The position numbers were made by a program, and so were the translations under genes. 64,000 nt of DNA, taken from the NCBI GenBank assembly GCA_963798085.1, contig CAWCRS010000002.1:320001-384000 (forward strand), written 5' to 3'. Positions 1 to 64,000 of the stretch are shown here, piece after piece (positions within the stretch are counted from its first letter, which is position 1; the number at the start of each line of letters is the position of its first letter). The notes below the pieces were generated by a model. It was not told the origin of the DNA and made no database searches. It saw only the letters and a program-made list of their open reading frames with translations. The stretch comes from an uncultured Gemmatimonadales bacterium (GTDB taxonomy: Bacteria > Gemmatimonadota > Gemmatimonadetes > Longimicrobiales > RSA9).

Positions 1-488
1 AAGGCTGTGCCCAGGTCCACGTTCAGCCCGAAAAAGCTGACCTGGCGCGCGCGATCGGCCGCGCTCGCACCCCGCACGATACCCAGCAGGCTGCCGAAGG
101 AACGCTCGACCTCGGTCGCCATCCGGGCGCGCGTCAGTCCCCCAATCCTCGCCTGCTCGGCGTTGAATGATGGGTCGGGCACCCAGCTCGGCTTGTCGAA
201 CTTCCACATGGTGGGAAACAGCGTGGCTTCATTCACGATCAGCGTGAACACCTCACGCACCGAGCGCACGCCTTCCATCGGGCGCCAGTCGTACGTGCTG
301 TCCGGAAAGGCCTTCGCCAGCGCCAGGAACTTGTCGCGCAGCTGCTCGATGTCCGCCACCTGCGCCTCGGCGGACGTCCTGGTGCCGCCGCCCATGTACT
401 GGGCCGCTGCCGGCGAGCGCACGCCTGCCGTTGCCGCCAGCGCTGCCGCCGCCCACCACTGCCATCGGAACTGAATCCGGCTGGACAT
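1..488 (-). CDS. DinB-family protein with signal peptide (runs off the window)
   Basis: Manual translation from ATG 488 (RBS GGAGG): MSSRIQFRWQWWAAAAL...KFLALAKAFPDSTYDWRPMEGVRSVREVF, a DinB-like 'YDWRP..GVRS' motif. Confidence 0.7.
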   Translation of the reverse strand, partial: MSSRIQFRWQWWAAAALAATAGVRSPAAAQYMGGGTRTSAEAQVADIEQLRDKFLALAKAFPDSTYDWRPMEGVRSVREVFTLIVNEATLFPTMWKFDKPSWVPDPSFNAEQARIGGLTRARMATEVERSFGSLLGIVRGASAADRARQVSFFGLNVDLGTA

Positions 489-1045
489 CGTGACCTCCGT
501 GCGCGTTCCCGTTCCTGCGGGTGCGCCTGTATAACGCACCGTTGCGTGTCATGCGGACGCGCAGTGTCGGGCCCCGGTGCGCGCACGGGCAAAGCCCCAG
601 TGACGAGTGCGGGGCGGGATCATGCCGGATCTCCGCCCGCCGTGACGGGCCGTTGCCGCGCGCAAGACAGTGTTGTGGCGAATCGCCGGCCAATGGCGAG
701 GCGGTCAGGGCCAGATCGTGCGCCAGTGCTCCCGCGCCGGATGAACGGCCGCGCCAATCACGCCGCCGACGGCGGCGCCCACGCCAAAGCCGATGGCCAG
801 CGCCCGGCCCGGCTTGCACGCTGCGCCGCACAGAAACGCGTTCCCCAGCAGCGCGAGCAGACCGAAAGGGCACGCCGCCCTTCAACCAGCGAATGCACAG
901 GCGCTGCTCTGCGGATTGCTGCTGCGCCCGCACGCTCAATGCGGGCGGCCTCCTCGCCGCCGCATTCGAGCCGGCAGCGCAGCAGCCGGCAGCCACGCGG
1001 ATGCCGCCACGCAGCACCAGCGAGCCTGTGACCGGGCGCGCAAGA

Positions 1046-1831
1046 TCAGTGCGGCACCGGGCTGCGCGGCCGCGCCGCGCCGTACGTCTTGAACGACAGC
1101 GCGCGCAACTGCGTGCCTGCGCCGGTACCCGGGTCAATGCGCAGCAACACGCCGTTAGGAACACTGATGTTTGCCCCGTCCGTGAGTCCGTACAGCTGAC
1201 CGTCCACGAACACCAGACCCCAGACGTTTGGATAGCCAATGTTCCCGGCGCTGCCTGCGGGCGTTGCCTCACCCGTCGTCGTATTCACGGTCACCAGCAT
1301 GTCCGGCGTGCCCACGCCGAGTATCGTGGCGTACAGCGTGCCATTCGCTGCGTAGGCAATGTCGCCGCTGGAGAGCAGCGAATGGCCGTAGTTGCCCACC
1401 AGTGTCGCCAGGCCGGTCACCGTGTCGATCACGGAGAGGCTGCCCGCCAGGCCCGCGCCCATCAGCTGGCCATTGGGCGCGAACGTCAGCGCGTTCATGT
1501 CGGTCGCGCCCAGCGTGCCAATGCGCGTCGCCAGTGCGGTCGCCGGGTCGATCCGGTACAGCTCCTCGGATGTAACGGCCCATAACCCGCCGTTGGGCGC
1601 GAGCGCAAGGTCGGTCAGCTGCAGGTTGACGCCAGCCGACGTGTGTATCGGCGCAATCATCGAATCCGTGCCGGTCGCGCTGAGCGGCACGCGGTAGAGG
1701 ATCGAGAGAAAGCCGCCGACGGCGTAGATGGCGTTGCGTGGCTTCTGCGACTGGCCGGGGCCGGTCGAGTCCTTGCAGGCACTCGTGAAGGCACACGCCA
1801 GCAGGATTGCAAGGGAAACGGGACGCCGCAT
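1046..1831 (-). CDS. Lipoprotein with beta-propeller-like repeats
   Basis: Lipobox-like TSAC; repeated 'LYRIDPATALATRIG / IDTVTGLATLVG / VNTTTGEATPAG' blades. Confidence 0.65.
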   Translation of the reverse strand: MRRPVSLAILLACAFTSACKDSTGPGQSQKPRNAIYAVGGFLSILYRVPLSATGTDSMIAPIHTSAGVNLQLTDLALAPNGGLWAVTSEELYRIDPATALATRIGTLGATDMNALTFAPNGQLMGAGLAGSLSVIDTVTGLATLVGNYGHSLLSSGDIAYAANGTLYATILGVGTPDMLVTVNTTTGEATPAGSAGNIGYPNVWGLVFVDGQLYGLTDGANISVPNGVLLRIDPGTGAGTQLRALSFKTYGAARPRSPVPH

Positions 1832-2107
1832 GGGAAAACTCCAGATCAGGGTTGAACGCTGCTCCGGCAAGCAACCCTATAGTGCGCGTTCCGGTTCCTG
1901 AAACCGTCACGACCCACACTTCGCCGGAGCGCTGCGCTCCGTCCCCTGCCCTGCCGGCCATTCCGCCGGAGGCTTCCGCCTGCTGGCGGCCGCGCACGAG
2001 CCCGCGACGCCATGACTGGCCGCGGCCGGGCTCACGGGCAACGCGCCCCAGGTCGAAGAGCGCGGCTCGGCGCGCGCACCGGCACGTTCCATATAGTCAG
2101 CGGGGCA

Positions 2108-3484
2108 TCAGTTCGCGTCTTTCCGCGTGTGCATTCCGGACAGCACCTCATCTACCCAGGCTTTCATCTCCGGGTACGCGTCGACGCGGGCGCCAAGCGC
2201 AATGAGCGCTCGCACAACAGCGGGATAGTCGATACCGTCGACCGGCGAGTGGACCGCGAACCACAGGGTGCTGTCCAGCACCGTGCCGCCGTAGCGGTTC
2301 AGCGTTTCCAGTGACGCGCCGTGCGCGATCAGCTGGCGCACGAGGTCGAGTCGCCCACGGGCGGCGGCCGTGTGGAGCGCGGTCATGTCTCCATCCGCGC
2401 CGGCTGCATCGACGCCCTTCCGCAGCAGCAGTTCGACGACGTCGCCACGACCGTAGCGGCAGGCCCATGTCAGCGCGTAACCCAGATGCACGGCGGGATC
2501 CTGCGGCAGGTGCGGCCACGGGACATCGACCAGAGGCGAGCCCGGCAACAGTCTGCCGTTGTCGTCGACGAAGCGGTCCACGAGATCAGCACGACCCATG
2601 GCCGCGGCCGAGATCACGTTGTCGGTGCGCGCGCCGCGCAACACCAGCGTTTCAGCTGCCCGCGGATACCCGAACATGAGCGACGTCATCAGCGGCGAGC
2701 CGTCGTCCGCCACGCCGTTGATCGCCGCGCCATGGTTCAGCAGCACCTCGACCAGTGCGCTCTGCACGCCCACAGCGTGCGGATGCACGCTCGACACCAG
2801 CATCTCCATCGTGGTGCACTGGTGGTCGTACATGCTGGCCAGCGCATCCGCCGCGGCGCCGGCCTCGAGCAGCACCGTCGCGATCGCGACGGCGTTGCGC
2901 GGCGAGCGCTGGCGGAAGCCCTCGTGGCCGTTGGCTGCGGTGTAATGCAGCAGTGTGGCGCGGTGCTCGCGTGTCGACCTCGCGTGCACGAGTCGCGGGC
3001 TTGCGTCGATCAGGCGCTGCACGGTCGCCAGGTCACCCGTCACAATGGCGTCGGCCGCTGTTTCGAAGTCCGACACCGCGGACCCCGGCTGGTCGCGCGA
3101 TGCAATGTGCTTCACGAACTTCGGCCAGGACTCAAAACCATGCAGTCGCGCGATGACGAGCTGTGCCTCGGAGAGCTGCAGTCGTGCCGGCGCACCGTCC
3201 GCCGGCAGCAGGCGTGAGCGACGCACGTCTTCCACGACTGCGTTCGCTTCGCGATCCATTCTTGCCGCGTCCGGTTCGCTGGCATGGCTGCGCCCGACCC
3301 ACGCCGGCGGCGCGCTCGCTGACTGTAACCGGGCGAGTCGCCGGATCCATGCCGCGGCCCAGGCGAGGACCGCACCGGCATCGCCCGTGTGCGCTGCCCC
3401 GAGCAGATCCCTGGCCAGTGTTCTGTATTGCGCGAGATTCGGGCGAGGTGCGAGCGGGATGGCGTCGGTGAAGCGGGTCTTCAT
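2108..3484 (-). CDS. Ankyrin-repeat protein with conserved N-terminal 'PxRPxL...AQxxIARxHGFxSW' domain
   Basis: ANK motifs (TLLHYTAA, SPLMTS, TALHTAAARGRLDLVRQLIAHGA); RBS AAAGGAG. Confidence 0.85.
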   Translation of the reverse strand: MKTRFTDAIPLAPRPNLAQYRTLARDLLGAAHTGDAGAVLAWAAAWIRRLARLQSASAPPAWVGRSHASEPDAARMDREANAVVEDVRRSRLLPADGAPARLQLSEAQLVIARLHGFESWPKFVKHIASRDQPGSAVSDFETAADAIVTGDLATVQRLIDASPRLVHARSTREHRATLLHYTAANGHEGFRQRSPRNAVAIATVLLEAGAAADALASMYDHQCTTMEMLVSSVHPHAVGVQSALVEVLLNHGAAINGVADDGSPLMTSLMFGYPRAAETLVLRGARTDNVISAAAMGRADLVDRFVDDNGRLLPGSPLVDVPWPHLPQDPAVHLGYALTWACRYGRGDVVELLLRKGVDAAGADGDMTALHTAAARGRLDLVRQLIAHGASLETLNRYGGTVLDSTLWFAVHSPVDGIDYPAVVRALIALGARVDAYPEMKAWVDEVLSGMHTRKDAN

Positions 3485-3513
3485 ACGAAGCTCCTTTCAG
3501 GGAAATCGCCTGG

Positions 3514-3594
3514 AGTCCGCACAAAGCAGGCTGAAAGAAGTTTCGTAACTTCGGCTGTTGTGCTTCCGGGTGGGCACGGCCCTTTCCGCGGACT
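3514..3594 (-). ncRNA. Candidate cis-regulatory RNA leader, copy 1
   Basis: AGTCCGC/GCGGACT closing stem; AAA-GGGC-CGT-GCCC-ACCCGG; GAAGTT-ACGA-AACTTC hairpin; homologous to 6144-6223 and 55532-55610. Confidence 0.75.
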
Positions 3595-3713
3595 GGATGC
3601 GCCCCGAGCGCTGCGCTCAAACTGGCATCGCGGGGCGGCCCGGACAAGGCACCTTCACACGCAACGTGCCGCTGCACGGATGGCCTGGCGCGCAAGCCCG
3701 GCGTGCGCGTGAC

Positions 3714-4616
3714 TCAGGTCGTCTGCCAGAGCGCGTACGCCACCACCGCGATCACCCAGCCCGCGAGCACAATGTTGAACGCGATCATCAGCCCAAGACC
3801 GCTCCCGATCGCACGCCCCCAGCGGTGCCGGTACGCCCGCCGCAGTGACAGGATCAGGTGTAGCAAGGCAGCCAGCGTGAGGAACCCGACGACATAGCGA
3901 TCGACGGCAACCGGCAGCAGTCGCTCGATGCCCATGGCGAGCATGAAAAACGCGATCCAGTTCAGGGCGAATACCAGGTGCAGCAGTGGCGGATGCCTCG
4001 GGCTGAACAGGAACAGCGCCAGGGCAAAGGCCAGAATCGAACCGATCATGAAAGGCGGCAGCCCCTGGCTGACCGCCGAGCGGAAACGCTCCCGGAACAG
4101 ATCCGGCGATACTCCGCGCGCGGAAAGCGCCGCCAGCTGCTCCGTCGAGATGCTCTGGAACGTCTTTACGCTGCTCAGCGAACTGACGATCTGATTGTCC
4201 GGCGTAACCTGAACGAACGGACGGAGCGAGTTGGCAAGGAAGAAGACGGCCGCAGCCAGCAGGTACAGCTGCAGCGGCTGCATGTAGCGCGCGCGCCGTC
4301 CTCCCAGGAACGCGACCGTCAGCTCGCCAGGTCGAAACACGAGATCGAGCAGACTGCGCACCGGCCGCGAGCGGATGTCGAGCACGTCGCTCAGCGACTC
4401 GGCCAGGAACGCTCTCAACGAATTGCCGCCGCGCTCCGCGCCCTGACCGCACTGATGGCAGAACGGACCCAGCAGCGCTGCGCCGCAACTGGCGCAGCCG
4501 GCAGCGGATTCCTCACCCTCTCCGAATGGCGTGTTAGCAGGACTGCTTTGTCGTGACACGTCAGCGCGTCCAGCTGGCGCAGCCCGGGCGGTACGTCCAC
4601 GGCGACTGCCCGCCAC
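3714..4616 (-). CDS. DUF3667-like membrane protein with N-terminal zinc ribbon (true start possibly GTG 4559)
   Basis: CASCGAALLGPFCHQCGQ; 'RPGELT..FLGGRRARYMQPLQLYL'; several TM segments. Confidence 0.75.
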   Translation of the reverse strand: MAGSRRGRTARAAPAGRADVSRQSSPANTPFGEGEESAAGCASCGAALLGPFCHQCGQGAERGGNSLRAFLAESLSDVLDIRSRPVRSLLDLVFRPGELTVAFLGGRRARYMQPLQLYLLAAAVFFLANSLRPFVQVTPDNQIVSSLSSVKTFQSISTEQLAALSARGVSPDLFRERFRSAVSQGLPPFMIGSILAFALALFLFSPRHPPLLHLVFALNWIAFFMLAMGIERLLPVAVDRYVVGFLTLAALLHLILSLRRAYRHRWGRAIGSGLGLMIAFNIVLAGWVIAVVAYALWQTT

Positions 4617-4736
4617 AGCCGACGTCCCCCCTGGCGATGTTCATGGCACACACCTCAGAGGCAAACGCGTTCAGCCACCAGACCTCCTTCGGGTCGGCCA
4701 GTGATTCGATGGCCAGGCGCTCGTGTGGAATGTGCA

Positions 4737-6116
4737 CTATTGCGGCGCCTCGCGGGCAGAGTCAACCACGGGCTGGCTGAACATCAGCTCGATACCATCC
4801 GGGTCGCGGATGCCGAACTCGCGCTGCCCGTAGAAAGCGGTGTGCAGGTCCTGCGTGAACCGTATCCCGGGACCGGATGGCGACGCCGCTCTTCCCGCAT
4901 GCTCCCGCTCGATCTGCCGGCGCCTGAGCGTCGCGTACAACGCATCGAGCCGGTCCGTGCGGATCCACAGGCTGAGCGCCGTGGTGGCGCCTCGCCAGGG
5001 ATCGCTCGACGGCACGAACATGATGTTGGCGGCACCGAAAGACAGGTGCGCCCAGTCCAGCCGGCCGTCCTCCGCGTGGCTGTCGCTCAGCACGAATCCG
5101 ATCGCCTGGTACCAGTCCACCGTGGCCGCCATGTCGCGCACACCCACCATGGGCGTGAGGCCGCCCACTGATGCGGCCAGGCTCGCCGCATCCACACGCG
5201 GCGTTGCGGGTGGCTCGGGCTCGGTTGCGCCCGCTTCGCGCAGCAGACGCATGGCCTCGCGGTCCCCGCGCAGCATCGCGATCTCGAGCGGCGTGCGTCC
5301 CTTCGCATCGCGCGCCTCCACGTCCGCACCCAGCGCGAGCAGCAGCTCGAGCGTGTGGTAGTGCTCGCCCGTGCGGAACAGGCCGCCCACGAGTCCGTCC
5401 GGCGGCGCGATCACGTAGTGCAACGCCGTCTGCTCCTGCTCGAAGCGTGACAGCCGGCGGCGAATGGCGTTCGGATCGTGGGCGACGACGCTCTTCACGA
5501 TCCCGGCTTCGCCCATGGCAATCGCCGAGAAGATGTGGTGGCGCGCACCGCGCGAGACGAGCAGTGCCACCACATCGCGGCGCGCCTCTCCGAACACGGT
5601 GGCGGCTCCGATCACGTCCAGCTGATGCACATCGCCGTACCCGTGCACATCCGACCCGCCGTCCAGCAGTGCGCGCACGGACTCGATCGGCCCGTGTCCA
5701 GCCGCGCCGTGCAGCGGCAGCGCATGGTCGCCGGCATCGCGCGCGTTCGGGTACGCGCCCCGCTCCAGCAGCAGCTGCACCGCGTCCGGGTGGCGCACCG
5801 CCAGGTGCAGTCCGGTGGTGCCTTCGCGACTGCGTGCCGTGACGAGGTGAGGATCCTGATCGAGCAGAGCACGCAGCGCAGCGGTGTCGCCTGCGACACA
5901 CGCCGCGAACCACGCGTCCTGTGCGGGAACATTGCGACGGTCCAGCTCGGCCTTCAGTGCCCGCCAGCTCGGAAATCCGTGCTCGCGCGCAACGGCCCGC
6001 TGCGCTTCGCTGAGACGCGCCGTCGGTTGCGTCGCGCGCAGCTCGCGCAGCCGTTCCTTGGCCAGCTTGCGCAGGTACTCGAGGGATGGACGTTCAGGAA
6101 GATCGATGCCCGGCAT
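4737..6116 (-). CDS. Ankyrin-repeat protein with the conserved N-terminal domain, fused to a C-terminal VOC/glyoxalase domain
   Basis: LPERPSLEYLRKLAK...AQRAVAREHGFPSW; ANK repeats; VOC motifs 'TPMVGVRDMAATVDWY..IGF' and 'FYGQREFGIRDPDG'. Confidence 0.85.
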   Translation of the reverse strand: MPGIDLPERPSLEYLRKLAKERLRELRATQPTARLSEAQRAVAREHGFPSWRALKAELDRRNVPAQDAWFAACVAGDTAALRALLDQDPHLVTARSREGTTGLHLAVRHPDAVQLLLERGAYPNARDAGDHALPLHGAAGHGPIESVRALLDGGSDVHGYGDVHQLDVIGAATVFGEARRDVVALLVSRGARHHIFSAIAMGEAGIVKSVVAHDPNAIRRRLSRFEQEQTALHYVIAPPDGLVGGLFRTGEHYHTLELLLALGADVEARDAKGRTPLEIAMLRGDREAMRLLREAGATEPEPPATPRVDAASLAASVGGLTPMVGVRDMAATVDWYQAIGFVLSDSHAEDGRLDWAHLSFGAANIMFVPSSDPWRGATTALSLWIRTDRLDALYATLRRRQIEREHAGRAASPSGPGIRFTQDLHTAFYGQREFGIRDPDGIELMFSQPVVDSAREAPQ

Positions 6117-6143
6117 GATACCCTTCCTTCCGTGGTGCCCGGT

Positions 6144-6223
6144 GTCCGCGTTGCTCGGGCTGGAAGTCAGGGTCGCTGACCGATGATGACGTCATCCGGG
6201 TGGGTTCAACCCTTTACGCGGAC
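6144..6223 (-). ncRNA. Candidate cis-regulatory RNA leader, copy 2
   Basis: GTCCGCGT/ACGCGGAC closing stem; AAA-GGGT-TGA-ACCC-ACCCGG; GATG-ACGT-CATC and GTCAG-CGACC-CTGAC hairpins. Confidence 0.75.
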
Positions 6224-6280
6224 CGACGGCCGCCCTGCCGGCCGGCAGTGAATCTAATCGACGGTTCGATCCGCGGGCAA

Positions 6281-8968
6281 TCATTCGCTCTCGTGCAGGG
6301 CTCGCGCGGGTGGCACACGGCTGGCCCGCAGCGCGGGCGCGAGCGCGGCAAGCAGCGCCACCAGCATCAGCGTCGCCGGCACCATGGTCAGCACCAGAAC
6401 GTCACGGGGAGGCGTGCGGAAGAGGAAGCCGCGCAACGCAGGCGCGGCAAGCGCCGTGATGGCGGTCCCGGCAAGAGTCGCCGCACCGGCAACCATGGCG
6501 TTGGTCCGCAGCACGTCCAGAAGAATGCCGGCGGGCCGCGCACCCAGCGAGTTGCGAATGGCGAATTCGCGCGTCTGCCGCACCACGCTGAAGGAAACGA
6601 CACCGGTCACGCCCACCGCGGCAATGATCAGCGCGAGCGCGCCGAAAACGGACAGCAGCGCCGCCAGAAAACGCTCTACTGCCGTGCTCGCGCGCAGCAC
6701 GTCGCGCATCGTGGTCGCAGGACCCACCGCCACACCCGGATCCATGGCGGCAACGACGGCGCGCACCGCAGGGAGCACGGTTGCCGGCGCATTCGCTGCC
6801 TGCAGCACAACGGTGAGATTGCGCACCCAGCCGGCACTGAACGTGGCAACCTGTGGCAACGACAGGAGAATCTCGGGTGCTGCTTCGGCGCTCAGGCTGC
6901 TGCTCCGCACATCGTCATACACGCCCACAATGGTGATCAGGCCGAACGCTGGGGGTGCGAATGTCGCGCGCACCCGCCTGCCGATGGCCGAAACGCCCGG
7001 CCAGAGCATGTGCGCCGCCGAACGATTCACCAGCGCGACATTCATGCTGCCGGCGCGATCGCCCGCCGCGAGATCGCGGCCTTCCGCCAGCGCAATGCCC
7101 AGGGTCCGCAGGTATCCGGCGGATGCGGCCTGCACTGCGACGCCCACGCGGTCTTCGCGATCCACCGCGTCCTCACGCACGACGTACTCGAAGCGCTGCG
7201 CGTCGCGCAGCGGCAGGCCGCGCACGACTGCAATGGCGCGCACCGCGTCCATGCTCTCGAGGCGCTGCTGCAGCGCGTCATAGAAGCCCGTGATGGCGGC
7301 TGCGTTCGCGTAGCGCGTCACCGGCAGCGTCAGATCCAGCACTGCGCGCGACGCGGCATCCAGCCCCGGATTCACCGCGTTCAGCGCGAGCAGTGAACGC
7401 ACCAGCAGCGACGCGCCGGCCAGGAGGACCGTGGCCAGCGCTACCTGGCTCGCCACCAGCACACGCAGTCCGTGCGAAGCACCTGTCCGCCCGCGACCCG
7501 AGCTGCGCAGCAGGACGGACGGATCCTGCCGTGCCGCGTGCCACGCGGGTGCGAGCGTGAACAGCACGCCTGTCAACAGCGACAGCGCCAGCGCGAACAG
7601 CACGACGCGCGCGTCCAGCATGACGCCCCCCGTGCCCGGCAGATCGCGTGGCGCCAGTCGCAGCATGAGCGGCATCCCGCTCCCGGCCAGCAGCAGACCG
7701 ACCAGACCCCCCGCGCACCCCAGCACCACACCTTCCAGCAGCACCGGCCTCGCCACGCGTGCGCCGCTGCCACCCAGCGCGATGCGCACACCCACCTCCG
7801 ACCGGCGGGTCTCGCTCCTCGCTAACAGAAGATTGGCGACATTGGCACAGGCCAGCAGCAGCAGCAGACCGGACGCGAAGCAGAGCAGCACGGCGACCCG
7901 GCGCGCCGAGCCCAGCACGCGGTCACCCAGCAGCGCAATCTGCGCATCGTGCCCGTCCAGGCCGAACGAGTGCTGCCCCGCATAACGCCGAGCCCACACG
8001 CGCTCGAGGTTTTCCAGCTCGGTACGCACGGCCCTGACCGGAACACCCGGCCGCAGCGAGGCGATCGCCACCAGGCCGTGACCGGACCGGTCCGTGGCCC
8101 AGGACGCCGGGTCCAGGACAGCGTGCACCCAGACGTCGGCCGCCACGCCCGGCAGGTGCACGTCAGGCGCCAGCACACCGATGATGGCCACGGTCCGCGA
8201 ACCTGCTGTTAGCGTGCCTCCCCGCACAATGCCGGCATCGCCCCCGTACGCGGACTGCCAGAGCCCGTGCGAGATCAGCGCCACGGGCGGTGCTCCCACG
8301 ACGTTGTCGCTCGCACCCGGCAGTCTGCCCGCCGCCGTGCGCGCGCCCACCAGCCGGTAAATGTCCCCCACCGTGTTCGCCACCGTCACAACGCGCGCAG
8401 GGCCGCCCGCCACCGGCTGCAGCAGCAGCGATCCGGGAAACCAGCCACCCGTGTGCTCGAAGCTCTTCACGTCCCGGCTCAGGTCCGTGAATTCCGCCGC
8501 CGAAACCAGAAACGCCTGTCCCGGCTGCCGCTCGAACGTGCTCCAGATCGAGACCAGGCGATCCTCGTCCGGCAGACCGAGTCCGCGCAACACCGTCGCG
8601 TCCACCACCGAGAACACCGCGGTCGTGGCGCCAATGCCCAGCCCCACCGTGAGGATGGCGACCGCGGCAAAGCCCGGACGCCGCCGCAGTCCGCGCAGCG
8701 CCACGCGCACGTCTGCTGACAGCCCTGTCAGCAGGCCCCGGGACACGCCCGGCTCCACCGCCAGCGGAGACACCGGATCTCCCGTGACACGTACCACGAC
8801 CGCAGTCCAGAGGACATCGCGGAGTGCGCGCAGCACCAGCCACCCGCGCGCCGGCCAGGCGGATTCTTCCCACTGCTCCTCGAACATGCGCGCCATCTCA
8901 TCGCCGTACCGGCGACGGAAACGGCCCGGCAGAAGCCGCAGCAGAACGCGATAGACGCCGCCCATCAC
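6281..8968 (-). CDS. ADOP-type duplicated MacB/FtsX permease
   Basis: 'LGIGATTAVFSVV', 'LLLLACANVANLLLAR', second FtsX half 'REFAIRNSLGA'; no ATPase adjacent. Confidence 0.9.
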   Translation of the reverse strand: MMGGVYRVLLRLLPGRFRRRYGDEMARMFEEQWEESAWPARGWLVLRALRDVLWTAVVVRVTGDPVSPLAVEPGVSRGLLTGLSADVRVALRGLRRRPGFAAVAILTVGLGIGATTAVFSVVDATVLRGLGLPDEDRLVSIWSTFERQPGQAFLVSAAEFTDLSRDVKSFEHTGGWFPGSLLLQPVAGGPARVVTVANTVGDIYRLVGARTAAGRLPGASDNVVGAPPVALISHGLWQSAYGGDAGIVRGGTLTAGSRTVAIIGVLAPDVHLPGVAADVWVHAVLDPASWATDRSGHGLVAIASLRPGVPVRAVRTELENLERVWARRYAGQHSFGLDGHDAQIALLGDRVLGSARRVAVLLCFASGLLLLLACANVANLLLARSETRRSEVGVRIALGGSGARVARPVLLEGVVLGCAGGLVGLLLAGSGMPLMLRLAPRDLPGTGGVMLDARVVLFALALSLLTGVLFTLAPAWHAARQDPSVLLRSSGRGRTGASHGLRVLVASQVALATVLLAGASLLVRSLLALNAVNPGLDAASRAVLDLTLPVTRYANAAAITGFYDALQQRLESMDAVRAIAVVRGLPLRDAQRFEYVVREDAVDREDRVGVAVQAASAGYLRTLGIALAEGRDLAAGDRAGSMNVALVNRSAAHMLWPGVSAIGRRVRATFAPPAFGLITIVGVYDDVRSSSLSAEAAPEILLSLPQVATFSAGWVRNLTVVLQAANAPATVLPAVRAVVAAMDPGVAVGPATTMRDVLRASTAVERFLAALLSVFGALALIIAAVGVTGVVSFSVVRQTREFAIRNSLGARPAGILLDVLRTNAMVAGAATLAGTAITALAAPALRGFLFRTPPRDVLVLTMVPATLMLVALLAALAPALRASRVPPARALHESE

Positions 8969-9318
8969 GGGCCGGCACCCTCGATCAGCGCGGAAACGTC
9001 CGCCGAACTCAACAGCGACGCGAGCCGCCTCGCCTCCTCCGCCAGCAACGCCTCGCCTGAGGGCGTCAACGTGTAGAACACTCCCCGCCGCACGTCCTCC
9101 GCCTGCAGCGCCGGTGCCTTCACGGTCCGGATCACACCCCTCGCCTCCAGCCGTGCGATCAGCCGGTACAGCCCGCCGGCATCGAGATCGATCCGCCCTT
9201 CCGAGCGCGCCCGCACTTCCTTCTTAATGCCGTACCCGTGCAGTGCGCGCCCACGCAGCGACAGCAGCACGAGGAACGTGTGCGGCGGCAGCGGCAGCAG
9301 ATCGTCGGTCGATTTCAT
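8965..9318 (-). CDS. PadR-family transcriptional regulator
   Basis: MKSTDDLL...HGYGIKKEV...GGLYRLIARLE...FYTLTPSG; overlaps the permease start. Confidence 0.85.
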   Translation of the reverse strand: MKSTDDLLPLPPHTFLVLLSLRGRALHGYGIKKEVRARSEGRIDLDAGGLYRLIARLEARGVIRTVKAPALQAEDVRRGVFYTLTPSGEALLAEEARRLASLLSSADVSALIEGAGP

Positions 9319-9325
9319 GGCAGTC

Positions 9326-9392
9326 GTCGTCTGATATATGTCAACGTCATATAAGACGACGTCAGCATACCCTCTCGCCGCGCCTGCGTCAA
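9326..9392 (-). promoter_or_regulatory. Sigma70 promoter (TTGACG-N17-TATGCT) followed by a palindromic operator
   Basis: -35 at 9392-9387, -10 at 9369-9364; TATATG-N7-CATATA at 9335-9353, extended by GTCGTC/GACGAC. Confidence 0.7.
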
Positions 9393-9631
9393 GACTGATC
9401 GTGGGGAAAGCCGTCGTCCGGAAGGCGGATCGGCAGGGACCGAGTCCGCAGGTCACGCACGCACGCGCCACACGCCATCGGGCGCGAGGCGCCGGTGTGT
9501 GTCGTCTGCTCGCGCCGTACGTGCGGACGCGACGAGTGTGACTGCCGGACGCCTGGCCGCGCCCGGGCCCACGAACGCGGCGTTGCCGCAGCGGCAACCG
9601 CATCAACACGGAGTTAGAGGCTGGCCCTCGC

Positions 9632-10450
9632 TCAGCGCGCGTCAAACGCGGTGTTGATTTCCGCGAAGGGCAGCGCGTGCGCCAGGCTCGTGAACGTTCC
9701 CTGCGCGGCGATCTCGCCCGCCGCGTGCAGGAAGCCGGCCCAGGCCGCGCGCGCCAGTGCGCCGCCCACACTGATGCGCCGCACGCCCAGATCCGCCAGC
9801 TCGGCCACCGTCGTGAAGTCGCTGCCCACCAGGACGTTCACCGGCTTCGGCGCCACGGCGTTCACGACCGCTGCAATATCGGACTTCGACCGGATGCCGG
9901 GTGCGTACAGGCAGTCCGCGCCCGCCTCGGCATACGCCGTGAGTCGGCGCAGCGTCTCCCCCAGATCAGGTCGCCCGGCAATAAAGCCTTCCGATCGCCC
10001 GGTCAGCAGGACACGCCCGCCCTGGTCCTCGATCGCCTGCCGCGCGGCCTGCATGCGTTCGACGGCGAGGTCGAACGCGAACAGCGGATCCAGCGAATCG
10101 CCCGTCGAGTCCTCGATCGAAAGCCCCGCCACACCCGTCGACACCGCGGCTGCGACATTCGCGTACACCGCCTCCGGCGCCTGCGCGAAACCGCCCTCGA
10201 AGTCCGCGTTGACCGGCACGCGCACCGCGTCCGCCACCTCGCGCAGCCAGACCAGCGTTTCCTCGAGCGACATGTGATTGTCCGCCCGGCCTCGCGACCA
10301 GGCAAATCCCGAGCTGGTCGTAGCCAGCGCCTGGAAGCCCAGTTGTTCCAGCAGCCGCGCACTGCCCACGTCCCAGGGATTGGGAATCACGAAACACCCC
10401 GACTCGTGCAGCACGCGAAACGCCTGGTACCGGTCGGCGGCCGCTGTCAT
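9632..10450 (-). CDS. Isocitrate lyase/PEP mutase family protein
   Basis: PNPWDVGSA, ATTSSG, PVNADFEGG, SIED, GADCLYAPG, GVRRISVG. Confidence 0.9.
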   Translation of the reverse strand: MTAAADRYQAFRVLHESGCFVIPNPWDVGSARLLEQLGFQALATTSSGFAWSRGRADNHMSLEETLVWLREVADAVRVPVNADFEGGFAQAPEAVYANVAAAVSTGVAGLSIEDSTGDSLDPLFAFDLAVERMQAARQAIEDQGGRVLLTGRSEGFIAGRPDLGETLRRLTAYAEAGADCLYAPGIRSKSDIAAVVNAVAPKPVNVLVGSDFTTVAELADLGVRRISVGGALARAAWAGFLHAAGEIAAQGTFTSLAHALPFAEINTAFDAR

Positions 10451-10642
10451 CTGTAAGCCCCTGTTGGGTTCGATTTCCCGCGCGCAACGCAGAACACCCG
10501 TCGTCGCCAGTCATCGGTTTCAGTACCCGGCAGCCCACGCGCCGGCTCACACGTCACACACGCACGCGTGACCCTGCGTGCCTGTGGGCGTCCTGCCGGC
10601 GGCCAGCGCTGCAGGTTGCGGCCGCTGCGGGCAACGCCGGTC

Positions 10643-10695
10643 TTGACGGCGATAGGTAGACATTCTATTCATGATAGTAAGACTTTCGACCTATC
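10643..10695 (+). promoter_or_regulatory. TTGACG -35 plus tandem/inverted operator upstream of padR
   Basis: GATAGGTAGACATTCTA and GATAGTAAGACTTTCGA near-direct repeats; GATAGGT...ACCTATC inverted ends. Confidence 0.55.
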
Positions 10696-10710
10696 ACGCC
10701 ACTCACCCGG

Positions 10711-11061
10711 ATGATCGTCGTGGCCAGCACACCACCCGCCCGCAACGAGCTGCTGCGCGGCACGCTCGACATGCTGATCCTGCAGACGCTCAGCGCGCAG
10801 CCGCTGCACGGCTACGCCATTGCGCAGCAGATCGAGCGCCTGTCGCAGGAAGCGCTGCGTGTGGAGCAGGGCTCGCTGTATCCGGCGCTCGAGCGGCTGC
10901 AGAAGAAGGGCTGGGCCACCTCGAAGTGGGGTGAGTCGCCCACCGGCCGGAAGGCGAGGTACTACACGATCACGGCTGCAGGCAAGCGACGGCTGGGCGC
11001 GGAAATCTCCAGCTTCGATGACATGCTGGTCGCGATCAACCGTGTTCTGCGCCGGGCGTAA
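10711..11061 (+). CDS. PadR-family regulator (Acidobacterial type)
   Basis: LLRGTLDMLIL...HGYAIA...EQGSLYPALERL...RKARYY. Confidence 0.92.
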   Translation: MIVVASTPPARNELLRGTLDMLILQTLSAQPLHGYAIAQQIERLSQEALRVEQGSLYPALERLQKKGWATSKWGESPTGRKARYYTITAAGKRRLGAEISSFDDMLVAINRVLRRA

Positions 11062-11064
11062 CGT

Positions 11065-13779
11065 ATGTCGCTGCTGGATGGCCTGCGTCACCGTCTCGCC
11101 GTATTCCTGCGCCAGTCGAGGTACGCGCGCGAGCTGGATGAGGAGCTGCGTTTCCATCTGGACATGGAGACGCTGGAGCGGCAGACAGAGGGTCGGGGCA
11201 CGCTGACACCGGCGCAGGCCCGGGCCGCGGCGCGCCGGCGTCTGGGCAACGAAGTGGCGATAAAGGAGGAGACGCGGCGCGCTGCCGGCCTCGGTCTGCT
11301 GGATGGCGTGCGCCAGGATCTGCAGTTCGCGCTGCGCACGTTCCGCCGCACGCCCACGTTCACGGTCGTTGCCGTGCTCACACTGGCCATCGGCATCGGC
11401 GCTAACACGGCGATATTCAGCGCGGTCGACGCGCTGCTGCTGCGCCCGCTTCCGTACCCGGAGCCGGACCGCCTCATGACGCTGAGCCTGACGGTGCCGG
11501 GGCACGGTGACCGGCCGGCGCGCGATGACGTGACCTGGTCGTATCCCAAGTTCGTGGCGCTGCGCGAATCGCAGCGTATTTTCTCCGATCTCACGCTCTG
11601 GGTGTCGAGTGAGTTCACGCTGCGCAACGGCGCTGATGTGCTGCGCGTTTCGGGCGAGTACATCGATGCGCACTACCTGCCCACGCTCGGTGTGCGCGTG
11701 CAGCTGGGCCGCGGCTTCCAGCCGGCGGATGACGCGGATATGGGCGGCGCGCGCGTAGCGGTGATCAGCGATCCGCTGTGGCGTTTACTGTACAACGCGG
11801 ACCCGGCCATTCTGGGCGCGATGCTCGACGTCGATGGCCGGCCCTATACGATCGTCGGTGTGGCTGCGCCCGAATTCCGCGGCCTTTCCGGGCAGGCGAC
11901 GTTCTGGATGCCGATTGCATCCTCTCCCCCCGGCTGGAATGTGACGGTGCCGTGGAATCACAACTATTTCGCGGTCGCGCGTCTCGAGCCGGGCGTGTCG
12001 GTGGACCGGGCGAAGGCGGAGGTGCAGCGGCTCGGCACACTCGTCGATGCCGTCTATCCCTCGCCTGTAGTCGCCACGGAGCACTGGGGTGCGGTGGCGC
12101 ACGAGCTGGATTCCGCGCGCGTGGATGCGCGCGTGCGGCGCACGCTGCTCATTCTTTTCGTCGCCGTGGGCCTGGTGCTGTTGATCGCCTGCGCCAACGT
12201 GGCGAACCTGTTTCTCGTGCACGCGGCCGGGCGCCGCGCGGAGATCGCGGTTCGCCTCGCCATTGGCGCCGGCCGGCGACGCCTGGTGCGGCAGCTGCTG
12301 GCGGAGAGTCTGCTGCTGTCGCTGTCAGGTGGCATCGCCAGTCTGGTCGTCGCATGGGTCGGCGTGCACGTACTCGCCGATGTCCAGCCGGCGCGCGTGC
12401 TGCGCCTTCAGGACGTTGCCGGACTGGGCGCATTGAATTTCACGGCGATCCGCCTGGATGGCGCCGCGCTGTCGTTTACTGCCGCACTGGCGCTCACGAC
12501 GGGAATACTGTTCGGGCTCGTGCCGGCCCTGCAGGCCACGCGCCCATCATTGACCCATGCACTGCAGGAGCAGCGCGCGGCACGCACTGGTACGCTGCGC
12601 CGGCTGAACAGTCGCAATGTTCTCGTCGTCCTGGAGATCGCGCTGGCGGTGGTGCTGCTGGCAGGTTCCGGCCTCATGCTGCGCAGTCTGGGACACCTGC
12701 TCGAGGTGAGGCCCGGGTTCACGCCCGAGCGTGTGCTGTCGCTGCGCGTGAACCGCGCGCCCGCCTGGGCCTTCGACTCCATCGCGCGCTTCTATGATGT
12801 CGCTGTGGAACGGCTCTCCGCATTGCCGGGCGTCACCGACGTCGCGCTGGAAGACTGCCCTCCGCTGCAGTTGTGCGCCGCCACCGACGCGGCCCTGCCC
12901 GATCGCCCGCCTGTGCCTCGCGGCACGGAGCCCGTGGTGGGCGTGCACTGGATCACACCCGCGTGGCCCGCGGTCATGGGCGTGCCGCTGCTGCGCGGCC
13001 GTCTTTTCGACACTCGCGACCGCAGGGATGGCCGCAAGGTGGTGCTGGTCAGCGAGACGGCGGCGAAGCGACTGTGGCCCGGCGAAGACCCGATCGGCCG
13101 GCCCCTGCTCATCGACGGCGCGGTTTTCGAGCACGACACCGCGTACGTCGCCGGCGTCGTGGGTGACGTGCTCTACGAAACGCTCGACCAGCCGCCGCGA
13201 TCGGACGTCTACGTCTCGTACTATCAGGCGCCGTTCAGCTACCGCATGATGCTGTTCCTGCGCACGCGCGGTGAGCCTGCCGGGCTGGTGCGCGACGCGG
13301 TGCGCGCAATGCACGAGGTCGCGCCCGGATTTCCCGTCTACGACATCGACACCATGAGCGGCCGCATGGCCAGCTCGACCGCGTACGCGCGTTTCAGCGC
13401 GCTCGTGCTCGGCCTCTTCGCAGCGCTCGCCCTGGCGCTGGCCTGCATGGGCACGTACGGCGTGATCTCCTACGGCGTCGCGCAGCGCACGCGTGAGATC
13501 GGCGTGCGCACCGCGCTGGGCGCAACACGCGGCGATGTCGTGGGCCTCGTGGTCGGGCAGGGCATCACGCTCGCCGCAATCGGCGCCCTCCTCGGCCTCG
13601 CGGGCGCGCTCGGCGCCACACGGGCGTTGCGCTCACTGCTCTACGATGTGCAGCCCGGCGATCCATTGACGCTCGCGAGCATCATCGGCGTGCTGCTCAT
13701 CGCCGTGCTGGTGGCGTGCTTCATCCCGGCCAGGCGAGCCGCCACCGTGCCGGCAATCCAGGCGCTGCGCAGCAACTGA
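11065..13779 (+). CDS. ADOP-type duplicated MacB/FtsX permease
   Basis: 'ELDEELRFHL' prefix, 'GIGANTAIFS', 'LIACANVANL', 'QRTREIGVRTALGA'. Confidence 0.92.
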   Translation: MSLLDGLRHRLAVFLRQSRYARELDEELRFHLDMETLERQTEGRGTLTPAQARAAARRRLGNEVAIKEETRRAAGLGLLDGVRQDLQFALRTFRRTPTFTVVAVLTLAIGIGANTAIFSAVDALLLRPLPYPEPDRLMTLSLTVPGHGDRPARDDVTWSYPKFVALRESQRIFSDLTLWVSSEFTLRNGADVLRVSGEYIDAHYLPTLGVRVQLGRGFQPADDADMGGARVAVISDPLWRLLYNADPAILGAMLDVDGRPYTIVGVAAPEFRGLSGQATFWMPIASSPPGWNVTVPWNHNYFAVARLEPGVSVDRAKAEVQRLGTLVDAVYPSPVVATEHWGAVAHELDSARVDARVRRTLLILFVAVGLVLLIACANVANLFLVHAAGRRAEIAVRLAIGAGRRRLVRQLLAESLLLSLSGGIASLVVAWVGVHVLADVQPARVLRLQDVAGLGALNFTAIRLDGAALSFTAALALTTGILFGLVPALQATRPSLTHALQEQRAARTGTLRRLNSRNVLVVLEIALAVVLLAGSGLMLRSLGHLLEVRPGFTPERVLSLRVNRAPAWAFDSIARFYDVAVERLSALPGVTDVALEDCPPLQLCAATDAALPDRPPVPRGTEPVVGVHWITPAWPAVMGVPLLRGRLFDTRDRRDGRKVVLVSETAAKRLWPGEDPIGRPLLIDGAVFEHDTAYVAGVVGDVLYETLDQPPRSDVYVSYYQAPFSYRMMLFLRTRGEPAGLVRDAVRAMHEVAPGFPVYDIDTMSGRMASSTAYARFSALVLGLFAALALALACMGTYGVISYGVAQRTREIGVRTALGATRGDVVGLVVGQGITLAAIGALLGLAGALGATRALRSLLYDVQPGDPLTLASIIGVLLIAVLVACFIPARRAATVPAIQALRSN

Positions 13780-13793
13780 ATGAAGGTCGATTG

Positions 13794-14126
13794 ATGCAGG
13801 ACAACTTTTCGCCTGTTGCCCGGCAGAGCCTGCCGGACAAGCTGGCCAGACAGATACGAGACGCCATCCAGGCGGGCGCCTACAAGGAAGGCGACCGGCT
13901 GCCTTCGATCGGTGAGCTGGCCCAGACCTTCGGTGTCGCGCCACCCACCGTGCGCGAAGCGCTCACGCGTCTCGAGACGCTGGGTCTCGTGGAGGTGCGC
14001 CACGGCGTTGGCGTCTACGTGGGTAACACCGTTTTAGCCGAGCTGCTCGAGGCCGTGCGCGCCATGCTGCAGGCGGCAGCGCCGGCACCTCCCCCCGCAC
14101 GGCCTGCCCCGGTCGTGACCGTGTAA
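13794..14126 (+). CDS. GntR-family winged-helix protein lacking an effector domain
   Basis: GDRLPSIGELAQTFGVAPPTVREALTRLETLGLVEVRHGVGVYV followed by a short low-complexity tail. Confidence 0.7.
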   Translation: MQDNFSPVARQSLPDKLARQIRDAIQAGAYKEGDRLPSIGELAQTFGVAPPTVREALTRLETLGLVEVRHGVGVYVGNTVLAELLEAVRAMLQAAAPAPPPARPAPVVTV

Positions 14127-14133
14127 CCCGGAG

Positions 14134-15405
14134 TTACCGCGTGCTGCCCAGGAAGTGCATGAGCGCCGATGGCGTGGTTACGCGCCAGCTCTGGTACTCG
14201 TGTCCACCGGGGAATTCCGAGTAGGCCACGTCGTAGCCCTTCGCGTTGAGCACATCGCGGAAATGCCGGTTGACATCGACCTGGCCGGGACTGTTGCCGG
14301 CGGTGCGGTCGATCTCGAAGGTGCCCACTTCGAGCCAGTAGCGCACCGCCGTTTTCGGCTGCTTCGCCACCAGTCGCGCGAGATACTCCGGTTCGGGATC
14401 GCTCGCCGGACTCCACCAGAGTGACGCCGACTGCGAGATGACGTTGCCCACTACTTCGGGGTGCGCGATCGCCATCCAGTCCGCGGCCAGGCCGCCGTGA
14501 CTCGAGCCCATGACGATCGTGTGCGCTGCATCGCTGGCCAGGCCGTACCGTGCGCGCACGAAGGGAATCAGCTCGCCCGTCACGTACTCCGTGAAGCCCG
14601 GATTGGGCGCAAGCTCGACCATGCGATTGGTCTGGTTCACGAACACCGCGACGACCGGCGCGATGCGGCCGGCCGCAAGCAGATTGTCCAGGATATCCGG
14701 AACGCGCACGGTGGACCGGTAGGTCGGCCCGTCGAACACCACCAGCAATGGCAGTCCCGCGAGCGCGGGCACCGGCGGCGTGTAAACACCAAAACGCCGG
14801 CGTGTCCCCAGCGCGCGGCTGTCGATGTCCAGATTCTCGATCTTGCCGTGCGCAACATCGGATTGGGGTTGCGACCACGTGTCCGGCCGCGCGCGCGGTC
14901 CGAGCAGCAGTGAGCGACGATTCTGCGCCGAGTCCACACGCGGATTGAACGGATCCGGCCGGTTCTGCGCCCAGCGTCTTCCCTGATTCGGCTCCAGTGC
15001 CCAGGGAATCAGGTCATCGTTCGCGCGGAACACGTACCCGAGGCGGATATCCGCCGGCACCGCGACCGTGATGTGCCAGATGTCGGTTCCGGGCACGCGC
15101 TCCAGCTGGTTCAGGATGTACGCCCAGCCGTTGACGCCGTTCTCCAGGACGACGTTCTGGATGGTGTCGCTGCGGTAGACGAAGCTCGCCAGGATCTTCG
15201 TGGTGTCGTCCGGCAGCGGATCCATCAATGGCGTACCCCTCGCCACGATCGAGTCCCAGAACGCCTGCACGCTCGCAGCATCACCCGCGTGTACACGAGA
15301 CAGCAGTCGTGCCAGCGTGGGGCCCGGTTCCTTCTGCCGCTGCGCGCTCGCTGCCACCGGCACCAGCAGCAGAGCGGTCGTTATCAGGAGTCGCCTGCAG
15401 CGCAT
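14134..15405 (-). CDS. Secreted enterochelin-esterase (Fes)-like alpha/beta hydrolase
   Basis: Signal peptide; GSSHGG nucleophile elbow; 'PLLVVFDG', 'SQSAS', 'GGHEY'. Confidence 0.8.
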   Translation of the reverse strand: MRCRRLLITTALLLVPVAASAQRQKEPGPTLARLLSRVHAGDAASVQAFWDSIVARGTPLMDPLPDDTTKILASFVYRSDTIQNVVLENGVNGWAYILNQLERVPGTDIWHITVAVPADIRLGYVFRANDDLIPWALEPNQGRRWAQNRPDPFNPRVDSAQNRRSLLLGPRARPDTWSQPQSDVAHGKIENLDIDSRALGTRRRFGVYTPPVPALAGLPLLVVFDGPTYRSTVRVPDILDNLLAAGRIAPVVAVFVNQTNRMVELAPNPGFTEYVTGELIPFVRARYGLASDAAHTIVMGSSHGGLAADWMAIAHPEVVGNVISQSASLWWSPASDPEPEYLARLVAKQPKTAVRYWLEVGTFEIDRTAGNSPGQVDVNRHFRDVLNAKGYDVAYSEFPGGHEYQSWRVTTPSALMHFLGSTR

Positions 15406-15532
15406 TGTGGTGCTCTCGCTTTCTGTGTTCTCCTGTGCTTCCCGTGACCACGGCTTGCGCGCAAAAGACCGATGCTGCGCACCCGGCGGCGCGCAGCATA
15501 CTGCAACGCGTCCGGCCCTGCCACCGGATGCC

Positions 15533-15559
15533 GGTCACATTTGTCCTGCGGGAAGCGTC
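15533..15559 (+). promoter_or_regulatory. ECF41-type promoter GGTCACA-N16-CGTC
   Basis: Matches the ECF41 consensus TGTCACA-N16-CGTC with exact spacing, ~35 bp upstream of the sigma gene. Confidence 0.75.
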
Positions 15560-15594
15560 ATTGGTACGGAACAACACCACGGGAGAAGCGACGT

Positions 15595-16470
15595 TTGGAT
15601 CACAGTGAATGGCTGGCCGCACGGTTCGAGACGCATCGCGCCCGTCTGCGCGCTGTGGCCTGGCGGATGCTCGGTTCGCAAAGTGAAGCCGACGATGCCG
15701 TTCAGGAATCCTGGCTCCGCCTCAACCGCTCCGCCGCCGACAGCGTCGACAACCTGGGCGGATGGCTCACGACCGTGGTCGCGCGCGTCTGCCTCGACAT
15801 GCTGCGCTCGCGCAAGGCGAGGCGCGAGGAACCCATCGCTGCGCCACTGCCCGAGCCCGCCAGCGATCCGCACGACGCCACCGGGCCCGAGCGGGAGATG
15901 CTGCTGTCCGAGTCGCTCGGTCTCGCGTTGCTGGTTGTGCTCGAAACGCTGTCACCCGCCGAACGCGTGGCGTTCGTGTTGCACGATCTGTTCGCTGTGC
16001 CCTTCGACGAGATCGCGCCCATCGTGGGCCGCACTTCGGCCGCCGCGCGCCAGCTCGCGAGCCGCGCCCGGCGCCGCGTGCGCGGAGCCGCTGCCGTGCC
16101 CGACGATTTCAACCGGCATCAGGAAGTGGTCGCCGCCTTCCTCACGGCCTCGCGCGGCGGCGACTTCCAGGCGCTGCTCGCACTGCTCGACCCGGATGTC
16201 CTGGTCCGCGCCGACAGCAGTGCCGTCCAGCTCGGTGCGGCGCGCGAAGTCCGCGGTGCCGCCGCCGTGGCCGGCACCTTCGCCGGACGCGCCCGCGCCG
16301 CGCAGCCCGCGCTCATCAACGGCGCCATGGGCCTCGCCTGGGCTCCGGGCGGACAGCCTCGCGTCGTCTTCAGCTTCACGATCACCCGCGGCAGAATTAC
16401 CGCAGTCGACGTCATCGCCCGCGCCGACCACCTTCGCAACCTCGACCTCGTGCTCCTCGACAATCATTGA
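15595..16470 (+). CDS. ECF sigma-70 factor with SnoaL-like C-terminal extension (ECF41/SigJ-like)
   Basis: 'FETHRARLRAVAWRMLGSQSEADDAVQESWLR', 'LSPAERVAFVLHDLF', 'GDFQALLALLDPDV'; TTG start. Confidence 0.9.
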   Translation: MDHSEWLAARFETHRARLRAVAWRMLGSQSEADDAVQESWLRLNRSAADSVDNLGGWLTTVVARVCLDMLRSRKARREEPIAAPLPEPASDPHDATGPEREMLLSESLGLALLVVLETLSPAERVAFVLHDLFAVPFDEIAPIVGRTSAAARQLASRARRRVRGAAAVPDDFNRHQEVVAAFLTASRGGDFQALLALLDPDVLVRADSSAVQLGAAREVRGAAAVAGTFAGRARAAQPALINGAMGLAWAPGGQPRVVFSFTITRGRITAVDVIARADHLRNLDLVLLDNH

Positions 16471-16505
16471 TCCGTCCCGTGTGCGTCGGGCCGCGGGCCG
16501 CGGCA

Positions 16506-16557
16506 TTCCCCTTGCGAACCAAGGTATGCGACCCTAGCTTCCCCTTGTGAACCGGGG
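16506..16557 (+). promoter_or_regulatory. Tandem operator-like repeat upstream of padR
   Basis: TTCCCCTTGCGAACCAAGG and TTCCCCTTGTGAACCGGGG; CCTTG-N5-CAAGG dyad. Confidence 0.55.
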
Positions 16558-16563
16558 GGAGAC

Positions 16564-16908
16564 ATGCCGCGCAATGTCATTGACGCCGTTCAGGGCACAC
16601 TCGATTTCCTGATCCTCAAGACGCTGTCATGGGGCGCCATGCACGGCTACGCGATTGCCAACTGGATCGGCGAAGCCACGGAGGCGGAGCTGCGCATTGA
16701 GGAGGGCACGCTGTATCCGGCGCTGCACCGGCTCGAGCATCGCGGCCTCATCGAGGCGGACTGGGGCGTGTCGGACAACAACCGGCGCGCGAAGTTCTAC
16801 CGGCTGACCACGACGGGCCGGCGCGAGCTGCGCGCGCGCACGAAGGACTGGGAGCGTTACGCGCGCGCGGTGGAGCGCGTGCTGACGCTGCGGCCTGGAG
16901 GATCCTGA
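16564..16908 (+). CDS. PadR-family regulator (Acidobacterial type)
   Basis: QGTLDFLIL...MHGYAIA...EEGTLYPALHRLE...NNRRAKFY. Confidence 0.92.
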   Translation: MPRNVIDAVQGTLDFLILKTLSWGAMHGYAIANWIGEATEAELRIEEGTLYPALHRLEHRGLIEADWGVSDNNRRAKFYRLTTTGRRELRARTKDWERYARAVERVLTLRPGGS

Positions 16909-16909
16909 G

Positions 16910-19546
16910 TTGCGCGGCCCGCGCACGCCGTTCTGGCGCCGCACCCGCGGTCTGTGGCAGGCCGACCCGCGCGCCGACATCGAGGACGAGCTTTCCTTTC
17001 ACCTGGAATCGCGCGTCCGCGATCTCATGGCGCAGGGCGTGCCGGAGCCGGCCGCACGTGCCCAGGCGCAGCGGACCTTCGGCGACGTGGTGCGGATACG
17101 GGAGGAGTTGCGACGCATGGACAGCCGGCATCTCGCGCGAACACGGCGTTATCGACTGCTGCAGGACCTGCGTGCCGACCTGCGTCTCGGCTTCCGGTTG
17201 CTGCTGCGGCGGCGGCTGTTCGCACTGGCGGTGATCGCGACGCTGGCGCTGGGCATCGGGGCCAGCACCACGATCTTCAGCGTGGTGCACGGTCTGCTGC
17301 TGCGGCCGCTGCCGTGGCCGGGAGGCGACCGGCTGGTCGTGTTGTGGGAGCACGACGTGCCCCGCGGCAAGGCCGGGAATGTCGTGTCAGTGCCCAACTT
17401 CGAGGCGTGGCGCGAGCGCTCGCGCAGCTACACGGGGCTGGCCGGACTCATGCCTGCCCGCTTCACGGTTACCGGCGATGCGCCGGATCGCATCTACGGC
17501 GGGGCGGTGTCACCGGAGTGGTTCAGCATCGTGGGTGTCGCGCCCGAGCTGGGCCGCGGCTTCACGCTGGAGGAGGCCCGCGCCGGTGATGTGATCGTGC
17601 TCAGTCACGCGCTGTGGGAGCGCCGTTTCAGCGCCAACCCGGCGTTAGTCGGGCAGACCATCACACTGGAGGATCGACCCTTCCGCGTGCTGGGCGTGAT
17701 GCCCGCCGGTTTCGACGCGCCGCGCTTCGGCTGGCTGGAAAAGCAGGATTTCTGGGTACCGTTTCTGCCTGATGCCGGGAACCGGAACTGGGGTCGCTTC
17801 CTGCTGGTGCTGGGGCGGTTGCGCGAGGGCGTGTCGCTGCCGATGGCGCAGCAGGAGCTGCGCGGCGTGGCGGATCAGCTGGCACGGACGGATCCAGCGG
17901 ATCGCGACTGGACCGCCGATGTCGTGACGCTGCAGGCCGAGCTGACCGGCGATCTGAAGACACCTCTGCTCGTGCTGCTCACGGCGGTCATCCTGCTGCA
18001 GCTCATCGCGGTTGTGAACGTGAGCAGTCTGGTGCTGGCGCGCGCCCAGGAGCGCGACCTCGAGTTCAGCGTGCGTGGCGTGCTCGGCGCCGGTCGCACG
18101 CGACTGCTGCGGCAATTGCTGGCGGAGGCGTTTGTCCTCATCTCGATCGGCGGTCCGCTGGGTCTGCTGCTCGCCATCTGGAGCACGTCGGCATTGCGGC
18201 CGCTGCTGCCGGGCGGTCTGCCGCGCATCGAGGCCATCCGCGCCGATGCGCCGGTGCTGTTGTTTGGTGGCCGTCTGGCATTGATCACATTCCTTGCCAT
18301 CGGGCTGGTCCCGATCGCGCGTCTGCTGCGCAGCTCGCTCGGGTCGATGCTGCGGGCGAGTGGCGGCCGCGTGACGCGGGCTCGCGGCGGCAGCGCGGTG
18401 ATGGTGGCGGAGATTGCGCTCGCGCTGACCCTTACCATTGCCGCCGGCCTCACCATGCGCAGTTTCGCGACGCTGCAGCGCACGCCCCTCGGCTTTACGC
18501 CCGAGCATCTTGTCGGCATGCGCCTCACGCTCGGGCACCCCCAGTACGACAGCGCGGCCAGTCGGGCCGCGTATTTCGCGCGCGCGATCGAGCAGCTCGA
18601 GTCGGTGCCGGGCGTGCAGTCCGCGGCCGCCATCAATGCGCGGCCGCTCTATGACGGCTCGCCGGCCACTGCCGTGTACCTCGCCGGCACGAAGCTCGAC
18701 CTGCCGCCCGTGGCGACCGTGCGCATCATCACGTCGAATTACTTTCGCACGGTCGGAACGCAGCTGCTCGAGGGCCGGGCGTTCACGGCTGCGGATCGCG
18801 CGGGTTCGCCTCTCGTCCTCATCGTCAGCCGTTCCCTGGCCCGCACACTGGTGCCGGACGCGAGCATCACAGGCCGACGCATTATCGTCGCCCTGAATAA
18901 TGGCATGAACGGCGAAGTGGTCGGCGTGGTGGACAATGTGCGCTTCGGCGGCCCCGCCGCGGCGAGCAGGCCGGCCGTGTACATCGCGCACGCGCAGTGG
19001 CCCATGGAAGCGATGGATGTAATGGTGCGTTCGACGCTGCCCCTCGCGCGTCAGGCGGACGCGCTCCGCGCCGCCATCTGGTCCGTCGACGCGGCCATCC
19101 CCATCCAGAACCTGCAGCCGATGTCGGATGTGGTCGCCGCGGCCATCGCGCAGGACCGGGTCAACATGCTGATCCTCGCCTTCTTCTCCGTAATCGCGCT
19201 GATTCTGGCGGGCACCGGTGTTTACGGCGTGTTAGCCATTGACGTCGGCCGGCGGCGGCGCGAGCTGGGCATCCGCATCAGCATGGGCGCGGCGCCCGCA
19301 CAGCTGCGGCGCATGGTGCTGACGAGGGCGCTTGCCACTGCCACCCTTGGCGTGCTGATCGGGAGTGCGGCCGCGGCGGCGGCGGCGCGCGCCATGCGTT
19401 CCATGCTGCACGGCATTTCGCCGGTTGATGCGCGCACGTTCGGGGGTGTCGCCCTGCTGATGTTCGCGCTGGCGCTGCTGGCCGCCTTCGTCCCGGCGTG
19501 GCGAGCCACCCGCATCGATCCGCTCCTGGCCATGCGCAGCGACTGA
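16910..19546 (+). CDS. ADOP-type duplicated MacB/FtsX permease
   Basis: 'IEDELSFHLE' prefix, 'LGIGASTTIFSVV', 'RRRELGIRISMGA'. Confidence 0.9.
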   Translation: MRGPRTPFWRRTRGLWQADPRADIEDELSFHLESRVRDLMAQGVPEPAARAQAQRTFGDVVRIREELRRMDSRHLARTRRYRLLQDLRADLRLGFRLLLRRRLFALAVIATLALGIGASTTIFSVVHGLLLRPLPWPGGDRLVVLWEHDVPRGKAGNVVSVPNFEAWRERSRSYTGLAGLMPARFTVTGDAPDRIYGGAVSPEWFSIVGVAPELGRGFTLEEARAGDVIVLSHALWERRFSANPALVGQTITLEDRPFRVLGVMPAGFDAPRFGWLEKQDFWVPFLPDAGNRNWGRFLLVLGRLREGVSLPMAQQELRGVADQLARTDPADRDWTADVVTLQAELTGDLKTPLLVLLTAVILLQLIAVVNVSSLVLARAQERDLEFSVRGVLGAGRTRLLRQLLAEAFVLISIGGPLGLLLAIWSTSALRPLLPGGLPRIEAIRADAPVLLFGGRLALITFLAIGLVPIARLLRSSLGSMLRASGGRVTRARGGSAVMVAEIALALTLTIAAGLTMRSFATLQRTPLGFTPEHLVGMRLTLGHPQYDSAASRAAYFARAIEQLESVPGVQSAAAINARPLYDGSPATAVYLAGTKLDLPPVATVRIITSNYFRTVGTQLLEGRAFTAADRAGSPLVLIVSRSLARTLVPDASITGRRIIVALNNGMNGEVVGVVDNVRFGGPAAASRPAVYIAHAQWPMEAMDVMVRSTLPLARQADALRAAIWSVDAAIPIQNLQPMSDVVAAAIAQDRVNMLILAFFSVIALILAGTGVYGVLAIDVGRRRRELGIRISMGAAPAQLRRMVLTRALATATLGVLIGSAAAAAAARAMRSMLHGISPVDARTFGGVALLMFALALLAAFVPAWRATRIDPLLAMRSD

Positions 19547-19616
19547 CAGGACACGGACCCGTTCCCGGCCGCGAGGCGGGCGGCCCGCGGGTGGACCGCC
19601 CGACCCCTGGCGCGGC

Positions 19617-20150
19617 TCAGCGAACGCGCGGGTTCATTGGCGCGAACACGCCATCGGGGTTGAAGCGCCAGACCCAGGCATGCAGCGTCCAGAGGCCAAA
19701 CGTCGTGTTGTGATCCCACTTGTCCTGGTTGCCGACGAAGCCATCGGGCGCGTGCGCGACCAGCTGCAGCGGCACCACGTACTCGACCGCGACCCGCTCG
19801 GGATGGCGGCCCGGCGTGTATACGAGCAGTTCCGGATGCTCCAGATCGAACCTGGCATCGAGCACACTGGCGCGCATGAAGTGCTGTCCCATGTCAGGCA
19901 GCACGACGTGAATGTCCGCCTATCCGTCCTGCACCGCCTTCTCGATGTCCTTGTAGCGCGCGGTGGCGCTGCGCACACGCTCGAGCTGCTCTTCCAGCCG
20001 GCGATCGGTGACGCCCGGGTCGTTGTTATCGGGCACGCGGTCCGCTGCGGGCGCGGTGGGAGTGTCGGGCAGCGTCGTCGCGGGCTCGGCCTGCGCACAG
20101 GCAGCCAGCGCCAGCACCATGCCGGCGGTCTTCCAGATCCTGTGGGTCAT
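19617..20150 (-). pseudogene. Lipoprotein interrupted by one in-frame TAG
   Basis: ORFs 19920-20150 and 19617-19904 share a frame: LAAC...ATARYKDIEKAVQDG*ADIHVVLPDMGQHF...PELLVY...AVEY...WTLHAWVW..NPDGVF. Confidence 0.7.
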
Positions 20151-20339
20151 GGCAGTTCCTCAACTCACTGTTGGCGTATGATCGGGGGAACGACGAGCGC
20201 CGTCCGGCCTCGCGTCCTTCTTCTCGACGCGGCATGGGAAAGCGCCTCGCATGAAGGTTCGTTCTTGCCGCGAGGGAATGATGGCGCGGGCAGAGGGGCG
20301 CCCGCATCGGCGGTTCTGCCTGTTCTGGCGAGGTGTGCG

Positions 20340-21343
20340 GCCGATCTTCGTCGCCGCTGTCGGCAAGTGCCGTCGCGTGTTCGTACGGGCAGCCCACGCG
20401 TTCCCAGGCGAGCGCGCCGCCGCGCCAGTCGCCGCTGATCTGCCTGGCATACGGCTCGGCAATGTGCCGGGCGGCAACTTCGAGCGCCCCTGCCCGCCAC
20501 AGCCAGAAGAACACCTCGCCCCGTTCCCACGGATCTCCCAAACGGATCGTTAGATCGATCCAGGCAGGCCGCGCGCGCTGTTGCTTCCGCATCACCGGCC
20601 AGCCAGGCCGCCTCCGCCCCGCGCCGCGGCAACCGGCGCAATGCGCTGCACTTCGCCGGTCGGCAGCGCCAGATCGAGGGCTTCGTCGAGGAGCGCGCTG
20701 ACATGCTGAAACTGGAATCGGCTTCGAGCAGCACCGCGAGCACGCGACGATGCAGCTCCTGGCGCCGTGCGGTTGGCAGCGAATCCTCCACGGCACGCCT
20801 CGCAAGCTCGTGCCGGAACGCGACACCTCCGTCCTCCAGGCGCACCATGCCCACCGAAGAACGGGTTGCCCGCCGTGGCGGCGTGAATGCTCTCGGCGGA
20901 ACGGCCCGTGCCCCGTGTCAGTGTTGCAACGGCAGCCTCGGACAGCGCCGGAAGATGCGTGCGGATCGTCGCTGCGGAAGGGAGATAGCCCAGCGCCACA
21001 CGCAACGGATGGTCGGTCGCAACTTCGTCATCACGGTATGTGGCAATGGGCAGGCATGCCGTGCGCTGAATGCGGCGCCCGGCAAAGCGCAGCAGATCCA
21101 GCGTGGCACCGTCCGCCCAGTGCATGTCTTCCAGCACGACAGTCGTCGGCGAGCAGCGTTCCAGCTCCGCCTGGAATGCGTCGAACACGCGCTCGCGGGC
21201 GGCCGCGCCGCACGCGCCAGCGCCTCGCTCAGGGTGTCAAGAAACGGCTCGCGCTCGAGCAGCTGCGCCAACGAGCGCGTTCGTCCGCCAATGCCTGAAT
21301 GTGCATCGCGTCCAGAGCGGTTGATCGCGGCAGGATTCGACAT
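20340..21343 (-). pseudogene. Decayed AAA-ATPase/LuxR-type regulator
   Basis: Fragments in several frames: LLERE, VVLEDMHWADGATLDLL, TYRDDE, GNPFF, FRHELAR, EAAWLAGD, GCPYE; Walker A and HTH not seen. Confidence 0.75.
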
Positions 21344-21815
21344 CGTTTCTCACTCGCACGCGGCCTCGGGGGTTATGGTCTCTGCCGCGTCGCAACCGAC
21401 CACCACAAAACCGGTACAGCCAAATTCAAACGCGCAGGCACGGGTTCCGCTGCGACCGGCACGCATTGGCGCGCGCGAATCTGAAAACCTGCGCCGCGGA
21501 ATGCGATCCGTGGAAATACACGGAGGCCAATGCGTGCTCACACGACAATGCGGCCCCGTGCTGTGCAGGCGTGTCGCCACCCATGGCAATACCGGCGTTT
21601 CACAGCATCAAGCGTACCCCTCCATCGGCACAGGCCATGAGTCGGACTGGCCCGGCAGCGCCTGCATCACATGTCGCTTCGCTGCCTGTGCTCGCGCCTG
21701 AACTGGATGGCCGACGGCTGCTTCGACCGGAAACGAGTTCCGGAATGCACACACGGCTGCCACTCCGCGCCCGCGCGCGTGGAACGGCTCGAGCACTCAT
21801 GCGCTGGAGGATCCA

Positions 21816-22367
21816 ATGACACGTAAATCGCTGTTGCCCCTGGCCACGTTGACCCTGTTCGCCGCGGCCTGCGCACCCGGCGTTACCGTGCACAACGACT
21901 TCGACCACGATGTCGCCTTTGCACAGCTGCACACCTTCGACTGGGCGCCGGCGCCCGGGCGCTCCACAACGGGTGACCCGCGCACCACCAATCCGTTTCT
22001 GGAGCGGCGCATCCGGCAGGCGATCGAAGCGAACCTGCAGGAACACGGCTACCGCAAAGCCACCGATGCAGCGCCCGACCTGCTCATCGCGTACTACGCG
22101 GCCGTCGAAGCCAAACTGGACGTTAGCACGGTCGATCAGTACTACGGCTGGCGCGGACCCTGGACGCGCACGGCGACCGAAGTCCATCAGTACGACGAAG
22201 GCACCCTCGTCATCGACATCGCCGATGCGCGAACCCGTCGCGCGATCTGGCGAGGCTGGGGCCAGGGCGCGGTCACCCGCTCCAGCAACCCGGCCACCAA
22301 CGAACAGCGGTTGCGCCACGCGGTCGACAGGATCCTGGCCAGCTTTCCCGCCTCAGCGGGCAACTGA
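21816..22367 (+). CDS. DUF4136-like lipoprotein
   Basis: Lipobox AAAC; 'YDEGTLVIDIADARTRRAIWRG'. Confidence 0.8.
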   Translation: MTRKSLLPLATLTLFAAACAPGVTVHNDFDHDVAFAQLHTFDWAPAPGRSTTGDPRTTNPFLERRIRQAIEANLQEHGYRKATDAAPDLLIAYYAAVEAKLDVSTVDQYYGWRGPWTRTATEVHQYDEGTLVIDIADARTRRAIWRGWGQGAVTRSSNPATNEQRLRHAVDRILASFPASAGN

Positions 22368-22692
22368 GCCCGCGATCACTCAAGCGCTGGCAGTCGCCGG
22401 CCCGGTCGCTTGCGCCACCGCCACGCGTCGGTGGTGCGATCGGGCCGGCAGCACCGCATTGCGCCGCCGGTCGCCGCCCTGCAGGCGCACCGCCATCCGT
22501 CCCCGTCGCGGCTGCCCGTGAGCGCATCACGCTGTGCGACACGCTCGTCCCAGAGCAGTGCCCCCCTCCGCCAACTATTCTCAACTTGGTAATACTCGAC
22601 GATCGCCGTCGATGCGGACGCCGCTTGCGCGCAGGCAGGACGCGCTACGCTGCGCCGCTGACGGGGCCGACATGCAGCATGGGGAGGAAGCC

Positions 22693-23310
22693 GTGCGTGA
22701 GCGTTTCTGTGTTGTGGCCGTTGCTCTGCTGGCGTTGGGCGCAGGTTCGGCGGCGGGCCAGGGCGGGAATCCACCGCCGCCCGCGCCGCGGGCGGTCCAG
22801 CTGCCGGACACGATGGGCGCCAACTTCGCGATCGCGGATTCTGCGACGGCCACGAGCAGTCCGGGGGATTTCGATTTCCTGATTGGTGTCTGGCACTTCA
22901 CTTTTCAGCAGCGGCGGCCGGACGGCCTGTTCAATCCGCCGTTCAAGGGTCACTGGGTGTTCGATAAGAAGCGCGCCAACGGTGCCATGATCGAGGATCA
23001 CTGGCGGGCGGATGCAGCCGGGCAGACGTATGACAGCGGCACCTGGACGTATCGGACATTCAATCCGCAGCGGAAGTTGTGGGAGATGGAGGGTGTGAAC
23101 ACGGCGGGCGGCGCGTGGGCGCCGGGTCTGATGTGGTCGGACAGCAGCAGCCGTTATCTGGTGCAGCACTATGGCAGCACCATGGTTCGCTTCCGATATT
23201 TCGCCATCACGCCCGACCATTTTCTCTGGCGCGCCGACCAGAGCGCGGATGGCGGCAAGACCTGGCTCCGCGACTGGTGGACCATGGACGTGACCCGCAT
23301 CGCGAAGTAG
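22693..23310 (+). CDS. Secreted hypothetical protein (DUF1579-like)
   Basis: Signal peptide; 'DFDFLIGVW', 'SADGGKTW..DWWTM'. Confidence 0.65.
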   Translation: MRERFCVVAVALLALGAGSAAGQGGNPPPPAPRAVQLPDTMGANFAIADSATATSSPGDFDFLIGVWHFTFQQRRPDGLFNPPFKGHWVFDKKRANGAMIEDHWRADAAGQTYDSGTWTYRTFNPQRKLWEMEGVNTAGGAWAPGLMWSDSSSRYLVQHYGSTMVRFRYFAITPDHFLWRADQSADGGKTWLRDWWTMDVTRIAK

Positions 23311-23476
23311 CCCCGCATTCTCGCGTCGCGGCGCGCCGGCCGGCGGTGACGGTTTCCGCTGCGCTTTGACGCACTGCCAGTCGGGAGCCAGTCCGCGAGC
23401 GTTCGTCAGTCCGACGCACGCTCGCGGCGCGTGCGCCGTTTGCGGCGAAGGCTCATGGAACTGCGAGGGAGGCGGC

Positions 23477-23947
23477 ATGCGTTCAGCGCGAATCGTCACC
23501 GGTCTCATTGCGCTGGTGCTGGCGGCAGGCTGCAGCTCGGGCGATGGGGTCAGCGATCCGGCCAAGGACCTCGCCGTCGGCACCATCGTCGGCACGATTG
23601 ACGGAACGAGCTGGAGTACCAGCAATGCGATCGCTATTTACGCGGGCGGGCGGCTGGTCGCCGCGGGCACGGGAAGCCAGAACCTGACTTTCGGCCTTGG
23701 TGTCGGCGCTCTCTCGCCGGGAACGTACACGACTGGCGGCAGTGGCAGCGCATCGGCATCGATCGCGGATGGCAGCGGCTCGGTGTGGGAGGCTGCGGCA
23801 GCGGGCGGCAGTGGCACACTGACCATCACGAGTTCCGGCTCGAATGAAGTCGCCGGCACTTTCTCCTTCACGCTGGTGCGCACCGGTGGATCGGGCACGC
23901 CAACGACCCGAGCCATCACGAGCGGCCGCTTTCACCTCCGCTACTGA
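23477..23947 (+). CDS. Gly/Ser/Thr-rich beta-strand lipoprotein
   Basis: LAAGC lipobox; 'GTLTITS...VAGTFSFT...ITSGRF'. Confidence 0.7.
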   Translation: MRSARIVTGLIALVLAAGCSSGDGVSDPAKDLAVGTIVGTIDGTSWSTSNAIAIYAGGRLVAAGTGSQNLTFGLGVGALSPGTYTTGGSGSASASIADGSGSVWEAAAAGGSGTLTITSSGSNEVAGTFSFTLVRTGGSGTPTTRAITSGRFHLRY

Positions 23948-24084
23948 AGGGCACGTCCGGTCCTGTCGACAGCCACCAGCACAGCAGCGCGCTGCTGACA
24001 ACCGGTGTCAGCACGACCAGCCCGGCGTGATTGTCATTGCCTCCACCCCGTCGCTAACACGAGGCTTTCCGCTGACGTGTGGAC

Positions 24085-24639
24085 TCACGACGTGGCGGAT
24101 ACCCGCTTCGCCATGAGAATGTCGTGGCGGCCGGGCCCATCGACATCCGGGAAGATGCCCGTCACCGCGTAACCCAGTCGCTGGTAGAACGTGTACGCGT
24201 GACCGGACGCGGGCTCGAGTTCCTGCAGGCGCTCGAGCACGCGCGGATAGAGGTCGACACCGAAGAGGTTCGTGCCGCCATAGTCGTCATCCGCCCCGAG
24301 CCACATGGTCAGAACGCCCTCCGCACGCGCGGCGTCTTCCAGCGCGCCGACGAGCCGCGTGCCCCAGCCGCAACGCTGATGCGGCGGATCCACGACGAGG
24401 GGATGCAGTTCCCAGGCAAACGACGACTGGCGGATCGCGCCGATCCAGCCGCGGAGTTCGCCGTCCTGAACCGCGGCCAAGCCGATGCGGTCCGCAGCGC
24501 CGAGGAACAGCCCGACCTCGGCGCGGGCACTTTCGACCGAGTGCCATGCGCAGGGAACGTGAGCCAGCGCATCCCGGAGAATGACGGCTGCCTGCTCGAC
24601 CAGGGAGGCCGGCAACGTGTGAAAGCCAACGATCGCCAT
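24085..24639 (-). CDS. GNAT acetyltransferase resembling the AAC(6')-Ia/Ii family
   Basis: GWIG, WELHPLVV, TMWLGADD, DLY, GHAYTFYQRLGY, PDVDGPGRHDILMAK. Confidence 0.8.
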   Translation of the reverse strand: MAIVGFHTLPASLVEQAAVILRDALAHVPCAWHSVESARAEVGLFLGAADRIGLAAVQDGELRGWIGAIRQSSFAWELHPLVVDPPHQRCGWGTRLVGALEDAARAEGVLTMWLGADDDYGGTNLFGVDLYPRVLERLQELEPASGHAYTFYQRLGYAVTGIFPDVDGPGRHDILMAKRVSATS

Positions 24640-24805
24640 GGGCAAAAGGCTACAGCGGGGAAGCAGCCCGTGCAACAGCATTGTTCGTGACGGTCTGACT
24701 GCCTTGGGGCGGGCCTTGTGTCTGCTGCCGGCCCGCGGTGCCGGCCAGCACCCTCGACTGGCACGTTCATAACGGATGGTTAGGCAGGCGATCTGGCGGC
24801 TGCGG

Positions 24806-25393
24806 TCAGGGCGACCCGCGCATCTGGACGCCTTGCGTTTTCAGGAATTCGCGCCACTTCGCGGCCCGCTGCGCGGGCGTCATCGACAGCGCTGTCCGCC
24901 ACGCCGACGCGTAGTCGTACAGTCCCTTGCGCGCGCTCTCCACCCGGATTTCCTTGTCGGCGAAGGACTGGCCATAGAGCCGGACCCACGCGTCGTAGAG
25001 ATACAGGAACAGCACCGGGTGGTCGTCCTCGCCTTTGCGGAAGAATCGCCCTTCCAGCCTGTGCCCGAGCTCGTGCATCATTGCCGCTTTCCTGTCGTCA
25101 GGCGAATAGCTGGCGCGCAGCCGCATGGGGATATCGCGGAACCCCGACGAACTTGCCCCTTCGAACACGATGGCCTGAATGTCATTCTCCTCGAAGTGCA
25201 GGCCACTCACCGCTTCCAGAGCGTCGGTAATGCGGTCGCCTTCTGCTTCCCAGAAGCGTCGGTACTCGTCGGCGGCAGGCGCAAAACGTGTCGACTCGGG
25301 TGTGAACGTGATCCGGAGTCTCGGCGTTTGCGCCTCTGCCCGCAGCGCGCATGACAGACTCACCGCTGCAACCAGCATCAACTCCCATCGCAT
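24806..25393 (-). CDS. Secreted hypothetical protein with HExxH motif
   Basis: Signal peptide; MHELGH. Confidence 0.6.
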   Translation of the reverse strand: MRWELMLVAAVSLSCALRAEAQTPRLRITFTPESTRFAPAADEYRRFWEAEGDRITDALEAVSGLHFEENDIQAIVFEGASSSGFRDIPMRLRASYSPDDRKAAMMHELGHRLEGRFFRKGEDDHPVLFLYLYDAWVRLYGQSFADKEIRVESARKGLYDYASAWRTALSMTPAQRAAKWREFLKTQGVQMRGSP

Positions 25394-25526
25394 GAGTGCC
25401 TCCGCCGAAGATCGAAGTGCCCTTTTGCAGGGCTGCCCGTATCCCTTCGACGTGCGGACGCGAGGAAGCGTTACCGAATCACGGAAATGGCTCGAGGCAG
25501 GGCGTGCTGCTGTCTGCGCAGGATGC

Positions 25527-26463
25527 TCAACGGGATCGCGACCCGCCCCGGCCACGGCCGCGGGCTCCGGGACGCGGCGGCTCCAGCCCGCTGCGCACAT
25601 CCTGCAACGTTCCTTCGACGAGCTGGCCCTTGAAGCAACCGAGCGTGTACGGATACTCGCGTGTGATGCGGTACGCATACGCGTACGTCCGTCCCTCGAC
25701 CGTCACCCGTTCGGCGCGTCCATGACACGCGTCCAGATCGGCGTTGCTGAGCCGTGCGCCTTGCGCGTCCTTCATGCCCAGAATGGGAAAGCCGTCGAGG
25801 GCCCAGCCCACTGTCTGGTTTGCGTCGACGCCCGGTATGCAGGGTGACCCGTTGTGGTAGTGGTACTGCGAGTTGGCCTGCGGGTGGCCATCGCAGAGAT
25901 CCTGAATCTCATGCGCTGCCGCGTCCCGCCCCGCCGCATCGAGTGCGTTGTACAGCGCGACTCCGGTCACAGTGAAGCCGATCATGCCCATGGGCAGACA
26001 GCCGGGTTCCGCGGCGAAGGTCGGATGGGCGGGGATGGCGAAGCGCAGATGCTGCGCGGCGATCCGGTTCGGATTCGTGTCGTACCGGTAGACAGAATCG
26101 ACCCGCGCGATCGGGAAGATTCCCGTCGGCTCGTGTACGGGCAGGCCGTTCCCCGTGAAGGCGAGTTCGTTCGTGTCCGGCATCAATGTGAAAGCCGCAT
26201 TCGGGCCACAGCACGCTGCCCGCGACATGCGGCTTCTCCGCAGGATTCCAGGTTTCGCCGTGGAACCAGGGACCGTCATGACGGGCGCCACCACCGCGGA
26301 ATGTGGAGTTGCAGGCATACACGTTGCCAGCTGCGGGGTCGTGGGTCACCCGCCCATCGCCGACAGGCAGTTCCTGTGCGCGTGCAGCTCCCGCCATGAC
26401 AAATGCGAGAAGCGCCGCCGACATGATGTTCCCGACCCTTGCGGCCGACAACTGTATCTTCAT
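25527..26463 (-). pseudogene. YHYH-domain secreted protein, frameshifted near 26190
   Basis: N-half in ORF 25909-26640; C-half has 'DLCDGHP...YHYH', 'GWALDGFPI', 'DLDACHG'. Confidence 0.75.
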
Positions 26464-26695
26464 CAGCCTCCCCTTGCCGAACGAAGCAGGCTGCAGCCAA
26501 CCCATCTCTGACGAAGGGACGCCACCGGACGCAGGTTCGTTAGACCGTGTTAGACCCCCGCTTGCGCTGAACGGCTCGCACCAATCGGGTGGCGAGCACA
26601 ACGCGAGCTGGCTGGCCAGGGCTCTCGCGTGCGCACCCATGAGCGGACGCGTAGAATGGAGGCAGGATCCCGCACCTGATCACGGAGGAAGATCG

Positions 26696-27118
26696 ATGGG
26701 CGCGACTTCGCAAGGGTACAAAGCCACCAGCGGTAACTGGAAGGCCTACAAGAATGCGACGGGAACCGTGACGTCCACCGGGAAGTCGGCCGAATCACAC
26801 GCCGAGCGCCTGGCGTATACGGGCTTCGGCAACATCCAGGACAACCCGCTCCTTCTGGTGCAGGACGCCTTCCCCTGCTTCGACAAGTGCCACGCGTTCT
26901 TCAAGAACCTGTCCAAGGCCGGCAAGAGTGTCATTATCAAGGTCACCGCGGACAACACCTACGACGCCGCCAGCTACGCCGCCGATGGACTGATCACGAA
27001 GCCCTACGCCTTCCCGTACTATATCTACTACCACGGCGGCGCGGCCACGATTTCCAACGCGTCACCGCCGGTGTCGCCGGGCGGTTTTCCGGTGCATCCA
27101 GCGCCCATGGCGGTGTGA
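26696..27118 (+). CDS. Small putative zinc-dependent deaminase-fold protein (140 aa)
   Basis: SHAE...FPCFDKC motif pair; RBS GGAGG; C-ending codon bias. Confidence 0.6.
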   Translation: MGATSQGYKATSGNWKAYKNATGTVTSTGKSAESHAERLAYTGFGNIQDNPLLLVQDAFPCFDKCHAFFKNLSKAGKSVIIKVTADNTYDAASYAADGLITKPYAFPYYIYYHGGAATISNASPPVSPGGFPVHPAPMAV

Positions 27119-27155
27119 CGCTGCGGTTTTCTGCGATGTGCTGTCGAACCATGGC

Positions 27156-27869
27156 CTAGCTTCCATCCGAGGGCAGCTCGCGGGGTGGTGTTGCCGTGCG
27201 CAGCGCAAGTCTCGCGACAATGCCTTCCATTTGACTGCGACGGGTGCGCACCCAGCGCGGCAGGCGCATGGCGCCCATTCCGAACGTGCCGAGGCCGATC
27301 AGCCCGAGGCTGCCCAAGGCGCTGATATCGACGGCACCGGTTCTCGCCAGTGCGGCCACTGCAGTGACTGCGGCCATGCCAACGAAAGCGAGCCCCACCG
27401 TCATCAGGCGCTGCGAATCACCCTTGACTGTCCTCAGCCGGAGCCGTTGTTGTCCACCGGCCGTCGGCTCGAGCAATGCCTGCAGATTTCCGTTCGTCCA
27501 CTGGCGGAAGGATCCTTCCGCGCTGACGCGACCACGCGCGTCGAATGTCTCGCGCAGATCAACGACCAGCTGCTCCCATTCCTCTTCCGACAACCGGCGC
27601 CCCAGTTCGATGGTGCGACCCACACCGATCGGCATGCCCAGGAAGCGGCGCCCTGCCGGTTCTGCGGTTCGATCCAGCGATCGCGCGGCGTCCGCAACCG
27701 CATCGGCGGAGAGGCCGACCTCGCGTCCAATGTCCTGCAGATCAGCCAGCGTCATACCGGACCCCGATGTCACCTGGCGCCGGCCGACCTTGTCGCTGTC
27801 CGCAGCACGACCGAAGATCTCGGCCGCTTCGCCTTCACTGTAGCGTCGCTCGCTCATGTCAGCCGCCAT
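27156..27869 (-). CDS. Hypothetical membrane protein
   Basis: 'RRYSEGEAAEIF', 'MTLADLQDIGREVGL'; two C-terminal TM helices. Confidence 0.7.
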   Translation of the reverse strand: MAADMSERRYSEGEAAEIFGRAADSDKVGRRQVTSGSGMTLADLQDIGREVGLSADAVADAARSLDRTAEPAGRRFLGMPIGVGRTIELGRRLSEEEWEQLVVDLRETFDARGRVSAEGSFRQWTNGNLQALLEPTAGGQQRLRLRTVKGDSQRLMTVGLAFVGMAAVTAVAALARTGAVDISALGSLGLIGLGTFGMGAMRLPRWVRTRRSQMEGIVARLALRTATPPRELPSDGS

Positions 27870-28385
27870 TGCGCGCCTGCATGTCCGTGGCGTTCACCGC
27901 GCAGCCCGTCACCGGTGAAACGTGTCCCGGAAATCTAGTCGAACGGAACGGCTCTGAGAACGCCCTGCCGCATACCCTCCCCCTGAACGGGCTGGACGAC
28001 GACGCCTGACCATGCCGCTGCCGGCGCGCCGGCACTGCGTTTCGTGCCACGGTCCGCACCGCAGCACTGTGCTGCGCACGGAGGACGCCGGCCGAACACG
28101 CTCCACACCCGGCTGCTCACGCCGCCCTCGCCTAACCCCTGGTTATATCCGCGTGCGGATCGCCGGACCTGTGATGCTTGCGAGTGCGATGTGGAGCCGT
28201 CGTCGCCCTGAGCACTGCCGGGCGGTGAGAAGAAAACGGCCGACGCTGCGTGACACGAGTCGCCGGTCACGCAGTGGGGCCAGTCGTTCCCGCCGCTGCG
28301 CCGGCCGCACCGGGCCGGTTGCGGGCGCTCACGGCAGAGCACCGCCGGACGGACGTGACCCTGAGATCAGGAGGATAGCACCAGG

Positions 28386-29042
28386 ATGCGCAGCGTATTC
28401 GCAGCCGCCGCTGCAGCTCTGCTCATTGTTGTTCCCGGCGCGCAGGCACAGCGCACCGACCACCGCCCGGCCAACTGGGTGCCGCAGACTCTGGGACTCT
28501 CGCTGGGCGCGAACCCGATGATCGCGACTGGACTCACGATCGCAGGTCCGGGCATGCGCGGAGAGCTCAAGACCAACATGGGTGAGGGCGCGGGCGTGCA
28601 GGTGGCCTGCGGCTTCACACCACAGTTCACCGTGTTCGCCAGCGCCGGCGTGGCCAAACAGGCAACAGACATGGACGGCTTCGACGGCAGCACGGGCCTC
28701 GCCCACCTCGAAGTGGGCGGTCGCATGAATTTCCCGCAGCCGGGGAAGCGCACGGTGCCTGCATCACGGCGCTCTACGGCAAGTGCGGCCTGGGGGCGCG
28801 CTCCACCGGCGGCGGGGTGTCCGCGACCATGCATATCACCGGTACCGAGCCGGGCGCGGGCGGGGGCGGGGGGCATCCTGTACGCGCTCTCGCCCGTGCT
28901 CTCGCTGGACGCGGGCGTGATCGGCAGCCGCGGCAAGTTCACGAACATCACGGTCACCGGTGACGTGCACAGCGACGGCCCCATTGATGTCGACAATACC
29001 ACCAGCCTCCGCCTCAAGGTTGGTTTCCTCTGGCACCCGTGA
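28386..29042 (+). CDS. Outer-membrane beta-barrel-like protein, probably with internal compensating frameshifts
   Basis: Signal peptide; amphipathic strands ending 'LKVGFLWHP'; garbled middle segment. Confidence 0.55.
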   Translation: MRSVFAAAAAALLIVVPGAQAQRTDHRPANWVPQTLGLSLGANPMIATGLTIAGPGMRGELKTNMGEGAGVQVACGFTPQFTVFASAGVAKQATDMDGFDGSTGLAHLEVGGRMNFPQPGKRTVPASRRSTASAAWGRAPPAAGCPRPCISPVPSRARAGAGGILYALSPVLSLDAGVIGSRGKFTNITVTGDVHSDGPIDVDNTTSLRLKVGFLWHP

Positions 29043-29507
29043 TGCCGGAGCCCCTCTAACTACCTGTTGGAAACCGGCGGAGGATCACGATGACACGCAA
29101 CGCAATGCTGATCCTGGCGGCCGCGCTCGCGGCCGCGCTGTACGTGGATGATCGCGTTCCCGGCTTGGGGCCGGCGCTCACGTTCTCCAGCTGAACATGG
29201 CGGATATCGACGCGAGCAAGACGCCAACCGCACGCCCGCAGCCGCGCGAGCGTGGCTTCGCCAGCTTCAACGATGCCGTCAAGGTGCGGGGCGCGTCGAC
29301 GGCCTGTTTCCGGATCAGTGGTGCGGGCCGGCCGGCCACGGCGATCCGCGCCAGTGACGTCGGTGGCGCAAACCTTCCCGGGACCATGCGCCTGTGGATT
29401 CTTCGCCTGCAGTGAGCCACCGGCGGGAGCCGCGCGCGTCCGCGGCTCCCGCTGCTGCACGCTTCAGCACAACCGGTCGAGTTCCCGCACGATTCAGCAT
29501 GCTTGCC

Positions 29508-29970
29508 TCAACCAGCCTCGACGAGTGCTGCGAGTTTGGCAAGTGACGAATGCCAGCCCGCCTCGTTATCCGAGGGCGGCACGCCCGGCGGGACGCCGTC
29601 GTGCACCGCCACGAGATCCGTGCCGCCGCCACCGGCATCCGTCAGCGTGAACGTGATCGTCATCGCGCCGCGCAGGGCGGGGTCCGTCGTCTCGAACTCG
29701 ACCACCTCGATCACCTGCTCGTCCGGCACCAGCCGCACGAAATGGCCGTGATACGTGTCCGTGTGTGCGCTCGTCTTCCCGGTACCGGTCGGCGTGTCGT
29801 ACGTGAGGGAAACGCGGAACACGCCGCCCTCCCGGGCATTCGAACGCGTGCACCTGGCTGGTCATGCCTGCCGGTACCATCCAGTTCGCGACCGCGCGCG
29901 CATTGATAAGCGCACGATAGACCGTCGCGCGCGGCGCGTTCATATGGCAGCTGATGCGCGAAGAACTCAT
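29508..29970 (-). pseudogene. SRPBCC/AHSA1 domain protein, frameshifted near 29840
   Basis: 'APRATVYRAL...WMVP.GMT' then 'FRVSLTYD...GHFVRLVPDEQV...NEAGW..SLAKLAALVE'. Confidence 0.8.
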
Positions 29971-30020
29971 GCCCGACCCTGCCTGTGAAGTGGTGCTCGT
30001 ACAGCGCCGGAGCCACCAGC

Positions 30021-30404
<384 letters not shown>

Positions 30405-30736
30405 GATTTGTGAGATTCAGAGGGTGGCCGTATTGCGTGAACGGTACGCAGAACAGCAACGCGCTTCGGCCGCGAGATGACGTGCAGCGCCGCGCGGCCC
30501 CGCGCATCGACCTGCGTCGACAAACGATACTTCGTCCTGTCGGCCCGAACAAGGAAGTGGCGCACCGCAGCCGATCGAGGCGCAGATGAGTCGCCCGCCT
30601 CTGAGACCCGACCGAATGCAGCGCGCGAGTCGTGTACTGCGCTGGCACCCTCCCGTGTAACGTCCGCTGAACGCGAATGGACTGACAGGAACAGCATCCG
30701 GCTCGCTCGTACGAAGCGCCGGCTGCCGCCAACCGC

Positions 30737-31246
30737 TCAGCTGCCGTAGGGAGGCATCTGCTTGCGATGGTGACGCGCGTGAATTTCCTGGAACCGCGCA
30801 AAGTCCGCTACGCTGACACTGCCGAAGACCGTGCTCGGCACGCGCTCGCCACGCGCGGCTCGCTCGCGACATGCCTTCTCGAACTCTGCCAGCGCTGCCT
30901 CGAGTCGTGCACGACCCTCCGCGGGTGTGGCCGGTCCGCTCAATGGATCCAGCGGCTTCACCGTCCTGGCCTTGGGGAAGGCGCCATTCCGCAGCACCCT
31001 GTTGAAGAAGAGCGCTCTCACGATCGGGCGCACGACACCCGGTAATGTGGGGAATTTCGACGGCACGCCCGCCACCACATGGGCCGATTCTTCCAGGGCC
31101 CGCGCAACATGCTCGACCACCTGCGATGGCGACCACTTTCCCGAAGCCCGCGGCGTCGTCCACTCGGATCCCGATGCGTCAGCCGCCGCAGCGAGGTCAC
31201 TCACCGCTGTGCGAGTGGCGCTCAGCACCTGGCCCGTCTCTGCCAT
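30737..31246 (-). CDS. DinB-family protein
   Basis: GKWSPSQVVEH...FG...HARHHRKQ. Confidence 0.8.
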   Translation of the reverse strand: MAETGQVLSATRTAVSDLAAAADASGSEWTTPRASGKWSPSQVVEHVARALEESAHVVAGVPSKFPTLPGVVRPIVRALFFNRVLRNGAFPKARTVKPLDPLSGPATPAEGRARLEAALAEFEKACRERAARGERVPSTVFGSVSVADFARFQEIHARHHRKQMPPYGS

Positions 31247-32097
31247 GCGAACCTCTCGTTCCGAATCTGATTTCCGACCGTACCGTCTTTCCAGTGGACG
31301 AGCAGCCTCACAATGCGCCGGAAAGCTGGCGTTGCGTGAATCCTCGGCGCCCGTGAGCGACCGGCCCGGGCCTGCGGTCGCGAACCTCGTGTTAGGCGAC
31401 TTTGCCGCCGCCGCAGCGCTGCCGCCGGGATTCGCTGTGCCGTCGGGCTGCCGGGGCGCTCGGGACAAGGATTGTCCGACGCAGTTCGCGCCACCGGGAA
31501 GCTACCGCGCGTACATCTCCCGGGCTACCCGGAACACCGACCGACCCGCATCGTTCCATGGCGAACAGCACGCGCGACAGCGCCGGCGTGCTGCTGGTCG
31601 AGAACCGGCATGCCCGCTGGAACGGGAAGAACGCATGGCGAGTCGACACGCCGGCGGCACTCTCACGGCGCAACAGATCGAGCGATGAAGGCAAAGCAAA
31701 GGGCCTGACGTCGGGCGCGGACCACGTCTCGCCATTTGGCGAGACATTGTCGAAGCCAACGGCGCAAGCGATCGAGCTGCGTTTCTTCCATGAGCGCGGC
31801 CGCTTCCTGCGCGCGGTCGGACGGCGAGCCGCCGGGCCGGGGGAATTCGTCCCGGTGAACAACCTGTTTCATGCCGCCGGCGATTCCCTGCTGGTCGTGA
31901 GCGGTATGGCAGCCGGATCACGCTGATGGATACACCTCCCGTTCGAGAGGACACGACTTCGTCAACTGCTGTCAGGAGGTTGGGCCACGCGCCGGCTGTC
32001 CGTGTGATACCGCACCGAAAATCGGCAACGAGAGGCACGCCTGCAGATATCGTCTCAGAGGTTGCGGACCTGCCGCGTCCCGGCACGCTGGCTCGCG

Positions 32098-32412
32098 CTA
32101 CCTCGTTCGGCGACGTGCCTGCTTCCGCCGCGGCCTTGTCCTGGGGCGCCTGGCCGACGTCGATTCAGTGGAGATGTTGCGCTCCAGGCGCGCGATCAGG
32201 CGATCCAGCTCTTTGATGTGCGCCTGAACCACCTTCCGCATCGCCGCCTGCCAACCCCGCGGCGGAGGACGATGGTCCGCACGCCTGCGATCCGCCCGAG
32301 CCTGGCTCATGGCTGACCGGCTGACACCCAGTTCCTCGGCTACATCCCCGAGGGTCACCCCGTTGATGAGCTGGTCTGTCACTTCCTGAAAGGTGATCTT
32401 CAAGGCTCCCAC
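32098..32412 (-). CDS. Small helix-turn-helix protein (start uncertain)
   Basis: VTLGDVAEELGVSRSAMSQAR. Confidence 0.5.
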   Translation of the reverse strand: MGALKITFQEVTDQLINGVTLGDVAEELGVSRSAMSQARADRRRADHRPPPRGWQAAMRKVVQAHIKELDRLIARLERNISTESTSARRPRTRPRRKQARRRTR

Positions 32413-32756
32413 CCGGTTGTGTTGCAGATGTTGGAAGTACCATGCTGCAGCACGCGCGTGACTGCCGCAAGGTCAGGCAACCTGCTCAGGCTGCCAGCGG
32501 CAGACACATTGATTCGATTGACCGCTCCAATCACGATGGCGGCGTTCCTGCGCCCGCGGCCGGGACGATTCCGGCGCGGGCGAATCGCTGCAGGGTAGCA
32601 GGGCCGTGCAGCGCGGACCGCCCCGTGCCCAGCAGCGCTGCCATGGCGGCGGCATAATGTTGTGTTAGATACACACTCGTCCACCAGCGGTACGCCGCAT
32701 TGTCAGCCTGGTCGCCCATCGCAGGGTGACTGGATGCCGCCATGCGAGCCGTGCGG

Positions 32757-33401
32757 TTAACTGTGGTCGGCGAGGTGCTGCTGCCGCATCAGCTGCTCGA
32801 GGAAATCGACCTGCTGGCGGAGTCGCTCCACCTCGTCTTCCAGCGATTGCATCCGCTCCTCGGTGATCGCAGTGACGACAGGCACAGGTTGGTGCGACCC
32901 GGGCGGTAACGGGCTGAGGGCCGCGGCTGGCAGTGCCAGGACGTGATCGATTACGCGCCGCACCATGAGAGTGGGGCCGAATCCGGACCGTGTTTCCCGC
33001 GCGTCGGATGGCAGGCTCGAGAGTGCAGCCAACAGCTTGTGCGCTTCCCCTCTCGACACGAGAAGCCGATACCTGCGACCACCCGCCACGACCAGTACCA
33101 GCCCACGGAACGGGCCGACGCGGAGTCCGGTTCGCGCAATCTGTCCGGCATTCACTTCGAATTGCGTCCAGCTCGTTCGGCCTGCGGAGCGAAGGCACAG
33201 CAGACGCTTCTCCGTGACGACGATCAACCACGATCGCCGCAGCCAGCGCAGGCGGGCAACCTTCCCCCGCGCAATCGCAAGAATGTGCTCGTCGGCGTGA
33301 AGCACTGCGGGCAGGTCGCGCATTTCGCGCTGTTCCCACCAGCGCGAGCCTTCGCCCAGCGCGCGAAGCTGCAGATCGATGACACCGCGATCGATGGCCA
33401 T
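32757..33401 (-). CDS. Hypothetical protein with bacterial PH-like domain and C-terminal coiled coil
   Basis: 'LHADEHILAIARG...LIVVTEKRLL'; 'LEDEVERLRQQVDFLEQL'. Confidence 0.55.
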   Translation of the reverse strand: MAIDRGVIDLQLRALGEGSRWWEQREMRDLPAVLHADEHILAIARGKVARLRWLRRSWLIVVTEKRLLCLRSAGRTSWTQFEVNAGQIARTGLRVGPFRGLVLVVAGGRRYRLLVSRGEAHKLLAALSSLPSDARETRSGFGPTLMVRRVIDHVLALPAAALSPLPPGSHQPVPVVTAITEERMQSLEDEVERLRQQVDFLEQLMRQQHLADHS

Positions 33402-33911
33402 GCTGTCGTGGGTTCGGACAGGAAGCTCTGCGAGTCTCAGGATCGTGCCCGGCATCGCGCCGCGCAAGGCACCATCAACATGGAAATGCCACTGCTCGAT
33501 TCGGGACGGGCTCGAAAATGGTTCCGGCCAGCCGGCCACCTGTTGCGCCATCGGCTCGAGGTGGCAGCGCTGCCTGCAATGCCAAACGTCTCCGGGGTCG
33601 GTCCCGCCGCTCGGATCACCACAACAAGGCGCGGATTCCACCGTTGTGTCAGGATTGCCCGCGTGCCCGGATTGCGCGAAGTGCGTGCCTGTGCGCAACG
33701 CCAACGGAGTTTTGCACAAAAGGGCTGGGTACCATGACGGGCGGCCGTGAATGGCGTGTTAGATGAAACCCGTCCCTTGCCGCACGCGCAGCCGTACACA
33801 GTGCGACCGCAGACAGGTCCCGGTGGAACGGCTTTCCCTTCTGAGCGGTGAAGCGTCTCTCCGACAACGCGCCCTCCACCCCTGGTGCCCCTTCCTGCGG
33901 GTACTTCGGAT

Positions 33912-34526
33912 TCAATCCACGGGTTGACCACGGAGGTAAATGTGCACGCCCTGCGTGTCGTTCATCAGCAGCCGCGCCTCCGGGGCGCCGAAACGCCGCA
34001 TGAGGTCGTGCATGATGGGTTCCTCGCCACTCCACGGATACGCGAAGACAAGGTCGAAGTCGTCGAGCGGGTGCTTCAGTTCCAGATAGCCTGACCTGCC
34101 CTCCCCGATCGTCCCGATACGACTGTCACCCGTACTCGATCGCCAATGGTACCCGGTCGGGGTGAAGCTGCCCACTGCAAAGCGTGCCCGCGAACGGAAA
34201 CGGCGGGCAAGGTCACGTGCAATGTCGACAAGGTCCGGGTCGATCTCGATGCCGAACGCCTCGAAGCCCATCAGGTCGGCCATGATCGTAATGACGCCGG
34301 TCGCAGATCCCCACTCGAGGAACCGCAGCCCGGGACGTCGCAGCGTCAGCAAGGTCCGTTCTACGTTCTCGTAATCCGCCGCGACGAACGGATGCCACCG
34401 TTGCCTGCGCACCGTGGAATCGAAATGCTCCCAGATGCGCTGGCCTTCTTCACGCAACGACGCCAGCTGCGCGCGAAGCGGATCAGCCAACGCACTGGTG
34501 TCCGGCATGGCACCATTTGCGGTCAT
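33912..34526 (-). CDS. Class I SAM-dependent methyltransferase-like protein
   Basis: FLEWGSATG, GIEID, DLVFAYPW. Confidence 0.75.
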   Translation of the reverse strand: MTANGAMPDTSALADPLRAQLASLREEGQRIWEHFDSTVRRQRWHPFVAADYENVERTLLTLRRPGLRFLEWGSATGVITIMADLMGFEAFGIEIDPDLVDIARDLARRFRSRARFAVGSFTPTGYHWRSSTGDSRIGTIGEGRSGYLELKHPLDDFDLVFAYPWSGEEPIMHDLMRRFGAPEARLLMNDTQGVHIYLRGQPVD

Positions 34527-34732
34527 CCGCTTCCGAATCCCCCTTCAACCGCTTCTGCTTGCCCCTCACTGCCTGACGCGACATCATCACCGGCCGGCGC
34601 CACCTCGCCTGGCTCGCCTTCCAGCGCCGTTTCCTTCCGTACCTTCTTCCTGGCCGCCTTCTCGTCTCGCTTCTGCTGGCGCTTGATTTCCTTCTGCCGT
34701 TTCTCGAAACCGTACTTCGGTCGCCTTGACAC
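34523..34732 (-). CDS. Small basic hypothetical protein
   Basis: SRRPKYGFEKRQKEIKRQQKRDEK; stop overlaps the next ATG. Confidence 0.6.
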   Translation of the reverse strand: MSRRPKYGFEKRQKEIKRQQKRDEKAARKKVRKETALEGEPGEVAPAGDDVASGSEGQAEAVEGGFGSG

Positions 34733-35238
34733 ATCCGCCTCGTCAGTTGTGGCGCAACCTCGCACCACTCCCAGGGAGCCGCGCCAGGCCAGACCCGTAC
34801 ACCGAACGGTCCCGGGCGAATCCGCCCACGGGATCCTGCGGTCTACCCCGACTCCTGACTCTTGGTCCTGAGCTGCAGGGCCCGACCCTGCGTACCATCA
34901 GACGTGCCTTTCCCGGAACCACCGCGCTCGCCGCACGGTCGTGGCGGGCGACGCATGGAGTCGGGTGCCCTTCGCATTGTCGGGGCCGCGCCCGCTCACC
35001 GCTGCAGCGTGCATGTTAGTGGACAAGCTCCCGGAATTGCACAACGTTCCCCTCCGGGTCAACGCCGTCACACACCCTCCAACCGTTGAACAGCCACGCC
35101 CTTGTCGACGCCATTCATGCACCGCCGTGCGCCTCGTCAGAAGTGCGCACGGCAGGGAGACTCGGTACAAAGAACACCAGCTTGACGGCCGCGTCCGCCC
35201 CCCGGACAGCGGGCGCCGCATGGATCGCCCCAGGCTCG

Positions 35239-35628
35239 CTATCTGTGCCCGTCAAGGTCCAGCGCCGTGGCATGCTTTGGCTGATAGAGGCCGAGCGCGC
35301 CGCCGCTGGGCAACGGGATGGTCGTGGCGATGCCCCATTCCGCTTCGTCGGCAGGCGAACAACGCACGCCCTGCTGCTCCAGGGACGCCATCATCGCCTG
35401 CACATCATCGCACATCAGGTAGAGTACCGCACCCAGGAGATCGTGTCCCGCATGGCGCTCGACGACGTCGCCGTTGCTCGGGTGGACCGCTACTTCGGCA
35501 GGCGGGAGTCCGAGGATCAGCCAGCCGCCGCCAGCATCGACGCCGCGCAACCCGAGCACATCGCGCAGAAATGCGCGATCGGCATTCGCATCCCGGCTGT
35601 ACAGGAGCACGTGCGCACCGAAGATCAC
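35239..35628 (-). CDS. VOC-family protein
   Basis: GAHVLLYSRDANADRAFLRDVLG...LYLMCDD...LPSGGALGLYQPKH. Confidence 0.85.
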   Translation of the reverse strand: MIFGAHVLLYSRDANADRAFLRDVLGLRGVDAGGGWLILGLPPAEVAVHPSNGDVVERHAGHDLLGAVLYLMCDDVQAMMASLEQQGVRCSPADEAEWGIATTIPLPSGGALGLYQPKHATALDLDGHR

Positions 35629-36063
35629 CGGACACCTCGCCGTTGCCGGATTCTGACTCTCTCGGCATTCGCAGCCGGAGTGTCTTGATGCCTGCAAGAT
35701 AGCTCGCCCCGGGTGCCACGCCCAAGGACACTGTGCGAGTGGAATTGCATGGGCGGATCGTCTCCGCACGAAGGTCGGATGCGGCGTTGGTACGTGCGCG
35801 AGCGCGCCTTGCTGAGTCGCCGTGTTGGCCGACGCACCGCAACCCGGCGCAACGGGAAGCGCGGGCTCTCGGCTGCGTGTGATGACTGGCCCCGTGGTGT
35901 TCGCGTAGCCAGCAGTCGACAGGCCAGCACGCGTCAATCGGGTTCGCTTATGCATCGCGGCGCTAACGCCCGAGCGGAAGGCATTGTGCGAAGTCGATCG
36001 AGCCTCGATTGAGCAGCGATCCATGCGCACGCAATGCCACGCATCATCTCGTGCAGTGCCGCT

Positions 36064-36564
36064 TCACTCGGGCTGTTTCAACGCCCTGATGGTTCGATGA
36101 TGTCCAAACATCAGGCCTGCCATGGCCAGGGCTGCTCCGAGAACGATGAAACCGCCGTTTCCTGTCCTCAGAGTAAGGTCCACCTGGATGGGCGGGCGCC
36201 GAATCAGCTGGTTGACCGTCCCCAGCACGGACAACATGATGCCAGAGGTCATCGCCACCCGGGCCATCGGGAACCGGGCGTCAATTCTGGCCGGCGCGAG
36301 ACCGCTCGACCGCCCGCGCTGCAACCGTCTCCAGATGAGGGACAGCGCAAACAGCGGTGGAGCCAGGGCTGAACACGAGAGGACGGCAAGCAGCCAGTCT
36401 CCCGGCCGCGCCTGCACGCTCGAACCCGACGACGACAATGGAGGGTTGAAGTGGAAGGATGGCGTCAGGTGATGGTGACGGTAGATCTCGAGATAGAGTT
36501 CGAACCAGCTCAGGACCCACACGACGCCAGCCAGCCATTGCGCTCTCCGCATTACATCTCGCAT
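36064..36564 (-). CDS. Hypothetical membrane protein
   Basis: About four hydrophobic segments. Confidence 0.45.
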   Translation of the reverse strand: MRDVMRRAQWLAGVVWVLSWFELYLEIYRHHHLTPSFHFNPPLSSSGSSVQARPGDWLLAVLSCSALAPPLFALSLIWRRLQRGRSSGLAPARIDARFPMARVAMTSGIMLSVLGTVNQLIRRPPIQVDLTLRTGNGGFIVLGAALAMAGLMFGHHRTIRALKQPE

Positions 36565-36749
36565 GGGTCCTCACGTTCGTTGTGTGTGTCGGGCTTCACT
36601 CTCGAGGGCGAGGCTCCATACCCATTTGTGCCCGCGCTGATACCGATGCACGAGGGTGGGGTGGTCCGGCAACGAGCATCACTCGCTCCAACGCCGGGAA
36701 GGCTGCGCGCGGATCCCGTCGCCGGGTCGGTGGAGCGCACCCGGAACAG

Positions 36750-37175
36750 TCAGATGCGCAAGTACCAGAAGAGCGCGAGTGTCGGCCACACGCGGTACAT
36801 CGTGCGGCCGCGAATCCTGAAATAGCGCGTTTGCGCGGCCCGCCCAGGAGCATGCGCCGTCCAGCGCACAACGCCAACCGGCAGCACACGGATCGGTGAA
36901 GCGAACCAGGTGCGGTGAACGATCACGGTGTCCGTGATGATGGAATCGAGCGCCGTGCTCTCCTCGAGCCAGTGCAGCGACAACGCAGAGTCGGGCACCG
37001 TGCGGCGGGACTCCGCCAGCTCGTCCTGTTGCCAGGTGGTCATGCGCCACCGCAGATAGCCGCGAATCTGCTGATCTGCAGCGCTGGGCGACGGCCGTGG
37101 GCCGACAAGTGGCGGCAGCACGATTGCCAGGATGAGCGCCGCAAGGATGGGTTTTCCGCGCACGATGATTCGCAT
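36750..37175 (-). CDS. Hypothetical protein with N-terminal TM helix
   Basis: RBS GAGG; MRIIVRGKPILAALILAIVLP. Confidence 0.5.
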   Translation of the reverse strand: MRIIVRGKPILAALILAIVLPPLVGPRPSPSAADQQIRGYLRWRMTTWQQDELAESRRTVPDSALSLHWLEESTALDSIITDTVIVHRTWFASPIRVLPVGVVRWTAHAPGRAAQTRYFRIRGRTMYRVWPTLALFWYLRI

Positions 37176-37585
37176 GACGGCCTCAGGAGTACGGCGGCGT
37201 TCGTTCCCGCACGATCACCAGTATCGAGTGGTCACCGGAGACGACTTTAGCGCGGGCCCGCAGTCCGCCTTCCTGCGCGATCGTTTCGGCCGTGCCGCAG
37301 CGGCCGCCGCCGCTGGGCGTGAACTTGTTGTTAAATGCGGCCCGGTGCAGCAGCGGCTCGGGGAGCTGGCCACGGTCAGGAATTGCGTGCCGTCCACGTG
37401 AAGCTCCCGGGAGAGCGCGCAGAACGCCCGGCCCCTCGAAGGCAGGTCGCGCAACGGTCGCGGGCAACCGTGAATCATGTAACGGCGCCCTCGCGTCGGT
37501 GAAGTCGCGTGCCCCATGGATGTCGCGGGCCTTCCGCCTGCTGTTGGACAATGGTAAGATGCTCGCACACAAGGACTGAGCTATC

Positions 37586-39974
37586 ATGGTACAGAATGAC
37601 ACCTCCGCCGACAGGCACCCGGGCGCTGGCAACGACGTAACTTCCGACGTTGCTTTTCTCGAGCCGCCCGCACACGGTTGTTTCCCGTTCGTCCGGCGCC
37701 TTGATTTCACCCCCGTTCTTGAATTCTGGGAGAAGCTTGTTCGCGCCGAACACGGCATCGATGCGGATTCGGCTGCCGATATGCGCAGGCAGATGGAGTC
37801 GGTGGCGGGACTGCTGGGGCCCGTGGACGATATGGGGATCGTGTGGCAGAACATGCCGATCGTCCGCCGTTTGCTGAGTATCGTCATGCCGCCGGCTTTC
37901 TGGGACACCACCTTCACAGCGGCACTCGTGCCGTTCTCGTATCAGTCGTTTCTTGCCACGCCGCAGTTGAAGACGCTGATGCTCATCGAGCAGGGGACCG
38001 TCGAGTCTCCTTTCGGCCTCGGCACCGTAGCGGAGGAACAGAAGATCGTACGGGAAGCCTATCTGGCCGTGGCGGCGCACTTCTACGGGTTGAAGTTCGA
38101 TTTCCACGACCCGATGATTACCACCGTGCTCGACCCCACGACGGGGCTCAAGCGATATTTCCGCCTGGATAGCGACAACCGCTTCATACACCCGGTTCTG
38201 GTGGCAGAACTCCCGGTGCTCCGTGAAGAGCAGATCCGTGCGCTGCGCGAGAACATTACCAGCGTGGAACTGTGGCGACAGATGATACCGGATGGGACCT
38301 TCGAGTTCCACGGTGTCGGACTCGTGAGTGCTGTCGATATCACCGATCAGGAAATTCTTTCCCGCCTGAAACACAGCCTCATCGAAGGCAATGCAAGCAC
38401 GACTCTCGAAAGATTCATCGAGATTCAGCAGCGCGTTCGCGAACTGCTTCGACGACCCGACATTGTCATCCTCGACGACGAGGGTGTTCGGATTCTCGAT
38501 ATTCTCGAAGATCATTCGAAGTCCGATGCCGAGAGTATTTCGGGATTCGCCGAGCTGCATGAAGCGTCGGACGTCGCCGGCACGGTCGTCGATCGTGCAC
38601 TGCTCTCCGGTCGAATCCAGGTAGTAGAGGATCTGGCGACCCTGCAGGCTCCCACGGCCATGGAGCGGAGGGTTATGGCCGGGGGACTGCGAAACCTGCT
38701 GGTAGTTCCACTGTGGTACGATCGTGAGATGATCGGCACGCTCAACCTTGCATCTCCCAATCCTTCCGATCTCACCGTGCTGACCGAGGTAGCTCTCAGG
38801 GAGATAACTCCGTTGTTTGCAATGGCACTCCGGCGGAGTCGAGAGGAGATGAACAACCGGATCCAGGCGATCATACGCGAACGGTACACGGCGATCCAGC
38901 CGGCCATCGAGTGGCGGTTCCGTCGCGCCGCCAACCGGATGATGATGGAGGAATCGCGCGGCAGGTCGCCGGAAGTGGAAGAGATCATCTTCGATAATGT
39001 CTATCCCCTCTATGCGGTCTCCGATCTGTGTGGCTCCTCCCACCAGCGGAACGCCGCGATCCGCGCCGATCTTCAGGAGCATCTCCGCCTGGCGCTCGCA
39101 GTCGTGCGGGCCGCCATCACGTCGCGGCTGCGTCCAGTCCTCGAGAATATCGCATTCCGGATCGAGCGCGCAATGAAACGACTCGACGTTGGCATCGACT
39201 CCGGCGACGAGGCGACGATTCTCGATTTCCTTCGTCGCGAAATCGAGCCCCGATTCGATCATCTCGGCGAGATGAACGCTCGACGTCACGGAGCAGGTGA
39301 TCCGCTACCGTGCTGCCCTCGATCCGGAGCGCGGCATCATCTACCGGCGGCGGAAGGAGTTCGAGCAGAGTGTGGCGGCGATCAATCGGCTGATTTCGGC
39401 ATATCTGGAGGAGGAGGAGCAGAAGGCACAGGCAATGTTCCCGCATTACTTCGAGAAACACCAGACCGACGGCGTCGATTTCGGGATCTACGTCGGTGCC
39501 TCTCTCGTCGAGGACGGCCGGTTCGATCCCCTCCATCTGAAGGACCTTCGCCTGTGGCAGCTTCTGACGCTGTGCGAGATCGCGCGCCGGACCGCGGCCA
39601 TGAAGCCCGGCCTGAGCGTTCCGCTCGACATGACCCATCTCATCCTCGTGCAGAACGTTCCCCTTTCGATCCGCTTCCGGCTCGACGAGAAACAGTTCGA
39701 CGTCAATGGGGCATACAACGTTCGCTACGAGATCATGAAAAAGCGGATCGACAAGGCCCTCGTCAAAGGAACCGCCGAGCGGCTGACGCAGCCGGAGACC
39801 GTCGCCATCGTCTACTCGAATGCCAGCGAGGCGGTCGAATACGGCGAATACATCGAGTATCTGCAGTCGACCGGGTTTCTCCATCCCGAAGTCGAATCGC
39901 TCGATCTGGAGGACCTTCAGGAGCTGCAGGGGCTGAGGGCCCTGCGGGTGCGCGTAAAGACGGCGGCAGGATGA
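37586..39974 (+). pseudogene. Large GAF-domain protein, frameshifted near 39280
   Basis: GAF 'NLLVVPLWYDREMIGTLNL'; 'YTAIQPAIEWRF'; continues in ORF 39297-39974 ('FPHYFEKHQTDGV', 'GAYNVRYEIMKKRIDKA'). Confidence 0.75.
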
Positions 39975-40151
39975 ATCGAGGTAGACCGGGGACAGTGTAG
40001 CAGACTGCATTCCTCCGTGCACTTGCCATTGGTTTCGGCGCAACTCCGGTCATGCCGTCGGCCGAACAGCGTTTCCCGCGAACCGTCTTGCGTATCGGCC
40101 GAGTTCACTTCATGTTGCCAAGAACTTTGATGCCAGCACGGAGTCCCGGCC

Positions 40152-40451
40152 ATGCGCGTTGCCACCATGATGCGGAAACCGAGCGCGTTCCTCCCCGTGG
40201 CCATGTCCGCGGCCGCAGTGATCACGCTGCTGGCGGCCCTTGCCGGGTTCGGCCTCGCCGCTCTCCCCCAGGCCGATGAAGGTGCCGCGGCCCACATCTG
40301 GCAACTCCTCATGGGCGGCCAGCTCCCGATCATCGCTTTCTTCGCAATCCGATGGCTGCCGCAAGCGCCGCGGCAGGCGATGGCCGTTCTGGGCCTGCAA
40401 CTGGTTGCCGGGCTGACCGCAGCTGCGCCTGTGTTTCTGCTTCACCTCTGA
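40152..40451 (+). CDS. Small membrane protein
   Basis: 'DEGAAAHIWQLLM'; three TM segments. Confidence 0.65.
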   Translation: MRVATMMRKPSAFLPVAMSAAAVITLLAALAGFGLAALPQADEGAAAHIWQLLMGGQLPIIAFFAIRWLPQAPRQAMAVLGLQLVAGLTAAAPVFLLHL

Positions 40452-40614
40452 GCGCTTATCGCTTGCGCGCCGGCGAGCCCGCGGCTTTCAGCATGTCCGC
40501 CGCCACGCCGGCGTGGCACTGCAGCCGCCGCAAACTCGTGTTAGGCAGCGTTGGAACGCACGCTGGTCCTGCGGCACGGCATGAGTCTGGTCACGAATGC
40601 CGGCAGAGCAGGGG

Positions 40615-41655
40615 TCAGGGCGCCTGATGCTGTGCCACCCGCTCGACCACCATCATCTTGAACGACCCCGGAACGATCGGCGGCCGGCGGCGGGGATTCG
40701 CTGCGGTGGAATCCGTAGGCGTCGGGCCATAGCGTGCGGCAACGATGTAGAGCCGATGCGTAGTTGGATCAAAACCCATGTTCCGGCCACCCTGCTCAGT
40801 CTGCAGGTTCTGCAGGACGTGATACTGGTCGGGTCCGTCCTGGTGAATCACTGTCAGCGTGCCGTCCGCATTCGAGGCAAAGGCATCGCCGGCTCTCGGA
40901 TCGTAGGCGGCGCCGTCGACCCCCGCACCAATCGGTGCAGTCGCAACCACGCGTCCGGCCTGGTAATCGGAAATCGCCATGACGCCACTGCGGCAACCGC
41001 TGAACAGCCGGTGGTGCGCGGTGTCGATGGCCATGGCGACAGGCTGCCGGCAGGGTGCCGTGGGCCAGCGCCGCGTAACGCTCAGTGATTTCCCGTCGAT
41101 CTCCACCACTTCGCCATTGTCGACGATGTTCACGTAGAGCTTGCCGTTACCCGCAGCGACCCCGGACTCCGGTTTCCCGGCGAGTGGAATGTTCGTGACG
41201 AGCCGGCCCGGCCCGGGGTCCACCACCGTGGAGGAGTGGGCATCGCCATTGAACGTGAACACGTGATTCGACACCGCATCAAAGACGATGGCATCGGCAT
41301 CCTCTGCTGCAGGAATGCGACCGAGCACGCGGAACGTGGAAGGATCGAACATCACCACGGAGCTGTCGTTGCCGGACGTGGCGAATCCATGATGTGCCGC
41401 TTCCACCAGCGCGACACCGTGTGCGCCGTGAATCTCGGGCACCTCCCCGAGCAGCCGACCGTCGACCACGTCCACAACCATGACCCGGTTCTGCCGCCCA
41501 ATGAAGACACGATGCCGCGGCGGATCTGGCGTGACGTAGTCCCAGCTACCGTCACCCCCGAGGACGTAGGTGTGCGTGATGCGGTACGCGGTGGGCGTTT
41601 GCGCCGCCGCGGCTTGCGCGACGGTCAATGCACAAATGAGAGCGATGCCACGCAT
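40615..41655 (-). CDS. Secreted YncE/YVTN-like beta-propeller protein
   Basis: GGDGSWDY, GAHGVA, PIGAGVDG; signal peptide. Confidence 0.85.
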   Translation of the reverse strand: MRGIALICALTVAQAAAAQTPTAYRITHTYVLGGDGSWDYVTPDPPRHRVFIGRQNRVMVVDVVDGRLLGEVPEIHGAHGVALVEAAHHGFATSGNDSSVVMFDPSTFRVLGRIPAAEDADAIVFDAVSNHVFTFNGDAHSSTVVDPGPGRLVTNIPLAGKPESGVAAGNGKLYVNIVDNGEVVEIDGKSLSVTRRWPTAPCRQPVAMAIDTAHHRLFSGCRSGVMAISDYQAGRVVATAPIGAGVDGAAYDPRAGDAFASNADGTLTVIHQDGPDQYHVLQNLQTEQGGRNMGFDPTTHRLYIVAARYGPTPTDSTAANPRRRPPIVPGSFKMMVVERVAQHQAP

Positions 41656-41961
41656 GTTTCCCCCCGTGATTCGCACGTCAGATCGTTCACGACGCCGAGC
41701 TATAGTGGCTCCGTGCACATGACAACATGGTGACGGGCGTACGCTGCAGTGCTTCCATTGACTCGCTGCGATACCCGTCTGCGCGAGAATGCTCTCGCGT
41801 GGCCATCGGTTGCAGCGCTCGCGCCTGGCGCGGACCGGCCGTCCTGAGACCGCCGCCAGGCTCGCGGCCGGCGGCCGTCAGGTCGCGGTGCGCAAATTCC
41901 GTGTTAGACCGCGCCCTGCCCGCGGGCCATGCGACCGTCTTCCCGGCCGGACCGCCGTATC

Positions 41962-43210
41962 TCAGGTGAAATGGAACACGAGAGGCAGGACGAACGCGAC
42001 AAGCGCTGCCCAGCCGACGTAGACGGGAAGGTAGCCAGCCACTGCCTGCTGGACGCCGCCGGCGGAGCCCTTTCCCCGGATGAGGCCGATGTAGGCTCGG
42101 CACGTCCATGCGAGATGGGTCATGACGACGAGGTTGGCGCCGAGTACCACCACACGGTTTGGCGTGAGTCCGTACGAGGTGAGTCGGAAGACAATGGCCG
42201 AGAGCGCAATGACGTCGATGACCAGTGTGATGACGAGCAGTGCCACGTTGACGTAGTCCATCCATCCCACTTCGGCCTGCCCCCCACGCTCGGCAATCGA
42301 GAAGACCGTCATTCCCAGCACGACGAGCAGAAGTCCGTTGCAGGTGATGAGGAATTGACGGTCCACGAACGGGTTGTGCCCGCCAAGGAACGCGACGGCG
42401 AGGTAGGTAGCGGTCATTACCAGGAAGAGGGGGGCAAAGGCACGAGCGAGCACCGACGCAATCCCCGTGCGCCTCTTGAAGACAACGTCGTACAGGTAGG
42501 TACCCGCCACCGGCACGGCGGCCGCCCCCACCACGCCGACATTGTGCGAAGTACCAGTCGGCGGAGTTTCTTGAAATCAGATCGAATAGTGCCACCGTGA
42601 TCCCGCTGAAGACGATCCCGCCCAGGCCCACCAGGCTCGCCAGGATCAGCAACTCGCCGTTATAGCGTATGTAGCGTATCCGCGGTTCGGGATCGCGCCA
42701 GGAGGTGCCTGTGAAGACGAATCCCAGGAAAGCCCACATCAGGATCGGCAGGTGAAGCAGGGCCATCACCACGGAATCCGTGGGATGCGTACCACCAGGC
42801 AGAAGAGCGGCGTACGCGGTGACGATCGCGGCTGACGCCAGACCGGCAATCATCACTCGTCGGTTTCGATGCTCGAGCCAGAAATACGCGGCCAGCGCCA
42901 GGATGACCAATGACGGGGCGATGCGCGGGTAGTACCACGCCTCGCCGAGCCAGATCGCCGGGACCCGGACCAGCGCGCCGACGCCAAGGCCGATCGCGAT
43001 CGCCTGCCACAAGCGGCGTCTCCCGGCTCCACGCGCCGGCTCACTGTACTCGAGCCTTGCCCGCCAGACGCGTAGCGCAATCGAATCCTGCGCCGCACGG
43101 GACGCCTCATCGAGGGCGTCGCGAAAGGACTCCGGATCCTGCCGATAGAGGGCTTCGAGACCCTCGGGATCATCCAGGGACGCGAGAATCCGCTGCGCCG
43201 TCGGTTGCAT
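41962..43210 (-). pseudogene. Multi-pass membrane protein (DUF4153-like), frameshifted near 42545
   Basis: 'DDPEGLEALYRQD', 'YIRYNGEL', continuing in ORF 41962-42534 'RLTSYGLTPNRVVVLG'. Confidence 0.65.
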
Positions 43211-43544
43211 GGGCTTGATCTCTCGTGTTCGGGGCCGGGAGTATGATAGAGTGCTCTGCCTTACAGAGTCAAACGCCGCGACGACGCGGTCACTTCCGAT
43301 TCGGCGGCAACGCCTCGTCGTGGCGCGACCCGCCGCCGATCACGTCGCAGCGAGTCCCGACGGGCCGGAGCCGACCGTCAGGGCGGCGGGCATTGTGCCG
43401 GCCATGTACGCTCGCCTCACTCACCGTGAACCGGGCGTGAGCCGGCAGGCCGGCGCGCGAAACGACGTGTTAAATGCAGACTGCTCCCGCCGGTCGGGAA
43501 CACGACCCGCACCTGCCAGCCAGAACCAGGCCGCCCTGACCAGC

Positions 43545-44186
43545 CTACTGAAACTCGCGCCTGAACTCCTCGAGGCGCGTGCGGAGTTCCGCCACTTCGG
43601 CGCGTAACGCATCGACCGCCTGTTCGAGGGCTTCGACCCGATCCGTCTCCACGGGATCGACCCGACCGGCCTCGGTCGGGACTGTCTGCGGCTCGCCTGA
43701 CAGCAGGTGCGCATACCGCGTCTCCTTCTGCCCTGGCCGCCGCGGCAGTTCGCTGACAAGCGGTGTTGCCAACGTCATCAACGCCTGCAGTGTCACATCC
43801 ACCTGGGCGAGGTCCACGAACTCGAACAGCCGCGAGGATCGAGTCCGGATCTCGCCTGCGGTCTGGGGGCCTCGCACCATGAGCACGCACATGACGGCCA
43901 TCTCGGCCGGATGCAGGTGCATCGTCTCTTCCATCAAATGGCGATAACGCTTTGCTCGGGAGTCATTGCGGTACACCTCGCGGACGAGCGACCGCCGGGC
44001 AAGCGTCTTCAGGCTCTCCGACACGGCGGCATCGTCGGCCACGAGAACCGGGTCGCGGTTCGACGTCTGGTTGCACGCCGCCACCAGCGCGTTCAGGGTG
44101 AGCGGGTAGTTGTCGGGCGTCGTGACCTGCTTCTCCATGAGCGACCCGAGCACGCGCACTGCGATGACATCCAGGGGATCGTCCAT
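43545..44186 (-). CDS. yceH: YceH/DUF480 family protein
   Basis: RVLGSLMEKQVTTPDNYPLTLNALVAACNQTSNRDPV; RGPQTAGE; RYAHLL. Confidence 0.9.
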   Translation of the reverse strand: MDDPLDVIAVRVLGSLMEKQVTTPDNYPLTLNALVAACNQTSNRDPVLVADDAAVSESLKTLARRSLVREVYRNDSRAKRYRHLMEETMHLHPAEMAVMCVLMVRGPQTAGEIRTRSSRLFEFVDLAQVDVTLQALMTLATPLVSELPRRPGQKETRYAHLLSGEPQTVPTEAGRVDPVETDRVEALEQAVDALRAEVAELRTRLEEFRREFQ

Positions 44187-44400
44187 CTGTCCGCAATGAA
44201 GGGGTCCGACTCACCAGCCTTTCCCTGAAGCTACCTGCCGAGGGGAGCCCGGGACAGCGGCGCGCGCTGGACCAGAATGCAGCCGGAATCCGGGCGCATG
44301 GAACCAATGGGCGGCCCATGCTCCGGTGATCCGCGACCGGCTCCGCGCGTGAGAGCCAGGCAGCGTCGATCCGAGCCGGTCAGAGGAGCGCAACCATGTG

Positions 44401-45140
44401 TTAGGAGAAGGCTGGCTCGCGCCTGTCGATTCGCGACGGGTGGATCATTTCGGGGAGGCCGGACGCCAGCTGGCGTATTCCTGGCGAGTGTCTTCCTGCG
44501 TCACGCGCTGCCGCCGGGGACCGTCGATGCGGGCAACCCAGAGGTCTGTATTCGGGGCGGAGTGTGCGCCAGTTGCGCCGGTGATCACCAGCCACGCGCC
44601 ACTCGGGGACCAGCGCGGGCGCCGTTCATCGGGTACGCCGTTCGGGATCTGTCGCAGGTTGGCGCCGCTCGCGTCGCAAATGAAATGGCATGTCATCCAG
44701 CGCATCGTTGCGGGTTATGGGATGGGGTCGCGCTCCATCCCCATCCATGATGTAGATGTCGCGGTCCCCATCACGGCTGAGACGAATGTGATGCGTCCTT
44801 CGGGACCCGCGGACGGGTTCATGTCCCGGCTCGGATGGCGCGTCAGGTTCTGCAGTGACGATCCATCCGCCTTCATGACGTACACGTCCCAGTTGCCGCC
44901 GCGGTCCGGGTAGAACAGGATTTCCTTGCCATCGCGGGTCCAGCTCGGCACATAGTCAAGGCCCGGGATGGCGCGACAATGGTTGTTCTGCCGGTGCTGA
45001 ACGCGTGGCGAGCGATTTCGAAATCGCCTGCTGCCTGCGTGACAAAGACGACTTCTCCGGTTGGTCTGCTCTCCTGCACCGGCGCGTTTGTGCAGCCCGC
45101 CAGCGCGGTTCCAAAGCAAGCCGCAACGGCAACTGGACAT
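44401..45140 (-). pseudogene. TolB-like PD40-repeat lipoprotein, multiply frameshifted
   Basis: PSWTRDG, WDVYVMKADGS..QNLT, PRWSPSG, REPAFS in different frames. Confidence 0.65.
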
Positions 45141-45335
45141 CGACTCCGAAGACGCTGCCGCATGACGACTCCGTCGTGGGTCGGGACCTGTTACTCCGCC
45201 TGGCCTCCCCTGCCCTTTTCAACGGGCTGTGAATTCGCCTTCAGAGCGTTCGCGTGCCAGCCAGCATGCGCCGGACGTCTCAGTTGCTCACGTGCCGGCG
45301 TCGACGGAACCGGGCGGACCCGCGTCGGGCAGGCA

Positions 45336-46310
45336 TCACTGCTTGCCGGCGGTCACCATCGCCGGACCCACATCACGCTTTACGGGCGGCACACTCTTCA
45401 GATAGCGGTAGATCGCGCGCAGATCTTCCTCGGCCAGGCGTGAGAACGCCTGCCACGGCATGGGCGAGCCCGCGATGATGCGGCCCTGCCGGAAGCGCAG
45501 GACGAACTGGTCCTCCGTCATCTTGCCCAAACGCCCTGTTTCCGGATCGCTCGTGATGTTGGGCGGCGACCATGAATGCGCCGGATCGTCGGATTCCGTG
45601 AACCCCGTGGCGCCACCGAAGCGCGGGCCGATGAGCGCGCCGGTCTGCTGACTGCGCTGCGTGTGGCAGGCCCAGCACAGCGCGACCGACTCGACCAGAT
45701 AGCGTCCTGACTCCAGTGTCGCACCGCGCGGCGCGCTGGCCGGCGGCTGCGAGGATGGGCCGACCGGCTTCGCCAGCAGTGTCGCCCGCAGCACTTTGCC
45801 GAGCAGCGTGTAGTGATGCGGCGGCACTGGATTGCGGACGGGCGGCAGTGTGCGCAGGTAGGACACGACCGCCTCGAGATCATCGTCGGAGAGACCCTGC
45901 ATCTCCATGAACGGCAGCAGCGCGCGGCCGTCATGACCCACGCCGTAGCGCAGCGCCCGCGCGATGGCGCGATCGGAAACCGCGCCCAGACCCGTGGCGC
46001 TGTCCGGCGTGAGGTTGCGTGCGTAGAACGTGCCCGGCGGAATGGCGAAGAAGAAGCCGCCGCTCAGCGGCACGTCCTCGCCTTTCATGTTGGCCTCACG
46101 CTGCGCCGGATCGCCGTGGCAGGAGGCGCAGGGAGCGACATCGCGCACAATGTAGCGCCCTCGGCCGATGATGGCGGAGTCTTTCAATGCGCTGACGTCG
46201 GGATACGGCGCATCGAACGTGAGGTGCTGGCGCGTGGCAACGAAGATCGCGCCACACACAATGACCAGAGCGAGCACGCCGCCGATCCCCAGCAGCAGCT
46301 TGCGCAGCAT
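45336..46310 (-). CDS. Diheme c-type cytochrome, membrane anchored
   Basis: CASCH and CWACH; NLTPD/NITSD; MPW. Confidence 0.88.
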   Translation of the reverse strand: MLRKLLLGIGGVLALVIVCGAIFVATRQHLTFDAPYPDVSALKDSAIIGRGRYIVRDVAPCASCHGDPAQREANMKGEDVPLSGGFFFAIPPGTFYARNLTPDSATGLGAVSDRAIARALRYGVGHDGRALLPFMEMQGLSDDDLEAVVSYLRTLPPVRNPVPPHHYTLLGKVLRATLLAKPVGPSSQPPASAPRGATLESGRYLVESVALCWACHTQRSQQTGALIGPRFGGATGFTESDDPAHSWSPPNITSDPETGRLGKMTEDQFVLRFRQGRIIAGSPMPWQAFSRLAEEDLRAIYRYLKSVPPVKRDVGPAMVTAGKQ

Positions 46311-46807
46311 GAACCAACCTCCGCGAGAGGGGCAGGATACGACTAACGCCGGATTTCGACCGATCGGGCCGTGCCCCGGCAGGCGTGAGCCGGACGCAAT
46401 GTTACGCGGACCCGTCGGGGGCGTCAACAGCGGCGGCGCTGCTCTGACGGCGCCTCCTGAACGATCCGGTGACAAGGCGTTGGGCGACCCTGACCCGTCC
46501 CCACGATCCTTCGGGTGAACCCGGGCGCCCGCTAATCGACATTGCTGTCCGGAGAGTCGTGGATGGACTTGCTGGCGGCGCTCGGAAACGCCTGGATGCG
46601 GTAGAACGTCACGTTGGCAACACCGCCCCACTGCTGCAGATGCTTCTCGAGCGGATCGGGAATCTGATCAAGGTACGGGTACCGACCCGGACCGTCGGGG
46701 GCAGCGGTTCGTCCGTACTGACCAGGCCGATGCGGACCCCGACATCGGTTGACTCTGACCTTCGGGCGGCGGAATCTTCCGGCGCAGTGACCCGCAAGGA
46801 GAGTGCA

Positions 46808-48034
46808 ATGCATCACGGGTTGCGTTCACTGACGCGTGTGCTGGCGGCCGTTGCCAGCTTCTGGCCGTGCGCCGCGATCGCGCAGCAGACATCAGCGGAG
46901 ACGACAACCGTCATTCATGCGGCCACCGTGCTGGACGGTGTGGGCGGCTCGCTGCACAACGCCTGGCTCGTCGTGCGCGGCGGCCGTATCGAGCGGGTGG
47001 CGACATCGTCCCCTGACGCGCCCGGCGCGGCCCGCATCGAGCTCGGCAACGCCACGCTGCTGCCCGGTCTGATCGATGCACACACGCATCCGGGCTGGTA
47101 TGTGGATCGCAACGGCAAGCGAAACTCGCCGCGCAACGGCGACACGCCGGCGCAGGCCGCGCTCGCCCGTGCGGGCAACCTCTACGCTACGCTGATGGCC
47201 GGGTTCACGACGATTCAGAGCGTCGGCGGTCCGGAGGACATCGACCTGCGCAATGCGATCGCGCGTGGCGAGATCCCGGGACCACGCCTGCTCACCTCCG
47301 TCACGCAGCTGAGCGACACGCGCGTCCCGCCCGATTCCTTCCGGGTCATGGTGCGCGGGCTCGCGGCGAGCGGCGCCGATCTCATCAAGCTGTTCGCGTC
47401 CTCGGGACTCGGGGCGGGCGGCGCACGCACATTGTCCGATGCGCAGCTCAATGCCATCTGCTCGGAGGCGAAGTCGCTCGGGCTGCGCACACTCGTGCAC
47501 GCCATCAGCGCCGAGAGCGTGCGCGCCGCCACGCTGGCCGGTTGCACGCAGATCGAACACGGCACCTTCGCGACGGATGCGGAACTTCAGTTGATGGCGC
47601 AACACGGCACGATCTTCGACCCGCAGGTCTGTCTCGTCTTCCAGAACTACATCGATCATCCCGACGCGTACGGGTTCACCGACGCCACGTTGGAGCCGCT
47701 CAGGAATGCACTGCCGGTGGCGCGGGCAATGTTCGCGCGGGCACTGCACACACCCGGCCTGAAGATCGTGTTCGGTACCGATGCGGTCGCGCTTGCACAC
47801 GGGCGCAATGCGGAGGAGCTGCCATGTCGCGTGGGAGCCGGCCAGTCACCAATGCAGGCGATCGTGTCGGCGACATCCGCTGCGGCCGAAGCACTCGGTA
47901 TGGGCGACCGGCTCGGTCGCGTGGCTCCGGGCTACGCAGCAGACCTGATCGCGACCGACGGCGATCCGTCGCAGGACATTGCGGCCGTGAAACGGATCGT
48001 CTTCGTAATGCGCGGCGGCGTGCGTTTTCGCTGA
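46808..48034 (+). CDS. Secreted metal-dependent amidohydrolase
   Basis: LLPGLIDAHTH, GADLIK, IEHG, FGTD, G.VAPGYAADL. Confidence 0.88.
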   Translation: MHHGLRSLTRVLAAVASFWPCAAIAQQTSAETTTVIHAATVLDGVGGSLHNAWLVVRGGRIERVATSSPDAPGAARIELGNATLLPGLIDAHTHPGWYVDRNGKRNSPRNGDTPAQAALARAGNLYATLMAGFTTIQSVGGPEDIDLRNAIARGEIPGPRLLTSVTQLSDTRVPPDSFRVMVRGLAASGADLIKLFASSGLGAGGARTLSDAQLNAICSEAKSLGLRTLVHAISAESVRAATLAGCTQIEHGTFATDAELQLMAQHGTIFDPQVCLVFQNYIDHPDAYGFTDATLEPLRNALPVARAMFARALHTPGLKIVFGTDAVALAHGRNAEELPCRVGAGQSPMQAIVSATSAAAEALGMGDRLGRVAPGYAADLIATDGDPSQDIAAVKRIVFVMRGGVRFR

Positions 48035-48206
48035 CGCCAGCGGCGGATCCCCCACACGCCGAAGGGGCGGCCCGTCAGGTCGCCCCGAGCGGTGACCCGC
48101 CTACCGTGCGTGTGATTCGCCCGACTCAATGCGGAGTGCGTCCGCGATGCGGTGGTTGCCCGCACGATCGTGCGGCGTACGATCCTGCAAATCCCGGGCG
48201 TCCAGG

Positions 48207-48861
48207 TCAGCGCCATGCTCGCGCAGGAGACCGAATGATCTCGAGGTCCTCCACGAGCGTGCCTGCGGTGCCGCCGGCGCCGGTCGAGCGCGCGGCGAGG
48301 TGTAGCGGTGTGGACCCGCGTGTGCGCAAGCGGAGGTCCGTCCTGGCTCCGAGCTCCACCAGCTTGCGCACCGCCGCGGTGCCACGCGCGCGCACGGCGC
48401 GATGCAGCGGTGTCGCGCCGCCACGGTCGCGGTGGTTCAACTCCGCGCCCGCCTGGACGAGTGCGTCAATGATCGCGGCCTGAGCCTCGGGGTTCCAGAC
48501 GCCGCGCGTGCGCGGCCGCGCATCGCACGCATAGTGCAGAGCCGTTGCACCGCGCCGGTTCGTGGCGTTCGCGACCGCGCCGGATTCCAGCAGGATTGCG
48601 ACCGCCTCGAGCTGCAGTGCGGCGGCGGCCAGGTGCAACGGCGAGTCCCCCGAGTACAGCCAGTGCGGGATCGACGGAATCAGCACATCGCCTGACACAC
48701 GGTTAGCTGCAGCCGCCGGAGCAGACCGCAGGACTCGGCGCACCTCGCCGGGACCGGCCAGTACGGCCTCGAAGATCGCTTCCAGTACGATTCCCACCGC
48801 TGTCGACTCGCGTTTTCTCAGAATATCGAGATGCGGCTTGCGGCGAGGCAAACGCATCGCA
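48207..48861 (-). CDS. Ankyrin-repeat protein lacking the conserved N-terminal domain; C-terminus frameshifted
   Basis: SPLHLAAA, TALHYAC, TPLHRAV, TPLHLAA; 'LLREHGADLDARD..RTP' in another frame. Confidence 0.75.
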
Positions 48862-48927
48862 TGTCCGGTCTGACACGGCTCGCCGCGACGATCCCGTTGT
48901 CCGGAGCCGATCCCATCACCTGATCGC

Positions 48928-49341
48928 TTACGACTGAGGCCGTCCGGCACGACCGCCGCCCGGTTTGACCGCCGCCTCGTACTCCGCTAACAGCCGCCTG
49001 GGTGCGACGCGCCGCCAGGCTTCGACCAGCAGTTCCTGCAGCTGCTCGCGGCTGACAGCTGACAGTCGAACCAGCACCCAGGGGTAGTCGCGATAGTGAT
49101 CCGTCAGGTAGAACACAGCGGGCATGGCTCGGAGCAGGTGTTCGCGCTCGATGAAGTCGGTGCGCACCACCAGCGTGTCAATGTCTTCCCGCAGTCGCGC
49201 GATGAGTTTGCCACGCACCTTCAGCGCGGCGGTTCCATACGACCGACCCTCTTCGACGCCCGGCAGGCTCCGGCCCATTTCGCTCACCGTTGCAAAAGTG
49301 ACGGCCGCACGTGCCCGCGCGCGAGGCTTCTTCGAGGTCAT
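48928..49341 (-). CDS. MmcQ/YjbR-family protein
   Basis: LPGVEE..SYGT..LKVRGK...HY..YPWVLVRL. Confidence 0.8.
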   Translation of the reverse strand: MTSKKPRARARAAVTFATVSEMGRSLPGVEEGRSYGTAALKVRGKLIARLREDIDTLVVRTDFIEREHLLRAMPAVFYLTDHYRDYPWVLVRLSAVSREQLQELLVEAWRRVAPRRLLAEYEAAVKPGGGRAGRPQS

Positions 49342-49461
49342 CCCGGACGCCTGCAGCGCAGGTCGACATTCGAAATCAGCCTGCTCCGGGAAACCAGCAA
49401 TGCCCGGGGGCGATTGTGAACGTCAGCCGACGCGTTTCGATCAGTTCGCAAGAGCGATCAC

Positions 49462-50163
49462 TCAGTTTGCGTGCAATGTGGCGGGCTCCGCCGCCAGCTG
49501 GAAATCGCAGTACTCGAAGCGGCCGTCGCGAAGCACACGTTCGCCGCGGACCACCGCAATGCGACTCTCGAGACACGGCCCGCCGGTCAGACAGGTGTGG
49601 AATTCACCGCGTTCGCCGCACGGATCCACGGACGCGGGCAGATCCTCGAGCAATGCGCGATCGAACCGGCGCCCCGCGAACTCCGCCGACAGCTGCGTCG
49701 TGTCCACGCAGGTGAGCCATGCCTCATGACCGGCGGCCACGAAGTCCCGCGCCAGCTCAGTCGTGTCGCGACCCCAGAGCGGCAGCAACGGCGTGTAGCC
49801 CAGAGCCTTTGCCTGCAGCTCGCGATACTCGCGCACATCCTCGAGGAACAGATCGCCGTACGCGACGTGCTCGACCGGGCCCAGTTCGCGCCGCGCCCGC
49901 TCCAGCGCATCGCCCCACGCCGCGTCGTAGGCCGAATTGCTCGAAGCCGCGGCCACAACCGCCTGGAACACTGGCAACCCGAGTCTCACCGCCTGCGCCT
50001 CGAGGATCGAGCGCCGGATGCCGTGCATACTCACGCGATCGTAATCCGCCGTCACCGTCGTCAGCAGACCGACAACCTCGAAGCCCGGGTCCGCGCGCAT
50101 TGCGGCGAGCGCCATGGTGCTGTCCTTGCCGCCGCTCCAGGCCAGCAGCACGGGTATGCTCAC
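49462..50163 (-). CDS. PP-loop ATPase (diphthine-ammonia ligase-like)
   Basis: WSGGKDS, GDLFL, DPCGERGEFHT. Confidence 0.88.
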   Translation of the reverse strand: MSIPVLLAWSGGKDSTMALAAMRADPGFEVVGLLTTVTADYDRVSMHGIRRSILEAQAVRLGLPVFQAVVAAASSNSAYDAAWGDALERARRELGPVEHVAYGDLFLEDVREYRELQAKALGYTPLLPLWGRDTTELARDFVAAGHEAWLTCVDTTQLSAEFAGRRFDRALLEDLPASVDPCGERGEFHTCLTGGPCLESRIAVVRGERVLRDGRFEYCDFQLAAEPATLHAN

Positions 50164-50258
50164 TCGTCTACCATCCGCTGTGATGACTGGCTGTTAGTGC
50201 GTTGGCGCCGCCGGGAGCCGCCCGCGTGCCGATCAGCAGCGGCAGCGCTGCCGGCGAG

Positions 50259-51194
50259 TCAGGCGCGGAAGACGTCCGTGCTCACGTAGCGCAGGCCCGA
50301 GTCGACCAGGATCGTGGCGACCGTCGCGTCCGGACCGAGGCGGGCCGCGAGTCGCAGTGCGGCGACGACGTTGGCGCCGCTGGACGTGCCCGCGAATATG
50401 CCTTCCTCTCTCGCCAGCGTCCTCGCCATGTCCTTCGCTTCCCGGGTCGCGACAGTCTGGATCTCGTCGACTTCAGCCGGCTTCCAGAGTGGCGGCACGA
50501 ACCCGATGCCGATGCCCTCGATCTGGTGCGAGCCCGAGGGCTGGCCCGAGAGCACCGCGGATTCGGCCGGCTCGACCGCGACCACGTGAAGGTGCGCATT
50601 GTGTTGCCGCAGCGCATGCGCAGTGCCGTGTATGGAATGCGCCGTGCTGACCGCGTGGACGAACGCGTTCACGCGGCCGTCCGCCTGCTGCCACAGTTCC
50701 TCGCCCAGCGGTGCGTAGCCGATCTCACCGTCGCGGTTGTTCAGCTGATCGCACCACCAGTGGCCCGGTTGGCGACTGATTTCGCCGGCCGTTGTGATCA
50801 TCTGCCTGATGAGCGATTCCGTAATCTTCCTGTTATCGCTGCGCACGTCGGTGATGGTGGCGCCATACGCACGCATGGTTGCCCGCTTTTCCTCACTGAA
50901 TGCATCGGAGAACACGAAATGCGCCTTGTAGCCGAGGGCCGCGCACACGAACGCCAGCGAGATGCCCGTCGTACCCGCGGTGTATTCCACGACTGTGCCG
51001 CCCTCGGGCAGCCGGCCATCGGCGGCCGCGTGCTCGACCAGTGCACGCGCCATGCGGTCCTTCATGCTTCCTGTCGGGTTCGCCGATTCCAGCTTGGCCA
51101 CGACGCGGGCCGAGCCGCTCGGCACGACTCGCCTGAGCTCGACGAGCGGCGTGTTGCCGATCGCATTGAGAACGCCGCTGCGTGTCTGGTTCAT
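50259..51194 (-). CDS. PLP-dependent cysteine synthase family protein
   Basis: IGNTPLV, KLE..NPTGSMKDR, IEGIG, GTSSGAN, DSGLRY. Confidence 0.88.
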   Translation of the reverse strand: MNQTRSGVLNAIGNTPLVELRRVVPSGSARVVAKLESANPTGSMKDRMARALVEHAAADGRLPEGGTVVEYTAGTTGISLAFVCAALGYKAHFVFSDAFSEEKRATMRAYGATITDVRSDNRKITESLIRQMITTAGEISRQPGHWWCDQLNNRDGEIGYAPLGEELWQQADGRVNAFVHAVSTAHSIHGTAHALRQHNAHLHVVAVEPAESAVLSGQPSGSHQIEGIGIGFVPPLWKPAEVDEIQTVATREAKDMARTLAREEGIFAGTSSGANVVAALRLAARLGPDATVATILVDSGLRYVSTDVFRA

Positions 51195-51457
51195 CCTCAC
51201 CCCGCTTCCTGGATCGTCGCAGTGTACGCCCGGCAGTGCGCGCAGGATCGAGCTACGTCGTCGGCCCATCACGAAAATGGTGTTGTCGAAAGGATCGTGC
51301 AGATCGAATGTGCCGCACCCCATGGTTCGTTCCGTGGCGGCCTCAGCACTTCGACCTTGCGGCTCCACTCCTGAACGTACGCATTGGCATCGTCGACTTC
51401 CAGCGAAACGCAGCCGCGCCGGCCATGTCTGGAAGGTCCGGCTCCCCGGCGTACGGG

Positions 51458-52213
51458 CTACTTGCGTCGGACCGCGGTGATCAGGGGCACTTCGCGTCCG
51501 GGCTGCCAGTCGCTGAGCTCCCACGCCTCCGCCCTCGCCTCGAAGCCGGCGCTGTGCATGGCGGCGAGGAATTCGTCCAGCGTGAAGACGCCCTGCGGAT
51601 GGCGATCCACTTCGACCCGCAGCTCGCTGCCCTCGCGAATCAGAAACACGAACACGGACTCGAACGCATGGTCCGAGGGATCGGCATCATGGTCGAACTC
51701 GATCACCGTCACCACCCGGCCGTCCGCGGCCACATGCGTGTCGATATCCACCCGGTCCGGAGAGATCCGTGACCGCAGCTCCTCGGGCAGCGCGATCATA
51801 AGGCCGCCCACCGCCAGATGCTCCGCCGCGGTCCGATACGCTTTCTCGAGTTCCTCCATCGATTGCATGTAGCTGATCGCGTCGTGCACGAGCACCGCAT
51901 CGAAGATGCGATCAAGACGCACGTCGCGGATGTCGCCTTCCAGATACTCCACCTCGGGGTTGATGCCGCGCGCCAGAGCCAGCATCGCCGCGCTGCGATC
52001 GACGCCGGTGACGCGATACGTCTGCTTGAGATGGTAGTCGATCGAACCACCACCGGAGCCAAGGTGCAGAATGCTGCCACCCGGCCCGACGCCGTGCCGC
52101 GCGAGACGGCGGCGGAAGGTGGCCGCTTCCTCCACGTAGTTGGCGGGCGGGCTGACAAACTGCCACAGCTCGCTCAGCTCGTTGTACAGCCTGGGTTCAC
52201 CCTGCAAATCCAT
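51458..52213 (-). CDS. Class I SAM-dependent methyltransferase
   Basis: ILHLGSGGG, GVD, GDIRD, FDAVLVHDAISY. Confidence 0.85.
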   Translation of the reverse strand: MDLQGEPRLYNELSELWQFVSPPANYVEEAATFRRRLARHGVGPGGSILHLGSGGGSIDYHLKQTYRVTGVDRSAAMLALARGINPEVEYLEGDIRDVRLDRIFDAVLVHDAISYMQSMEELEKAYRTAAEHLAVGGLMIALPEELRSRISPDRVDIDTHVAADGRVVTVIEFDHDADPSDHAFESVFVFLIREGSELRVEVDRHPQGVFTLDEFLAAMHSAGFEARAEAWELSDWQPGREVPLITAVRRK

Positions 52214-52332
52214 AGCTCGGATGCAAATGAAATCCCCATGCTTGACAGCCAGTTCGAGACAGCAATGGAATGATTGCAGGAAGGACCCAGGGTCAGCTGC
52301 AACGCGCGGTACGGATCAGCCAGCGTCAGCCG

Positions 52333-52713
52333 CTAGGCGGCCTCTGAGAAGCAGAGGATGTTCCCATCCGGATCCAGCACGTAGAAATCAACAGCGCCCC
52401 AGGGCCGCTTCTCGAGGGGCTTGGCTATTGTGACGCCGCGGCCGACCAGCTCGTCATGCAGCTCGCGCACGCCTGAGACATTCAGGAAGGCGTCCGAATG
52501 CTCTTCCGACTTACGGTGAGCGCGTTCGGCTTCCAGCTTGATAGCACACTTGAGGTGGATCGAGGCTCCGTCTCGCGTGATGCCGGCGTAGAAATTGTCA
52601 TAGACAAAGTCGGTGGTGAAGCCGAGGCGATCCTCGTAGAACGCGATGGCGTCTTCGAGATTGCCGACCAGGAACTGGGGAGCAGCGCTGTTGATCACGT
52701 GCATGAGATCCAC
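52333..52713 (-). CDS. VOC/bleomycin-resistance family protein
   Basis: AIAFYEDRLGF...RPWG..DF.V.DPDGN. Confidence 0.85.
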   Translation of the reverse strand: MDLMHVINSAAPQFLVGNLEDAIAFYEDRLGFTTDFVYDNFYAGITRDGASIHLKCAIKLEAERAHRKSEEHSDAFLNVSGVRELHDELVGRGVTIAKPLEKRPWGAVDFYVLDPDGNILCFSEAA

Positions 52714-52811
52714 TCCGCCGAATCCTTCGGACGAGTCCTGACCTCTCCGATCACGGACCCGGATGTATGCTCGGTCCGTGTGCGACGCCGTGCCCTCTGC
52801 CCTTGCATCGG

Positions 52812-53774
52812 CTACGGATCCCGGAAGAGCACGCTGATGCTTTCGCGAGCGTGGATCCGTCGGATCGCCTCGGCAAAAAGGGGCGCAACCGAAACAATCT
52901 CAATGCGGTCGATCAGCGGCTCCGGCTGTGTCTCGACCGAATCGGTGATCAATACGGACGCGATCCTGCTGCGGGCGAGACGACTCATGGCTCCCGTCGC
53001 GAACACGCCATGCGACAAGGCCACATGCACTTCCCGTGCTCCTCGATCCAGGAGCTTCTCCGCCACTTCACACAGCGTACCGCCCGAGATTGAAAAGTCA
53101 TCAACGACCAGGGCGGTTTTGTCCATCACATCCCCTATGATCTCGAGCACCTCGGCATGCTCGGCATGGTCAACGCGCTCCTTGTCCGCAATGGCCAACG
53201 GCGCTCCCAGGGCCGTAGCAAATCGTCGAGCCTTCTTGGCGAAGCCTGCATCCGGCGAAACCACGACAGGACTCTTGAACGATTTGGCCCGGATTGCCTC
53301 GCAGAGAACCGGGAGGGCGTAGAGATCATCCACCGGCACACGAAAGAAGCCCTGGATCTGCGGAGCGTGCAAGTCCAGGGTCACAACTCGGTCGACGCCT
53401 GCTGCTTCGATTGCGTCGGCGCACACTCGAGCCCGGATCGACACGCGAGGCTCGTCCTTCTTGTCGCCCTTCGCGTAACTGAAGTAGGGGACGATCGCCG
53501 TGACCGATTCGGCACTGGCCCGCTTGAGCGCGTCGATCCAGAAGAGGAGCTCGACAAGATTGTCATTTACCGGGAAGGCGGTGGACTGAACAATGTAGAC
53601 GTGACGACCGCGGACATTCTCGTTGACGCGGACGAACAGGTTGCCTTCGGAGAAGCGTGTGACTTCACAGTCGCCGGGCGGAACGCGGAGGTGTTCGCAG
53701 ATCGCCTTCGTCAGCCGACGACTGCCGCTGCCGCCGAAGATTATCGGGTCATCAATGCCACACACGCTTGTCAC
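52812..53774 (-). CDS. prs: Ribose-phosphate pyrophosphokinase, divergent paralog
   Basis: FSEG, ENVRG, DLHAPQIQGFF, VVSPDAG, VVDD...GGT, SHGVF. Confidence 0.85.
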   Translation of the reverse strand: MTSVCGIDDPIIFGGSGSRRLTKAICEHLRVPPGDCEVTRFSEGNLFVRVNENVRGRHVYIVQSTAFPVNDNLVELLFWIDALKRASAESVTAIVPYFSYAKGDKKDEPRVSIRARVCADAIEAAGVDRVVTLDLHAPQIQGFFRVPVDDLYALPVLCEAIRAKSFKSPVVVSPDAGFAKKARRFATALGAPLAIADKERVDHAEHAEVLEIIGDVMDKTALVVDDFSISGGTLCEVAEKLLDRGAREVHVALSHGVFATGAMSRLARSRIASVLITDSVETQPEPLIDRIEIVSVAPLFAEAIRRIHARESISVLFRDP

Positions 53775-54095
53775 TTGGATCGTGGAATCATGGTGGGCAA
53801 CCGGTCTGCCGGGAAATCTGCACGCACGACCCTCACAGCGTCAACGCTCACGGTGCGCGCTGCTCCTGATTCGCGCCTGGTCTCGAACACCGCATGCCTG
53901 GACGCTGTTGGTTTCCTGTTCGATCTCATTCCGCCGACCGTTGTCGGAGCAGCGACAGTGGTTGGGCACCGCTCCCTCCACAGATCCGGACGTACCGCGC
54001 TACCACATCCGGCTCCAGCTCGGGTCGTGACGGCAACACGACACGGCTCAGGATGAACCCATTTTGCTCGCAGAGCCTGATCGCGCGATCGGTCT

Positions 54096-54616
54096 TCAGC
54101 TCACCGCTTTCTTCACGAGTGCGCCGATCCTGGCCTCTTCAGCGGCGGTCAACTCCTTGAGCGCGAAGCCGGTCGGCCACATGCCGCCTTCGTCGAGGTT
54201 TGCCGCGTCGTTGAAGCCGAACGTCGCGTACCTCGATTTGAACTTCTGCGCGCTTTGGAAGAAGCAGACGACCTTGCCGTCCCTGGCATACGCGGGCATC
54301 CCGTACCAGGTTTTCGGCGAGAGGGCTGGCGCGCTGGCTTTGATGACAGCATGGAGCCGCCTGGCCATGGCCTGATCCGGTCCCTTCATCTCGGCGATCT
54401 TCGCCAGCACCTCGCCTTCCCCGTCCGCCTTGTTCGCGCCCGCGCCGCCGCGCATCTCGCCTTCAGCTCTTGCGCGCGCTCCTTCATCGCATCTCGTTCC
54501 TCGTCCGTAAATCCCCTGGACTTCTTGTTGCTCGCCGTGGTGCTCCTGCGGGACGCTTGCGTTGCCTTCCCCGGGGTGCTTCTGGTGGCCTTCTGCGTCG
54601 ACTTCTTTGGACTCAT
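54096..54616 (-). pseudogene. DUF1801-family protein, frameshifted near 54450
   Basis: '[19 protein letters not shown]' plus '[28 protein letters not shown]'. Confidence 0.8.
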
Positions 54617-55531
54617 CGAGACCTCCTCATACTGACTCGGTTGGAACCCCCGCCGCAGTTCGAATGCGAACCTGCGTTATTCTAACATGCGTCGCCTGCC
54701 AATGAGCAAACCGGATCGGGGACGCGGTTCTCGGCAGGCCAACACCCTTGTACCCCCTGCCTCGCACGAGTCGCCCGGATGCAGGTACCTAACACTGCCT
54801 CATCTGGCACGCGCCGTCCCCAGCTTGGGCCAGGATCATGCGCGTCCTTGTAACCGCTCAGCGGCCATGGCGGTCGTTGGGCCTCTGGACCGCCGACGTT
54901 TCGTGACAGGCGTCATGTTCTGTAAGTCACGCATGCCTGCGAAACCTTGCCGGAGCTCCTCTTGCGGGAGACCGAGGTTCGCAGGCGTCAGGATCCATTC
55001 TCCTCGGCGCCCTCAGGTCCACGGCGCGCTCGGGCTGAATCGTGGCCCGTTCTCGAAATCCAATGTGTACTGGGTTCCGTTGGCGTGATGGCGGTTTCGC
55101 GACGGGTTCGAGCCGCTCGTGGCGCGGGCCGGTCGGCGCACTCCCAAACTACCACCCCGGCCGCCGCGCAGTTGCCGCATCGATGCTGATGAGATCACTT
55201 GCCGCTTTGCGGTGCAGCCCAAATTGAGTCGAACCTTCACCGTGGAGCAAGAAGGGAGCGACGTCACCTTCCAACGATCGAAGCGACATCGCCATTTGAC
55301 CGTTCATGCATTCCGCACATCACTGCGGAATCTGAATCCGCTGCTACAGTACAGCGATTGGGCCACACAAATCGGTTAATGTCCTCGTGGGCGGAGATCC
55401 TATTGAGAAATGACCTCAGGATTCGGGGGATGAGCGCAATGGAGGGGGCATTAAAGGGAGCCGGGCACCCACACGCTTGACTTCCAGTCCCCTCGCCGGC
55501 AACGTTGCCGGGTGCGCCCGGGGCGCCCGCG

Positions 55532-55610
55532 GGTCCGCGCGAAGGACTGAGTCCACCCCCTGAATCGAGTTCATGGCACGGCTGTCTCCGTGCTGGCCGG
55601 CTTGCGGACC
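55532..55610 (+). ncRNA. Candidate cis-regulatory RNA leader, copy 3
   Basis: GGTCCGC/GCGGACC closing stem; GAA-GGAC-TGA-GTCC-ACCC; TGAA-TCGAG-TTCA and GCACGG-CTGTCT-CCGTGC hairpins. Confidence 0.75.
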
Positions 55611-55634
55611 GCTGGCTCTCAGCATGGAGGAACT

Positions 55635-57213
55635 ATGACAGCCAGGCAGCTGCCGTCCCGCCCCAGCCTCGACCAGCTCAAGCGGCTGGCGAAGGACCTG
55701 CTCCGCGACGCTCGCGCGAAAGACCTCGGCGCCCTCAGTCGCTTCCGCACCCTTCCGGCGTACGCCGCCACATCCGATGCCGCGCTCACCCGCGCGCCGC
55801 TCGCACTGCACGACGCGCAGTCAGTGATTGCCCGCGAGCACGGCTTCACATCATGGAACGAACTGCGTGAGCATGTCGAGGCGCTGACACTCGCGTTCGA
55901 TGCCGCCGTCGTCCAGTTCATCGAGGCGGCCACCGACGGCCGCACCGAGCGCGCGGAACGACTCCTCGCGCTGCACCCCGGTATTGCGCGCGCGAGCTTT
56001 CACACAGCGCTCCTCCTCGGCGACGCGGCAACGGCCGTGGCGCAGCTCGCCACGCAGCCCACGCTCGCCACCTCCCCGGCGGGCCGCGCGCGTGGGAGCC
56101 GCTCCTCTACGTCTGCCACACTCCGCGGCGCACGACAATGAAATGCGACGCGAGGGACTCGTCGTCATCGCGCGACGCCTCATCGCCCTCGGCGCAGATC
56201 CTGACACGCGGTTTCCGTGGCTCCACCACGGCGTGCACCGCCCCGTGCTGTGGGGTGCTGCTCGCATGACGCGCGTCCTGCCACTCGTGGAGCTGCTGCT
56301 CGACGCGGGAGCGGATCCCGAACGATGGCGTCACGCTGCCGCTCCGGTGGGCGCGGGCGACATCCCCGTACTCGAGCGACTCGTCGCGCACGGCGCCGAC
56401 GTGAATCAGCCCTGGGCCACGGACGGCGCAGCGTCGCTCTATGCGGCGCTCACCTGGGCGGGCACGTCGGACGGCGCGCACTGGCTGCTGCAGCATGGCG
56501 CGGATCCCGATCCGGTCTTTGCCGCGAATGGTGAGACGCCGCTGCACGTGGTGGCGCGCAGCTGGGACGTGTCGCTTGCCGATGCCCTCGTGAGCAACGG
56601 CGCCAATGTGTCGCGCCGGTCCGCAGCCGGCCGCACGCCCTACGCGGTCGCGGAGCTGGCAGGCAATCGCGCCGTCGCCGAGTGGTTGCTCGCGCACGGC
56701 GCGTCACCCGAGTTGTCCGCCGTGGACAGGCTCGTCGCCTCGTGCAGTCGCGGCGACCGTGCGGCCGCCGAGGCAATGCTCGCCGCCCGCCCCGCGCTCC
56801 GCGACGAGATCGGCGACGAGCATTACAACGTGCTCTACCAGGCGGCGGAGCGCGGCGACACATGGCGCTCGAGGCGATGCTGGCGTGCGGTTTCGACACG
56901 AACCGCCCTGACGCGTCGATCGGCAAGACAGCGCTCCACGTGGCCGCAATGGAAGGCTGGCCGGACGCGGTTCGTGTTCTGCTCGCGCACGGAGCATCGG
57001 TGTCCGCGCGCGATCGCGAATTCCACGGCCAGCCGCTCGATATGGGCGGCCGAGGGATCACGCAACGCGCGCGAGGGTCGCGATCACGCGGCGGTCGCGC
57101 GGCTGCTGCTGGACGCGGGCTCACCGGTCGACTGGGAGACGGGAGCGGAGCCGGCGGAGGGCATCGTCGATATCATCGCTGCGTGGAGCGAAATGGAGCC
57201 CGCCGGGCTGTAA
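55635..57213 (+). pseudogene. Ankyrin-repeat protein with the conserved N-terminal domain; several frameshifts
   Basis: LPSRPSLDQLKRLAK...AQSVIAREHGFTSW; ANK motifs GETPLHVVA and KTALHVAA split over ORFs 55590, 55900 and 56682. Confidence 0.8.
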
Positions 57214-57595
57214 GCGTGCGTTAGGTTACGCGCAACCGCAGGGCCGATCGCAGCGGAAGTGTAGTGGATGCTCGTGGCGGCGAACGGTGATGATCGCGGG
57301 TTGCGGATGCGAAGCGCTCCCGATCATCGCCGGCGCTGCTGCAAGCGCGCGTTTCGTTGCGCTCAGTGGCCCAATCCCTGTGGACGAGCAACGTCTCCGC
57401 AATGAGCGTGGTCGTACGATTGGTCGATTCGTGCACTTGTGAGCAGGTGGCGTGTTGCGAGCGATACATGACCATCGCCATCGGCAATCCCTGAATCGTC
57501 CAGTCCGTTGATCGCAGCCCGGGTCTAACGCGGGCACGCATGGCTCTGACTTGGTCAGGCAAGCCGGATACTCCACTGCGTGACGTGTATCCACA

Positions 57596-58516
57596 TCACA
57601 CATAATCCTCGGCGACAAGCGCGCGTTGAATCGAGATCGCGGCCCGTGCTCCGCTGGCAGCCGCCAGGACCACTTGCTGGGCATGCGTGGTCATGTCGCC
57701 AGCGGCATACACCCCGCGCACGGAGGTCTGTCCATCGTCGTTCACGCGGACGCTTCCGTCATCGGTGTGCTCACAAGCCAATTGTCTTGAAAGATCGCTA
57801 CCAGGACCCTGGGGCGGCCGCACGAACATCGCCCTGCGCTCGAGCACGCAACCATCGGAGAGGACAATCCACTCCAGACCGGATTCGCCCTCCAACCGGA
57901 CAATGCGCTCTTCTCTCAGGCCGATCCCATGACGACTCAGAAAGGCCCGATCGTCGTGATCGAGACCCGCTGGGCCATCCGAGCAGAGAACAAGGTCGCG
58001 GCTCCAACCGAGAAGCAGTCGGGCAAACTCAATGCTCTCCCGTCCACGGCCATAAACTGCGAACGGCGCATCGCGCACCTCCCAACCATGGCAGAAGGGA
58101 CAATGGAGGACGCCCTTCCCCCAGAGGCGATCGATACCTTCGATCGTGGGCAATTCGTCCACCACTCCCGTGGCAAGCAGAACCCGCCTTGCGGATTCAA
58201 TGCTTCCATCGTCCAGCCGCACCATGAAATTCTCGCCTGATCGCTCTATCAGCATGGCCCGTGCGGATGTCATGTGAACGCTCGTGTAGGGGCGTAGCTG
58301 ATCGCGACCGAGGACGAGCAGTTCGAGCGGCGAGGCGCCGTCGCGCGTGAAGAAGCTGTGAGCCGCTGGTGACGGCGCATTGCGCGGAGGTCCACCATCC
58401 AATACCAGGGTGCGCCGCCTCGCGCGACCAAGAACGAGGGCCGCACTCAGGCCTGCGCTGCCGGCACCTACCACAACGACATCCAGCATGACCCTCCTAT
58501 CGATTCGATTTGCCAT
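57596..58516 (-). CDS. NAD(P)/FAD-dependent oxidoreductase (thioredoxin reductase-like)
   Basis: VGAGSAG, LLATG, HCPFCHGWE, TSVRGVYAAGD. Confidence 0.9.
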   Translation of the reverse strand: MANRIDRRVMLDVVVVGAGSAGLSAALVLGRARRRTLVLDGGPPRNAPSPAAHSFFTRDGASPLELLVLGRDQLRPYTSVHMTSARAMLIERSGENFMVRLDDGSIESARRVLLATGVVDELPTIEGIDRLWGKGVLHCPFCHGWEVRDAPFAVYGRGRESIEFARLLLGWSRDLVLCSDGPAGLDHDDRAFLSRHGIGLREERIVRLEGESGLEWIVLSDGCVLERRAMFVRPPQGPGSDLSRQLACEHTDDGSVRVNDDGQTSVRGVYAAGDMTTHAQQVVLAAASGARAAISIQRALVAEDYV

Positions 58517-58618
58517 GAAACAGCGTTACTTCCAGCAGGCATTCCGTCGACTCCGACGGCGGTGCCGGCCAGCCCTTCAGGACCGGTTTCGACCTGCCTT
58601 CCTGCGACTCGACCGAGC

Positions 58619-58645
58619 TATTGCAAACGCATGGAGATTGCAATA
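58619..58645. promoter_or_regulatory. Inverted repeat, possible operator of the oxidoreductase gene
   Basis: TATTGCAA-N11-TTGCAATA, AT-rich, ~100 bp upstream of the start. Confidence 0.4.
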
Positions 58646-58858
58646 CGACACGAAGAGGAGCTCGCCGCCAACGCCCAGGGCCCACGCCGTAACCGAGGTC
58701 GGCGGCAGCCGCTCGCCCCACCGCTGATGCTGGACGCACTCGACGGCGCTCGCCGTCGTTGGAATCAGCGCCAGCCCGCGGTAGATCGAGGAGTCTGTTC
58801 GCATCGACACAGGTGAGTTGGGCGATCTGACAGCGCGTCTGAACTGCGGCGTGGACCG

Positions 58859-59296
58859 TCAGCTTCCCGCGCTCGTTTGGCGCCTGCCCGCAGCGAAGAA
58901 CGCGAAGCCAAGCGAGACGGTTATCGCAACCGCCATGACCAGAGGAATGGCGAAGAAGAACTTCCACACGATCACAGCGTTCACCAGAAAACCGACGCAG
59001 AGAGACGCAATGATTGGACGCAGGGTAATAGTCTGACTCTTTGCCAGGGCCGCCAGCTGCCAGAGGACGACGGCCTGGACAAGGAGATAGCCAGTGATTG
59101 CGACGCCAAAACCGTAGTAAAAGTCCCAGTAGGTTCTCGTCACCCCGGCTGTTTCGAAGTGCTGCGACTTCATTGCCTCCAACACCGCCATCTCGCCCGC
59201 GCCCTGGGCCGGCGTCCAGGGCATGCCCGAGGTGTGACCAGCACAGTAGAGGAGCGTGAGAACCGAGGCGACGCGCAGGAAGATCGAGGGTCTCAA
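58859..59296 (-). CDS. Hypothetical four-TM membrane protein
   Basis: 'AGHT', 'RTYWDFYYGFG', 'KFFFAIP'; TTG start inferred. Confidence 0.65.
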   Translation of the reverse strand: MRPSIFLRVASVLTLLYCAGHTSGMPWTPAQGAGEMAVLEAMKSQHFETAGVTRTYWDFYYGFGVAITGYLLVQAVVLWQLAALAKSQTITLRPIIASLCVGFLVNAVIVWKFFFAIPLVMAVAITVSLGFAFFAAGRRQTSAGS

Positions 59297-59700
59297 AGAG
59301 TTCCCCTGTTTGCCTTTGATGGTCCGCGGAAAGCTGTTCTCGGCCGCCAACACCCGTGTAACCGGCCTCATGACAGGTTGAAGGCGGCGGATGAAATGCC
59401 GCTGCCGCACTATCCTAGGCGGCCTCGCCAGCTCGTGGCAAGGGCCAACGCGGTCCCTGTATCGGCGCGCGGGGTGAGAAGCGGCAGACAACGCTGAACC
59501 CGAGACGGTGCGCGTTGGACGTGTGCCGATCATGGTGGTCGTTCACCATTGGCTGCGACCATTGGTACGTGCTTCTTTCACGGACGGGAGTTCCTGCAGT
59601 CAGGTTGCGTTCTCCTCGGAGCGTGGCCAGCGTGTATCAACCCAATGTTAGAAGCCCGGACGCTGGTTGAGAATCGCGCCATCACTGGACCGCCTGCCTG

Positions 59701-60498
59701 TCACAAGATCAAGCGGATCACCATCCAGATCAACCCGACCAGGAGCACGATGGCCAACGTCGCCAGGGAACCCAGCACGAACCCGAGGCTGATGAGCGAC
59801 AGGCGCACGAGCTTGCGGACATCGGCCTTCAGCTTTGGCGGCACACGGCGACGCTCCTTCAACAGCGGGACGACGGTGCGGAGCAGATCTTCCCGCATGC
59901 TTTCCACATGAATCGTGTGACCGGACGGGTCAGCCAAATGGGCCTGGTCGCTTGAACCAGCCACCACCACTCTGATGATCCCCAACCCCAGTTCCGTGCT
60001 GACGCGCTCCTCCCATTGCTGCCAGCTCTCCTGTGAATGATCCAGCAGGTGAAGCGGCAACCGGATGATGTTCTTGCCGAATAGCACTCGATACCAGACA
60101 CCGTACCAGAAGCCAGCCGACAGCCCGAGGCTCATGAGCAATCCGGTCATCGCGAAATCGGCTTGCTCGCGAAAACGCTGGATCATGCCTGGCCGGTCCT
60201 GGTCCGGTCGAGGCACCAGGAACAGCAACGAGTCCGACTGATTCAGACCCTTCTTGATCAGGTAATCCAGCCCATAGGCCTGCCATGGGGGAACGCGTCG
60301 GCGGCGATCGAACCAGACTTCGAGACCTTCAGCCTCGAGAACTTCGGCAATGGACTCGACGTATTCGCTGTGCTGCCGGGTCTTGTAGGAAAGGAACACC
60401 TGGTTGTGCACGAATTCCCGACGCGAATCGGTTGACACCGTTGTCCGCGTGGAGGCGTTTGCATCGGGTATCACTGGTACCATCGTCGGTTCGTTCAT
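59701..60498 (-). CDS. TIR-domain protein with transmembrane segments
   Basis: VFLSY, LEAEGLEVWFD, GLNQSDSLLFLV, SWQQWE; internal and C-terminal hydrophobic helices. Confidence 0.7.
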   Translation of the reverse strand: MNEPTMVPVIPDANASTRTTVSTDSRREFVHNQVFLSYKTRQHSEYVESIAEVLEAEGLEVWFDRRRRVPPWQAYGLDYLIKKGLNQSDSLLFLVPRPDQDRPGMIQRFREQADFAMTGLLMSLGLSAGFWYGVWYRVLFGKNIIRLPLHLLDHSQESWQQWEERVSTELGLGIIRVVVAGSSDQAHLADPSGHTIHVESMREDLLRTVVPLLKERRRVPPKLKADVRKLVRLSLISLGFVLGSLATLAIVLLVGLIWMVIRLIL

Positions 60499-61382
60499 CC
60501 CCGTATGATGCGCTGATCCTGCTGACTGCGGGTCACTTCGGCAATGGAGTGAGCGTAGTGGCAGTCAGCGTGTGCGGACTCACGACGCGCAGGGCCCCGT
60601 CGCGGCGCAGGCGTGTCCGCGCCCATCACAGGCTACACGCATCGGCCGCTGCGCGGCCCGCCGCGCGAGCGCGCAGCCGGCATGAACTAGCGTGTTAGGT
60701 GATACGGCGAACACCAGATCACCGCTATGTACGTCGGCATCTCGTGACACCACAAGCGTTCGATCAATGGTGGACCAACGTGCTTTGCAATTGGCGACTC
60801 CCGGCTCAATGTCATGCGGAAAACTGATGTGCTGCACGGGGCGGCGCCCTGCTGCGTCGGCTGGCTTCCGGATCGAACGCTATGGCCTGGAAAGAGGCGG
60901 TTCTGATGGCAGCGGACGTGTCGGCGGTTCACGATGTGCCGAAGGCGATCGACAGGGCGGCGCAGGCCTTTGCGCGCCCTTCCAGACCTGCCCGCCTCGG
61001 CCACTGCGCGGCCGGCGGCCGACAGGCCAACGGTCGTCAAGTGACATGTTAGCTGATGCAGACTGGGGCCCCTGGCAGTCCTGCCATCAAGCATCGGCAT
61101 GCGACGAACCTGCCGAGGTGGATGTCAACGTCCAGACCACGTGTCCACGCACCACGGATGGGCTGCGCACCCCTGCCACCATCCACCCATGTGAGTTGCG
61201 AACACCTCGCCAATACCGCTTTGCCCGGATGATCTGCTCGTCAGTGATAATGTGCAGTTAGACGGCGCCATTGCGAGCCGTACAATGGGTCCGGTGCAGT
61301 TGTCAGAGCGATCGCACGGAGCATCATCGAGTGACGCCAGGTGGACGTCGCGCTGGTCAGACGCGTGACCCCGATCATCATG

Positions 61383-61769
61383 CTACGCCTCGCCTCGGCC
61401 CGCGGCCCGCCTGGAACGATATGTCATCCACAGGCCGCGCGCGCACAGGATCATCGTGACCCAGCCCGTTGCGCTGAGCGCGAGCAAAGTCCAGACAAAG
61501 AAGAACCCGCCCGACTTGCCGATGACGATTCCCCGCGAGTGAACGATGATCATACCCGCCGAGAACAAGCCGCCGAAGAACATGATGACATAACCCCAAA
61601 CCCGACCGGAGAGCATGAGCGTTGCGTAGAGCCACAGCGCGAAGACCAGCACCGGAATAGGGTAGAGGTTCGCTCCCTCAGCTTGCCGAATCACGTCGTG
61701 GGTGAAGTGAAGCATCAGAAAAAGCAGCGACAGCAGGGACATGACGGTCAGCGTGACGTTCTGTTTCAT
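61383..61769 (-). CDS. Hypothetical four-TM membrane protein
   Basis: 'LH.THDVIR'; four hydrophobic segments. Confidence 0.65.
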   Translation of the reverse strand: MKQNVTLTVMSLLSLLFLMLHFTHDVIRQAEGANLYPIPVLVFALWLYATLMLSGRVWGYVIMFFGGLFSAGMIIVHSRGIVIGKSGGFFFVWTLLALSATGWVTMILCARGLWMTYRSRRAAGRGEA

Positions 61770-61931
61770 CGTACCGTCCGGCTGAGGTGGATCACCTGTG
61801 AGCGAGCCGTGCGAGAGGCCCGTGCCGTGGTTTCATGCTGGCGGCCGCTGCACCCGGGGATCGCTTGAACGACGGAAGCGCGTGACCCGGCTGGTGAGCT
61901 CCGATCATGCAAGCCAGCCGGTGGCCGGGGC

Positions 61932-62518
61932 TCAACAGACGAACGGGATCAAGCGTTTGCGCTTGCTCATGAACCGGCGGTAGGGTTCGCCGACAACAGC
62001 CAATAGCGCTCGCTCTTCCACGGCGATCCGGTACATGTAGACTGCGGCCAATGGAAGGGTCAGCAGTGCCGCAGACACCCAGCTGCCCAACGCCATTCCG
62101 ATCCCGGCATTCAAGATGATTCCCGCCGTGTACGAGGGGTGGCGCAATCGGGTATACGCGCCACGGCCCACAATCTCTTGTTCTGGCCGGGCTTGCACAT
62201 CCCCCGTGAATGACGAACCGAGCCTGCGCCAACAATGCCTCCGGAAAGGCTCCCCGCTATGAGCAGACCACCCCCGGCATAGAGCGCGACCACTCTGAGG
62301 CCGGTTGGGAATTGCAGGGCCGATACCCACGCGAGGGGAAACAATGCAGGGAAGGCAGGCGACTGGCCGAGCAGCATAACCTGAAGCGACTTCGCATCGG
62401 TAACGCCGTGGGCCCGGCGTGCCCGCTTTATGATGGCACGTTCAGGCCAATAAGCCCACAGGAATACGGCCCAGAACGGCAACGCGTACGGCCAAACGAA
62501 TGGGAGTGGCTTCATGCC
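61932..62518 (-). pseudogene. Isoprenylcysteine carboxyl methyltransferase-family protein, frameshifted near 62250
   Basis: 'GAYTRLRHPSYT', 'RIAVEERAL...YRRF...KRLIP'; N-half in ORF 62111-62545. Confidence 0.8.
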
Positions 62519-62710
62519 TTCCTTCATGGACCCAGCTGCGGTCATGTGCAGCTACCACCCTCGGCCGGTCAAACTTGTACATCAGCCTCAAGCCCGTCAA
62601 CGGCCGCGCGGGTTCATCTCTTGTTGGAGCGCCACGCGCGGGCGCTTGCAGCGTTGCATGACGCCTCGGGGTGCGATCCACGAATCGCGCCCATCCGCCA
62701 ACCGATCCGT

Positions 62711-63294
62711 GTCGGAGGAGAACGGAGGTCGCCCACCGCCCCCTCCACAGATCCGGACGTGCAGGATCACCGCATCCGGCGCCTGCCTCAAGTGGTAACG
62801 CCGAAGCGCACGAGCGGATACCAGGACGGATTGGGTGCCATGTCAGCCGGTTCCTCGGCCTTGTTCGGCGGCTTCTGCGGTGCTACCAGGCTGTCCGACA
62901 ACTCGTGCTCGTTCATCACCGGTGTGTGTCCTTGGACTTCCCGGTGCGGTCTGTAAGAAGCTCACTGGCAGACAAGCACGAGGTCCCGCGGTTCCCACGT
63001 GAGGTGCGTCCATGCATGCACGGGGTCTCTGACCGCGCCGGGTCCCTTCGCGTCTCGCCCAATCGACGCGTCAGGTGTGGCCTTCCGCTTTGCCCGAGAG
63101 CGTCGGCACCCGAATCGCCCGCCATAGGACGGGGAAGCCATTTTCACGGCTCAATACCTGGCCTGCCCTTCCCCTGTCAACGCTTCGCCGCCACCTCACG
63201 AGTGACAACGCATGACGCGGGGCCAATGTGGGTGGCTGCCTTTCAGCGTATGATTCTTTCATTCACAACACTCGACCGGTTTTGACCGGCGCAC
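62711..63294 (-). mobile_element. Internally deleted (ORF-less) group II intron
   Basis: 5' GTGCG at 63294; domain-I-like sequence (GCGAAGCGTTGACAGGGG, ATTGAGCCGTGAAA, GGAAGGC, GAGACCCCGTGCATG, GGGAACC); last IEP codons 'YPLVRFGVTT*'; domain V GGCGCCGGATGCGGTGATCCTGCACGTCCGGATCT; domain VI ending CCGAC at 62711. Confidence 0.88.
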
Positions 63295-64000
63295 CGTGCA
63301 CCGGCTTTCAGATAACGTCTCGGTTGTTCACGACGTGCCGGAGCCGACCGCCGACGCGACGACGCAGGCATGCCCGCGCCCTTCCCATGCTGCCCGCCTC
63401 GGGCAACTGCGCGGCGAGCGGCCGACGGGCCGCGCGGGGCAATTTTGTGTTAGATCGCGTGCTGCGCCCCCGTTGCGTCGCCGCTGCACCCTTGTCAATC
63501 GACGTGACTGCCTCGCTTCTGCCGTGCATGTCAGTCAGGCGGTGAGTCGACCGCGTTGCGGGCAATGGGCCAGCGGCGCGATGTCGCGACGACTGCGAGT
63601 TGCGCCGACAGCTTCGGCCAACCGGTGTCTTGACCGGCCGGAATGCCTACACGGTAAGGGCCGTTCCCTGACAGTCACGGCGACCCCGCGGGTGATCTTG
63701 GAAACGGCTCCATGAACCTCGAGGAGGGCGTGAGGACCACTACCGAGCGTGGATCGGACGTCGGCCGGCCCGTTGGTGGAACGGATACAGCGGCATGCCC
63801 GCGAAGACGCTCCTGCTTGCCTGTGGCATTCTCCTGCCCGGCGTTCTGCCGCTCGAGCGACGTCCTCGCGTCTGAACGATATGCCGGCCAGTGCTACATC
63901 AGGCAATGAGCCAGTTCGTCGCACTCGAGCGCCAACCCGAGCCCCGCGTCGCGTTGGCGGGCAGTGGCGGGCGTGCGGCGTATGAACCTGGATTGATGGC

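Follow-up and report, generated by a model that had tools for sequence, protein, structure and literature searches.

A predicted double-pseudoknot leader RNA upstream of genes that share an N-terminal domain in Gemmatimonadota and other bacterial phyla

The window analysed here is a stretch of 64,000 nt from an uncultured Gemmatimonadales bacterium (GCA_963798085.1, contig CAWCRS010000002.1, positions 320,001-384,000 of the forward strand). It contains three genes, A, B and C, which open with the same N-terminal domain (N-domain), as a preliminary description had proposed. Each is preceded by a copy of a leader RNA of about 135 nt that runs from the predicted transcription start to the start codon. 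The three elements lie at the positions first described, with GTCCGC and GCGGAC located in each and a Shine-Dalgarno (SD) sequence plus ATG following, 24-29 nt past GCGGAC. The length of 79-81 nt originally given has to be revised: the element is present, but its real extent reaches about 20 nt further in the 5' direction (P0) and in the 3' direction to the start codon. The features are given below, those without a further remark as placed on the feature map.

Copy A and gene A
3482..3614, minus: leader copy A, whole, P0 to start codon (R2 match 100.7 bits, E 3e-16 in its own genome)
3598..3612, minus: P0 hairpin, whose loop CGGG (3603-3606) pairs with CCCG (3567-3570) as the pseudoknot PK
3586..3596, minus: clamp, CC 3595-3596 with GG 3586-3587, around the loop A-GUCCGC (covariation in the MAFFT alignment, blind MI)
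3588-3593, minus: P1 5' strand, GUCCGC
3572..3582, minus: P2 hairpin, GGGC-CGU-GCCC (paired in 99.5%; two pairs covary)
3547..3566, minus: variable linker without conserved structure, with weak matched complementarity to the anti-SD block
3533-3546, minus: anti-SD block ACGAAACUUCUUUC, partner 3485-3498
3527-3531, minus: helix-7 5' strand, GCCUG, partner 3508-3512
3515..3520, minus: P1 3' strand, GCGGAC, apical loop of the sequestering hairpin (P1 paired in 99.5%)
3508-3512, minus: helix-7 3' strand, CAGGC, followed by spacer and SD region
3485-3498, minus: SD region GAAAGGAGCUUCGU, paired in the hairpin MFE (-20.7 kcal/mol)
2108..3484, minus: gene A, 458 aa, N-domain and ankyrin repeats

Copy B and gene B
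6251..6256, minus: -10-like TAGATT, putative promoter element, 13 nt upstream of the P0 stem
6114..6245, minus: leader copy B, whole (R2 match 94.3 bits)
6197..6243, minus: 5' core, whole
6228-6243, minus: P0; PK 6233-6236 with 6197-6200
6225-6226 with 6216-6217, minus: clamp, including one U.U mismatch
6218-6223 and 6144-6149, minus: P1 strands GUCCGC and GCGGAC
6202-6212, minus: P2
6118..6175, minus: SD-sequestering hairpin (MFE -23.7 kcal/mol), also in the full-length MFE
6162-6175 and 6118-6131, minus: anti-SD block and SD region
6156-6160 with 6137-6141, minus: helix GCCCG/CGGGC
4737..6116, minus: gene B, 459 aa, N-domain, ankyrin and glyoxalase/VOC

Copy C and gene C
55511..55637, plus: leader copy C, whole (R2 match 75.6 bits)
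55513..55559, plus: 5' core, whole
55513-55528, plus: P0; PK 55519-55522 with 55556-55559
55533-55538, plus: GUCCGC, its flanks CGC/GCG forming a shifted clamp (read by eye)
55544-55554, plus: P2
55580..55634, plus: SD-sequestering hairpin (MFE -27.5 kcal/mol), also in the full-length MFE
55580-55593, plus: block, its CUCCGUGCUG pairing with CAGCAUGGAG
55595-55599 with 55612-55616, plus: GGCCG/CUGGC
55604-55609 and 55622-55634, plus: GCGGAC and SD region
55635..57213, plus: gene C, N-domain ORF 55635-56141, ankyrin part in another frame at 55900-57213

The split of gene C, in which the N-domain ORF ends early, reflects either a frameshift or a faulty assembly. A fourth ankyrin gene (48207-48950) had been described as free of both domain and leader, which is borne out: it consists of ankyrin repeats only and has no covariance-model match.

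Three more leader copies are present elsewhere in the same genome. A covariance model built from five copies retrieved six sites from the 6.2-Mb genome at E values from 1e-13 to 6e-6; no other site scored better than E 2.5. The match among the leader copies is far beyond chance. No family catalogued in Rfam 15 corresponds to them. Rfam 15 at gathering thresholds placed no family on the elements in the whole window; at E<=10 neither RF01068, RF01750 nor any other Rfam family matched the regions around the three window copies, and at E<=1 nothing was found on 15 leaders from other phyla. The only Rfam match in the window at gathering thresholds is a group II intron at 63023-63257. A literature search found no description of the leader RNA.

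The leader is widely distributed. Covariance-model searches detected it in 24 of 101 genomes of Gemmatimonadota relatives and in 6-13 of 151 in each of the samples of Acidobacteriota, Actinomycetota, Planctomycetota and Verrucomicrobiota, with 1-9 copies per genome. The model searches place it in five or more phyla, the pattern scan adds others, and several copies per genome are common. Widespread structured RNAs that are missing from Rfam and carry two covarying pseudoknots are now rare finds; the host lineages live in soil and have been poorly sampled by motif hunts.

Covariation shows a leader transcript predicted to fold as a compact 5' core followed by an SD-pairing hairpin, with every helix supported. 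The core begins with the P0 hairpin, whose loop forms a pseudoknot with CCAYCYG directly after P2, and a 2-bp clamp displays GUCCGC as a loop of 7-8 nt. A linker of variable sequence, 14-56 nt long across the family, leads to a long interrupted hairpin of about 20 bp, in which the conserved anti-SD block and GCCYG face CRGGC, the SD and the spacer. This hairpin reaches to a few bases short of the start codon and holds GCGGAC in its apical loop. The pairing of GTCCGC with GCGGAC, earlier drawn as a closing stem, is real, but it forms a 6-bp long-range loop-loop helix (P1). The first structure was also incomplete, lacking the clamp, the hairpin that sequesters the SD, and P0 with the pseudoknot of its loop. 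Its hairpin of 4 bp and 3 nt with compensatory changes (GGGC/GCCC, GGGT/ACCC, GGAC/GTCC) is P2 and stands. The supposedly invariant ACCC is ACCY in the family consensus and constitutes one strand of the pseudoknot, the sequence-variable hairpins dissolve into a segment without conserved structure, and the conserved RGCC belongs to the helix GCCYG:CRGGC.

Seven helices, two pseudoknots among them, keep their pairing through compensatory changes. In a MAFFT alignment made without structure fitting, 83.5% of cells are paired, against 77.3% after shuffling and 41-49% with slid partners, and double changes occur in 278 cells against 117. When 94 sequences are fitted to the model, 89.8% against 79.3% of cells are paired, with 388 against 122 double-change cells. 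The pairs of the model come top in a blind MI ranking, headed by a PK pair (AU 56, GC 34, GU 3, unpaired 0; n=94), and the clamp is recovered blind as well (CG 77, AU 6, UA 4 in the MAFFT alignment). P2 is paired in 99.5%, with covarying pairs GC 68/AU 24 and CG 64/AU 16/UA 9. P1 is also paired in 99.5% and has double changes at four of its six pairs in other phyla, a covariation that appears once the pattern constraint is dropped. Its variants include GUUCGC:GCGAAC, GUCCAC:GUGGAC, AUCCGC:GCGGAU, GUCUGC:GCAGAC, GCCUGC:GCAGGC and GGCAGC:GCUGCC. In the model searches the 5' core is near-invariant over at least five phyla, and further phyla appear in the pattern scan; the leader interior has fully diverged with its pairing retained.

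Sequestration of the SD is strongly supported. Matched anti-SD:SD duplexes have a mean energy of -15.1 kcal/mol against -10.5 for permuted ones, none of 2000 permutations being as low. The sequestering hairpin has a mean MFE of -22.9 kcal/mol over 94 sequences, and the SD core is at least 70% paired in 93 of the 94. The anti-SD:SD helix contains many A-U and G.U pairs (one pair is UG in 41 and CG in 34). A conserved anti-sequestor was sought in the linker and block, with nothing convincing found: their MFE falls below z=-2 in just 13 of 94 sequences, and the matched linker:block complementarity is weak (-6.0 vs -5.3 kcal/mol; 3 of 2000 permutations as low). An SD-mimic in the core gave no matched signal (133/2000). 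Single-sequence full-length MFEs yield the P1-closed fold for copy A and the sequestor fold for copies B and C. Only 0-3 nt separate GCGGAC from CRGGC, which points to coexistence of P1 and the lock and not to an alternation between them. A promoter-like -10 box lies directly upstream of the element and not downstream of it. This TANNNT begins 11-14 nt upstream of P0 in 63 of 94 leaders, and TTG occurs at -38..-34 in 56 of 94.

The near-exclusive linkage to the N-domain that had been anticipated was found in the model matches (65/65, 13/13 testable and 32/32). Every testable RNA match precedes an N-domain gene or a two-gene operon encoding the domain, and among about 110 model matches and 60 pattern matches the RNA never stood before an operon without an N-domain gene. 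The reverse linkage is looser, 6 of 70 and 3 of 10 N-domain genes being without the RNA. Together with the strong covariation and the missing Rfam match, this linkage supports the original proposal of a cis-acting multistem leader RNA that belongs to no named family and is coupled to genes with a common N-terminal domain.

Only the first 60-90 residues are common to all downstream genes. The N-domain is fused to ankyrin, ankyrin and VOC, LRR, Clp_N, a ClpX zinc finger, a FliM-like part or no known family, and in two cases the leader precedes a DinB_2 gene translationally coupled to an N-domain gene. Among the best 150 of 11,210 representatives, the domain begins at residues 1-20 in 148 and at residues 87 and 90 in the two exceptions. 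Its mean column identity is 26%, far below the conservation of the RNA core. Helix 1 carries a basic stripe (K/R16 99%, K/R20 99%, R/K24 81%), and Q39 (96%), R44 (90%), S50 (90%) and W51 (100%) are also conserved. No similarity to a known RNA-binding fold or family was found (Foldseek best E 1.7, VIA-align best Z 4.6), and searches of the PDB by sequence profile, of NCBIfam and of the Atlas returned nothing for the domain. Residues 9-63 of gene B align to positions 5-59 of the Pfam profile PF20066 (Glyoxalase_8) at 17.0 bits (E 0.0064), below the gathering cut-off of 23.7 bits, and the other five proteins tested gave nothing at E<=0.01. By this alignment the N-domain would already be known in fusion with VOC domains, as the small helical domain that makes up the N-terminal part of the profile; the difference is that Pfam gives the helical part no separate domain definition. 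No paper naming PF20066 was found in the literature.

These features very probably identify a real SD-sequestering regulatory leader. A cis-acting 5'-UTR RNA would set the translation frequency of the downstream N-domain gene through SD sequestration. Its GUCCGC and GCGGAC loops pair and so dock the SD lock onto the 5' core. Translation would be OFF by default, and an effector that binds the near-invariant core would determine the state of the anti-SD block, paired with the SD or set free, for instance through capture of GCGGAC or of the block during transcription. The nature of the effector can be proposed only tentatively. A small molecule or ion, which would make the leader an orphan riboswitch and likeliest an ON switch for a stress-type regulon, is ranked only slightly above autoregulation by the N-domain. 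The leader has a conserved covarying structure in the 5' UTR, most widespread 5'-UTR motifs that combine a pseudoknot with an SD-pairing platform have proved to be riboswitches, and a stable default-OFF lock fits ligand-induced ON switches well and autorepression poorly. Against a small molecule, the genes encode scaffold modules without enzymes or transporters, which suggests no ligand; the RNA is exclusive to N-domain operons, which a protein partner fits at least equally; no anti-sequestor is convincingly conserved; and P1 and the lock seem to coexist. If the orphan riboswitch is real, its ligand would reveal the signal of a protein family that has over 11,000 representative clusters and no known role.

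Autogenous control is nearly as plausible a candidate. Here the N-terminal helical domain would bind the leaders of its own gene and of paralogous genes, at the 5' core or at the docked double pseudoknot, perhaps co-translationally in cis, and stabilise the SD-sequestered fold as at the S4 and S15 operators. The asymmetric, strict linkage between leader and gene, as for S4 and S15, is consistent with this, as are the restriction of shared features to the first 60-90 residues, the position of the domain at the very N-terminus, the basic stripe among its conserved polar residues and the two leaders before coupled DinB_2 genes. However, the domain resembles no known RNA-binding fold, and with a lock of -22.9 kcal/mol without protein a repressor seems superfluous. 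Moreover, an acidic protein is an equally possible partner of the stripe, the fusions resemble adaptors, and co-inheritance of the leader with the 5' end of the gene partly explains the linkage. A cognate operator would imply a new RNA-binding domain. The more specific reading of a matched module, in which a new three-helix RNA-binding domain, always at the very N-terminus, recognises the double-pseudoknot core of the mRNA that encodes it, is rather doubtful; the nascent domain may then act in cis as feedback per message, and one translational control circuit would serve ankyrin, LRR, Clp_N and ClpX-zinc-finger adaptor-like proteins in many phyla.

It is unlikely that no dedicated effector exists and that the leader is a constitutive translational damper or responds to some general factor, for instance temperature, cleavage of the ~20-bp helix by RNase III, an sRNA on the anti-SD block or a helicase. 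The stable lock in 93 of 94 sequences, the A-U and G.U richness of its SD helix and the lack of a conserved alternative pairing agree with it, but a damper or thermometer needs the hairpin alone and leaves the covarying loop-loop docking and the 60-nt double-pseudoknot core, conserved nearly to the base across phyla, unexplained. With this core upstream and no Rfam match, the leader differs from ROSE and fourU thermometers. That the element acts as a DNA operator or promoter, or is a passenger of paralogue duplication, is very improbable. In its favour are the inverted repeat GTCCGC/GCGGAC and the paralogy of the copies in the genome, but pairing is kept in seven helices despite a wholly diverged interior, promoter-like boxes lie upstream and one block pairs with the SD itself.

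Known riboswitches and operators were compared in sequence through Rfam. SAM-II, preQ1-II/III and guanidine-III share the 5'-UTR site, the conserved pseudoknotted core and an SD paired with a conserved anti-SD strand beside the sensor. The present leader differs in its lack of an Rfam match, its tie to one protein domain and its lock, a long hairpin of -23 kcal/mol where theirs is a short ligand-dependent helix. The S4 (alpha operon, double pseudoknot), S15 and T4 gene 32 leaders are likewise strictly tied to one protein's gene and have a single or double pseudoknot that takes in the translation initiation region. They are translatable until the protein binds, whereas the free leader here is predicted to be closed; it also spans many phyla at 1-9 copies per genome. 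The N-domain is not known to bind RNA. Guanidine-II (mini-ykkC), guanidine-IV (mepA) and ZTP riboswitches, the last built of two subdomains with a variable linker and a pseudoknot between them, share the two-part layout with a linker of variable length, loop-loop or pseudoknot docking and the expression platform in one part. The loops here are GUCCGC:GCGGAC and not ACGR, and the core would dock loop-loop on the apex of the SD-locking hairpin across a linker of free length.

The elements that precede three ankyrin-type genes of the window are copies of a real and widespread cis-regulatory leader RNA, which is apparently uncatalogued and belongs, as a new member, to the class of structured 5' UTRs that sequester the Shine-Dalgarno (SD) sequence. 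It stands out by its distinctive design and by its unusually strict coupling to one protein domain. The preliminary description had noted three elements of about 80 nt, and inspection of the sequence located all three at the positions assigned to them. The full leader, about 135 nt long, occupies the following sites:

3482..3614 (-), leader copy A, upstream of gene A
6114..6245 (-), leader copy B, upstream of gene B
55511..55637 (+), leader copy C, upstream of gene C

When aligned, the three elements have in common GTCCGCG, AAGG, a hairpin of 4 bp with a 3-nt loop, CCACCC, a pyrimidine-rich block, GCC, and GCGGAC. A covariance model of five copies (R1), annotated with only the two helices first described, found six sites in the 6.2-Mb genome (E 1e-13 to 6e-6; next best site E 2.5), three of them additional copies outside the window on contigs C5 and C2. 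An ATG lies 20-25 nt downstream of all six. The same helical domain, here called the N-domain, starts the six downstream proteins, as had been claimed for those of the window. The window's fourth ankyrin gene, put forward as a negative control, has neither the N-domain nor an RNA match. When the genome was searched in six frames with an HMM, just one more gene with a divergent N-domain appeared, a short one outside the window (C2:239197-239853, -), and it has no leader. It belongs to a short divergent subfamily, about 200 aa long with the motif RLKHALAVVA.EAG..W and devoid of ankyrin repeats, whose members, among them loci L176 and L177, are leaderless in three genomes. Gene C (55635-57213, +) is split: its N-domain ORF stops at 56141, and the ankyrin repeats are read in a different frame starting near 55900, which is a frameshift, a pseudogene or an assembly error. 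Genes A and B neighbour a DUF3667 membrane protein and an FtsX/MacB-type permease (3714-4616, -, and 6281-8968, -), and no link between these neighbours and the leader was seen.

The structure was derived from 94 leaders, comprising 34 model matches from relatives and 60 genuine-looking pattern matches among 80 loci taken from named genomes. The remaining 20 were chance matches in coding sequence, and the pattern scan shows presence, not frequency. In a MAFFT alignment with flanks, conserved blocks able to pair were found beyond the limits originally drawn, and the element is larger than first described.

Parts of the leader RNA
P0: 5-bp hairpin, about 20 nt upstream
PK: pseudoknot of the P0 loop (YRGG) with CCAYCYG immediately after P2
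Clamp: CC on the 5' side of GUCCGC pairing with GG on its 3' side
P2: the small hairpin already described
Linker: 14-56 nt without conserved structure
Anti-SD block: CGAHCYUCYUUC, then GCCYG
Apical part: after GCCYG, 3-7 nt, GCGGAC, 0-3 nt, CRGGC
3' end: short spacer, SD (GRAAGGAG), and a few more paired bases to the start codon

Helix 7 (GCCYG:CRGGC) and the anti-SD:SD pairing form one interrupted hairpin, the lock, with GCGGAC in its apical loop. Therefore P1, the pairing GUCCGC:GCGGAC, is a long-range loop-loop helix; the pairing first taken for a closing stem holds, but not as a plain closing stem. Single-sequence folding gave z-scores of only -0.8 to -2.9 for the 80-nt cores and -0.4 to -0.9 for full leaders, and folding energies by themselves would not have singled it out.

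Comparison among leaders establishes the fold and the way it pairs with the SD. Covariation, which had been named as one line of support, was found in several ways. In the MAFFT alignment unfitted to the structure (93 sequences), 83.5% of the cells were paired vs 77.3% in column shuffles (reached by 0/500), pairing dropped to 41-49% when partners were slid by 1-3 columns, and double-change cells numbered 278 vs 117. One PK pair occurs in these sequences as AU 54, GC 34, GU 4 and CG 1, with none unpaired; P2 pairs as GC 68 / AU 23 and as CG 63 / AU 16 / UA 9; one helix-7 pair as CG 46 / UA 22 / UG 8; and one clamp pair as CG 77 / AU 6 / UA 4. A second model (R2), built with P0, P2 and the lock but without P1, PK and the clamp, yielded an alignment with 89.8% paired vs 79.3% shuffled and 388 vs 122 double-change cells. 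A blind all-against-all ranking by APC-corrected mutual information had the model's pairs at its head, and the clamp, not proposed beforehand, surfaced from it. P1 was invariant in the 94-row set, 60 rows of which were selected by a pattern that fixes it. Among R2 matches from other phyla, where no pattern demanded P1 and the model structure did not contain it, P1 was 99.5% paired, with both-side changes at 4/6 pairs (GUUCGC:GCGAAC, GUCCAC:GUGGAC, AUCCGC:GCGGAU, GUCUGC:GCAGAC, GCCUGC:GCAGGC and GGCAGC:GCUGCC). Five of the 94 rows (L022, L023, L027, L043, L044) come from genomes flagged as unpublished; the counts include them, with no visible dependence.

The anti-SD block is matched to the SD of its own leader. 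Pairing with the own SD region averaged -15.1 kcal/mol vs -10.5 with that of another leader, and 0/2000 permutations were as low. Folded in isolation, the lock hairpin averaged -22.9 kcal/mol (range -13.7 to -35.3), and at least 70% of the SD core was paired in 93/94 sequences. The window copies reach -20.7 (A), -23.7 (B) and -27.5 kcal/mol (C); the block of copy C is unusual, CUCCGUGCUG, and is matched by CAGCAUGGAG around its SD. The full-length nested minimum free energy (MFE) structure is the P1-closed fold in copy A and the lock in copies B and C, so that little energy separates the two nested alternatives. GCGGAC and CRGGC are only 0-3 nt apart, and we therefore think that P1 and the lock may coexist as a docked pseudoknot.

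Two candidate anti-sequestors were rejected. The SD-mimic GGRAAGG of the core gave similar energies in matched and permuted combinations (133/2000 permutations as low). A conserved hairpin P3 between linker and anti-SD block did not emerge either, with an MFE z-score below -2 for linker plus block in just 13/94 leaders. Such pairing is visible by eye in several subfamilies and a weak matched signal remains, so that P3 is a possibility, not a finding.

A strict sigma-70 scan detected no promoter near any copy. In a looser positional count, TANNNT begins 11-14 nt before the first column of the P0 stem in 63/94 leaders and TTG lies at -38..-34 in 56/94, both motifs being thinly scattered elsewhere. 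These positions predict a likely transcription start at the base of P0, in which case the motif would make up the entire 5' UTR.

R2 matches are distributed over several phyla. Relatives contained 65 matches in 24/101 genomes, with 1-9 copies per genome (family f1 20/60, f2 0/20 and f3 3/20 genomes). There were 14 matches in 13/151 genomes of Acidobacteriota, 7 in 7/151 of Actinomycetota, 14 in 10/151 of Planctomycetota, and 13 in 6/151 of Verrucomicrobiota. According to record titles, the genuine matches among those listed by the pattern scan add Burkholderia, an alphaproteobacterium, Myxococcota, Methylomirabilota, Limnocylindrales, Fimbriimonadaceae, and Baltobacteraceae. On a Pirellulaceae contig (L060), the leader is preceded at a distance of about 480 nt by an Acido-Lenti-1 RNA (RF01687; 48-120, +; 37.9 bits vs a gathering score of 37).

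The linkage to the N-domain, predicted to be near-exclusive, proved to be so. Comparison of R2 and N-domain profile match coordinates in relatives placed an N-domain ORF directly after 62/65 leaders. In two other cases a secreted DinB_2 gene comes first, its stop adjoining the N-domain gene, and in the last the N-domain gene is disrupted by a frameshift, which makes 65/65 when these are counted. Both DinB_2 cases, L026 (G001:C162) and L175 (G028:C213:2700-5337), are two-gene operons of a signal-peptide DinB_2 and an N-domain ankyrin gene under one leader. Twenty of the 65 matches come from unpublished genomes (G015, G016, G046), and the remaining 45 behave alike. In other phyla the domain lies downstream of 13/14 matches, the 14th being at a contig end, and of 32/32 in a further set. 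The reverse linkage is looser: the leader is present at 64/70 N-domain genes listed for relatives and at 7/10 in Actinomycetota. Thus, the RNA is strictly tied to the domain, but the domain is not tied to the RNA. The six leaderless genes of relatives are three of the divergent short subfamily, two in unpublished genomes, and one with a poly-C-disrupted upstream region. In the last (L174, G013:C2:1622400-1624100), long poly-C runs and repeated CAGGCGC units replace the leader, which may be lost or hidden by an assembly artefact.

The N-domain comprises about 60-90 residues, and AlphaFold2 predicts three helices (12-29, 35-45 and 51-75 in gene B; mean pLDDT 79.8). Foldseek against the PDB returned no relatives at E<=0.001, and the best wide VIA-align hit had Z 4.6. 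The best PDB profile match was a designed protein (E 0.024), an NCBIfam search returned nothing for the domain, and the Atlas gave unnamed clusters only, at or below 0.87. The N-domain shows a weak match to the N-terminal portion of the Pfam family Glyoxalase_8. In L025, residues 48-85 (the AQ..AREyGF.SW..L part) bear a weak likeness to the N-terminus of NCBIfam PRK05973 'DNA helicase' (E 0.0015; 17.6 bits vs a cut-off of 156). Among 1.84 billion representatives, 11,210 proteins carry the N-domain at E<=0.001; of the best 150, 148 have it beginning within residues 1-20, and 2-3 tandem copies are frequent among these 150. In 60 long representatives, ankyrin repeats follow in about half, Clp_N in 12 (two also with a ClpX C4 zinc finger), leucine-rich repeats (LRRs) in five, and a FliM-like region in two, with no Pfam match in 19; P0007, P0054, P0057, P0072 and others carry Clp_N repeats, ClpX C4 zinc finger, LRR or FliM-like fusions. 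Relatives of the window genes add VOC/glyoxalase fusions. With a constant small head and variable protein-binding modules, these proteins look adaptor-like, and the family is possibly linked to Clp-type machines. The conserved polar positions line up along helix 1 as a basic stripe (i, i+4, i+8), to which Q39, R44, S50, and W51 are added.

The leader would control translation initiation, with a closed default state. What opens it may, tentatively, be a small molecule: the core is near-invariant across phyla and doubly pseudoknotted, the base rate for comparable motifs points to a riboswitch, and the stable OFF lock suits a ligand-induced ON switch. Autoregulation by the N-domain itself is only slightly less probable, and agrees with the strictly one-sided linkage at the domain level, the invariable N-terminal position, and the conserved basic face. 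Against the small-molecule switch and against autoregulation alike stands that no well-conserved alternative pairing was found for the anti-SD block. A leader with no dedicated effector is unlikely, and a feature acting other than at the RNA level is very improbable.

The proposal that the element falls in no named RNA family agrees with the searches, as no Rfam 15 model matches it. No description was found in the open-access articles searched on ankyrin-linked structured RNAs, PF20066, GC-IGR motifs, and Gemmatimonadetes RNA motifs. The article text of PMC11109978 and PMC8632094 has zero mentions of ankyrin, glyoxalase, DinB, Acidobacteri or Gemmatimon. In function the element would resemble the SD-holding pseudoknot riboswitches and the S4/S15-type autoregulatory pseudoknots; it is laid out much like two-part riboswitches whose halves dock through loop-loop or pseudoknot contacts. 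The sole Rfam match in the window at gathering thresholds is a group II intron domain D1-D4-6 (RF02005) at 63023-63257 (-) (138.8 bits, E 1.9e-39).
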